This document shows positions 1 through 39,516 of a DNA stretch of 39,516 bases, piece after piece. This DNA comes from Oscillospiraceae bacterium (GTDB lineage: Bacteria > Bacillota > Clostridia > Oscillospirales > CAG-272), in contig SVTU01000001.1 of assembly GCA_015063655.1 (NCBI GenBank), positions 1-39,516 on the forward strand, given 5' to 3'. The position numbers and the translations under genes are program-made. The notes beneath the pieces are model-generated. The model did not search any database. It worked only from the letters and a program-made list of their open reading frames with translations, and had not been told where the DNA came from. The first letter of the stretch is position 1. Every line of letters starts with the position of its first letter.

Positions 1-361
1 CACCCAGAACCTGCAAATAAAAATACTCATCAGCATCCTCTACGTCGGCCAGCTCATGACCGAGCAGCGTCTCGTTGGTGATGATGGGGGAGCCCGCCCG
101 TATCTCGCCGATGATGGGCACGGAACGCCCTGCTCTTGCGTATCCCGCCGAGGAATAGGCATCGGCCACACCCTCATTCAAAAAATAGGTAACGCTCACG
201 CCGAAATGATCGGCAATGCGCTTGATCTTCTCCGCCTTAGGCACAGACCGCCCGCTTTTCCAATCGGAAAAGGTGGACGGGGCGATCCCCGTTGCCTTAG
301 CCACACGGTAAACGGACGTTTCATGACGCTCTATCAATTTTTCCAAACGAGAATACTCCAT
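1..361 (-). CDS. XRE-family HTH / S24 (CI/LexA-like) autopeptidase repressor; the 5' part is in the window and the gene continues past the left edge
   Basis: Absent from the ORF track because it runs off the edge. The reverse complement from CAT 359-361 reads MEYSRLEKLIERHETSVYRVAKATGIAPSTFSDWKSGRSVPKAEKIKRIADHFGVSVTYFLNEG...RSVPIIGEIRAGSPIITNETLLGHELADVEDADEYFYLQVLG. This is a Cro/CI-type HTH followed by the beginning of an S24 peptidase fold. Confidence 0.8.
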   Translation of the reverse strand, partial: MEYSRLEKLIERHETSVYRVAKATGIAPSTFSDWKSGRSVPKAEKIKRIADHFGVSVTYFLNEGVADAYSSAGYARAGRSVPIIGEIRAGSPIITNETLLGHELADVEDADEYFYLQVLG

Positions 362-414
362 ACATGCTCTCCCTTCGGCAATGTGACGAAATTGTATTAT
401 TTTCGAAAATCCTA

Positions 415-443
415 TTGACAGCATTTCGGATTTCCGATATAAT
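415..443 (+). promoter_or_regulatory. Sigma-A promoter with exact consensus TTGACA-N17-TATAAT, driving the 528-1147 gene pair
   Basis: TTGACA at 415-420, a 17-nt spacer, TATAAT at 438-443. The 10-nt palindrome TTTTCGAAAA (400-409) abuts the -35. Confidence 0.7.
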
Positions 444-469
444 AGATCATACAATCATTATACACGTTT

Positions 470-485
470 TTGACATCTTTGTCAA
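470..485. promoter_or_regulatory. Candidate operator palindrome TTGACA-tctt-TGTCAA in the 5' UTR
   Basis: Perfect 6-bp inverted arms with a 4-nt spacer, about 25-40 nt downstream of the -10. It lies between the divergent repressor gene and its presumed target operon. Confidence 0.4.
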
Positions 486-527
486 GAGAATTTTCAGAAA
501 AAAGCATGAATTTAAAATGGAGAAGCT

Positions 528-776
528 ATGTGTTCGGTATGTAGACGCTATATTTGCCCCGCAGGATGCCCCAATTATGACGAAAAAAGTGCGGAATACG
601 GCAATTGCTTGGGGCATTGTCAAGCCTGCCGCACCGCACTGTATGACGGAGATCTCGCCGTTTACTATTTAGGAAAACCGTATTGTTATGCCTGTGCAGA
701 CCTGCTTGATCTCCCCCTGTATTCCCTACCCATTTTCACATATCCATATCACAAGACCGAAGGAGGTGCCACGTGA
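528..776 (+). CDS. Small Cys-rich (nine Cys) putative zinc-binding protein, 82 aa
   Basis: ORF with a GGAG about 7 nt upstream of the ATG. Cys pattern: CxxC (2,5), CxxxC (10,14), Cx3Cx2C (27,31,34), CxxC (53,56). Its 3' end carries GGAGGT and overlaps the next start (GTGA). Confidence 0.6.
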   Translation: MCSVCRRYICPAGCPNYDEKSAEYGNCLGHCQACRTALYDGDLAVYYLGKPYCYACADLLDLPLYSLPIFTYPYHKTEGGAT

Positions 777-1147
777 CAAGACACACAAAAGATCCTCTCG
801 CACAGACGGCCGAGAACTATCTCAAGGGGTATATGCTCAACCGAAAGCTTGTTCGCCTTGAGCGGTACGAAAAAGAATACTTTTCACCCGATGACTCCGA
901 TCTTGAGGCCTTTGGCGAAGCCCCTCTGGCAAGAGCACGCATGTACGAGATACGCCATTTTGTGATGAGCCTTGCCAACTCGGACGAAAAGCTGTTTTTA
1001 TACTACCACTACATCAAGGGCGAGAGCGTAGAGCGCTGCGGAGAGCTTTTGCATCTGTCACGGGCCAGTGCCTTTCGTTTAAAGTCTCGGGCTTTGGCAC
1101 GTGCGGTTGAGCAGGGCGTAAGGCTCGGCATGTGGGATGCCTCATAA
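773..1147 (+). CDS. Sigma-70 region-4-like HTH regulator, phage/ICE type (comparable to Tn916 Orf7 / DUF1492-like proteins)
   Basis: GTG start overlaps the upstream TGA. The segment EKLFLYYHYIKGESVERCGELLHLSRASAFRLKSRALARAVE resembles a sigma region 4.2 HTH. 124 aa. Confidence 0.65.
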   Translation: MTRHTKDPLAQTAENYLKGYMLNRKLVRLERYEKEYFSPDDSDLEAFGEAPLARARMYEIRHFVMSLANSDEKLFLYYHYIKGESVERCGELLHLSRASAFRLKSRALARAVEQGVRLGMWDAS

Positions 1148-1183
1148 ATCAATGGTAAAATATGCAAAATATCGGGAAAGCAC

Positions 1184-1212
1184 TTGATTTCTGTCTTGAT
1201 TGGTAGTATAAT
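1184..1212 (+). promoter_or_regulatory. Sigma-A promoter (TTGATT-N17-TATAAT) for comEB-rimI-tsaD
   Basis: -35 at 1184-1189 and -10 at 1207-1212. Confidence 0.6.
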
Positions 1213-1245
1213 TATTATGTATGATTATAAATGGGGGTTTTTGAC

Positions 1246-1734
1246 ATGAACAGAGTATCTAAGCACAACTATTACCTCGATATTGCTCAAACCGTTGCCG
1301 AAAGAAGCACCTGCCTGCGCCGCAAATTCGGTGCCATCATCGTCAAGGACGACGTGATCGTTTCCACAGGCTATAACGGTGCGCCCAGAGGCCGTAAGAA
1401 CTGCGATGACCTTCAATATTGCATGCGTGATAAGCTGGGTATTCCCCGAGGAGAGCGATACGAGATGTGCCGCTCCGTTCATGCCGAGGCCAATGCCATC
1501 ATTGCCGCCCCCCGTGACAGAATGCTGGGCTCTACCCTCTACATGGTGTGCGTGGATGCCAAAACGGGTGAGCTGATGGCGGGCACGTCCAGCTGTATGA
1601 TGTGCAAGCGTCAGGTCATCAATGCGGGCATCGACACCGTGATCGTGCGTGACAACGCTGAGGAGTTCCGCATCATCAAGGTCAGCGAGTGGATCGACAA
1701 CGACGATTCCCTGACGGGCATCTTTGGGTATTAA
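1246..1734 (+). CDS. comEB: dCMP (deoxycytidylate) deaminase, zinc-dependent CMP/dCMP deaminase family
   Basis: HAEANAI zinc/catalytic motif and a SCMMC (PCxxC-type) motif. The GGGGG RBS favours the ATG at 1246 over the ATG at 1231. Confidence 0.85.
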   Translation: MNRVSKHNYYLDIAQTVAERSTCLRRKFGAIIVKDDVIVSTGYNGAPRGRKNCDDLQYCMRDKLGIPRGERYEMCRSVHAEANAIIAAPRDRMLGSTLYMVCVDAKTGELMAGTSSCMMCKRQVINAGIDTVIVRDNAEEFRIIKVSEWIDNDDSLTGIFGY

Positions 1735-1743
1735 AGGAGCATC

Positions 1744-2220
1744 ATGACACAAAAGCCCTTGCTTCGTGCCGTGCGCCTCTGCCCCGAGCATATTGCGGGG
1801 GCGGCAGAGCTGGAGGCACTTTGCTTTGCTGAGCCTTGGTCGAAAAAGGCGTTGGGCATGCTTTGCACCGAGGGGCACGTTGGCGTTGCCGTTCTGACTG
1901 TTCCCGATGGCAGGGTGGTGGCCTACGGCGGTATGATGACGGTACTGGACGAGGGACAGATCCTCAACGTTGCCACAAGCCCGCTCTACCGCCGCATGGG
2001 GTGCGCTAAGCTTGTGATGCGCTTCTTGTGCGAATATGCGGACACGCACCGCCTCTCCACTCTCTCGCTTGAGGTCCGTGCCTCCAACACAGCCGCCATC
2101 AGCCTCTATGAGGCCTGCGGCTTCCTTCGTGTCGGCGTACGCCGAGGCTTTTACAAAAACCCCGTTGAGGACGCTTACGTCATGCTTCGTCAAAGCCCCT
2201 CGGCAAACCATCATTTTTAA
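1744..2220 (+). CDS. rimI: GNAT acetyltransferase, ribosomal-protein-alanine N-acetyltransferase RimI type
   Basis: GNAT core (QILNVATSPLYRRMGCAKLVM). Conserved position immediately upstream of tsaD. Confidence 0.8.
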   Translation: MTQKPLLRAVRLCPEHIAGAAELEALCFAEPWSKKALGMLCTEGHVGVAVLTVPDGRVVAYGGMMTVLDEGQILNVATSPLYRRMGCAKLVMRFLCEYADTHRLSTLSLEVRASNTAAISLYEACGFLRVGVRRGFYKNPVEDAYVMLRQSPSANHHF

Positions 2221-2238
2221 CAGATACGGAAGTAAATT

Positions 2239-3267
2239 ATGTATATCCTTGGACTGGAAAGCTCATGTGACGAGACCTCTGCCGCCGTTGTGCGCATAGA
2301 GGACGGCCGTTTTACGGTCTGCTCGAACATGGTAGCCTCTCAAATTGAAACGCACCGCTTGTATGGCGGTGTTGTACCCGAAATTGCCAGCCGTGCCCAC
2401 ATTGAGGCTATTACGGGCATCACCGAGCAAGCCCTTCTAACGGCGGGCATCGGAGTATCCGAGCTGGGTGCCGTAGCCGTCACCGCAGCCCCGGGGCTGA
2501 TCGGTGCGTTGCTGGTTGGCGTGAATTTTGCCAAATCCTTGGCCTATGCCAACGGGCTGCCGCTCGTAGCGGTGGACCACGTCAAGGCTCACGTTGCCGC
2601 CGCCTACCTGGAATATCCTCACCTTGCGCCCCCCTTCCTTGCCCTTGTAGTCTCGGGTGGACACACCTCGATCTACCGTGTGGACGATCACACAAGCTTT
2701 ACCGTGATCGGGCAGACACGGGACGATGCCGCAGGCGAAGCCTTCGATAAGATCGGACGCGTGATCGGTATGCCGTATCCGGGCGGTGCCGCCATGGACG
2801 CCCTTGCCAAGGAAGGCGATTCCAAAGCCTTTGCCTTCCCCTCGCCCGCCTTGGGCGGTGACACGCTTGACTTTTCCTTCAGCGGTCTTAAGACGTCGGC
2901 TCTCAACGTCATCAACGCCATGCGGCAGAAGGGCGAAGAGCCAAACCACGCCGATCTTGCCGCCTCGTATACCGCTACCGTAGTCAAGGCCATCGAAAGG
3001 AAGCTGGATATGGCATTGACTGCCACAGGTGCCAAAACATTGGTGCTGGCAGGCGGTGTGGCCGCCAATTCCCATATACGGAAAGCCCTTACCGCTCTGT
3101 GCGAGCGCCGTGGCGTTACCTTCTGCACGCCCTCCCTCTCCCTGTGCGGCGACAATGCCGCCATGGTTGCCGCCGCCGGGTACTTTGAATTCTGTAGGGG
3201 CAACCTTGCTACCACCTCTCTTAACGCCTCCGCTTGTGACACCATTGCTTCCCAAACACAACCGTAA
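2239..3267 (+). CDS. tsaD: tRNA N6-adenosine threonylcarbamoyltransferase TsaD (Kae1/YgjD family)
   Basis: MYILGLESSCDETSAAVV, VSGGHTS and GLKT blocks typical of TsaD. Confidence 0.95.
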   Translation: MYILGLESSCDETSAAVVRIEDGRFTVCSNMVASQIETHRLYGGVVPEIASRAHIEAITGITEQALLTAGIGVSELGAVAVTAAPGLIGALLVGVNFAKSLAYANGLPLVAVDHVKAHVAAAYLEYPHLAPPFLALVVSGGHTSIYRVDDHTSFTVIGQTRDDAAGEAFDKIGRVIGMPYPGGAAMDALAKEGDSKAFAFPSPALGGDTLDFSFSGLKTSALNVINAMRQKGEEPNHADLAASYTATVVKAIERKLDMALTATGAKTLVLAGGVAANSHIRKALTALCERRGVTFCTPSLSLCGDNAAMVAAAGYFEFCRGNLATTSLNASACDTIASQTQP

Positions 3268-3279
3268 AGGAGTCAAACC

Positions 3280-3990
3280 ATGAACAACGAAAATTCCACC
3301 TCCGAGCTTTTGAATAATCCCTCCTCCTTTGAGTGCCACCGCTTTGATCCCAACACGGTGGTGTCTCCCGCCGTCGTCAAGCGCCTGCCCCGCTATTTCC
3401 GCTATCTGCGGGAATTGATCCGCATGGGCAAAAGCCGTGTCAGCTCAGCCGAGCTGTCCCGCATGATGAATATTACCGCCTCACAGATCCGCCAGGACCT
3501 CAACTGCTTCGGCGGCTTCGGTCAGCAGGGCTACGGCTATAACGTCAACTATCTGTATACCAAGATCTGCGAGATCCTCGGCGTTGGCTACGGCTTTCGT
3601 GCCGCTGTGATCGGTGCGGGCAACCTTGGCTCGGCCCTTGTGAGAAGCCCCATGTTTGAAAAGCGAGGCGTGGACGTAGTGGCATTGTTCGACGTCTCCG
3701 AAAGCCTCATCGGCAAGCGTATCGGCGACGTTACGGTATATGCCGTTGAGGAGCTGGAGCGCTACGTCTCGGAATTCGATATTGACATTGCCATTCTGAC
3801 GCTGCCCAAGGACTATGCCGCCGACATTGCCGAGCGACTGACCAAAACCACCGTCAAGGGCATTTGGAACTTTACGGGCAAGGAGCTGAATCTCGGCCAA
3901 TCGGGTATCGTGCTGGAAAACGTACATATCGGTGACTCCTTGATGACCCTTTGCTATGAGATCGCCAGAAAATCGCAGGACGAAGAATGA
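3280..3990 (+). CDS. rex: Redox-sensing transcriptional repressor Rex
   Basis: RLPRYFRYLREL...SSAELSRMMNITASQIRQDLNCFGGFGQQGYGYNV followed by a Rossmann motif VIGAGNLG. Confidence 0.92.
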   Translation: MNNENSTSELLNNPSSFECHRFDPNTVVSPAVVKRLPRYFRYLRELIRMGKSRVSSAELSRMMNITASQIRQDLNCFGGFGQQGYGYNVNYLYTKICEILGVGYGFRAAVIGAGNLGSALVRSPMFEKRGVDVVALFDVSESLIGKRIGDVTVYAVEELERYVSEFDIDIAILTLPKDYAADIAERLTKTTVKGIWNFTGKELNLGQSGIVLENVHIGDSLMTLCYEIARKSQDEE

Positions 3991-4958
3991 GTACAGCATC
4001 AAAAAAGACAAAGGCGGTAAGCCTTACGTACCGAAAGGGCGCACCCAAGAAGCGGTATTTTGACGCCATACGGGGTGCGGACGAGACGGATCTGCGCATT
4101 CTTTGCACCATCGAGCTTTTGCACGATGCGGGCAAGGAGCTGGAGACAGAGGTCTGCCGCAGGCTGTCGATCGCCCCATCGGTCTATCGGGCTTCCGTGA
4201 AATATTGGAGCGGTGCGGGCATGCTGACGCTTGCCGCCGATGCCACTGAAAAAACATCCCTGCCCTCGGCTCATGCGGGAGGCAAGCTGGAGTCTGCCAC
4301 GGAGCTGCCAAGCTACTCCACCGAGGAGCTGACAGCCCTCATCCAAAAAAGACAGATCACCTCTGAGTTTGTGGACGATGCCCAAAGAATTTTTGGCAAA
4401 ATGTTCAACGCCCACGAGATCAGCATCCTGATCGGTCTTGTGGATTACATGGGCTTTGACGAGGAGGCTGTACTGATCCTGCTGGCACACATGGTCAAGG
4501 TGGGAAAGCGCAGTATGCACTCCACAGAAAAAATGGCATGGACCTTGCTGGATCAGGAGATCACGTCTGCCGCTGACCTTGAACAGCATCTGCACCGTAT
4601 TGAAAGAAACCATGAAAACCATCGTCAGATCACCAAGCTGTTTGAGGATCGGGGGCGGGAGCTTACGCTCAAGGATAAAAACGCCCTTAAGAAATGTGCC
4701 TTTGTGTATGATTTCGACATGGACGTTCTTCGCATAGCCTTTGACGTTACCGTTAAGCAGGCCAACGATCCCTCCCCCATCTACATGAAAACCATCTTGG
4801 AGGCCTGGCACAACGAGGGGCTTAGCACCGCCAAGGAGGTACAAGCCCTGCTTGACAAGGAAAAGGGTGCTGTGCAAAGCAATCAGAATTCCTCCTTTGA
4901 TACCGATGAGTTCTTCCAGGCGGCTCTTGACCGAGCATTTGATCTGTATCTGAAATAA
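3987..4958 (+). CDS. DnaD-domain replication initiation / primosome protein (DnaB/DnaD-like of Firmicutes)
   Basis: ATGA overlap with the rex stop. DnaD-like repeat (EISILIGLVDYMGFDEEAVLILLAHMV). Lies directly upstream of the DnaI-type loader. Confidence 0.7.
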   Translation: MSTASKKTKAVSLTYRKGAPKKRYFDAIRGADETDLRILCTIELLHDAGKELETEVCRRLSIAPSVYRASVKYWSGAGMLTLAADATEKTSLPSAHAGGKLESATELPSYSTEELTALIQKRQITSEFVDDAQRIFGKMFNAHEISILIGLVDYMGFDEEAVLILLAHMVKVGKRSMHSTEKMAWTLLDQEITSAADLEQHLHRIERNHENHRQITKLFEDRGRELTLKDKNALKKCAFVYDFDMDVLRIAFDVTVKQANDPSPIYMKTILEAWHNEGLSTAKEVQALLDKEKGAVQSNQNSSFDTDEFFQAALDRAFDLYLK

Positions 4959-4978
4959 AACAGGAAAGGCGAACCGTT

Positions 4979-5956
4979 ATGGGCTTTAATAAAGCGGACT
5001 TTATCCGCATTCGTGCGGAATACTCCAAAAAATACTTAATAGCGAGAGAGCGGGCAGACCAAAAGCGAGAGGCTCTTTATACAGAGCTTCCCGATCTGTA
5101 CGTGCTTGATCGCCGTTTGCAGGCAACCGCCTCTGAGATCATGATGATCGCTACCTCGCACCCTGCCAATGCTGAGCAGATGATCGCCGACGTGCGAGCA
5201 AGAAACGAGCAGCTGCAGGCCGAGCGTGCCGCCCTGCTGGCCGCCCACGGCTACCCTGCCGACTACACCGACGTCAAATATGAGTGTGAGGAATGCGGAG
5301 ACACGGGCTACGTAGATACCGCCATGTGCCGTTGCATGAGAAGGGCTCTTGTTCTGGCAGGCTATGAGTCATCGGGCATCGGGTCGCTGATGAGAACGCA
5401 ATCCTTCGATACCTTCTCTCTTCAGTATTACCGCTCCCAGCCTCAGTTGTATGACAGAATGGAAAAGATCAAACGCTCTCTTGAGCAGTTTGCCAAGGAT
5501 TTTTCCAAGGATACGTATCGCAACTATCTGTTCTACGGTGCCACGGGGCTTGGCAAAACGCATCTCTCCACCGCCATTGCCAAGGACGTGATCGACAGAG
5601 GCTTTGACGTGCTGTACGTAACGGCCAACACTATGATCGAGGATTTTGCCGCCAAGCGCTTTGGAAACGGCGGAGCGGAGGCCACGAACGACCTTGACCG
5701 ATACGCCTCTGCCGATCTGCTCATCATCGATGATTTGGGAACTGAGGTTGCCAATCAGTTTTCCTCGTCTTGTCTGTATGACATCATCAACACGCGCATG
5801 AACTGCCACAGATCCACCATCATCAGTACAAACCTGACCAAGGAGGATATACAAAAACGGTATTGGGATCGCATCGCCAGCCGAATCTTTGGCGATTACA
5901 TTCCCGTCCCCTTCCTCGGCAACGACATTCGTATGCAAAAGCTCAACGAAAGATAA
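4979..5956 (+). CDS. dnaI: Primosomal helicase loader DnaI/DnaC (IstB-like AAA+ ATPase)
   Basis: N-terminal Cys cluster CEECGDTGY..CRC, Walker A GATGLGKTHL, Walker B LLIIDDLG. Confidence 0.88.
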   Translation: MGFNKADFIRIRAEYSKKYLIARERADQKREALYTELPDLYVLDRRLQATASEIMMIATSHPANAEQMIADVRARNEQLQAERAALLAAHGYPADYTDVKYECEECGDTGYVDTAMCRCMRRALVLAGYESSGIGSLMRTQSFDTFSLQYYRSQPQLYDRMEKIKRSLEQFAKDFSKDTYRNYLFYGATGLGKTHLSTAIAKDVIDRGFDVLYVTANTMIEDFAAKRFGNGGAEATNDLDRYASADLLIIDDLGTEVANQFSSSCLYDIINTRMNCHRSTIISTNLTKEDIQKRYWDRIASRIFGDYIPVPFLGNDIRMQKLNER

Positions 5957-5963
5957 GCATAAA

Positions 5964-6006
5964 ACAGTGCTATGCGGTAAAAACTACCCATAGCACTGTT
6001 TTTTGT
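5964..6006 (+). terminator. Intrinsic terminator after dnaI
   Basis: Perfect 11-bp stem ACAGTGCTATG / CATAGCACTGT followed by a T-run. Confidence 0.8.
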
Positions 6007-6031
6007 TGTCGCTTGCGACGGAAAGGATATT

Positions 6032-6484
6032 ATGACAAGCCAAAATCAAACGAGCCAGGAAAATAAGCTCTTGGAGGAGACCTATAAAAACGTAAAGATG
6101 GGAGCTGACGCCATCATCACCCTGCTTCCCCGTGTCAATGACGGCGATTTCAAAACCGAGCTGTCCTCTCAGCTCTGCCGTTACGAGGACTATGCCAAGC
6201 AAAGTGCCGACCTTATGCAAAAAAGCGGCATTCGCCCCAAGGAGGAAAATCCCGTTTCCCGCATTTCCGCCAAAATGGGCATTGCCATGAATGCCATGAT
6301 GGACGGCACCACCTCGCACCATGCGCAAATGATGATTGAGGGGGCTACCATGGGCATCACGGATATGACCAGGATCTTGCATGAGTCCGAGGAAAAAGGC
6401 GTTTCGGGAGAGGCCTTGCGCCTTGCCAAGGACGTGACCGCTTACGAAGAGGATACTGTGGAGCGCATGAAGCGGTATTTGTAA
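6032..6484 (+). CDS. Hypothetical all-helical protein (looks like a four-helix bundle), 150 aa
   Basis: RBS GAAAGGA upstream. The sequence is helix-rich with no recognisable catalytic motif. Confidence 0.55.
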   Translation: MTSQNQTSQENKLLEETYKNVKMGADAIITLLPRVNDGDFKTELSSQLCRYEDYAKQSADLMQKSGIRPKEENPVSRISAKMGIAMNAMMDGTTSHHAQMMIEGATMGITDMTRILHESEEKGVSGEALRLAKDVTAYEEDTVERMKRYL

Positions 6485-6536
6485 AGCATCCGTGGCAGAA
6501 GTATTCCTGCCACGGAAGTACATCTCTCCATAACCC

Positions 6537-6565
6537 TTGACAAATCTTCTAAAGTATGCTACAAT
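6537..6565 (+). promoter_or_regulatory. Sigma-A promoter TTGACA-N17-TACAAT
   Basis: -35 at 6537-6542 and -10 at 6560-6565. Confidence 0.65.
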
Positions 6566-6571
6566 AAGCAT

Positions 6572-6680
6572 AAGGCAAAAGACTCCACCGTTTACCGTAC
6601 TCTTGGTGGTTCCTTCATACCGAGAATAAACCGTTTGGCGCAAGCGAGTGGGTCATACACCCTATCCTTGCGCTTTTTTT
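6572..6680 (+). ncRNA. Candidate terminated leader / small RNA (about 108 nt), class unknown
   Basis: Predicted transcript from the 6537-6565 promoter. Hairpin CCACC(6587-6591)...GGTGG, then stem GCGCAAG (6638-6644) / CTTGCGC (6667-6673) plus T7 (6674-6680), ending 8 nt before the RBS of the lipoprotein gene. Confidence 0.45.
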
Positions 6681-6699
6681 CAATGAAAGGAGAATGACC

Positions 6700-7689
6700 A
6701 TGAAACGAACGCTTTATCTTTTGCTCGTCCTGCTTTTAACGTTTTCCATACTGTCCTCTTGTGTTTCAGTGCCCCCTGTTGAGCAAGAAACAACCAAGCC
6801 CAATGAGGAAACCACAACGCCCCCCATAACGACAGAGCCTCTGTTTTCTTTGCCAAAGCCATCGGGAAAATATACAATCTGTTTCCCTGTTTCTTCCGAA
6901 ATAGAACTACCTGAACCCTATAACGACCCAACAGCTTCCACAACTCAATCCTTTACGTACAACAACAAAACTTATGAATTAACATATCAATACTCAAAAG
7001 ACTTGGATACCCAACATACCTCACACACCTATGAATACGAGGATTCTTTCCATAACGTTTTGGAAATAACCTATTTGAATGGCTCAATTCGTTCCATAAA
7101 AGACTACACGAAATCCATAATCTGTCCAAACGATACCGTAGATACCGAAGAAGAATATACAAAATGGGGGCAGGATATAGCCGCTATTCTCGGTGTTGAT
7201 GTGACAAAAGACCACCTGTTTGAAATCAAAAGCCTCGTCACCATAACAAGAGCATATCAACGTGGAACCGGATATAAAGACAGCTTCCACACCTCTGATC
7301 CCGCACAGGGAAAAGAGGTAAGTTCATATTCATTGGATTTTCACAGACACATCAACGGCCTTAAGTTTAACGATGAAATATCCATCAGTTATGATTTAGA
7401 TGATAAGGTTACATATATCTATAGAAATCCATCCGGAATCATACACACGTATAACCCTCAAGATTGGATTTTTAACGAAAATGAAACACGTGCTGACGCC
7501 GAGGCATTTGTATATCACTCTTTTGCAGATCAATATAAAAAAGACGTACACAGTATTATTACCGAAGACGTTATATTAGGCTATTCAGGAAATAAGAAGT
7601 GTTTACAATATAGTATATGTGTCAAAGAATACATAGACAGTGAGGCTCTTGAAATATATCTCGAGCTTGTACTTGTATATTTAGAATAA
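6700..7689 (+). CDS. Lipoprotein of unknown function; the gene is AT-rich
   Basis: Signal peptide with lipobox LSSC, then a Thr/Pro-rich linker (ETTKPNEETTTPPITTEP). AGGAG lies 7 nt upstream of the ATG at 6700 (the ORF track starts at 6694). Composition is visibly much more AT-rich than the flanks. Confidence 0.75.
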   Translation: MKRTLYLLLVLLLTFSILSSCVSVPPVEQETTKPNEETTTPPITTEPLFSLPKPSGKYTICFPVSSEIELPEPYNDPTASTTQSFTYNNKTYELTYQYSKDLDTQHTSHTYEYEDSFHNVLEITYLNGSIRSIKDYTKSIICPNDTVDTEEEYTKWGQDIAAILGVDVTKDHLFEIKSLVTITRAYQRGTGYKDSFHTSDPAQGKEVSSYSLDFHRHINGLKFNDEISISYDLDDKVTYIYRNPSGIIHTYNPQDWIFNENETRADAEAFVYHSFADQYKKDVHSIITEDVILGYSGNKKCLQYSICVKEYIDSEALEIYLELVLVYLE

Positions 7690-7711
7690 CAGAATATTTC
7701 GTTTCCCCGCG

Positions 7712-7741
7712 CCCCACGGCCTTGGTCGTGGGGCTTTTGTT
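7712..7741 (+). terminator. Intrinsic terminator after the lipoprotein gene
   Basis: CCCCACG / CGTGGGG stem followed by CTTTTGTT. Confidence 0.75.
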
Positions 7742-7750
7742 ACCCCGCTC

Positions 7751-7779
7751 TTGACAATACGACAGGAATATATTATAAT
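7751..7779 (+). promoter_or_regulatory. Sigma-A promoter, exact consensus TTGACA-N17-TATAAT
   Basis: -35 at 7751-7756 and -10 at 7774-7779, upstream of the U32 peptidase gene. Confidence 0.7.
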
Positions 7780-7814
7780 GGTGGTAATATACTGTTAACA
7801 CACGAGGTTGTATT

Positions 7815-9062
7815 ATGCCCGAGCTTCTTTCCCCTGCGGGGAATTTTGAAAAAATGGTGGCGGCTCTGCACTACGGTGCGGATGCCGTATATTTGGCCGG
7901 TCACATGTTTGGCATGCGCTCTGCCGCCGACAACTTCTCAGACGAGGAGCTATACGATGCTGCACGCTACGTGCATGAGCGTGGCAAAAAGCTGTACATA
8001 ACCGTGAATACCATGCCACACGCTCACGAATACCCCATGCTGTGCCGTTATTTCGAGACACTGCGCGAGGTGCGCCCCGATGCGCTCATCGTCTCCGATC
8101 TCGGTGTGTTTGCCACAGCACAACGTCTTTTGCCCGACGTTGAGCTTCACATCTCCACGCAGGCCAGCATCGTTAGCCCCGAGGCGGCCAAGGCCTATGC
8201 CTCGCTTGGGGCTACCCGCTTGGTGCTGGCACGAGAGCTGACTCTCTCGGAGATCCGAATGATCCGTGATGCCCTGCCCCCCTCGGTGGAGCTTGAGACC
8301 TTTATCCATGGCTCTATGTGCGTATCCTACAGCGGACGCTGTCTGCTCTCCAACAGCCTGACGGGGCGTGACGCCAACCGAGGAGCTTGCACACAGCCCT
8401 GCCGATGGAATTACAAGATCGTGGAGGAAAAACGCCCCGACGAGCCGTATCCCATCGAGGAATACGACCACGGTACGTTCATCATGTCCTCTAAGGATAT
8501 GTGTACCATCTCCATCGTACCCGAGATGATCGCCGCAGGCATCGATTCCTTTAAGATTGAGGGGCGCATGAAGAGCGCCTACTACACCGCCGTGGTAACC
8601 AACGCCTATCGCATGGCCATCGATGCCTATCTTGCCGATCCCGTCTCCTACGTTCCCGACCCGATGTGGCTTCGGGAGCTTGAGAGCGTTTCGCACCGTG
8701 ACTATGCCACGGGCTTCTACTGCGACGAGCCGAGCCACGAGGCGCAGATCGCCTCGCACACGGGCTACAACCGTGAAAAAGCCTATTTTGCTACCGCCCT
8801 TGAAACGGCAACGCTTCCCGCTGACCTGCAGGACAACGAAAACGGCAGGCTCTATCGCTTTGTTCAACGCAACAAGGTGTGCGTGGGGGATACCGCCGAG
8901 GTCATCTCGCCTCATCGCATCGGCCGTCCCTTTACGGTGACCGAACTGTATGCTGAGGACGGCACGCCCCTTGAGAGTGCCCCACACCCCGCTATGATCT
9001 TTTATACTCGCATTCCCTTTGAGGTCAAGCAAGGCGATATCATGCGCTCGGGGGATCGCTGA
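7815..9062 (+). CDS. Peptidase U32 family protein (collagenase-like; family linked to RNA hydroxylation)
   Basis: N-terminus PELLSPAGNFEKMVAALHYGADAVYLAG and the central block HGSMCVSYSGRCLLS are typical of U32. Confidence 0.85.
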   Translation: MPELLSPAGNFEKMVAALHYGADAVYLAGHMFGMRSAADNFSDEELYDAARYVHERGKKLYITVNTMPHAHEYPMLCRYFETLREVRPDALIVSDLGVFATAQRLLPDVELHISTQASIVSPEAAKAYASLGATRLVLARELTLSEIRMIRDALPPSVELETFIHGSMCVSYSGRCLLSNSLTGRDANRGACTQPCRWNYKIVEEKRPDEPYPIEEYDHGTFIMSSKDMCTISIVPEMIAAGIDSFKIEGRMKSAYYTAVVTNAYRMAIDAYLADPVSYVPDPMWLRELESVSHRDYATGFYCDEPSHEAQIASHTGYNREKAYFATALETATLPADLQDNENGRLYRFVQRNKVCVGDTAEVISPHRIGRPFTVTELYAEDGTPLESAPHPAMIFYTRIPFEVKQGDIMRSGDR

Positions 9063-9080
9063 ATACTGTAAGGAGAAAGC

Positions 9081-9905
9081 ATGTCAAATCTTCTGCTTGC
9101 CGTTCTGTACGGCATCGTAGAGGGAATCACCGAATGGCTTCCCGTAAGCTCTACGGGTCACCTGATCGTGCTGAACAGCCTATTGCCCTTGCCCGTATCA
9201 CGGGAATTCTTCGCCTTTTTTGAGGTTTTTGTTCAGCTTGGTGCCATTCTCGCCGTTTTAGCAACCTATTTTGCACGGCTCAACCCTCTCTCGAAGCAAA
9301 AAACGGATGCAGAAAAAAAGAGGACGTACAGACTTTGGGGATATATCCTTCTTTCCGTCCTGCCCTCGGCCGTGATCGGTGCTGTTCTTGACGATGCTTT
9401 GGAGACGTACTGTCACAACGCCCTCACGGTGTCTCTGATGCTCATCGGCTACGGTGTAGCGTTTATCGTGATATCATGTTCCAAGAGGGAGCGCACACCG
9501 CAGATCGTGGACGCAAGCGCCGTAAGCGCCCGTCAGGCGCTTTTCATGGGGCTATGGCAGGTCGCCTCACTTGTCCCGGGGACGTCACGCTCAGGGGCAA
9601 CCATTCTCGGCGGACTGCTCGCAGGACTTCCCAGGCAGACCGCCACCGAGTTTTCCTTCTTTATGGCCATTCCCACCATGCTTGGCGCATGCCTGTTGAA
9701 GGCCATGGGCTTTGCCCGCTCGGGCGTTTCCGTCAGCACTGACGAAATACTTTTGCTCTGGCTGACCTTCGCCGTTTCCTTTGCCGTTTCCCTGCTCACC
9801 GTCTGTTTTTTGACCGAGCTTGTGAAAAGGCACACCTTTGCCCCCTTTGGCGTATATCGTATTGTGCTGGGCACGCTGATTTTGCTTAACACCTATGGGA
9901 GATAA
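9081..9905 (+). CDS. uppP: Undecaprenyl-diphosphate phosphatase
   Basis: EGITEWLPVSSTGHL and PGTSRSGATI motifs; polytopic membrane protein. Confidence 0.92.
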   Translation: MSNLLLAVLYGIVEGITEWLPVSSTGHLIVLNSLLPLPVSREFFAFFEVFVQLGAILAVLATYFARLNPLSKQKTDAEKKRTYRLWGYILLSVLPSAVIGAVLDDALETYCHNALTVSLMLIGYGVAFIVISCSKRERTPQIVDASAVSARQALFMGLWQVASLVPGTSRSGATILGGLLAGLPRQTATEFSFFMAIPTMLGACLLKAMGFARSGVSVSTDEILLLWLTFAVSFAVSLLTVCFLTELVKRHTFAPFGVYRIVLGTLILLNTYGR

Positions 9906-9909
9906 CAAC

Positions 9910-10506
9910 ATGGAAGAAAAAAAGCTGAAGATCCCCTTCCCCATCATTGTGGAGGGGAAATATGACCGACTGCGTCTGCTTACCGTTTGCGAGGCCCGCA
10001 TTCTCACAACGGACGGCTTCGGTATTTTCAAAAAGAACGAAAAGCTTGCGCTGTTCCGCAAGCTCTCCGAGCATACACCCATCATCATCCTCACCGACAG
10101 CGACGGAGCGGGCAAGCTCATTCGCTCGCATCTGTCGGGTGCTGTGCCCCCCGATAAGCTCATTCATGTGTACATACCCGCCATCAAGGGCAAGGAAAAG
10201 CGCAAGGCTCAGCCCTCGGCCGCAGGCACGATGGGCGTGGAGGGCATGACGGAGCGGCTGCTCTACGACCTGCTTCGCCCCTATGAGGACGAGAGTGCCG
10301 TCCTGCTTGCCAAGGAAAATCCCCTCTGCAAGGCCGACCTGTACCGTGACGGTCTATGTGGGCGCGATGATAGCGCCGCACGGCGCAACGAGCTTGCCCG
10401 CCGCATCGGCTTGCCCCCCGATATGACCCCCAACGCCCTGCTCGCCACGTTGCGCATTCTGTATACCTATGAGCAATACAAGGAGCTTGTAGCGCCATTC
10501 CAATAA
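9910..10506 (+). CDS. Toprim-domain protein (RNase M5-like / DUF4093-type)
   Basis: IIVEGKYD and ILTDSDGAGKLIR Toprim acidic motifs. A GGGAGA RBS favours the ATG at 9910. Confidence 0.6.
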   Translation: MEEKKLKIPFPIIVEGKYDRLRLLTVCEARILTTDGFGIFKKNEKLALFRKLSEHTPIIILTDSDGAGKLIRSHLSGAVPPDKLIHVYIPAIKGKEKRKAQPSAAGTMGVEGMTERLLYDLLRPYEDESAVLLAKENPLCKADLYRDGLCGRDDSAARRNELARRIGLPPDMTPNALLATLRILYTYEQYKELVAPFQ

Positions 10507-10567
10507 CAGCGTAAAAGGAGCTGAGTCATTCAGCGCAGAATAAAAGCACACGAATATAGGAGTCATG

Positions 10568-10596
10568 ACCACCAGCACGGCTGGTGGTTTTCGTTT
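10568..10596 (+). terminator. Intrinsic terminator after the Toprim gene
   Basis: ACCACCAGC-acg-GCTGGTGGT followed by TTTCGTTT. Confidence 0.75.
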
Positions 10597-10699
10597 CACA
10601 ATAAAAAACGCATAACTTTGTAGGAGAGGCTATCAGCCTCCCGTCTCAACTCGCGTGCTTCGCTTACGGGCAAGACTCATTCCCAAGCGAATACGTTGC

Positions 10700-10885
10700 T
10701 TATTGTATACCCTTAATATACAGTGCATAATAGCACTGACGGCAGAGCTGTCCACCTGCTTCCACATAGTATTCTCTTTCATAAATGGGTGCATCAGCTC
10801 GGTATTTGGTAAGAGCTCCGCACAGCACGCATACGGCATTTGTCTGCTCTCTCTCGTTTTGTTGATACGCCTTTTCTTCCTTCAT
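10700..10885 (-). CDS. 61-aa Cys4 (CxxC...CxxC) zinc-ribbon microprotein
   Basis: Strong RBS AAGGAGAGG 6 nt upstream of the ATG. CVLCG and CRQC pairs. Confidence 0.65.
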   Translation of the reverse strand: MKEEKAYQQNEREQTNAVCVLCGALTKYRADAPIYEREYYVEAGGQLCRQCYYALYIKGIQ

Positions 10886-11069
10886 GATGACCTCTCCTTT
10901 TCAAACAAAAAAGTGCGCAGCACGAAGCTGCGCACGAAAAATGCACAACTCCGATTGCTGCGACACAACTTTTCGATACATACAATAAGCATGCGAAAAA
11001 AGAGTATGCATTTTTACCAAACTAAAAACAAGCATACCTATGGCACGTATCGATATTCAGTTGTGTCGC
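10886..11069 (-). promoter_or_regulatory. Structured 5' leader (riboswitch/attenuator-like or sRNA), class unknown
   Basis: 12-bp long-range helix between 11059-11071 and 10958-10970 encloses an AU-rich core with internal hairpins. It is followed by the 10901-10935 terminator. Confidence 0.5.
10901..10935 (-). terminator. Intrinsic terminator / attenuator immediately upstream of the microprotein RBS
   Basis: On the minus strand: GTGCGCAGC-uucgu-GCTGCGCAC followed by TTTTTTGTTT. The U-tract ends about 3 nt before the RBS. Confidence 0.7.
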
Positions 11070-11075
11070 AACCCC

Positions 11076-11104
11076 ATTATATCACAAAGTGAAAAGGTTG
11101 TAAA
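11076..11104 (-). promoter_or_regulatory. Sigma-A promoter with extended -10 (TTTACA-N17-TGaTATAAT)
   Basis: On the minus strand the -35 is at 11104-11099 and the -10 at 11081-11076. Confidence 0.65.
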
Positions 11105-11137
11105 GTGTTTTTTTCATTTTGTTGGAAATTCTTTACA

Positions 11138-11203
11138 TAACAAAATATGGCCGTCCTATTCTCAAGGTGTACGTATTCGAACACGCTTTCAGAATAGAAC
11201 GGC
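11138..11203 (-). terminator. Probable terminator after tatD
   Basis: 12-bp stem GCCGTTCTATTC / GAATAGGACGGC (one G-U pair) with a large loop, followed by CATATTTTGTT on the minus strand. Confidence 0.5.
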
Positions 11204-11210
11204 TTTTATA

Positions 11211-12026
11211 TTACGATACCTGACTATCGATACCAAACAAACGGCAGGCATTTTGGTGGGTAATGGCGATGATATGCTCGGGGGTGGTATGACGGCATGC
11301 CGCCAAGGCCTCTGCCGTATGGACGAGATAGCCCGAATGATTGAGATGACCTCGGTGCGGCTCGGGCGCAAGATAGGGGCAATCGGTCTCCATCAGCAGA
11401 TAGTCGTCGGGTATGCTTGCCGCCACCTCCCGCACACGGGCGGCATTCTTAAAGGTGACAACGCCCGAAAAGGAGATATAATACCCCATGCGCACAAGCT
11501 GTGCCGCCATCTCAGCACTGCCGCTATAGCTATGAAAGACCCCCTGCACGCCCGCATACCTGCGCACCACGTCAAAGCAATCGCCGTGAGCGTCACGGTC
11601 ATGAATGATCACGGGCAAGCCCGTCTGCTCTGCCAAGCGCATCTGCGCATGAAAGAAGGCGTGCTGACGCCCCTTGTCGTAGCCCTCCCAATGATAATCC
11701 AAGCCGATCTCACCGAGTGCCACGATCTTTTGCGCCCTGCGCTCCTCCTCGTTGCCGATCAGCGCAGAAAGGCGAGCCGTTTCTGCCTCGGCGTCTCCCG
11801 CCATGTATCGGCAGTCCTCGGGGTGAAGCCCCACAGCGGCATACATGCCCGCATACTGCCCTGCCATTTGCACGCACAGAGGATTGTTTTCGTTATTCGT
11901 TCCCACGTTCAGCACGTACGCCACGTCCTTGCCGAAGACCTCGTCTCGCAAGATCGCATCCGCTCCGCCTGCCTCGGCAAAACGCTTGTCGAAATAGTGG
12001 GCATGTGAATCAAATATGCCGTTCAT
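11211..12026 (-). CDS. tatD: TatD-family metal-dependent hydrolase/DNase
   Basis: MNGIFDSHAHY start motif. A GGGAGG RBS favours the start at 12026. Overlaps the gpsA-like 3' end by 17 nt. Confidence 0.85.
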   Translation of the reverse strand: MNGIFDSHAHYFDKRFAEAGGADAILRDEVFGKDVAYVLNVGTNNENNPLCVQMAGQYAGMYAAVGLHPEDCRYMAGDAEAETARLSALIGNEEERRAQKIVALGEIGLDYHWEGYDKGRQHAFFHAQMRLAEQTGLPVIIHDRDAHGDCFDVVRRYAGVQGVFHSYSGSAEMAAQLVRMGYYISFSGVVTFKNAARVREVAASIPDDYLLMETDCPYLAPEPHRGHLNHSGYLVHTAEALAACRHTTPEHIIAITHQNACRLFGIDSQVS

Positions 12027-12984
12027 ATAAGGCCTCCCGCTTTCTCTCTCTGCCAAACAATGCACCAAGCTCTTGTGCAGCATCGGCTTTCTCGTGGATA
12101 ATACGATACACCGCCTCGCAAATCGGCAGCTCCACTTGATACCTACGGGATAAGGTCATCAGGGCACGAACCGTTTCACAGCCCTCTGCCAACCCCTCAC
12201 ACGCTTCACCCTTGATAAAGGCTTCACCAAAGCGCCTGTTGTGAGAATGACGTGAAAACACCGTGGCTTCATAATCGCCCAGATGGCATAATCCGTAAGC
12301 AGATGCTTCATGACCGCCCATAGCGCCAATCAATCGTGCAATCTCTGCCGCCCCCCTTGACATCAAGGCACCCTTGAGTGTCTCCAACCCAAGGCCGTCC
12401 AGAATTCCTGCCGCAATGCCAATCACATTTTTGGCGGCGGCCCCGATCTCATTACCGATCAGATCGGTTCCGTAATAAAACCGAATCAGATCACCCGAAA
12501 AGGCATCCGCCAACCATTTTGTCGTTTCTTCCCATTCGCTGTCAATGACCATACAGCTTGGATGCCCCGCATAAAACTCTTGCACGTGCCCAGGCCCTAA
12601 CCAAACGGCAACTCGACACGTGGAATCCAGCACGCCTTTGGCAATGACAGACAAGCGTTCTCCGCTTCCAACCTCCAAGCCCTTCATACACAGCACCACC
12701 GTCTTATGGCGCAAGGACAGTAACTGCAATTCGCTCATCAGCCGACGTAAGCTCTGGCTGGCAATGGATATCAATATCACCTCAGCCTCACACACCGATT
12801 CGATAGACGTTGTCAGCACAATGCTCTCATCAAGCGTTAATAGGTCGTTACGACGCTCGTTGAGAAGCCGTTGCATGTTCTTGGAGCCTTCTCTGCCGTA
12901 CAGGGTTACCGAGTGTCCGATTGAATGCAAATACCATGCAAGCAACGTCCCCCAGCGACCGCACCCTATCACTCCTACCTTCAT
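12010..12984 (-). CDS. gpsA: NAD(P)H-dependent glycerol-3-phosphate dehydrogenase family protein
   Basis: MKVGVIGCGRWGT Rossmann motif plus AAKNVIGIAAG and SHNRRFG blocks. Somewhat divergent from canonical GpsA. Start chosen at 12984 on the basis of the RBS. Confidence 0.72.
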   Translation of the reverse strand: MKVGVIGCGRWGTLLAWYLHSIGHSVTLYGREGSKNMQRLLNERRNDLLTLDESIVLTTSIESVCEAEVILISIASQSLRRLMSELQLLSLRHKTVVLCMKGLEVGSGERLSVIAKGVLDSTCRVAVWLGPGHVQEFYAGHPSCMVIDSEWEETTKWLADAFSGDLIRFYYGTDLIGNEIGAAAKNVIGIAAGILDGLGLETLKGALMSRGAAEIARLIGAMGGHEASAYGLCHLGDYEATVFSRHSHNRRFGEAFIKGEACEGLAEGCETVRALMTLSRRYQVELPICEAVYRIIHEKADAAQELGALFGRERKREALYERHI

Positions 12985-13063
12985 TATCTTTATCCTTTCC
13001 ATCAGTAAGGGCTGTCTCATTCGACTTTGGAAAGTACTAAATGAGGCAGCCCCTGTATCACAT

Positions 13064-15013
13064 TTACCTTACTCGTTCGCCAAGAGGCGTATCCTCAGCG
13101 AGAAATACCACACGAACCTTTTCCTCACCGCTTGCCAGGATCATGCCCTGCGATTCGATCCCGCACAGCTTGGCAGGCTTGAGGTTGGCCACCACAATGA
13201 CCTTCTTCCCTATCATATCCTCGGGTGCATAGAAGGCGGCGATGCCCGACACGACCTGTCGCTTCTCATAGCCGAGATCAAGCTCCATCTTGAGCAGCTT
13301 CTTGGCCTTCGGCACCTTCTCGCAGGCTACCACCTGCGCTGTACGAAGCTCCACACCCATAAAGTCCTCAATGCCGATAAGCGCACAGCCCTCGGGCTTC
13401 TCGGGCTTTTTATCGGCCTCGATCTGAGCCAGTCTCTCTGCCTCAAGCTCGTCCAGCTTCTTCTTCTCGTCCACACGGGCAAACAGCACGTAGGAATCTG
13501 CCGTTGTATCTCCCGTCTTCATGCCGCCCCACTTCTCGGTTGTACCAACGGTATCGAAGCTACGCTTGTCGGTGGCAAGCTGAGCAAAGATCTTCTCGGC
13601 CGTTTCGGGAATAAAGGGAGACAGCAGAACAGCACCCCAACGAATAGCCTCCAAAAGATTATACAGCACCGTTCCAAGACGCTCACGCATAGCCTCATCC
13701 TTAGCAAGCGTCCAAGGCGTGGTCTCGTCGATATACTTATTGGCACGGCGAAGCATGGTAAAGATGCATTCCAGCGCATCGGCAATACGGTATTCGTTCA
13801 TATTGCGCACCACGCCCTCATAGGCCTCAACACATGCGTTTCTCAGCTCGGCATCCGTACCCTCGTCAGCACCCAGCACGGGCACAACAGAGCCGAAATA
13901 CTTTTTGTTCATATCCAGCGTACGCTTTACAAGGTTACCGAGGTTGTTCACCAGGTCCATATTGAAGCGGGCTATGACAGACTCATACGTAATAGATCCA
14001 TCAGAGTTATACGGCATTTCGGACAGCGCATAGTAGCGCACGCCGTCCACGCCGAAGTGATCGGCAAGCTTGTCGGCATAGATCACGTTGCCGCGGGACT
14101 TGGACATCTTGTCCGCTCCGAAGTTGAACCAAGGATGGCCAAACACCTGACGGGGCAACGGAAGCTCAAGTGCCATCAGGAAGATGGGCCAATAAATGGT
14201 GTGGAAGCGCAGAATATCCTTACCGATAATATGCACGTCGCAGGGCCAGTAGCGGCGGAAATGCTCGCTCTGCTCCTCATAGCTCTTATCGGGGTCATAT
14301 CCGAGAGCGGTGATATAGTTGGTCAGCGCATCCAGCCACACATACACCACGTGCTTGTCGTCAAAGTCCACGGGAATGCCCCAACGGAAGGACGTACGGG
14401 AGACGCAAAGATCCTGCAGACCTGCATTGAGGAAGTTGTTCACCATTTCCTTCTTGCGGGATTCGGGCGTAATGAACTCGGGATTCTCTTCGATGTGCTT
14501 GACAAGGCGATCCACGTACTTGGTCATCTTGAAGAAGTATGCCTCCTCCTGCGCCTGCTCCACGGGTCTGCCGCAGTCGGGGCACTTGCCGTCCACCACC
14601 TGCGTTTGCGTGAAGAAGGACTCGCAGGGCGTGCAATACCAACCCTCATAATGTCCCTTGTAGATATCGCCCTGCTCGTAGAAGCGGCGGAAGATCTTCT
14701 TCACAGCATCCACGTGGGGGGCATCGGTGGTACGGATAAAGTAATCGTAAGAAGTATTCATTCTGTCCCAAATACCCTTGATCTCTCCTGCCACGCCGTC
14801 CACGTAGGCCTGCGGCGTGATGCCTGCCTCGTTGGCAAGGTTCTCTATCTTCTGTCCATGCTCGTCCGTACCCGTGCAGAAAAACACGTCCCTGCCCATG
14901 GCACGCTGAAAGCGGGCAATGGCATCCGTCATGATCACCTCATAGGTATTGCCGAAGTGCGGCTTGCGAGAGGCATACGCAATCGCTGTCGTAATATAAA
15001 ACTTATTGTTCAT
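13064..15013 (-). CDS. metG: Methionine--tRNA ligase with C-terminal tRNA-binding domain
   Basis: Class I HIGH-like PHFGN, KMSKS, a CxxC...CPDC zinc knuckle, and a C-terminal EMAP/Trbp111-like domain. Confidence 0.95.
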   Translation of the reverse strand: MNNKFYITTAIAYASRKPHFGNTYEVIMTDAIARFQRAMGRDVFFCTGTDEHGQKIENLANEAGITPQAYVDGVAGEIKGIWDRMNTSYDYFIRTTDAPHVDAVKKIFRRFYEQGDIYKGHYEGWYCTPCESFFTQTQVVDGKCPDCGRPVEQAQEEAYFFKMTKYVDRLVKHIEENPEFITPESRKKEMVNNFLNAGLQDLCVSRTSFRWGIPVDFDDKHVVYVWLDALTNYITALGYDPDKSYEEQSEHFRRYWPCDVHIIGKDILRFHTIYWPIFLMALELPLPRQVFGHPWFNFGADKMSKSRGNVIYADKLADHFGVDGVRYYALSEMPYNSDGSITYESVIARFNMDLVNNLGNLVKRTLDMNKKYFGSVVPVLGADEGTDAELRNACVEAYEGVVRNMNEYRIADALECIFTMLRRANKYIDETTPWTLAKDEAMRERLGTVLYNLLEAIRWGAVLLSPFIPETAEKIFAQLATDKRSFDTVGTTEKWGGMKTGDTTADSYVLFARVDEKKKLDELEAERLAQIEADKKPEKPEGCALIGIEDFMGVELRTAQVVACEKVPKAKKLLKMELDLGYEKRQVVSGIAAFYAPEDMIGKKVIVVANLKPAKLCGIESQGMILASGEEKVRVVFLAEDTPLGERVR

Positions 15014-15812
15014 GAACTTCTCTTCCTTTCAAGGTTTCATCAATACTCTTGGCATAATGCCCATACCGCATCAGGGAATGGGGGATAACGTACAGCACGG
15101 TCAGCACACCGACCGAGAGGAGCGATGCTGCAAAGAGGAGCATAAACGTGATCAGCTCTCGGATCACATCCGCCCGCACCGAACGCACCGCCTTGCGGCT
15201 TTGACGCCACGCACAGAGCGTGCCTTCGCCCCTTGCCGTATAATACGGAATGAAATAGACGGGGGTAAGCAACAGTAAAAGTCCCAGTGCAAGGATCAGG
15301 CATAACACCAGCATGCTCCACCCGAGAACGGTGGCGATAACGGCGGGCAGCGGCAAGGCCGCTCCCTCTGCGGCGTACGATGCCAGCAGTTGATTTTTGA
15401 GAATGACGCCTACTGTGACCAGGGCGATAGACGGCAGAGCATGCAGCAGCATCACAAGTGACGCCGTCAGCGTTCGCCCGTAGCGGCGGGGAGAGCCAAA
15501 GGCATACAGCACCGTCGCAAGGCCTACGCACTCCCCCTCGGTCATCGCCGCACTCATGCGGTACAGCCCGAAGAGCGTGGGTATGGACACAAAGAAGAGC
15601 ATCAAGGCATACAGCCCGTAATACAAAACATCCATAAGCCAAACGGAAAGAGAGGCCACATGATCCAACAGAATCAGCCCGTAAGACAGCACGAACAGCG
15701 GAATGATAAAGGAGCAAAGCGAAAGCAGAACGGCAAGTATCACCGTGAGTCTCATGCCCCCCCGCCTGAGCGTGGCGTCCGCCATCTCACGGTAAGGATT
15801 TTTCTTTGCCAT
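15003..15812 (-). CDS. Polytopic membrane protein of unknown function (possibly DUF975-like)
   Basis: About 6 hydrophobic spans. Its 3' end overlaps the metG start by 11 nt, and its start lies 5 nt after the nagA stop. Confidence 0.6.
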   Translation of the reverse strand: MAKKNPYREMADATLRRGGMRLTVILAVLLSLCSFIIPLFVLSYGLILLDHVASLSVWLMDVLYYGLYALMLFFVSIPTLFGLYRMSAAMTEGECVGLATVLYAFGSPRRYGRTLTASLVMLLHALPSIALVTVGVILKNQLLASYAAEGAALPLPAVIATVLGWSMLVLCLILALGLLLLLTPVYFIPYYTARGEGTLCAWRQSRKAVRSVRADVIRELITFMLLFAASLLSVGVLTVLYVIPHSLMRYGHYAKSIDETLKGREVHEQ

Positions 15813-15816
15813 CGTA

Positions 15817-16965
15817 TCAGAGAACAGGCTCGGTCAGCTCACCGCGCACCATCACACGGTCGATGCACAGCTCGGGGGACTTCTTGAGAATGATCAGATC
15901 GGCCGACTTGCCCACAGCGATCGAACCGTAGGTATCATACACGCCAACCTCAAGACAAGGATTGCGAGTGGCACACAAAACCGCCTCACTGAGGGGGATA
16001 TCGCAGAAGCGCATCAAATTCTTAAGGCCGTCAAACAAAGACAGCGTGCTTCCCGCCAATGCTCCGTCAAGCGTGCGAGCCTTGCCGTCTACCACACGAA
16101 CGGGCTGACCTGCTATGGTATAGTCGCCGTCAGGGCAATCGGTTGCCTGCATGGAATCGGAGATCAGGACGGTGCGCTCACAGCCGAGAAAGCGATATGC
16201 CAAGCGGATCATTTCCGAGGAAATATGTACGCCGTCGCAGATCAGCTCGCCATAGGACTTGCCCTCAAACGCCGCACACACGGCACCGCCGTCACGGTGA
16301 TGCAGAGGGGGCATGCAGTTATACAAATGCGTATAAGCCGTTACGCCGTTTTTCTCAGCCTGCTTGGCCTGCACGTAATTGGCGGCTGTGTGACCGAGCG
16401 ACATGGTGGCACCCAGCTCACGGGCCTTGGCGGCAAAGCTGCCATCCTCGTCAAGCTCAAAGGCGGCCGAAATATGAAGCGCCGTATCGCCCACAAAGCC
16501 GTCAAGCTCGGAGGCCTTAAGCGGGAACAAAAGCTCGGGCGCATGCGCACCGCGCTTAGCGGCGTTGAGATAACGGCCCTCAATGTGAACGCCGCAGAAA
16601 TTAGCCTCGCCCGCCGTGCGCTTATGGGCACGCAGGTCGGCCGTAGCCTTGTACATCTGCTCAAGAGGAGCGGAAGCAATGGTGGGCATAACGGTGGTAA
16701 TACCGTTGGAGGCATACGCCTTGGCCATCACGGAAAGCAGGGCGTCGTCTGCCGAATCGAAATCACCGCCCGAGCGTCCGTGCGAATGCACGTCCACAAG
16801 ACCGGGCAGGATCATAGCACCTGCTGCATCGATCTCTTGAGCATCAGCCTGCTTGCAAACGCCAAGCTGTGTGATCACGCCGTTCTCAACCGCAATGTCC
16901 TTGCGATCAAAGCGCATTGTTTCACTGTTATAAACTAAGCCGTTTCTGATAATCATATCAAACAC
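15817..16965 (-). CDS. nagA: N-acetylglucosamine-6-phosphate deacetylase (amidohydrolase)
   Basis: LPGLVDVHSHG metal-binding motif; length and overall blocks match NagA. Confidence 0.82.
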   Translation of the reverse strand: MFDMIIRNGLVYNSETMRFDRKDIAVENGVITQLGVCKQADAQEIDAAGAMILPGLVDVHSHGRSGGDFDSADDALLSVMAKAYASNGITTVMPTIASAPLEQMYKATADLRAHKRTAGEANFCGVHIEGRYLNAAKRGAHAPELLFPLKASELDGFVGDTALHISAAFELDEDGSFAAKARELGATMSLGHTAANYVQAKQAEKNGVTAYTHLYNCMPPLHHRDGGAVCAAFEGKSYGELICDGVHISSEMIRLAYRFLGCERTVLISDSMQATDCPDGDYTIAGQPVRVVDGKARTLDGALAGSTLSLFDGLKNLMRFCDIPLSEAVLCATRNPCLEVGVYDTYGSIAVGKSADLIILKKSPELCIDRVMVRGELTEPVL

Positions 16966-16999
16966 TTCTCCTTATATGATAAATAATCTTTATTATAGT

Positions 17000-17028
17000 A
17001 TTATACCAAATATTCCCGAGAAATACAA
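17000..17028 (-). promoter_or_regulatory. Sigma-A promoter (TTGTAT-N17-TATAAT) for the nagA block
   Basis: On the minus strand the -35 is at 17028-17023 and the -10 at 17005-17000. Confidence 0.55.
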
Positions 17029-17171
17029 GGGGTATTCCAAAAGAAAACGATCATTTCCCCTAAATAATTTTGAAAAAGCAAACAAATACAAAAGCCATCA
17101 ATACGGTATCAGCTTCAAAAGAAGGATAAAAACAGCCCAGAACGGAAAAGCGTGATGTTCTTAGCGGAGAA

Positions 17172-17247
17172 TTTGAAAATCCCACTAAGTGCGAGCATCG
17201 CATTTGACCGGTCAAATGCGATGCTCGCACTTAGTGGGATTTTCAAA
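17172..17247. repeat. Perfect 76-bp palindrome: two 38-bp arms, no spacer, no mismatch
   Basis: 17172-17209, TTTGAAAATCCCACTAAGTGCGAGCATCGCATTTGACC, is the exact reverse complement of 17210-17247. The flanking bases (17171 and 17248) do not pair. Confidence 0.95.
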
Positions 17248-17483
17248 AATGCAGGAATATCTCCTGTTATGGCTTCTCCAAAGTCATGGATCAAGCACAT
17301 CTTAATGACTTTATTTATATCCACATTCGGATATTCATCAGCACAGAGCATAGCCATTACGGTCAGTCTCCATGAATGCTCGGCAACAGACTCCTGTCTG
17401 CCACTTGACGTCCAAGAATGACGAGTATTACATTTCAATTATTCAATAACATTCAAAAATTCAATGTATTTCCTACATTCCAT
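17248..17483 (-). pseudogene. HD-domain phosphohydrolase (YfbR/HD_3-like) gene remnant
   Basis: AAAGAGG RBS plus ATG at 17483 gives MECRKYIEFLNVIE. An in-frame TAA follows (17441-17439), then LKCNTRHSWTSSGRQESVAEHSWRLTVMAMLCADEYPNVDINKVIKMCLIHDFGEAITGDIPAF. Similarity stops at the palindrome, and roughly the C-terminal half of the family is missing. Confidence 0.7.
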
Positions 17484-17575
17484 TTGATTACCTCTTTGAT
17501 TGCCAGTTTCGCCTTTGTATTACAAACGCGTCGGGCAAATCCCATACCCTAAAGATGCACAAGCGCATCCATAGG

Positions 17576-17618
17576 CTCTCCCTTTGGGAGAGCTCCCGCG
17601 ATAGCGGGTGAGAGGGCA
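17576..17618. repeat. Left inverted repeat flanking the DUF559 gene
   Basis: CTCTCCCTTTGGGAGAG-CTCCCGCGATAGCGGGT-GAGAGGGCA. It contains two hairpins and ends 1 nt before the DUF559 stop codon. Confidence 0.7.
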
Positions 17619-17619
17619 T

Positions 17620-17997
17620 TTACGACAAGATTTTGATTCTCTCATTGATTACTTTATCAATCGTGAAGCAAACACCTTCAAAGTTATCATCTACGTCTTT
17701 GTTGGAAAAACGCAAAACATAAATCCCATATCTTTCAAGAATTTCAGTTCTTGCCTCATCGTGCGCTTTACCTTGATTTGTATAATGCTGTGAACCATCA
17801 AGCTCTATTACAAGACGAGCACTATGACAATAAAAATCTGCAATAAAATCATCTATGATACGTTGCTTATATATCTTCACTGGATAATATCGCAAAAAAT
17901 CATACCATAAATGCTTTTCTTGTCGAGTCATATTACGGCGCAAAATTCTCGCAACACTTAACAATTTATTGTTTTTCTTTAATTGTTTTTGCTCCAT
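17620..17997 (-). CDS. DUF559 endonuclease-domain protein (Vsr / restriction-endonuclease-like fold)
   Basis: ARILRRNMTRQEKHLWYDFLR...FIADFYCHSARLVIELDGSQH...DEARTEILERYGIYVLRFSN is the typical DUF559 signature. The gene is AT-rich. Confidence 0.85.
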   Translation of the reverse strand: MEQKQLKKNNKLLSVARILRRNMTRQEKHLWYDFLRYYPVKIYKQRIIDDFIADFYCHSARLVIELDGSQHYTNQGKAHDEARTEILERYGIYVLRFSNKDVDDNFEGVCFTIDKVINERIKILS

Positions 17998-17999
17998 TT

Positions 18000-18044
18000 T
18001 GCCCTCTCCGTCAGCTTCGCCGCCACCTCTCCCAAAGGGCGAGG
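18000..18044. repeat. Right inverted repeat flanking the DUF559 gene
   Basis: Its reverse complement, CCTCGCCCTTTGGGAGAG-GTGGCGGCGAAGCTGACG-GAGAGGGCA, matches the left repeat at both ends (CCCTTTGGGAGAG and GAGAGGGCA). It supplies the GGAGAGGG RBS of the DUF559 gene. Confidence 0.7.
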
Positions 18045-18086
18045 TTTTCGTTATCTGTTCTATTATATGACGTATTACGTACGGCT

Positions 18087-18686
18087 TTATACGTCTCTGC
18101 GTCCCTCGATGGCACGGCCGAGCGTGATCTCGTCGGCATACTCCAAATCAGAGCCGACAGGCACGCCGTAGGCAAGCCTTGTGACCTTAACGCCCAGGGG
18201 CTTGAGATATTTGGAAATATACATGGCGGTAACCTCACCGTCGGGCGTGGGATTGGTGGCAATGATGACCTCACGCACGTCGTCTGTTCCCACTCGCTCG
18301 ATCAGCTCACGGAAACGGATCTTATCGGGGGTGATGCCGTTAACGGGAGAGATCACGCCCCCAAGGACATGATACACACCACGATATTCCCTCACCTTCT
18401 CAATGGACATGACTGCCTTGACGTCCTCCACCACGCAGATCAGTCCCCGATCGCGTGAAAGGTCGTTGCACACCGAGCAAACGTCCTTATCGGTCAGATT
18501 GCCGCACACAGGGCATGCATGCACCACCCGCTTGGCCTCCAGCATCACGTCGGCAAACTCCTGCACCACCTCGTCCTCCAAGGCAAGCACGGAAAAGGCC
18601 ATGCGCATGGCAGATTTCCGCCCCACGCCGGGGAGCTGTCCAAACTGCTCGGCAAGCCGCTGCAGCGATTCAATATATTCTGCCAT
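18087..18686 (-). CDS. recR: Recombination protein RecR
   Basis: LPGVGRKSAMRMAF HhH motif, C4 zinc finger CPVCGN..CSVC, and a Toprim domain. Confidence 0.95.
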   Translation of the reverse strand: MAEYIESLQRLAEQFGQLPGVGRKSAMRMAFSVLALEDEVVQEFADVMLEAKRVVHACPVCGNLTDKDVCSVCNDLSRDRGLICVVEDVKAVMSIEKVREYRGVYHVLGGVISPVNGITPDKIRFRELIERVGTDDVREVIIATNPTPDGEVTAMYISKYLKPLGVKVTRLAYGVPVGSDLEYADEITLGRAIEGRRDV

Positions 18687-19039
18687 CAGAACAGCCCCGG
18701 CATGCCCAAGCCCATGCTGCCCGTGATCTTCGACATTTCCTCGTTGTTGGTATCCTCAACACGCTTGATGGCCTCGTTGACAGCCGCCACCAAAATATCG
18801 GAAAGCGTTTCAATATCATCGGGGTCCACGATCTCGGGCTGAATGTCGATGGAAAGCACTTCCTTCTTTCCGTTGATCTTCACGCCAACAACACCGCCAC
18901 CTGCCGAGATTTCATATTCACGCTGCTCCAGCTCCTCCTGCAGAGCCGCCATATCCTCCTGCATCTTCTGTGCCTGGCGGAGCATGGCGCTCATATTCTG
19001 AGGGCCGCCGCCCATCGACTGCTTGTAATTTGCTTTCAT
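18686..19039 (-). CDS. ybaB: Nucleoid-associated protein YbaB/EbfC
   Basis: MLRQAQKMQEDM...GGGVV.VKINGKKEV typical family sequence. One-nt TGATG overlap with the recR start. Confidence 0.92.
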   Translation of the reverse strand: MKANYKQSMGGGPQNMSAMLRQAQKMQEDMAALQEELEQREYEISAGGGVVGVKINGKKEVLSIDIQPEIVDPDDIETLSDILVAAVNEAIKRVEDTNNEEMSKITGSMGLGMPGLF

Positions 19040-19081
19040 AGTCGTTCCTTTCCGTTAACCCTTTAGGCTTCTTTATGTTTT

Positions 19082-20680
19082 TTAATCCAATGCTAAATCG
19101 TCAAGATCGGTCTGCTCGTCCGCTCCCTGCTCTGCCACCTCAAGCACGATATCCCGCTCTCCTACGGTACGGCCAAGCCTTGAGGACAGGGCCGAGCAAA
19201 GCGCCGGGCGAAGCTGTGCTCGTTCGATCATATCAATGGGAAATTGTGCGCCGAAGCGAAGGCTGACACTGCCGTCAGACAACTCGTAGGCACGTCCCAT
19301 CTTCAAAAACGGAAGAACGGAGGCATTCCCCTCTGCTACCGTTTGTGCCAACTCGCTCCAACCGCGAATGAGCTTAGCAGAGCGCTCAGCGGGCCGAACC
19401 TCAGCTACGGTGTCTGCTTGCGTATTCTTGGCGGGGGTATGCGGGGGGGACGCAGGAGCAGGCTCGGTGCCGTCCTTTCTCTCGGGAACAACGGCTATTT
19501 TCTCTTCCCTCTCTGAGGTCACCGTCACACGCCCTGCGGCCAGTGCCGCTTCCAGCTTGGCTATACGTGACAGCATGGCATCGATTGCGGTATCCACACT
19601 GCTGTCGCACAGCTTGATCAGAGCCATTTCGGCCAATATCCGTTTATTAACGCCCGTTCTCTGCATAGTATTGAGTGTCTCATCCAGCACACGGCAATGG
19701 TGAAGCAACGTTTCCTTAGCAAAGAGAGAGGCGGATCTTGAAAGTCTTTCCGTCTCGCTGTCGGTGAGATCAAGATAGCGTGCGGCCTCTGCCGTGGTGC
19801 GATACACCAGCATATCCCGATAGTAGGAGATCAGCTCCTGCCAAAATACAGCGATATCCTTAGAGGAGGCACACACCTCACTCACAATGGAAAACAGAGC
19901 ATCGTAATCCTCGTTTGCAATGGCAAGGACGGTTCGGCAAACGCTTTCCGTTCCCGCAGAGCCTATGGTATCCTGCACGAGCGCAGGTGTGATGCGCTGT
20001 CTGTGTCCTGCGCAAAGCTCAAGAAGGCTGATGGCATCTCGCATACCGCCCTGTGCGTGCTTAGCTAGGATACGCAGTGCCTCATCCTCAACCTCGATGC
20101 TCTCCTCGTCGGCAATATAACGCAGTCTGTCCATCAGCGTTTGCGTGGAGATCCTGCGGAAATCAAAGCGTTGACAGCGTGACACGATGGTGGCGGGAAG
20201 CTTATGAAGCTCGGTAGTTGCCAAAACAAAAACGACGTGCGAGGGTGGCTCCTCCAGCGTCTTAAGCAGAGCGTTAAAGGCACTGCCGCTGAGCATATGC
20301 ACCTCGTCTACGATATACACACGGTAGCGGAGGGCCGAGGGAGTATATACGACCTCGTCTCGGATCTCACGGATATTCTCCACGCCGTTGTTGGACGCGG
20401 CGTCCATCTCCAACACGTCGGTTGCCGTTCCTGCATCGATGGCACGGCAGGACGCACAGACGTTGCACGGACTGCCGTCTACGGGTGACTCACAGTTGAC
20501 GGCCTTGGCCAGTATCTTGGCACAGGTGGTTTTTCCCGTACCGCGTGAGCCGCAGAACAGATAGGCATGCGAAAAGGTATGGTGTGCCGTTTCATATTTC
20601 AATATTGACGTAATATGCTCCTGTCCGCACACGTCCTCAAAGGTCTGCGGACGCCATTTGCGATATAAGGCTCTGTGCAT
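19082..20680 (-). CDS. dnaX: DNA polymerase III subunit gamma/tau
   Basis: ALYRKWRPQTFEDVCGQEH, Walker A GSRGTGKTT, a zinc module C..C..C..C, and a SRC motif. The AAGGAGG RBS supports the start at 20680 rather than the ORF-track 20797. Confidence 0.93.
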   Translation of the reverse strand: MHRALYRKWRPQTFEDVCGQEHITSILKYETAHHTFSHAYLFCGSRGTGKTTCAKILAKAVNCESPVDGSPCNVCASCRAIDAGTATDVLEMDAASNNGVENIREIRDEVVYTPSALRYRVYIVDEVHMLSGSAFNALLKTLEEPPSHVVFVLATTELHKLPATIVSRCQRFDFRRISTQTLMDRLRYIADEESIEVEDEALRILAKHAQGGMRDAISLLELCAGHRQRITPALVQDTIGSAGTESVCRTVLAIANEDYDALFSIVSEVCASSKDIAVFWQELISYYRDMLVYRTTAEAARYLDLTDSETERLSRSASLFAKETLLHHCRVLDETLNTMQRTGVNKRILAEMALIKLCDSSVDTAIDAMLSRIAKLEAALAAGRVTVTSEREEKIAVVPERKDGTEPAPASPPHTPAKNTQADTVAEVRPAERSAKLIRGWSELAQTVAEGNASVLPFLKMGRAYELSDGSVSLRFGAQFPIDMIERAQLRPALCSALSSRLGRTVGERDIVLEVAEQGADEQTDLDDLALD

Positions 20681-20704
20681 ACGATACCTCCTTGCGTAAA
20701 AACA

Positions 20705-21000
20705 GGCTGCAAAATAAGACCATACACCCTCAAATCGAATGTCACACCTGCGTGATCTTCGCATGCCTCGCTCAAAACAGGCAACCTCACGGCACATCGG
20801 GGTAACCGCTTAATGCTGCTTGGTTCCCCACCTGACATGGTTCACAGCTCCCAATTGCGCAAGACCCATTTCTCAACACGAAGCAAACGACTCAAGCCGC
20901 AAGTGCTCGACCCTCAAGGAGGGAATGAACCCCTGCTGTAGCGGATTTCAGGTACAGGGCTCCGCTAATTCCCCGGCTGGTATGGCCTTATTTCACAGCC
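20705..21000 (-). ncRNA. ffs: Signal recognition particle RNA, long Bacillus/Clostridium type with Alu domain
   Basis: The minus strand contains the domain IV core CAUGUCAGGUGGGGAACCAAGCAGCAUUAAGCGG and the Alu-domain block GCGGAGCCCUGUACCUGAAAUCCGCUACAGCAGGG. The terminal helix pairs GGCUGUGAAAUAAGGCCAUAC (21000-20980) with GUAUGGUCUUAUUUUGCAGCC (20725-20705). Conserved position upstream of dnaX. The ends are approximate. Confidence 0.88.
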
Positions 21001-21040
21001 TATGGCCGGTTCGGAGTTTGTTCTGTTCTCCGACGCTCCT

Positions 21041-21069
21041 ATTATACCACACTTTTTCCCCTTTTGCAA
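21041..21069 (-). promoter_or_regulatory. Sigma-A promoter with extended -10 (TTGCAA-N17-TGgTATAAT) for the SRP RNA
   Basis: On the minus strand the -35 is at 21069-21064 and the -10 at 21046-21041. Confidence 0.65.
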
Positions 21070-21092
21070 GAGGTTATCAAAAAAAATAAAAA

Positions 21093-21127
21093 GCAGGGTG
21101 ATAGTAGCACTGTCCCCTGCTTTTTAT
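21093..21127 (-). terminator. Bidirectional-looking terminator after the zinc-ribbon gene
   Basis: GCAGGG / CCCTGC stem flanked by an A-run on one side and a T-run on the other. Confidence 0.55.
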
Positions 21128-21139
21128 TTGAATACGCAA

Positions 21140-21466
21140 TTAGTCCTGACGGGCGTTTCTTCTTGCCTCGAAGCAAGCACTGCAATATACAGGTCTGTCC
21201 TCAGAGGGCTGGAAGATAACCTTAGCTACGCCGCCGCACTGTGCGCACGTGGTCTCGAAGTACTCTCTGGGAGCCTTGTTGGCGTTCTTCTTGGCATCAC
21301 GGCAAGCCTTGCAGCTCTTGGGCTTATTCAAAAATCCCTTTTCCTTATAGAACTGCTGTTCACCGGCGGTGAATACAAACTCGTTTCCGCACTCCTTGCA
21401 GACCAGAGTTTCATCCACAAACTCTACCTCGGTCTCCGCACCGACTTTTACTTCTTCTTCGTACAT
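21140..21466 (-). CDS. Double zinc-ribbon protein, 108 aa
   Basis: Two CxxC-x(16-19)-CxxC units: CKECGNEF...CKACRD and CAQCGG...CSACFE. A GAGGT RBS supports the start at MYEEEV (21466). Confidence 0.7.
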   Translation of the reverse strand: MYEEEVKVGAETEVEFVDETLVCKECGNEFVFTAGEQQFYKEKGFLNKPKSCKACRDAKKNANKAPREYFETTCAQCGGVAKVIFQPSEDRPVYCSACFEARRNARQD

Positions 21467-21564
21467 GATGTTACCTCGCTTTGCATAACATATTGATTTT
21501 TTGCCAAGGAAAACATCAGGTCGAACTGCGCCCTCCCAGGCTATCTGAACTGACAACGTCAGTA

Positions 21565-22158
21565 TCATTCCGATTGTCGAAGCAAGGCTCGAAGCTTTTG
21601 GCGGATCCTGTAAATTGCGTTACCGACCGACCTCTCATCCTTCCCGACCGCCCGTGCGACATCCTTTGCCGTCATACCTGACACGTACAGCCGCCAAACA
21701 CGGTATTCAAAGGGGGAGAGATGCTTGCGTATCACCGCATACAGCTCTCGCAACCGCTCCTCCTCCAACACACCCACCGCAGGGTCGTTTTCCTCAAGAA
21801 CGGCGCTTCTTGATTCCATACCGTCAAGGCTCTCCTCCACCCTTCTGCGACGGATGAGCCGAAGCTGTGACACCAAAGCATTGGTCACGCAGATCTTGGC
21901 ATACAAGCCAAACTCCACCTCACTCTGCTCCATGTCATAGTTCAGTATGGCATGATAAAACACGAGGGTTGCTTCCTGACGGAGATCCTGCTGCTCCTCG
22001 GGAAGCAGCTCTTGCGAAAAACGACGCACGGAAGCCTCCAGCAACGGGCGATAAAGGGCCAGCATCTGTGAAAAGGCCTGCTCGTCCCCGCCTCGCACCT
22101 GCTCGATCAAGTGCGCCTTGTCGGGACATTCCTCTTCTCTTTTTGCTTGTTCCTTCAT
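21565..22158 (-). CDS. Sigma-70 family RNA polymerase sigma factor, SigH-like architecture (regions 2 and 4)
   Basis: Region 2 (LIEQVRGGDEQAFSQMLALYRPLL...DLRQEATLVFYHAILNYD). Region 4 HTH (LSPFEYRVWRLYVSGMTAKDVARAVGKDERSVGNAIYRIRQKL). Confidence 0.82.
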   Translation of the reverse strand: MKEQAKREEECPDKAHLIEQVRGGDEQAFSQMLALYRPLLEASVRRFSQELLPEEQQDLRQEATLVFYHAILNYDMEQSEVEFGLYAKICVTNALVSQLRLIRRRRVEESLDGMESRSAVLEENDPAVGVLEEERLRELYAVIRKHLSPFEYRVWRLYVSGMTAKDVARAVGKDERSVGNAIYRIRQKLRALLRQSE

Positions 22159-22225
22159 GTTATCTCCATCCGATATTGGTGCGGAAAGTTCATTTTTTCC
22201 ATACGTTCACCAATTCTTATCTTTC

Positions 22226-22253
22226 ATTATACCATTATTTTACACTTTGTCAA
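22226..22253 (-). promoter_or_regulatory. Sigma-A promoter (TTGACA-N16-TGgTATAAT) for the sigma-factor gene
   Basis: On the minus strand the -35 is at 22253-22248 and the -10 at 22231-22226. Confidence 0.6.
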
Positions 22254-22394
22254 TAGGTATTTAGAAATATTTTTCATAAAAAACAATTTATTTGTTTCTG
22301 TTTTGTGCAAATTGACTAAATGCAATATCCTTTTTTTGGTAATTTGGAAATACAACCCAGTAAATTGTCAAGAGCAGTGACCCAAAAGCTCCAC

Positions 22395-22940
22395 TCAATC
22401 AAACAAATAATTCACGTTGCCCGCCATCAAGGCCACCGCTCCTCGGTAGATGACCTCGGGACGCTCGTAAAAATTCTCTTTCATGCGCTTGGCTCGGTCA
22501 AACGTATCCACCACCAGCTCCTGGCGGTACATGCACACACCGCCCTCAAGGAAGGTGGCGCACAGAAGGTATCGCCCGTCATCCATTTTTTCCACCGAGC
22601 AATGCGGCGTCACGCCCCGCTTTTTGAAATCCAGGTAACGCAGAGCCTGCGCCATACTTTGGTCAAGCACCGTGGACAGCAGATCGCTCTTCAGCTCCTG
22701 CGCCACGCACATCCCCTTATCCGTCACCTCATACAGCTCCTCGTCATCCTTCACGAGCTTGCGAAGCAGTCCCCCATCCAGCATTTCGTTGAAGGCGACT
22801 GCAAAGTCAAGATACATGACGTAATCCGTCTGCATAACGATATCGTTGATGGTAACGTAATCCAAGGGGTAATGGATGTTCTCCATAAGGTAGAGAACAA
22901 ATATCTTTACGTTATTCATATTTCCGATCGGTGATGCCAT
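22395..22940 (-). CDS. DUF4364-family protein (putative winged-helix regulator)
   Basis: VKIFVLYLMENIHYPLDYVTINDIV... matches my recollection of DUF4364. The GGAGAGG RBS favours the start at 22940 (the ORF track extends to 23021). Confidence 0.6.
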   Translation of the reverse strand: MASPIGNMNNVKIFVLYLMENIHYPLDYVTINDIVMQTDYVMYLDFAVAFNEMLDGGLLRKLVKDDEELYEVTDKGMCVAQELKSDLLSTVLDQSMAQALRYLDFKKRGVTPHCSVEKMDDGRYLLCATFLEGGVCMYRQELVVDTFDRAKRMKENFYERPEVIYRGAVALMAGNVNYLFD

Positions 22941-23028
22941 AACCATACCTCTCCTGTGGGCAAAAATAAGGGGTAAACCCGTGTTTGCCATTATTTTACC
23001 ACATTTGAAAATTTTTTTCAATATTTAT

Positions 23029-23057
23029 TTGCATTTTGGCACAAAATATGATATGAT
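23029..23057 (+). promoter_or_regulatory. Sigma-A promoter (TTGCAT-N17-TGaTATGAT) for hom
   Basis: -35 at 23029-23034 and -10 at 23052-23057. Confidence 0.5.
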
Positions 23058-23121
23058 ATAAGGTATGAAGGCGGGCAGAGATCTTGCCCACCCCCTACAA
23101 CCAGGAAAGGAACCGTCCAAT

Positions 23122-24324
23122 ATGATCAAAATTGCCATTCTCGGCTTCGGCGTAGTCGGCAGCGGCACAGCCGAGGTACTGACAGAAAATAAGCGAGTGA
23201 TCGAGGAGCGCCTCGGTTGCTCTTACAGCATCAAGTATATTCTTGACCTTCGTGATTTCCCCGACAGTCCATTTGGCGACCTTGTCGTTCACGATTTCAA
23301 CACCATTCTGAATGACCCCGAGGTCAGCATCGTTGCCGAAATGATGGGCGGCTCGCATCCCGCCTACGATTTCTCCCGTGCTTGCCTGGAGGCAGGCAAG
23401 AGCGTGGTGACCTCCAACAAGGAGGTCGTATCCAATTTTGGCGTAGAGCTTTGCCGCATCGCCGCCGAGCACGGCGTGCGCTATCTCTTTGAGGCGAGCG
23501 TTGGCGGCGGCATCCCCGTCATCCGCCCCATGATCAACGATCTGGCATCCAACCGTGTGCGTACCGTCAACGGCATTCTCAACGGTACCACCAACTATAT
23601 CCTCACCCAAATGCGTGACTGCGGCTCAAGCTTTGCCGAGTCGCTCTCCGAGGCGCAGAAGCTTGGCTATGCCGAGGCCAACCCTGCCGCTGACGTAGAG
23701 GGCATCGATGCGGCAAGAAAGATCGTCATCCTGGCCGCTCTTGCCTCGGGCAAGCTCCTAAGCCCCAAGAGCATTCACACCGAGGGCATCACCAACATCA
23801 CCCTCTTGGATACGGCCGTTGCCGATGCACTGGGCTATACCATCAAGCTGATCGGACATGCCGAGGTGTATGATGACGGCGTGATGGCGATGGTCTCTCC
23901 TCGCATGGTGACCAAGGCCAATCCCCTTGCCAACATTGACGGCGTGTTCAACGGCATTCTCATCACCGCCAACATGGTGGGTGATGTGATGTTTTACGGC
24001 CCGGGTGCGGGCAAGCTTCCCACCGCGAGCGCCGTTGTTGCCGATATTATCGATATCATTGCCAACCGTGACAAGGCCGTCAAGCCCATCGCTTGGGAGG
24101 ATGCCAAGGCTGAAGATATCAAGAGCTTTGACGATTACGTCTGCCGCCGTGTCCTGATCTGCCAAAGCGCCCCTGCCCTGCCCAACGATGTCAAGGTCTT
24201 GAAGTCTTGCGAGGTAAACGGGGCTGTGGCCGTTGTCATCGACACCGTCAGCGAGGCTCGCACATCACAGCTTCTCGCCGCTCTTGGCGACACCGTGATC
24301 GCCACCTACCGCACACTGGCTTAA
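23122..24324 (+). CDS. hom: Homoserine dehydrogenase with C-terminal ACT domain
   Basis: MIKIAILGFGVVGSG NAD-binding motif plus catalytic-domain blocks (NGTTNYIL, EADP-like AEANPAADVEG). Confidence 0.9.
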   Translation: MIKIAILGFGVVGSGTAEVLTENKRVIEERLGCSYSIKYILDLRDFPDSPFGDLVVHDFNTILNDPEVSIVAEMMGGSHPAYDFSRACLEAGKSVVTSNKEVVSNFGVELCRIAAEHGVRYLFEASVGGGIPVIRPMINDLASNRVRTVNGILNGTTNYILTQMRDCGSSFAESLSEAQKLGYAEANPAADVEGIDAARKIVILAALASGKLLSPKSIHTEGITNITLLDTAVADALGYTIKLIGHAEVYDDGVMAMVSPRMVTKANPLANIDGVFNGILITANMVGDVMFYGPGAGKLPTASAVVADIIDIIANRDKAVKPIAWEDAKAEDIKSFDDYVCRRVLICQSAPALPNDVKVLKSCEVNGAVAVVIDTVSEARTSQLLAALGDTVIATYRTLA

Positions 24325-24343
24325 TCGTAACTGTATGTGAAAA

Positions 24344-24390
24344 AGAAAAGCGTTTCGCCGAGCTTCGGCGAAACGCTTTTCTTTTTCTTC
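24344..24390. terminator. Bidirectional intrinsic terminator between hom and the GH gene
   Basis: AGAAAAGCGTTTCGCCGA / TCGGCGAAACGCTTTTCT stem flanked by an A-run and a T-run. Confidence 0.85.
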
Positions 24391-24400
24391 AAAGGCACGC

Positions 24401-25744
24401 TCAGGCCTTTTGCTTGATCTTCAACAGATACGAGGTGTAATTGGAGAGAGTCAGCTCGGGCGTAAAACGCTCGCCGTAATAGGTCTGCTTTGCCACGAGC
24501 GAGAGATCGTGCTCCTTATCCAACACGTAATATTCGATTTCACTGCCAGCCTTGCAGCCAAAGTCACACAGATCGACCGAAACCTTTTTGTCGGCCGCCT
24601 CGTCATCATCGTTAAAATACGTCAGCATCACGGCAGCCTCACCGTCACGGCTTGCGGCACAAACGGTGACGTCGGGGTCATCCGACGAGGAAGCCACCGA
24701 CTCGCCCAAACGATACAGCACGTTAAACATATAGAAGGGATAGTAGCCCTTGAGCTTATCGCATACGATATCGGTGGAAAACATACCGTTCATCCCACAG
24801 GGACGGGCATCGTAGTACATCAGCATATCCAAAGGAAGCTCCTGACAGAGCATCATGACGGCAGCTATGAAGGCCGATCCCTTCAGGCCCTTTTCCGCTC
24901 TAAGTGAATATACCCAATCGTCACCCTCAAAACTACGAACGTAATTCCACTCGTTGAGAATGCTCTCCGCCTCGGCAAAGCCGTATTTGTCAAGCAAGTC
25001 CCTTGTTTCCTTTACTCTTTGGGCGATTTTATACGGATCACTTTTGTAACGGTGCCACGAGAAAAAGTCCAAGGGAGCCTTGAGTTGAGCGAGGAAATCC
25101 TCTGCCCATTCCATGTTGCCTGCCACAGCGGGACCGCCGATCTTGAGATGCGGGAAGCATGCCTTAAGGTGCTTGGCCGCCACGTCATACAGCTCGAAGA
25201 ACTGCAGCTTTGTTCCGCCCCAGCAGCGCTTATCTGCTTTATCGTCGGCATCAAGATCGGGCTCGTTCCAGATCTCCCAATATTCGATATCGTAATGGAA
25301 GCCGTTGGCCCAGCCCTCGGTATAGTGGCGGATGATATGCTCGCAGATCACCGCCCACTTATGAAAGTCCTTGGGCGGAAGCGTTCCGAACTTCTTAACG
25401 CCGTGCTCGATCTTAGAGCCAAGGCGATAAAAAGTCTTAACACCTGCATACTCGCACACCCTGATGTACTCATCCGTGCATTCAAACTCATACGAAGCGG
25501 GATCGTAGGGGTCTTTATCAAAGGTGCGGAAGATGTTATGTACATCCACGGTAAATTCTCGTCCGTACGTACCGTAAAAAGCTGCGTCATGGTTGCGCGC
25601 ATACGGAATGCCCGCCTCCATAAAGGCATCAATATTGGTGATGCGCTGGTCGGCGGCAAACTTGTAGACAGGACCGTTATTGACCGCATGCATGGGCTTG
25701 ACCTTCCCTGCCTTCTTTCCAAACTGAACCGATACCTGTGACAT
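24401..25744 (-). CDS. Clan GH-A glycoside hydrolase, GH39-like, paralogue 1; no signal peptide
   Basis: YWEIWNEPD acid/base motif. Start at MSQVSV with an AGGAGA RBS. Confidence 0.6.
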   Translation of the reverse strand: MSQVSVQFGKKAGKVKPMHAVNNGPVYKFAADQRITNIDAFMEAGIPYARNHDAAFYGTYGREFTVDVHNIFRTFDKDPYDPASYEFECTDEYIRVCEYAGVKTFYRLGSKIEHGVKKFGTLPPKDFHKWAVICEHIIRHYTEGWANGFHYDIEYWEIWNEPDLDADDKADKRCWGGTKLQFFELYDVAAKHLKACFPHLKIGGPAVAGNMEWAEDFLAQLKAPLDFFSWHRYKSDPYKIAQRVKETRDLLDKYGFAEAESILNEWNYVRSFEGDDWVYSLRAEKGLKGSAFIAAVMMLCQELPLDMLMYYDARPCGMNGMFSTDIVCDKLKGYYPFYMFNVLYRLGESVASSSDDPDVTVCAASRDGEAAVMLTYFNDDDEAADKKVSVDLCDFGCKAGSEIEYYVLDKEHDLSLVAKQTYYGERFTPELTLSNYTSYLLKIKQKA

Positions 25745-25761
25745 AACGTTTCTCCTATTCC

Positions 25762-27066
25762 TTAGAATTCTATCAGAACGACCGTATTGTTTTCGATCGT
25801 TTTGGCATGGGGTGCCCACGAAAGCAGGCGTTCTTCATCGATCACGTAATAACGGGCTCTAGACATATCCGCTCCCTTGATGACAAGCTCCTGCTCCTCT
25901 CCTGTCAGGTTGGAAAGCATCAAGGCTCCGTGCTTGCCGTCGGTTGCCGCCACAGCATACAGCCCCTCGGTGTCACACGTCAGTGCCGCCTGCGAGCCAA
26001 GCTGATAGAGTCGATTGAACGCCGCCATGGCATAATAGCCGTGAATGGGCTTCTTGGTCCTGATGTCAAACAACGGGCAATAGGGTGCGGTGTTGTTCCT
26101 CATGTCATAAATGCACAGCAAGGCGGGCGTACGCTCCTGCATGCCGAGCATCATGGCCGCAAGCTCGGCGGCATGGTGTGCCGTGCCGAATTCCTTACAA
26201 TAGGGATCCCATTCGTTGAGATGGTTTTCAATGTGAGACAGTCCGTATTCCTCAAGACGCTGTGCCACATACCGTTCGAAGATCAACGTGTTCTCGGTAT
26301 TGGCATAGCTGTGCCACGAGAAGAAATCAATGGGTGAGCCATGCTCCTTGACGTACGCAAGGAAGCCAAGGAAGAACGTATCGTAATACGTGTGATCGGG
26401 ATGGGTTGCCAGCTTTTCGGGGGTGTCGATTATATGATAAAAGCCACAAGAACCGTAGCCACCGATCTTAATGTGGGGAAATCTGGCCTTGAGGTGCTTG
26501 GCGGTGACGTCATACAGTCGGTACAGCTCCTCGGGCGTGCCCGACCACATCTCGGACGGTTTGCCCTTCAGGGCGTTATCAGGCTCATTCCAGATTTCCC
26601 AATAGGTGATCTTATAAGTGAAGCCGTCAGCCCAGCCCTCTGTATAGTGAGCAATCACATGCTCACAGATGCGTGCCCACTTGTGATAATCCTTGGGGGG
26701 ATCGGTGCGGTAGGTCTTAATATACGAGGCATTCTCAATGGTAACGCCAAGGCGGAAGTATGGCTCAACGCCTGCCTCTACAAGAGCCGTGATGAGAACG
26801 TCAGTAAAGGTAAAATCGTAATTGGCGGGATCGTTCTCGTCGGCATCAAAATCACGGAACAGATTGGGGATATCCACAAAACGATTGCCACCGTACGCCC
26901 CACCCACGTCATGGAGACGGGAATACGGAATACCTGCTTCGGTCAAATAGTGAAAGTACTTGTCAATAGGTTTGCTTCCAATAAGAGGCGGCTGTCCGCC
27001 ACCGTGCATCGGCTTGATCTTGCCCACGATATTGTTCATATCCAATGTAATCCTTGACATCATCAT
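25762..27066 (-). CDS. Clan GH-A glycoside hydrolase, GH39-like, paralogue 2; no signal peptide
   Basis: YWEIWNEPD, HKWARICEHVIAHYTEGWADGF and FFSWH blocks are shared with paralogue 1. There are three tandem ATGs, and the third (27060) has the best RBS spacing. Confidence 0.6.
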   Translation of the reverse strand: MMMSRITLDMNNIVGKIKPMHGGGQPPLIGSKPIDKYFHYLTEAGIPYSRLHDVGGAYGGNRFVDIPNLFRDFDADENDPANYDFTFTDVLITALVEAGVEPYFRLGVTIENASYIKTYRTDPPKDYHKWARICEHVIAHYTEGWADGFTYKITYWEIWNEPDNALKGKPSEMWSGTPEELYRLYDVTAKHLKARFPHIKIGGYGSCGFYHIIDTPEKLATHPDHTYYDTFFLGFLAYVKEHGSPIDFFSWHSYANTENTLIFERYVAQRLEEYGLSHIENHLNEWDPYCKEFGTAHHAAELAAMMLGMQERTPALLCIYDMRNNTAPYCPLFDIRTKKPIHGYYAMAAFNRLYQLGSQAALTCDTEGLYAVAATDGKHGALMLSNLTGEEQELVIKGADMSRARYYVIDEERLLSWAPHAKTIENNTVVLIEF

Positions 27067-27104
27067 TCCTCCTTAACATGTTCGGCTTGCCCCGACTCAC
27101 CTAC

Positions 27105-27132
27105 ATTATAGCATACACCAAATCCATGTCAA
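27105..27132 (-). promoter_or_regulatory. Sigma-A promoter (TTGACA-N16-TGcTATAAT) for the GH39-like pair
   Basis: On the minus strand the -35 is at 27132-27127 and the -10 at 27110-27105. Confidence 0.6.
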
Positions 27133-27161
27133 TAGCTTTTTTTACGAAAAATTTTCGAAAT

Positions 27162-27204
27162 GTAAAACTCGGTGTGCTTGCCCAAGATTATGGCAAGCAC
27201 ACCG
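27162..27204 (-). terminator. Intrinsic terminator after recX
   Basis: 13-bp stem CGGTGTGCTTGCC / GGCAAGCACACCG followed by AGTTTTAC on the minus strand. Confidence 0.75.
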
Positions 27205-27210
27205 AAAACG

Positions 27211-27852
27211 TTATATATTCTCTTGCTTGAAGCGAGCGTATGCCTCTTGGATCTGCGAGGCGGAATAGCCAAGGCGCACAAGAGCGGAAAAGGCTTTTTT
27301 TCGATCGCAGGGATTGTCAATAGCCGTCCCGTAACGGGATGCGATCAGTGCCTCGCAGTTACCGAGGATCTGCTCCTCATCCAAGGCGTTCACTGCGGCC
27401 TTCACGTACGCCTCACGGTAGCCCTTTTGCAAAAGCTCCGCGGCTATGCGGCGCTGTCCCCACTGCTTGGCAACGCCCCGCTCGGCAAGGCGCACCGTAT
27501 CAGACGCCTCGTCTATATAGCCCATCTGCACAAGCGTGCGAACAGCCGCACGCGCCATCGCCTCGGTTATACCCTTGTGGCGTAGCTTATAGGCAAGCTG
27601 TCTCTCCGAGCAAGGGCCGTATAACAAGGCGCTCACGCCTCGGCGCACCGCCAGGCACAGCTCGGCTTCCTTCTCTAGGCGGGAAAACGTCGCCTCATCA
27701 ATCTCCCCCTTGACCACACCAAGAGAGGCAAAGCGAGAGGCAAGCACCAAAAGCTCACGCGTATCCCGATGCTCACCGTCGCTCAGCACAACGAAAAGGC
27801 GGACGTTCGCTCCGTCTCCCGTTGCCGTGATAGCGCTTACCGTAACGGTCAT
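27211..27852 (-). CDS. recX: Recombination regulator RecX
   Basis: Repeated three-helix RecX motifs (SERQLAYKLRHKGI, ELLQKGY, ALVRLGY). Lies directly downstream of recA. Confidence 0.85.
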   Translation of the reverse strand: MTVTVSAITATGDGANVRLFVVLSDGEHRDTRELLVLASRFASLGVVKGEIDEATFSRLEKEAELCLAVRRGVSALLYGPCSERQLAYKLRHKGITEAMARAAVRTLVQMGYIDEASDTVRLAERGVAKQWGQRRIAAELLQKGYREAYVKAAVNALDEEQILGNCEALIASRYGTAIDNPCDRKKAFSALVRLGYSASQIQEAYARFKQENI

Positions 27853-27854
27853 GC

Positions 27855-28979
27855 TTATTCCTCAAGCTCGGATTTGAGCGTGCGAATATCGAAATCGTCC
27901 ATATCGTCGTCAAGCTCAAGCTCATCCTCATCCTCAGCCGTTTCGATCTTATCCTTCATGGCACGGATCTTGGCATCCAGCTCTGCAAGCAATGCGGGAT
28001 TGCCCTCGATCATCTTGCGCACGTTGTCCTTTCCCTGCCCGATGCGCTCGCCGTTATAGGAGAACCACGAGCCGCTCTTTTGAATGATACCGAGGTCGAT
28101 GCTGTAATCGATGATCTCACCCGAGCGGGAAATGCCCTTGCCGTAGAGGATATCGAACTCCGCTACCTTGAAGGGGGGCGCCACCTTATTCTTCACGACC
28201 TTACAGCGTACGTGGTTACCGTAAATATCGTTACCGTTTTTGAGCTGATCTGCCTTGCGCACGTCGATACGCACCGAGGCGTAGAATTTGAGCGCACGGC
28301 CGCCGGGGGTGGTTTCGGGATTGCCGTACATCACGCCGACCTTCTCACGAAGCTGGTTGATAAACACCACCACCGCATTGCTCTTGGAGATCACGGCGGA
28401 AAGCTTTCTCATGGCCTGCGACATCAAGCGTGCCTGCACGCCAACGACAGCCTGCCCCATGTCGCCCTCGATCTCCTGACGGGGCACGAGTGCCGCCACG
28501 GAGTCCACGACCACCACGTCAATAGCACCCGAGCGAACAAGTGCCTCGGTAATGTCCAACGCATCCTCTCCACAGTCGGGCTGAGAGACGAGCAAATTGT
28601 TAATATCCACGCCAAGTGCCTTGGCGTACACGGGATCGAGCGCATGCTCGGCATCAATGAAGGCCGCCTCGCCGCCAAGCTTTTGTACCTCGGCAATGAT
28701 ATGGAGAGCGACCGTGGTCTTACCCGAGGACTCGGGGCCAAAGATCTCAATGATACGGCCGCGCGGCACGCCGCCGATACCGAGAGCAAGGTCCAAGGAG
28801 ATCGAGCCTGTGCTGACAGCCTGCACCTCCATGTGCGTATTCTCACCCAGCTTCATGATCGAGCCTGCGCCAAAGTCACGCTCAAGCTGAGCGATCGCCG
28901 TATTCAGTGCCTTCTTTTTTGCCGCCGCATCGCTTCCCTGAGGAAGCATCTCGGTTGTTTTCTTGCTTGCCTTAGCCAT
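27855..28979 (-). CDS. recA: Recombinase RecA
   Basis: GPESSGKTT Walker [10 protein letters not shown], an L1/L2 region, and an acidic C-terminal tail. An AAAGGAGA RBS supports the start at 28979. Confidence 0.97.
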
Positions 28980-29032
28980 TGTCATTCTCCTTTTTCTATC
29001 CGTATTCCCTATCATCGGGTCATCTTGATGCT

Positions 29033-29061
29033 ATTATACCGCCTTTACGTTCACTTGTCAA
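29033..29061 (-). promoter_or_regulatory. Sigma-A promoter, exact consensus TTGACA-N17-TATAAT, for recA
   Basis: On the minus strand the -35 is at 29061-29056 and the -10 at 29038-29033. Confidence 0.7.
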
Positions 29062-29193
29062 TATGTTTTTGAAATATTTTTTCCAAAAAGGGAATTTTTT
29101 TGTTATTCGTTATTTTTTGATTTGTGTTGAGTACCTTGAAATTTCCTTTTTTGGAATTGAAAAGCAAAACGAACATGATTTTCGGGTCCTTTC

Positions 29194-29222
29194 TTGACAT
29201 TTTGGGAGGCTTGCGGTATAAT
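29194..29222 (+). promoter_or_regulatory. Sigma-A promoter, exact consensus TTGACA-N17-TATAAT, for the serine hydrolase gene
   Basis: -35 at 29194-29199 and -10 at 29217-29222. Confidence 0.7.
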
Positions 29223-29255
29223 GTAACCGAATACAATACGGAAAGGAGCTTTGAC

Positions 29256-30395
29256 ATGAATTTTGAAAAGCTTGAAGCCTTAATGGATACCCTGCCCGTC
29301 TGCGGCTATCCCGTCGCTGATCTGTCGGTTACACATCACGGTAAGGAGGTCTTTCGCCGCATGGTCGGATATGCCGACACCGAGCGTACCGTCCCCGTAA
29401 GCGAAAATGATCTGTTTTGGATCTTCTCCTGCACCAAAATCGCCACCTGCGCCCTGGCACTGAAGCTTGTGGAGGAGGGCAAGCTCTCTCTTGACGATGA
29501 GGTTGCCAAGTATCTGCCCGCATACGGCACGCTCTTCGTACGCCGTGAGGGCGACCGCCTCTCACGCTTGCAAAGCCCCATGAGAATATGGCATCTGTTC
29601 ACCATGACGGCAGGCCTCAACTACGATTATAAAACACCCGCCATCAAGCAGCTGCTGCAGGATCCCCATGCCACCACGCTGCAGCTTGCCAATGCGCTCA
29701 CTGAGGCCCCCTTGGATTTTGAGCCCGGCACACGCTATAAATACAGCCTCTGCCACGACGTGCTTGGTGCTGTGATCGAGGTAGCAAGCGGCATGCGCTT
29801 TGCCGACTACGCCCAAAAGGAGCTGTTTGATCCTCTTGGCATGACAAGCACGGGCTTCCATCCCTCACCCGAGCAGGAAAAGCGTATTCTTCCCCTCTAC
29901 ACCTTTGAAAGCAATTTCGGAAGAGCGATTCCTGCCTCCTACGGCAATACCAATTCCTACCGCCTGACCGACTGTGTGGATAGCGGCGGTGCGGGTATCT
30001 TCACCACGACCTCCGACTACAAAGAGTTTGCCGCCACCCTTGCCTGCGGCGGTCTGGCGCCGAACGGCTACCGCTTCCTTAAGAAGGAGACGGTGGAGAT
30101 GATGAAGAAGAATTATCTGTGCGATGCCGCGCGGGGTGATTTCTCGGGCGGACGCTTCTTCGGCTACGGCTGGGGACTTGGCGGACGCGTTCATATGGAG
30201 CCTGTTTACTCTAAAGCCCTCTCCCCCGTGGGTGAATTTGGCTGGGACGGTGCGGCCAACGGCTATCTCTTGGCGGACACCGACAATGAGATCGGTATTT
30301 TCTTCAACGCCACCGTGCGCAGCTGCAGCTACGGCTACAACGTCATCCATCCCCGTATCCGTGACTACGTTTACGAGGCATTGACCCAATCGTAA
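29256..30395 (+). CDS. Serine hydrolase of the beta-lactamase / class C-related esterase family
   Basis: S-x-x-K motif in IFSCTKIATCALAL. Start at MNFEKL with a GAAAGGAG RBS. Confidence 0.8.
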   Translation: MNFEKLEALMDTLPVCGYPVADLSVTHHGKEVFRRMVGYADTERTVPVSENDLFWIFSCTKIATCALALKLVEEGKLSLDDEVAKYLPAYGTLFVRREGDRLSRLQSPMRIWHLFTMTAGLNYDYKTPAIKQLLQDPHATTLQLANALTEAPLDFEPGTRYKYSLCHDVLGAVIEVASGMRFADYAQKELFDPLGMTSTGFHPSPEQEKRILPLYTFESNFGRAIPASYGNTNSYRLTDCVDSGGAGIFTTTSDYKEFAATLACGGLAPNGYRFLKKETVEMMKKNYLCDAARGDFSGGRFFGYGWGLGGRVHMEPVYSKALSPVGEFGWDGAANGYLLADTDNEIGIFFNATVRSCSYGYNVIHPRIRDYVYEALTQS

Positions 30396-30405
30396 CGGAG
30401 CCGAC

Positions 30406-30450
30406 AAAGAAGGCTGTCTCAAGCCACGCTTGAGACAGCCTTCTTTATTA
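30406..30450. terminator. Bidirectional intrinsic terminator
   Basis: 18-bp stem AAAGAAGGCTGTCTCAAG / CTTGAGACAGCCTTCTTT. Confidence 0.8.
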
Positions 30451-30462
30451 TATTGGTAAGCT

Positions 30463-33105
30463 TTAGTTGTTTTTGCCAAGCTTTCTCTGGATCAGCTTAA
30501 CAAGCTCGACCACGGGGATCACGACCACACCAAGTCCGATGGCGATCACGTACTCAACAAGGCCGACGGGCGCAAAGCCGAAGGCGTTGGCGAGGAAGGA
30601 GATCTCACAAACGAGTGTCGTTGCCACGAGGGAGCCGACGCCTGCCAGCCACAGCGTCTTGTTCTGCGAGCCAAGGGCAAAGATACTGCCGCGCTGAGAA
30701 CGCATGTTGAAGCTGTGGAAGATCTCGGCCATCGACATGGTCAAGAACGCCATGGTCATGCCGTGGGCACTGTTCGTGATCTCCCAGTTCCCTGTTTCAA
30801 CGAAGTGGCCGATAAAGTACGAGGCAATGGTCAGCACGGTGACGAGCACGCCTTGGTAGGCGATATCCACACCCATGCCACCCGAGAAGATGCCTGCCTT
30901 GGCATTGCGGGGCTTGCGGCGCATGATATCAGGCTCTGCCTTCTCCATACCCAAAGCAAGTGCGGGGAAGCAGTCGGTCACCAGGTTGATCCAAAGCAGG
31001 TGAACGGGCTTGAGAATGGTAAAGCCCAAAAGGGTTGCCGTAAAGATGGACAGCACCTCGCTCATGTTCGAGCCGAGCAGGAACTGAATGGCCTTACGGA
31101 TGTTATCATAGATGCGGCGACCCTCCTCGACCGCGCCCACGATGGTGGCAAAATTATCGTCGGTCAACACCATGTCAGCTACGTTCTTGGTAACGTCCGT
31201 ACCCGTGATACCCATACCGACGCCGATGTCGGCACTCTTGATTGAGGGGGCGTCGTTGACGCCGTCACCCGTCATGGCGGTTACGTAGCCTGCCTTGCGC
31301 CAAGCGTTGACGATTCTCGTCTTATGCTCGGGCTGAACACGGGCATACACGCTGATATCCTTGAATTTGGCCTCAAACTCAGCATCGTCCATATCGTTGA
31401 GCTGTGCGCCCGTGATCGCACAGGTTTCCTCGGTGATGATGCCAAGCTCCTTGGCGATCGCCACAGCGGTATCAATATGGTCACCCGTGATCATGATGGG
31501 ACGGATGCCTGCGCTGCGGCACTGTACAATCGCGTCCTTGACCTCGGGACGAACGGGATCGATCATACCGCAAAGGCCAACGAAGCAAAGGTTCTCCTCC
31601 AAATGCTCTGCCTCGTAATCGGCAGGTGCATTCTCATACACTCTCATCGAGCAGGCAAGCACACGCAAAGCCTTGTCTGCCATGGTCTTGTTGGCTGCAA
31701 GAATGGTATTCTTATACGCCTCGGTCATGGGAACGGGCTTGCCGTCCTCAAGATAGTGTGTGCAGCGCCCGATCACCACGTCGGGCGCACCCTTGGTGTA
31801 CTGCGTGTAGTGACCCTCCGTCACGTGCACGGTGGACATCATCTTTCGGGCCGAGTCAAAGGGAGCCTCGCCCGAGCGGGGGAAGCTTGCCTTGAGATCG
31901 TACTTCTTCATGCCGAGCTTATCCGCCCAAACAACAAGTGCCGCCTCAGTGGGCTCGCCCGTTACGTTTCCGTCGGTATCGATCTCGGCATCACAGCAAA
32001 GAGCCATTGCCGAGGCGATCTGCTTCTCGTTCTCACCGAAGAAGTCCACAACGGTCATTTTGTTCTGTGTCAACGTTCCCGTCTTATCCGAGCAAATGAT
32101 CTGCGCACAGCCAAGCGTTTCCACCGCCGTAAGACGGCGAATGATGGCGTTGCGCTTGGACATGTTGGTAACGCCGATGGAAAGCACCACGGTCACCACA
32201 GCGGCAAGTCCCTCGGGAATGGCCGCAACAGCCAGCGAAACAGCGATCATAAAGGAAGGAAGAATGGTTTCGTTAAAGCTGAAATTGCCTGCACGTAAAA
32301 GCTGAACGCCGAACACAACGATACAGATACCAAGCACAAGCCAGGTAAGGATCTTGGAAAGCTGATTCAGCTTTCTCTGCAGGGGCGTCTCTCCGTCCTC
32401 TGCCTGCTGAAGCGCACCTGCGATCTTACCCATTTCGGTATCCATGCCCGTAGCGGTCACAACGGCCGTGCCGCGTCCGTACACAACGGTGGAGCCCATA
32501 TACAGCATGTTCTTGCGGTCACCGAGGGGAACGTCCTTCTCTCCATCCTTGAGATTGATAATATCGATGAATTTGGTAACGGGGACAGACTCACCCGTCA
32601 GCGCGGCCTCCTCGACCTTCAGGCTTGCGTTCTCCAAAATTCTCGCATCGGCGGGAACGGCATCGCCTGCCTCCAGCAGAATGATATCGCCAACGACCAG
32701 ATCCTCACTGTGAATGATCTGCACCTTACCGTCACGCAACACCTTTGACGTCGCCGCCGACATCTCCTGAAGGGCCTCGATGGCCTTCTCTGCCTTGCTC
32801 TCCTGGTACACACCGAGAACAGCGTTCACGATAACCACCGCCAAAATGATGATGACGTCGGCAAAGCTCTCGCCCTCCACAACGGCCAACACGCCGCTGA
32901 TGGCTGCGGCGACCAGCAGAATGATGATCATCGGATCTGCCAGCTGCTCAAGAAAACGACGGAAGATCGACTTGCCCTTAGCGGCGGCCAATTTATTCTT
33001 ACCGTTTGTCTCCAAACGCTTGGCTGCCTCGGCAGAGGTAAGGCCTTCCCTCGCTCCGCCAACCTCTTGCAAGACCTTGTCGCCGTCTGTGCAATAAAAC
33101 TTCAT
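30463..33105 (-). CDS. P-type cation-transporting ATPase, Ca2+ (P2A/P2B, YloB-like) type
   Basis: DKTGTLT phosphorylation motif, TGES, MITGD, GDGVNDAP; 880 aa. Confidence 0.9.
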   Translation of the reverse strand: MKFYCTDGDKVLQEVGGAREGLTSAEAAKRLETNGKNKLAAAKGKSIFRRFLEQLADPMIIILLVAAAISGVLAVVEGESFADVIIILAVVIVNAVLGVYQESKAEKAIEALQEMSAATSKVLRDGKVQIIHSEDLVVGDIILLEAGDAVPADARILENASLKVEEAALTGESVPVTKFIDIINLKDGEKDVPLGDRKNMLYMGSTVVYGRGTAVVTATGMDTEMGKIAGALQQAEDGETPLQRKLNQLSKILTWLVLGICIVVFGVQLLRAGNFSFNETILPSFMIAVSLAVAAIPEGLAAVVTVVLSIGVTNMSKRNAIIRRLTAVETLGCAQIICSDKTGTLTQNKMTVVDFFGENEKQIASAMALCCDAEIDTDGNVTGEPTEAALVVWADKLGMKKYDLKASFPRSGEAPFDSARKMMSTVHVTEGHYTQYTKGAPDVVIGRCTHYLEDGKPVPMTEAYKNTILAANKTMADKALRVLACSMRVYENAPADYEAEHLEENLCFVGLCGMIDPVRPEVKDAIVQCRSAGIRPIMITGDHIDTAVAIAKELGIITEETCAITGAQLNDMDDAEFEAKFKDISVYARVQPEHKTRIVNAWRKAGYVTAMTGDGVNDAPSIKSADIGVGMGITGTDVTKNVADMVLTDDNFATIVGAVEEGRRIYDNIRKAIQFLLGSNMSEVLSIFTATLLGFTILKPVHLLWINLVTDCFPALALGMEKAEPDIMRRKPRNAKAGIFSGGMGVDIAYQGVLVTVLTIASYFIGHFVETGNWEITNSAHGMTMAFLTMSMAEIFHSFNMRSQRGSIFALGSQNKTLWLAGVGSLVATTLVCEISFLANAFGFAPVGLVEYVIAIGLGVVVIPVVELVKLIQRKLGKNN

Positions 33106-33136
33106 GCAAATTCCTCCTGTTTAAGATAATGCTACT

Positions 33137-33165
33137 ATTATATCATATCCGTTTTTGAATTACAA
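33137..33165 (-). promoter_or_regulatory. Sigma-A promoter (TTGTAA-N17-TGaTATAAT) for the ATPase gene
   Basis: On the minus strand the -35 is at 33165-33160 and the -10 at 33142-33137. Confidence 0.55.
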
Positions 33166-33268
33166 TACACGAAACAAAATCGCTGTTACATTTTTTCTCT
33201 TCTCTGCAATCCATGTTACAAATTTAGACATTTTTTGATAATTGTCCCAAAGTTTTTGCACAAAGCCC

Positions 33269-33297
33269 TTGAATTGTGCAATTTGTCATGATACAAT
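33269..33297 (+). promoter_or_regulatory. Sigma-A promoter (TTGAAT-N17-TGaTACAAT) for the TetR-family gene
   Basis: -35 at 33269-33274 and -10 at 33292-33297. Confidence 0.5.
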
Positions 33298-33338
33298 AAA
33301 TAGGAAAGCAACATATCCTTTTTGAGGAGGGACACTTC

Positions 33339-33854
33339 TTGGCAGATTCATACATAACCAAAAAAGCATTGGCTAACGCCTTAAAGGAGCTGATGGCAGA
33401 CATTCCCTTTGCTAAGATCAACATCAGCCACATATGCGACAAGTGCCAGATGAACCGAAAGAGCTTTTACTATCATTTCCGTGACAAGTACGATCTCATT
33501 AACTGGATCTTTGATACCGAGTTTTTGCAGACCCTGCCCCACGGCAAGATCATCACCCATTGGGAGCTGATCTGCGGACTGTGCGATTACTTTTACCGTG
33601 AGCAGGCCTTTTACCGCAAGGTGTTCAAGATCAAGGGGCAGAATTCGTTTTGTGAATACTTCCAATCCATCCTCACACCCATTCTTGAGCGTGAGCTTGC
33701 CACCCGCTCCCCCGACCGTGCCGCCACCCCCTTCTGCGTTCATTTTTACGTGGATGCCTTTATCTGCACCTTTGACCGCTGGCTCTCGGATAAAGAGCCC
33801 GATACGCCCGCACGCTTCACCGAAAAGCTCCGCACGTGCCTGGCCATTATGTAA
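33339..33854 (+). CDS. TetR-family regulator, DhaS (dihydroxyacetone kinase regulator)-like subgroup
   Basis: TTG start 7 nt after GAGGAGGG. KKALANALKELMADIPFAKINISHICDKCQMNRKSFYYHFRDKYDLINWIF is the typical HTH plus signature. Confidence 0.75.
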   Translation: MADSYITKKALANALKELMADIPFAKINISHICDKCQMNRKSFYYHFRDKYDLINWIFDTEFLQTLPHGKIITHWELICGLCDYFYREQAFYRKVFKIKGQNSFCEYFQSILTPILERELATRSPDRAATPFCVHFYVDAFICTFDRWLSDKEPDTPARFTEKLRTCLAIM

Positions 33855-33870
33855 ATCCTTTTCTAAAAAA

Positions 33871-33900
33871 ATGAGGACTTTCGTCCTCATTTTTTTATTT
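33871..33900 (+). terminator. Intrinsic terminator after the TetR-family gene
   Basis: ATGAGGAC-tttc-GTCCTCAT followed by a T-run. Confidence 0.8.
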
Positions 33901-33916
33901 TTTTATCAAAACCCCC

Positions 33917-33945
33917 TTTACAAGGCGCACAATATAGTGTATAAT
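33917..33945 (+). promoter_or_regulatory. Sigma-A promoter (TTTACA-N17-TATAAT) for the MFS gene
   Basis: -35 at 33917-33922 and -10 at 33940-33945. Confidence 0.6.
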
Positions 33946-33991
33946 CATGTCAGCGTTTATTTTTTCAAAGAAAAAGAAAGGACAGCAAAAA

Positions 33992-35383
33992 ATGAACAAG
34001 AAGAATTCTTCGGAAAAGTGGAGCTACGGCTACACACCCGAGCAAAAGAAGCGTTTTACCCTTCACGCCATTCTGTTTTTGGTCATGTTCTCCGTTTTAT
34101 ACTGCACGCTCTACTGCATGCGCCAAAACATTACCCTTGGCGGTCAGTATCTTGAGCTTCCCGTCGAGGAGGGCGGCCTTGGTTGGAACAAGGGCACGAT
34201 CGGCATCATGACGAGCGTCCTGTTCTGGACCTATGGCATCGGTCACCTCATCAATGGCAGACTGTCCGAGCGCTTCGGTCCTCATAAGTTTATCATCGGT
34301 GCGATCGTTCTCTCCTTCGGTGCCAACATGCTGATGGGTCTGACAGGCTTTTTGCCCCCCATGCCCGATATCTTCGGCATCAGCAGTCTTGTTCTGATCA
34401 TGGCACTTATTTGGGGACTGAACGGCTACTTCCAGTCCATGGCCTGGAGCTCGGGGCTTGCCGTGCTGACCAACTGGTGGCCGAGCGACCGCCGTGGCTT
34501 TGCCGTGGGCTTTACGCACGCCTTCTCAGGCCTTGGCGGCACGGTTGCCACCATCGCCGTTGCCGTCTCGATGACGGTTGCTGCCAAGCTGGATCTCAAC
34601 CTTGGCTGGCAAGCCATCTTCTTCCTGCCCGCTATTCTGCCCGCTATCATGCTGATCGTCTATCTGCTTTGCTCCCGCCCCTCTCCCGAAAGAGTCGGTC
34701 TGCCTCCCTATCAGGAGAAGTCCGTGCAAAAGAACGAGGAAGAGGAGCACATGAAGGCCATCGTCAGAGAAAAGGGCACTCTATATCCCTACTTCCATCT
34801 TTTGTCTAACCCCAAGTTCCTGATCTTTGTTTTCGTTACCTTCCTGTGCGGCGTGGCTCGCTACGGACTGACACAGTGGATCCCCTACTACTTCACCGCC
34901 GAATACGGCATTGACATTGAGGCCAGCCTCTTCGGCTCGCTCGCCCTGTCCGTGGGTATGGCCGTCGGTACGTTCGTCGTTCCCGTCATTACCGATAAGC
35001 TCTGCCCCACCAACCGCATGCCTGCCGTTATCATCAGCGCCCTGTTGGCGGCCGCCGCCATCGTGGGCTTCCTACCCTTAGACCCCAAGGTCCCCGGGCA
35101 GTTGGTTCTGATCCAGGTGCTGTTGTTTATCGCAGGCTTTGGTATCTACGCCGTTGACGGCATTGCCTTTACCTACGCCACTGACGTTGGTGGCCGTGTG
35201 TTCTCGGGTACGGCCTCGGGCATTTTGGATTTCTCTGCCTACATGGGTGCGGCGATCCAGTCCATCGTATACGGCTTTATCTTCGATCTCAACCATACCA
35301 TCATTTTCTACACCATCGTTGCCTTCTGTGCGGTCAACGCCGCTCTCGCCTTCATCGGCTCTCGCAAGAAAAAACAGGCGTAA
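33992..35383 (+). CDS. MFS transporter, organophosphate:Pi antiporter (sugar-phosphate/glycerol-3-P permease)-like
   Basis: 12-TM pattern with G-x-L-x-D/E-R-F-G-like motif NGRLSERFGPHK. The ATG at 33947 would lie upstream of the predicted TSS, so 33992 is preferred. Confidence 0.75.
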   Translation: MNKKNSSEKWSYGYTPEQKKRFTLHAILFLVMFSVLYCTLYCMRQNITLGGQYLELPVEEGGLGWNKGTIGIMTSVLFWTYGIGHLINGRLSERFGPHKFIIGAIVLSFGANMLMGLTGFLPPMPDIFGISSLVLIMALIWGLNGYFQSMAWSSGLAVLTNWWPSDRRGFAVGFTHAFSGLGGTVATIAVAVSMTVAAKLDLNLGWQAIFFLPAILPAIMLIVYLLCSRPSPERVGLPPYQEKSVQKNEEEEHMKAIVREKGTLYPYFHLLSNPKFLIFVFVTFLCGVARYGLTQWIPYYFTAEYGIDIEASLFGSLALSVGMAVGTFVVPVITDKLCPTNRMPAVIISALLAAAAIVGFLPLDPKVPGQLVLIQVLLFIAGFGIYAVDGIAFTYATDVGGRVFSGTASGILDFSAYMGAAIQSIVYGFIFDLNHTIIFYTIVAFCAVNAALAFIGSRKKKQA

Positions 35384-35402
35384 TCATTGCCTTTGGCATA
35401 CA

Positions 35403-35443
35403 AAAGGACAGAGAATGCATTTGCATTCTCTGTCCTTTTTTTG
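35403..35443. terminator. Bidirectional intrinsic terminator
   Basis: AAAGGACAGAGAATGCA / TGCATTCTCTGTCCTTT stem plus a T-run. Confidence 0.85.
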
Positions 35444-35473
35444 TCGGTAAGCCGTGTATTGAGGCATCCTTCT

Positions 35474-36631
35474 TCAGCGCTTAATGCGCACAAGTCGATC
35501 AAGTCCCGCCTGAAGGCCTCGGCACAGAGCGTCAATATCGCTCGGCGTATTCTCTCGGCCAAGGCTGATGCGAAGCGAGCAATCCGCCTCGTGAGCAGAC
35601 AGCCCGAAGGCGAGCAAGGCATCGCTCGGGTGCGAGGCATGCGACGAGCAGGCCGATCCGCTGGACACACAAAGTCCCTCGGATGACAAAAAGTGAAGCA
35701 TGGTCTCACTCTTGATATGCGGCAGAGTGATATGAAGGATGTGGGGAGCATGACACACGGGCGTGTTGACCGCAATCCCCATGTCACGCACGCGCCTCTC
35801 TCCTTCACTGCGCAGGCTCTCCATAGCGGCAAGCTCCTCCTTGATGCGTGGCGAAAGCTCCGCCACAGCACCGCCAAAGCCCGCAATACCGATCACGTTC
35901 TCGGTTCCCGAGCGCATGCCTCTCTCCTGGCCGCCCCCCACCAAGAACGGCACGAGCCTCTTGGCGGTAAGTATTTTTTTCGATACGTACAACGCACCCA
36001 CGCCCTTCGGCGCATGCACCTTGTGTCCGCTGAGGGTGATCAGATCCGCACCAAGCGTCATCGGTGTAAACGGGGTCTTTAGGAAGCCCTGCACGGCATC
36101 GCAATGCGTGACCGCCTCGGGATATTTTGCCTTGATACGGCGAAATGCCTCTTCTACGTCGTAGCGTGCGCCCGTCTCGTTGTTGACCATCATCATGCTG
36201 GCAAGCAGCACGGGCTTATCCAAGGCCGCATCAAGGGCCGCCATGTCCAACGCTCCGCCCCGTGTGGGAATGCGAACGATCTCAAAGCCATCCTCACTGA
36301 GGCGGGCAAGTGCCTGCGACACGGAGGGATGCTCTGAGTCGGTGGTGATAATGCGGCAGGCCTCCCGCCTCTTCTTGGCATATGCCGTTCCGAAGAGCGC
36401 AAGTGACGTTGCCTCTGTTCCGCACGAGGTGAAGAACAGCTCGCCCTGACGCTCGGCGTGACCGCCAAGCCCCTGCATAACCTGCCTTCTTGCCTGCTCC
36501 AAAAGCTTTTGCGCCCGCAGGCCCTCGATGTGCAGAGACGAGGGATTTCCAAAGCATGTCATGGCCTCCGCCATGGCCTGCCGTGCCCCCTCACACAGCG
36601 GTGTGGTGGCACTGTGATCCAAATATATCAT
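35474..36631 (-). CDS. Cysteine desulfurase (NifS/IscS-type class V aminotransferase)
   Basis: SGHKVHAPKGVGALYV PLP-lysine motif and the active-site SSGSACSS loop. Confidence 0.88.
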   Translation of the reverse strand: MIYLDHSATTPLCEGARQAMAEAMTCFGNPSSLHIEGLRAQKLLEQARRQVMQGLGGHAERQGELFFTSCGTEATSLALFGTAYAKKRREACRIITTDSEHPSVSQALARLSEDGFEIVRIPTRGGALDMAALDAALDKPVLLASMMMVNNETGARYDVEEAFRRIKAKYPEAVTHCDAVQGFLKTPFTPMTLGADLITLSGHKVHAPKGVGALYVSKKILTAKRLVPFLVGGGQERGMRSGTENVIGIAGFGGAVAELSPRIKEELAAMESLRSEGERRVRDMGIAVNTPVCHAPHILHITLPHIKSETMLHFLSSEGLCVSSGSACSSHASHPSDALLAFGLSAHEADCSLRISLGRENTPSDIDALCRGLQAGLDRLVRIKR

Positions 36632-36645
36632 ATGCTCCCCCGCTC

Positions 36646-37644
36646 TTATCGGAAGGTAAAGCTGTCAAGCATAGCATCCACGTCCTCCGCATGAAGGTCA
36701 AAGCACTCGTCAACTGCCGTATAGGTCACCGTGTACACCATATCACGGTATACAAGAATTGTCTGACGGATGCGGAAGCAAACCGTGCCGTCCCATACAC
36801 GGTACACCACGTCCACGGCATCACGGTTGGCAACACGGTACGTACCCTCGGAAAGAACTTCAAAGCCGTCAAGCTCCTCGGCATAGACCTCCCTTACCTC
36901 CTCCCAATGCTCCGCAGCCGTCATCACCTCTGCGGGCGAATACGAGGTCACGCTGACGTTGGAGCGTGTGCTTTCGGGATAATAAGCAAAGCCCGTAGCC
37001 TTCTGTGAGCTGCAAATCCATGCGTTCGGCACGTACAGTCGGTATTCGGTGTCGTCACCCGAGGCGATCTTCATGCCATCGGGCGTATGCTTGTCGGTTA
37101 CGGCGTCGGCATGCGCCTCCTCTCGCTCACGAAGCACGAAGACGTCAAGGATGGACGCTATCTCCTCCGCCACGCCATCGAAGGAGTCGACGGGGACGTA
37201 AAAGCACAGCGTGACCATATCGCCTCGGTATTTCGTGGCATACTGCGTAACGGCATAGTCCACGCCGTTGCGCTCTGCCTTGTATTCAATTCGGTAGGCA
37301 TCCGCTCCGCCAAGCACCGAGCTTTCGGGATTGGAAACAAGCTCGAAATCCGACAAGCGGTCTGCCGCCGACTGCAGGCAAGCCGCAAGGTACGCTTCCA
37401 CGGTCAAATCACCGTCAGAGGGCGTCATATAGTAGGCACTCACCAGCATAGGCTCGGGTACGTTGCGAAATGCTCCCGATATGCCGCTATCGGCGTTGGA
37501 GGTCCAGTTTTCGGGCACGTACAAAATAAACGGCTCTCCGCTGACGGTTACGTCCTTCATGCCCTCCGGCACGTCACTCTTACGGCAAGCCACAGCCCCA
37601 AGACAAATGAGAAGCACCAAGGCAAGGGCTATTACTTTCTTCAT
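36646..37644 (-). CDS. Secreted protein or lipoprotein with two tandem homologous domains
   Basis: Signal peptide MKKVIALALVLLICLGAVAC. Internal repeat: FILYVPENWTSNADSGISGAF... versus YRLYVPNAWICSSQKATGFAYY... Confidence 0.65.
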   Translation of the reverse strand: MKKVIALALVLLICLGAVACRKSDVPEGMKDVTVSGEPFILYVPENWTSNADSGISGAFRNVPEPMLVSAYYMTPSDGDLTVEAYLAACLQSAADRLSDFELVSNPESSVLGGADAYRIEYKAERNGVDYAVTQYATKYRGDMVTLCFYVPVDSFDGVAEEIASILDVFVLREREEAHADAVTDKHTPDGMKIASGDDTEYRLYVPNAWICSSQKATGFAYYPESTRSNVSVTSYSPAEVMTAAEHWEEVREVYAEELDGFEVLSEGTYRVANRDAVDVVYRVWDGTVCFRIRQTILVYRDMVYTVTYTAVDECFDLHAEDVDAMLDSFTFR

Positions 37645-37723
37645 ATTTACACAGCCTTTCATGGGTTATTACCCTATATTATAGCAAAACTCCGTTACAA
37701 TATCAAGTCTCAATTGTTAATTT

Positions 37724-39148
37724 TTAGGACAGCAAGGAGGCCACGATGCGCTTGAAGGCCTCGCCCCTTTGCATAAAGTTGGCAAAGGCATCAAAGCTGG
37801 CGCAGGCTGGCGAGAGCAGCACGCTCTGCCCCGATACCGCCACCGAGGCCGCCAGGCGCACGGCACGCTCGAAGTCAGGCTCTCGCATAATATACGGCAA
37901 GCGCACGCCCTGCTCGGCAAGAGCTTGAAGAGATGCCTCGATCTTCTCTGCCGTAGCCCCCGTCAGCACCACCGTGTGCGCCCGCTCGCAAAGTGCCTCG
38001 GCCAAGGGGGCAAACGGAATGCCCTTATCGTAGCCGCCGCATATAACCACAAGCTCCCCCGAAAGGGCATGCAGAGCGGCGGCCGTTCGTGTGGGGCTGG
38101 AATCAATGGAGCTGTTATAGTATCGCACACCGCCAAGCTCCCGCACAAGCTCCAGGCGGTGCGGCACACCGCCAAAGCGTTTTGCCACGTCTCGGTATAT
38201 CTCAAGCGGCACGTCGCCGTACGACAGAGCAATGGCGGTCATATAATTTTCTACGTTATGTATACCCGGTAACAGGATATCCGCCACGTCAAGCACCCGT
38301 ACTTCATCACGGCCGTCCGAATAGCAGATCGCCCCGCCGTGCAGGTACAGTGCCGCCGAACGCACAGCCCCTGCGGGCAATATCTCACCGACGCTTGCCT
38401 TGTGCGAGGAAAACAGCAGCATATCCCGTCCCCGCTCGCATGCCATGGCCATCGTCTCGGGATTGTCGGCATTGAAAACGGCCACACCGCACCCGTTCAC
38501 CGCTCTTTTCTTGGCCGCCACGTACTCTTCCATATCGGTATGCCAATCAAGATGGTTGGGCGTAACGTTGGTGACGGCAGCCCGTGTAAAGGCATGCGTC
38601 ATATCGCTCAGCTGAAAGCTGGAAAGCTCTAAAACCGCTACGTCCTGCGCCGTCATACTCTCTACCTCGGGCAACAGCGAATGGCCGATATTGCCGCCCA
38701 CAAGGGCACGCCCCTTCCCCTCTCTTCTCTTGGCCTCAGCCAAAAACAGATGAGTAAGCGTGGTGGTGGTGGTCTTTCCGTCGCTTCCCGTTATCGCATA
38801 GATCGGGCAGGGGCAGGAGGCACAAAACAATGCCATCTCTGAGGTCAATATCGTACCCCGTGCCACCGCACGGGCAATGGCGGGTATGTCAGGACGGATC
38901 CCCGGGGAGCGGAAAATCACCTCTCCCGAAAGCCCCTCAAAGCTCGGATTATCCAAGGAGAGCGACACGCCGAGAGCTCTGAGCTCTGCGGCTGTTTCTC
39001 CAAGAGCCGATTCGGTTTTCTTATCGTAGGCCGTCACGCTTGCCCCTGCCTGCACCAGCAGGCGAATGAGCGGCACGTTGGAGATACCGATCCCCAAAAC
39101 GTCACAGCGCACACCTCGAAGCTGTTCAATCCCTGTTATCCGTTCCAT
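37724..39148 (-). CDS. murD: UDP-N-acetylmuramoylalanine--D-glutamate ligase
   Basis: ITGSDGKTTTTTL P-loop and Mur ligase middle and C-terminal blocks. A GGGAGGG RBS supports the start at 39148. Confidence 0.92.
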   Translation of the reverse strand: MERITGIEQLRGVRCDVLGIGISNVPLIRLLVQAGASVTAYDKKTESALGETAAELRALGVSLSLDNPSFEGLSGEVIFRSPGIRPDIPAIARAVARGTILTSEMALFCASCPCPIYAITGSDGKTTTTTLTHLFLAEAKRREGKGRALVGGNIGHSLLPEVESMTAQDVAVLELSSFQLSDMTHAFTRAAVTNVTPNHLDWHTDMEEYVAAKKRAVNGCGVAVFNADNPETMAMACERGRDMLLFSSHKASVGEILPAGAVRSAALYLHGGAICYSDGRDEVRVLDVADILLPGIHNVENYMTAIALSYGDVPLEIYRDVAKRFGGVPHRLELVRELGGVRYYNSSIDSSPTRTAAALHALSGELVVICGGYDKGIPFAPLAEALCERAHTVVLTGATAEKIEASLQALAEQGVRLPYIMREPDFERAVRLAASVAVSGQSVLLSPACASFDAFANFMQRGEAFKRIVASLLS

Positions 39149-39178
39149 CGCAATCCCTCCCAAAGCACTCTATGTATT

Positions 39179-39207
39179 ATTATATACGCACACGGACTAA
39201 AATGCAA
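39179..39207 (-). promoter_or_regulatory. Sigma-A promoter (TTGCAT-N17-TATAAT) for murD
   Basis: On the minus strand the -35 is at 39207-39202 and the -10 at 39184-39179. Confidence 0.55.
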
Positions 39208-39227
39208 GGGATAATTGCAAGATTCCA

Positions 39228-39267
39228 CCAAAATGGGACTGTCTCACATGCTCCTTGAGACAGTCCC
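39228..39267 (-). terminator. Intrinsic terminator after the SGNH-like gene
   Basis: GGGACTGTCTCA / TGAGACAGTCCC 12-bp stem followed by ATTTTGG on the minus strand. Confidence 0.75.
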
Positions 39268-39281
39268 GTACGATATGAATA

Positions 39282-39516
39282 TTATAGCTCGGATAGAATG
39301 GCCAAGATCCGCTGTGAAATACGTTCCGCTATGGTCTGCATACCGAGGTCGGACGGGTGATTGGCCACGCCCCTGTGCTCAAACTGACCGAGTGCCTTCA
39401 TTTCGTCCATCTCGCCGAGATCGCTCAGCTCAAGGCAGGGCAAGCCCCGCTCCCGTGCGTAAAGCAGGATATCCTCGTTACCGGGGTGACGCCAAAAGCC
39501 CGTTGTCAGCACCACG
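39282..39516 (-). CDS. SGNH/GDSL-type hydrolase, C-terminal part (the gene continues past the right edge)
   Basis: The C-terminal block GVANHPSDLGMQTIAERI resembles SGNH block V (DxxHP..G). Confidence 0.5.
   Translation of the reverse strand, partial: VVLTTGFWRHPGNEDILLYARERGLPCLELSDLGEMDEMKALGQFEHRGVANHPSDLGMQTIAERISQRILAILSEL

Follow-up and report, generated by a model that had tools for sequence, protein, structure and literature searches.

The palindrome analysed here lies in a 1.1-kb AT-rich island (positions 16966-18080) between nagA and recR, in which the GC content is 30-45% as opposed to 55-60% in the flanks. The window, by which we mean the whole 39.5-kb stretch of DNA under analysis, otherwise has the gene content of a housekeeping region (TsaD, Rex-like, DnaD-like, DnaC-like, UppP, GpsA, NagA, RecR, homoserine dehydrogenase, RecX, RecA and others) and includes an SRP RNA. 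The protein assignments derive from scans in which the main ORFs of the window were compared with Pfam, about ten of them without a match, and MetG, YbaB and DnaX were named from the annotations of neighbouring loci and clusters. The same scans revealed no transposase, integrase or protelomerase encoded in the 39.5 kb. Within the island, an intact DUF559 endonuclease-domain gene is followed by the remnant of an HD-domain gene, then by the palindrome and finally by nagA, which is encoded on the minus strand and lies downstream of the junction (Table 1). The DUF559-HD gene pair also occurs in a different genomic context on another contig (L018, 3435-4244), where it is 71.5% identical over 839 nt, and repeats of the GGGAGAG/CTCTCCC type that sit on either side of DUF559 in the window (17576-17592 and 18027-18043) recur there as well.

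The palindrome is 76 bp long. Its two 38-nt arms are 100% complementary, there are 0 nt between them, and they meet at a centre that reads ACC/GGT, exactly as a sequence-only reading of this DNA had described; the nested GCGA-gca-TCGC hairpin within the arms and the mirrored peptide on both strands, to which that reading had also drawn attention, are present too. When the 39.5-kb window was searched with up to three mismatches allowed, the two arms were each other's sole matches, and none of 100 dinucleotide-preserving shuffles yielded a match. Folded as single-stranded DNA, the region reaches -45.4 kcal/mol, compared with -10.2 +/- 2.4 kcal/mol in shuffles (z = -14.6). The palindrome is bordered by GGAGAA on the left and AATGCA on the right, and no target-site duplication is found at these flanks.

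Table 1. Features of the nagA-recR interval in window coordinates.
Feature	Position	Strand	Remarks
nagA	15817..16965	-	Pfam Amidohydro_1; NCBI product N-acetylglucosamine-6-phosphate deacetylase, MBE6556126; gene callers start at ATG 16956
Retained 5' part of conserved ~150-nt intergenic unit	17146..17216	+	71 nt, 98.6% identical to L001
Left arm	17172..17209	+	Native part of the conserved intergenic element; contiguous with the left flank and unduplicated in L001, L020/21, L022, L023, L024 and L025
Pivot	17203..17216	.	Natural palindrome of the element, TTTGACC/GGTCAAA
Right arm	17210..17247	+	Inverted copy of the left arm; 100% reverse complement of 17172-17209
Microhomology TTTGAAAA, 8 nt	17240..17247	-	Common to HD codons F-L-K and the end of the copied arm; junction
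HD_3/YfbR-like phosphohydrolase pseudogene, N-terminal 81 codons	17241..17483	-	Pfam HD_3 E = 4.6e-24, profile positions 5-73 of 165
DUF559 endonuclease-domain gene, intact	17620..17997	-	Pfam DUF559 E = 4.3e-28; upstream of the HD fragment
recR	18087-18686	-	Other border of the AT-rich spacer

The two arms do not have the same history. The DNA to the left of the palindrome is not anonymous: joined to the left arm, it corresponds to the 5' portion of an intergenic unit, about 150 nt long, that is conserved elsewhere. The mirrored peptide gave access to this unit, since a search with it returned 11 small predicted metagenome proteins starting MFLAENLKIPLSASIAFDRSN..., and six distinct natural copies could be collected from Clostridia contigs: one in L001 (a Eubacteriales MAG; 6310-6130, minus strand), one in L020 (2013-2160) and the others from the L022-L026 contigs (L022 1620-1790; L023 2995-3190; L024 2995-3160; L025 1730-1890). 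The window copy occupies 17126-17216 on the plus strand, as its match to the L022, L024 and L025 units, at 86-93% identity, extends back to about 17126. The core of the unit, GTGATGTTCTTAGCGGAGAATTTGAAAATCCCACTAAGTGCGAGCATCGCATTTGACCGGTCAAA, is nearly invariant; the unit also has a GGGCTAAGCCC hairpin and ends in a terminator stem, AGAAAGAGAGAAC...GTTCTCTCTTTTTCT, that shows compensatory changes in L023, L024 and L025. RNAalifold found convincing compensatory changes in this terminator stem only.

These natural copies also account for the centre of symmetry. In L001 a single arm adjoins TTTGACC on one side and the window's own 26-nt left flank on the other, and the only palindrome there is one of 14 bp. 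Five of the six copies contain this natural palindrome, TTTGACCGGTCAAA, which spans 14-20 bp depending on the copy, (GCA)TTTGACC/GGTCAAA(TGC), and is longest in L024, where the 20 bp GCATTTGACCGGTCAAATGC consist of GCATTTGACC followed by GGTCAAATGC. The exception is L020/21, whose single arm lacks a perfect short palindrome (TTTGA-CTAT-TCAAA) and reads TTTGAATAGTCAAA at this place. The centre of the window palindrome coincides exactly with that of the natural unit palindrome. Beyond it the sequences part: all six natural copies run from GGTCAAA(TGC) or (YRC) into ...ATGGGCTAAGCCC... and then into the terminator, whereas the window, instead of ...ATGGGCTAAGCCC..., goes back, after the pivot, through the 28-31 nt that precede it, in reverse-complement form. 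The 3' part of the unit, its terminator and any match to the Gut-1 RNA are absent from the window locus.

The genomic contexts of the unit are unrelated from locus to locus. In L022, L024 and L025 it lies on the plus strand between two minus-strand genes, and it has no match in Rfam, Pfam, NCBIfam or the phage and plasmid collections. It could be a small RNA, a small ORF or protein (MFLAENLKIPLSASIAFDRSN...) or a DNA site. Several observations argue against a protein: a 1-nt indel creates a stop in L020, the frame is not maintained towards the C-terminus, synonymous variation is absent from the core, and there is no Pfam or NCBIfam family. A match to the Gut-1 RNA (RF01706) follows the unit within about 60-130 nt in all five loci for which downstream DNA is available (the L023 contig ends at the unit terminator): L022 1892-1962 (-), L025 1989-2065 (-), L020 2252-2323 (-), L024 3243-3317 (-) and L001 5942-6043. 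Gut-1 is on the strand opposite to the unit, except in L001, where a weak match of 26.7 bits lies on the unit's own strand; two matches, at 58 and 52.7 bits, exceed the gathering score of 50, and the other three fall below it. Gut-1 has been described from human gut metagenomes only and without a known function (PMC2864571). The linkage suggests that the unit and Gut-1 form a composite module. Finally, the sequence with which the unit starts, AAAGGGTGATGTTC, is also found at about 2895-2960 of contig L003, where another hairpin (CCCGACAGA...TCTGTCGGG) comes after it; this may reflect a shared 5' motif or chance.

On its other side, the palindrome meets the HD gene. The sequence-only reading had placed it at the break point of a decayed HD-domain gene, and the partial coverage of the Pfam profile (Table 1) agrees with this. 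The pseudogene retains its ATG at 17483, carries an in-frame TAA at 17439-17441 and has lost its 3' half by deletion. The position at which similarity ends has to be revised, however: rather than stopping exactly at the palindrome (...GDIPAF), it runs two codons further (AFLK), that is 8 nt into the right arm. The HD protein of L018 matches the window by tblastn over residues 1-81 only, with 87.7% identity and down to 17241, and the blastn matches of the L018 and L019 HD genes reach 17240. The HD homologues read GDIPAFLK(N/T) at this point, encoded by TT(C/T)TT(G/A)AAAA in L018 and L028 and by TTTTTCAAAA in L019. Thus the 8 nt at the outer end of the right arm (minus-strand TTTGAAAA) are HD coding sequence and copied arm at once, and the end of the right arm reads as an 8-nt microhomology junction with the HD gene, the ancestral bases at the junction being those indicated by homologues that are 71-80% identical in DNA and about 88-90% in protein. 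The innermost 7-10 nt of the right arm are the native half of the element's palindrome, and about 20-23 nt would be newly copied.

That neither arm, nor the DNA beyond, continues an HD protein holds for the left flank, the left arm and the rest of the window, as judged by tblastn with the L018 protein, but not for the outer 8 nt of the right arm. No remnant of the HD C-terminus was found in the window, either with the full-length L018 HD protein (tblastn) or with the C-terminal half of L019, which has no DNA match, and this bears out the earlier view, which spoke against the mere insertion of the palindrome into an intact gene. The left flank and left arm were also considered as a C-terminal HD piece (...LSGEFENPTKCEHRI up to the stop) and rejected, as the full-length L018 protein matches through residues 1-81 only.

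The HD_3 lineage is broken in every locus that we fetched: in the window (17241-17483), in L015-L017, in L018 (4001-4570), in L019 (39-609) and in L028 (684-980). The lesions differ. The window copy combines truncation with a TAA; in L015-L017 an internal deletion that runs from GDIPA to WLPGEYE puts the gene out of frame; a TAA interrupts the frame in L018, and a frameshift does so in L019; the L028 gene breaks off after NDDDEK. All of the 120 best relatives in the database measure 62-139 aa, against an expected length of about 190 aa. The lineage may thus be subject to recurrent decay, or the gene may be prone to breakage. At the L028 truncation (about 915-960), the reverse complement of the gene's own AAAAAATGACGA appears 13 nt further on, as TCGTCATTTTTT; this inverted pair may be a second scar of the fold-back type, or simply a terminator.

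Other contigs of the locus were recovered from public metagenome contigs through exact-protein look-ups. The same 76 bp with both flanks are present in three other samples, namely in L009 and L013 (both from JGI samples) and in L012 (an ENA MEGAHIT k141 contig). L012 represents a different strain, as it differs from the window by 8 SNPs between 17373 and 17506. Through one of these SNPs the TAA of the HD pseudogene is AAA in L012; none lies in the palindrome or towards nagA. Across 1.2 kb the palindrome-bearing strains are 99.3-99.9% identical (blastn), and because of this fewer than one change is expected in 76 nt. The palindrome is therefore flawless because it is young, and youth suffices to explain its perfection without recognition by a protein; very recent formation, one of three options that the sequence-only reading had offered, is the one that fits best. 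The palindrome is tolerated, since it persists in at least two strain lineages. In E. coli, palindromes are lethal or very unstable above about 150-200 bp, and one of 76 bp is shorter.

The locus is polymorphic in another respect. Contigs L002, L003, L006, L007 and L014 share the recR-DUF559 region with the window down to 17495, past which they run into genes for a MazE-like antitoxin, a 148-aa ORF and MgtC rather than into HD, palindrome and nagA. The breakpoint at 17495 is a separate rearrangement that removes the whole palindrome region. Many other contigs stop just beyond DUF559, at window positions 17506 to 17548, before this breakpoint. The exact RecR, DUF559 and NagA look-ups returned palindrome-bearing contigs or the different rearrangement only, and did not recover an unrearranged ancestor in which nagA is followed by a complete unit and a complete HD gene.

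The palindrome is real and most likely a one-off mutational scar. One of its arms is native and the other copied, the pivot is a palindrome that existed beforehand, the far end overlaps the HD gene by 8 nt, and both partners, the unit and the HD gene, are truncated. An exact reverse-complement tract, a pre-existing pivot repeat (present in five of the six natural copies) and an 8-nt distal microhomology are the hallmarks of a templated insertion. We therefore favour, with a probability of roughly 70%, a scenario in which one complex deletion left the palindrome as its scar, by way of a snap-back or template-switch templated insertion that was closed by a microhomology join. From the arrangement of the sequence, this would have been a single event, arising either during break repair of the snap-back SD-MMEJ type or by replicative template switching.

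Such an event can be pictured as follows. The ancestral locus would have carried nagA on the minus strand, a unit with its terminator on the plus strand, probably followed by a Gut-1 RNA, and then a full-length HD gene, DUF559 and recR, all three on the minus strand; a unit on the plus strand between minus-strand genes is also the geometry of L022, L024 and L025. A break or a stalled nascent strand would have left a plus-strand 3' end just beyond the unit hairpin, GCATTTGACC/GGTCAAA(TGC). This end would fold back on the hairpin or switch to the complementary strand at this place. As a fold-back without any loop is sterically impossible, priming would have to proceed through a 4-nt loop or on the complementary strand. 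Extension of the 3' end with its own strand as template would then add the reverse complement of about 28-31 nt, ...GATGCTCGCACTTAGTGGGATTTTCAAA, until the new end, TTTTCAAA, could bridge the gap by annealing to TTTGAAAA on the sense strand of HD, whereupon the join would be sealed. The product would consist of the 5' part of the unit, the perfect 38+38 palindrome and the 5' part of the HD gene, with loss of the 3' part of the unit, the terminator, the spacer and the 3' half of HD. A single event of this kind would explain a centre on a pre-existing palindrome, truncation of both partners and a unique site, and the arms would measure exactly 38 nt because the first usable match with HD lies that far from the pivot.

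The proposed event has relatives among known mutational processes, and the palindrome thus belongs to a known class of mutational scar rather than being a new element. In its sequence logic it resembles SD-MMEJ (synthesis-dependent microhomology-mediated end joining), in which inverted 'primer repeats' prime snap-back synthesis and the microhomology that is newly made in this way is used to anneal the two sides of the break (PMC5728401; PMC2943611). As in SD-MMEJ (Yu and McVey, 2010; Khodaverdian et al., 2017), a deletion is combined with an inverted templated insertion, and the sequence hallmarks of that process (a tract copied in inverted orientation, an inverted repeat that was there beforehand to serve as pivot, and an overlap at the junction, here of 8 nt) are all in the window. 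However, SD-MMEJ has been described in Drosophila and mammalian cells, depends on Pol theta and usually makes insertions shorter than about 20 nt (PMC2943611; PMC5728401), whereas the host of the window is a Clostridia bacterium and the copied tract spans about 28-31 nt. Another parallel is the quasipalindrome template switching of E. coli studied by the Lovett laboratory, in which a nascent strand changes template inside an imperfect inverted repeat and is extended along the other arm (PMC7202029). In both cases a quasipalindrome becomes longer and more perfect, but classical quasipalindrome events return to the original template and alter a few bases, whereas the strand in the window would not have returned, jumping instead to the distant HD gene with deletion of several hundred bp. 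Short natural inverted repeats beside breaks also seed larger perfect palindromes in Tetrahymena rDNA, in yeast and in the fold-back inversions of cancer, where they span kilobases to megabases and duplicate genes. Unlike these, the window palindrome halts at 38 nt, owing, on the proposed scheme, to a second, microhomology-guided switch.

It is possible that a palindrome which arose as a scar is now kept by selection, an alternative that concerns its maintenance and is compatible with the origin proposed here. The putative functional site would be a long hairpin that acts as terminator or insulator between the DUF559/HD transcript and nagA, or a protein-binding site. We regard such selection as rather unlikely. 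It is true that the hairpin is very stable (see above), that on either strand the G+C-richer portion of the stem leads into GGGAUUUUCAAA, that the deletion took away the covarying terminator of the unit itself, and that the palindrome is unchanged in L012 even though the neighbouring 130 nt hold the 8 SNPs. However, a simple consensus scan for terminators made no call at the palindrome, which has no designed loop, where an intrinsic terminator would have one of 3-8 nt, and only four U (UUUU) after its stem, low divergence between the strains accounts for its perfection without selection, and by direct reading nagA appears to have its own promoter downstream, with TGGTATAAT, near 17000-17008 of the minus strand, as an extended -10 box. 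Perhaps the new hairpin could serve as a candidate insulator that protects nagA from DUF559/HD read-through in place of the lost terminator. Like bidirectional terminators, the 76-bp palindrome is a perfect intergenic inverted repeat with A/T-rich ends on both strands. A repeat that looks like an ordinary bidirectional terminator is present at 24339-24387 of the window, between the convergent homoserine dehydrogenase and GH39 genes; it has perfect 23-nt arms, a 3-nt loop and A5/T5 at the outer arm ends, unlike the palindrome with its 38-nt arms, absence of a loop, four T only and arms that derive from another element. Next to it, the window encodes two tandem GH39-family paralogues (24401-27066) with internal direct repeats (25134-25398 and 26459-26720) that are 74-78% identical.

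A related scenario would give the unit itself the leading part. In this account an undescribed unit, widely dispersed in gut and rumen Clostridia, contains a palindrome that is recognised by a protein or prone to breakage, which would make such units hot spots of rearrangement, and the window palindrome would be a product of the biology of the unit instead of a random break, perhaps retained as a substitute terminator. We hold this, too, to be improbable. It is likewise improbable that the palindrome arose in two steps, with two units in tail-to-tail orientation fused by recombination or deletion between their identical palindromic cores, and a later deletion at microhomology trimming the right copy to 38 nt and removing the 3' half of HD. 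The unit does occur at multiple loci across genomes, its symmetric core can be aligned in either orientation, and HD genes of this family undergo many independent deletions. However, this scheme requires two events where one suffices, no locus that we fetched contains two inverted units, and the window holds no second copy of the unit. Moreover, the exact coincidence of the arm end with the 8-nt HD match is what a single templated event predicts.

A further possibility, raised in similar form by the sequence-only reading, would make the palindrome a foldback MITE, a repeat of the REP type or a site for a hairpin-processing enzyme (a protelomerase or an HUH/Y1 transposase of the IS200/IS605 type), and the perfect symmetry, the 38-nt arms and the nested mini-hairpin do give it some appeal. 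It is now largely refuted and we consider it very improbable. The palindrome is present in a single copy: no second palindromic copy was found in the window, in one genome for each of 185,579 species, or among the collected metagenome, viral, phage and plasmid sequences. The species-genome scan found one arm, non-palindromic, in L001; the metagenome scan found the arm in two contigs (L020 and L021), again as a single, non-palindromic copy; and a 30-nt arm pattern had 0 matches in viral contigs. When the whole AT-rich spacer was compared with the phage and plasmid collections, just two short unrelated matches appeared, in the plasmid collection, and the parent unit as query had no match in either. 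At the site itself, Rfam produced spurious miRNA-type long-hairpin matches only, far below threshold. A mobile element is further contradicted by the lack of a target-site duplication, by the failure of the HD gene to resume past the palindrome and by the fact that one arm is merely part of a longer conserved unit, and the housekeeping content of the window, devoid of transposase, integrase and protelomerase, speaks against a telomere-resolvase or HUH/Y1 target.

That the palindrome is an artefact of assembly or library preparation, a chimeric fold-back join, is scarcely credible. The sequence does come from a metagenome-assembled genome, and perfect inverted joins are a known class of artefact, but the identical junction with both flanks recurs in the assemblies of three other samples, which were made by different pipelines (JGI and ENA k141), one of them from a SNP-distinct strain, the inverted part measures just 38 nt between unique flanks, and a k-mer of 141, as stated in the contig name, exceeds the length of the entire palindrome.

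The locus thus provides a clean natural example, in an uncultured Oscillospiraceae of the rumen or gut, of how a short native hairpin would seed a long perfect palindrome during a deletion, with junctions that can be explained base by base, and it illustrates that a loop-less palindrome of 76 bp can be kept in more than one strain. For practical purposes, sites of this kind should not be taken for mobile elements or assembly errors. The by-products of the analysis may matter more than the palindrome itself: an unannotated unit that is linked to the orphan Gut-1 RNA, and an HD_3 lineage that is broken in every locus examined.
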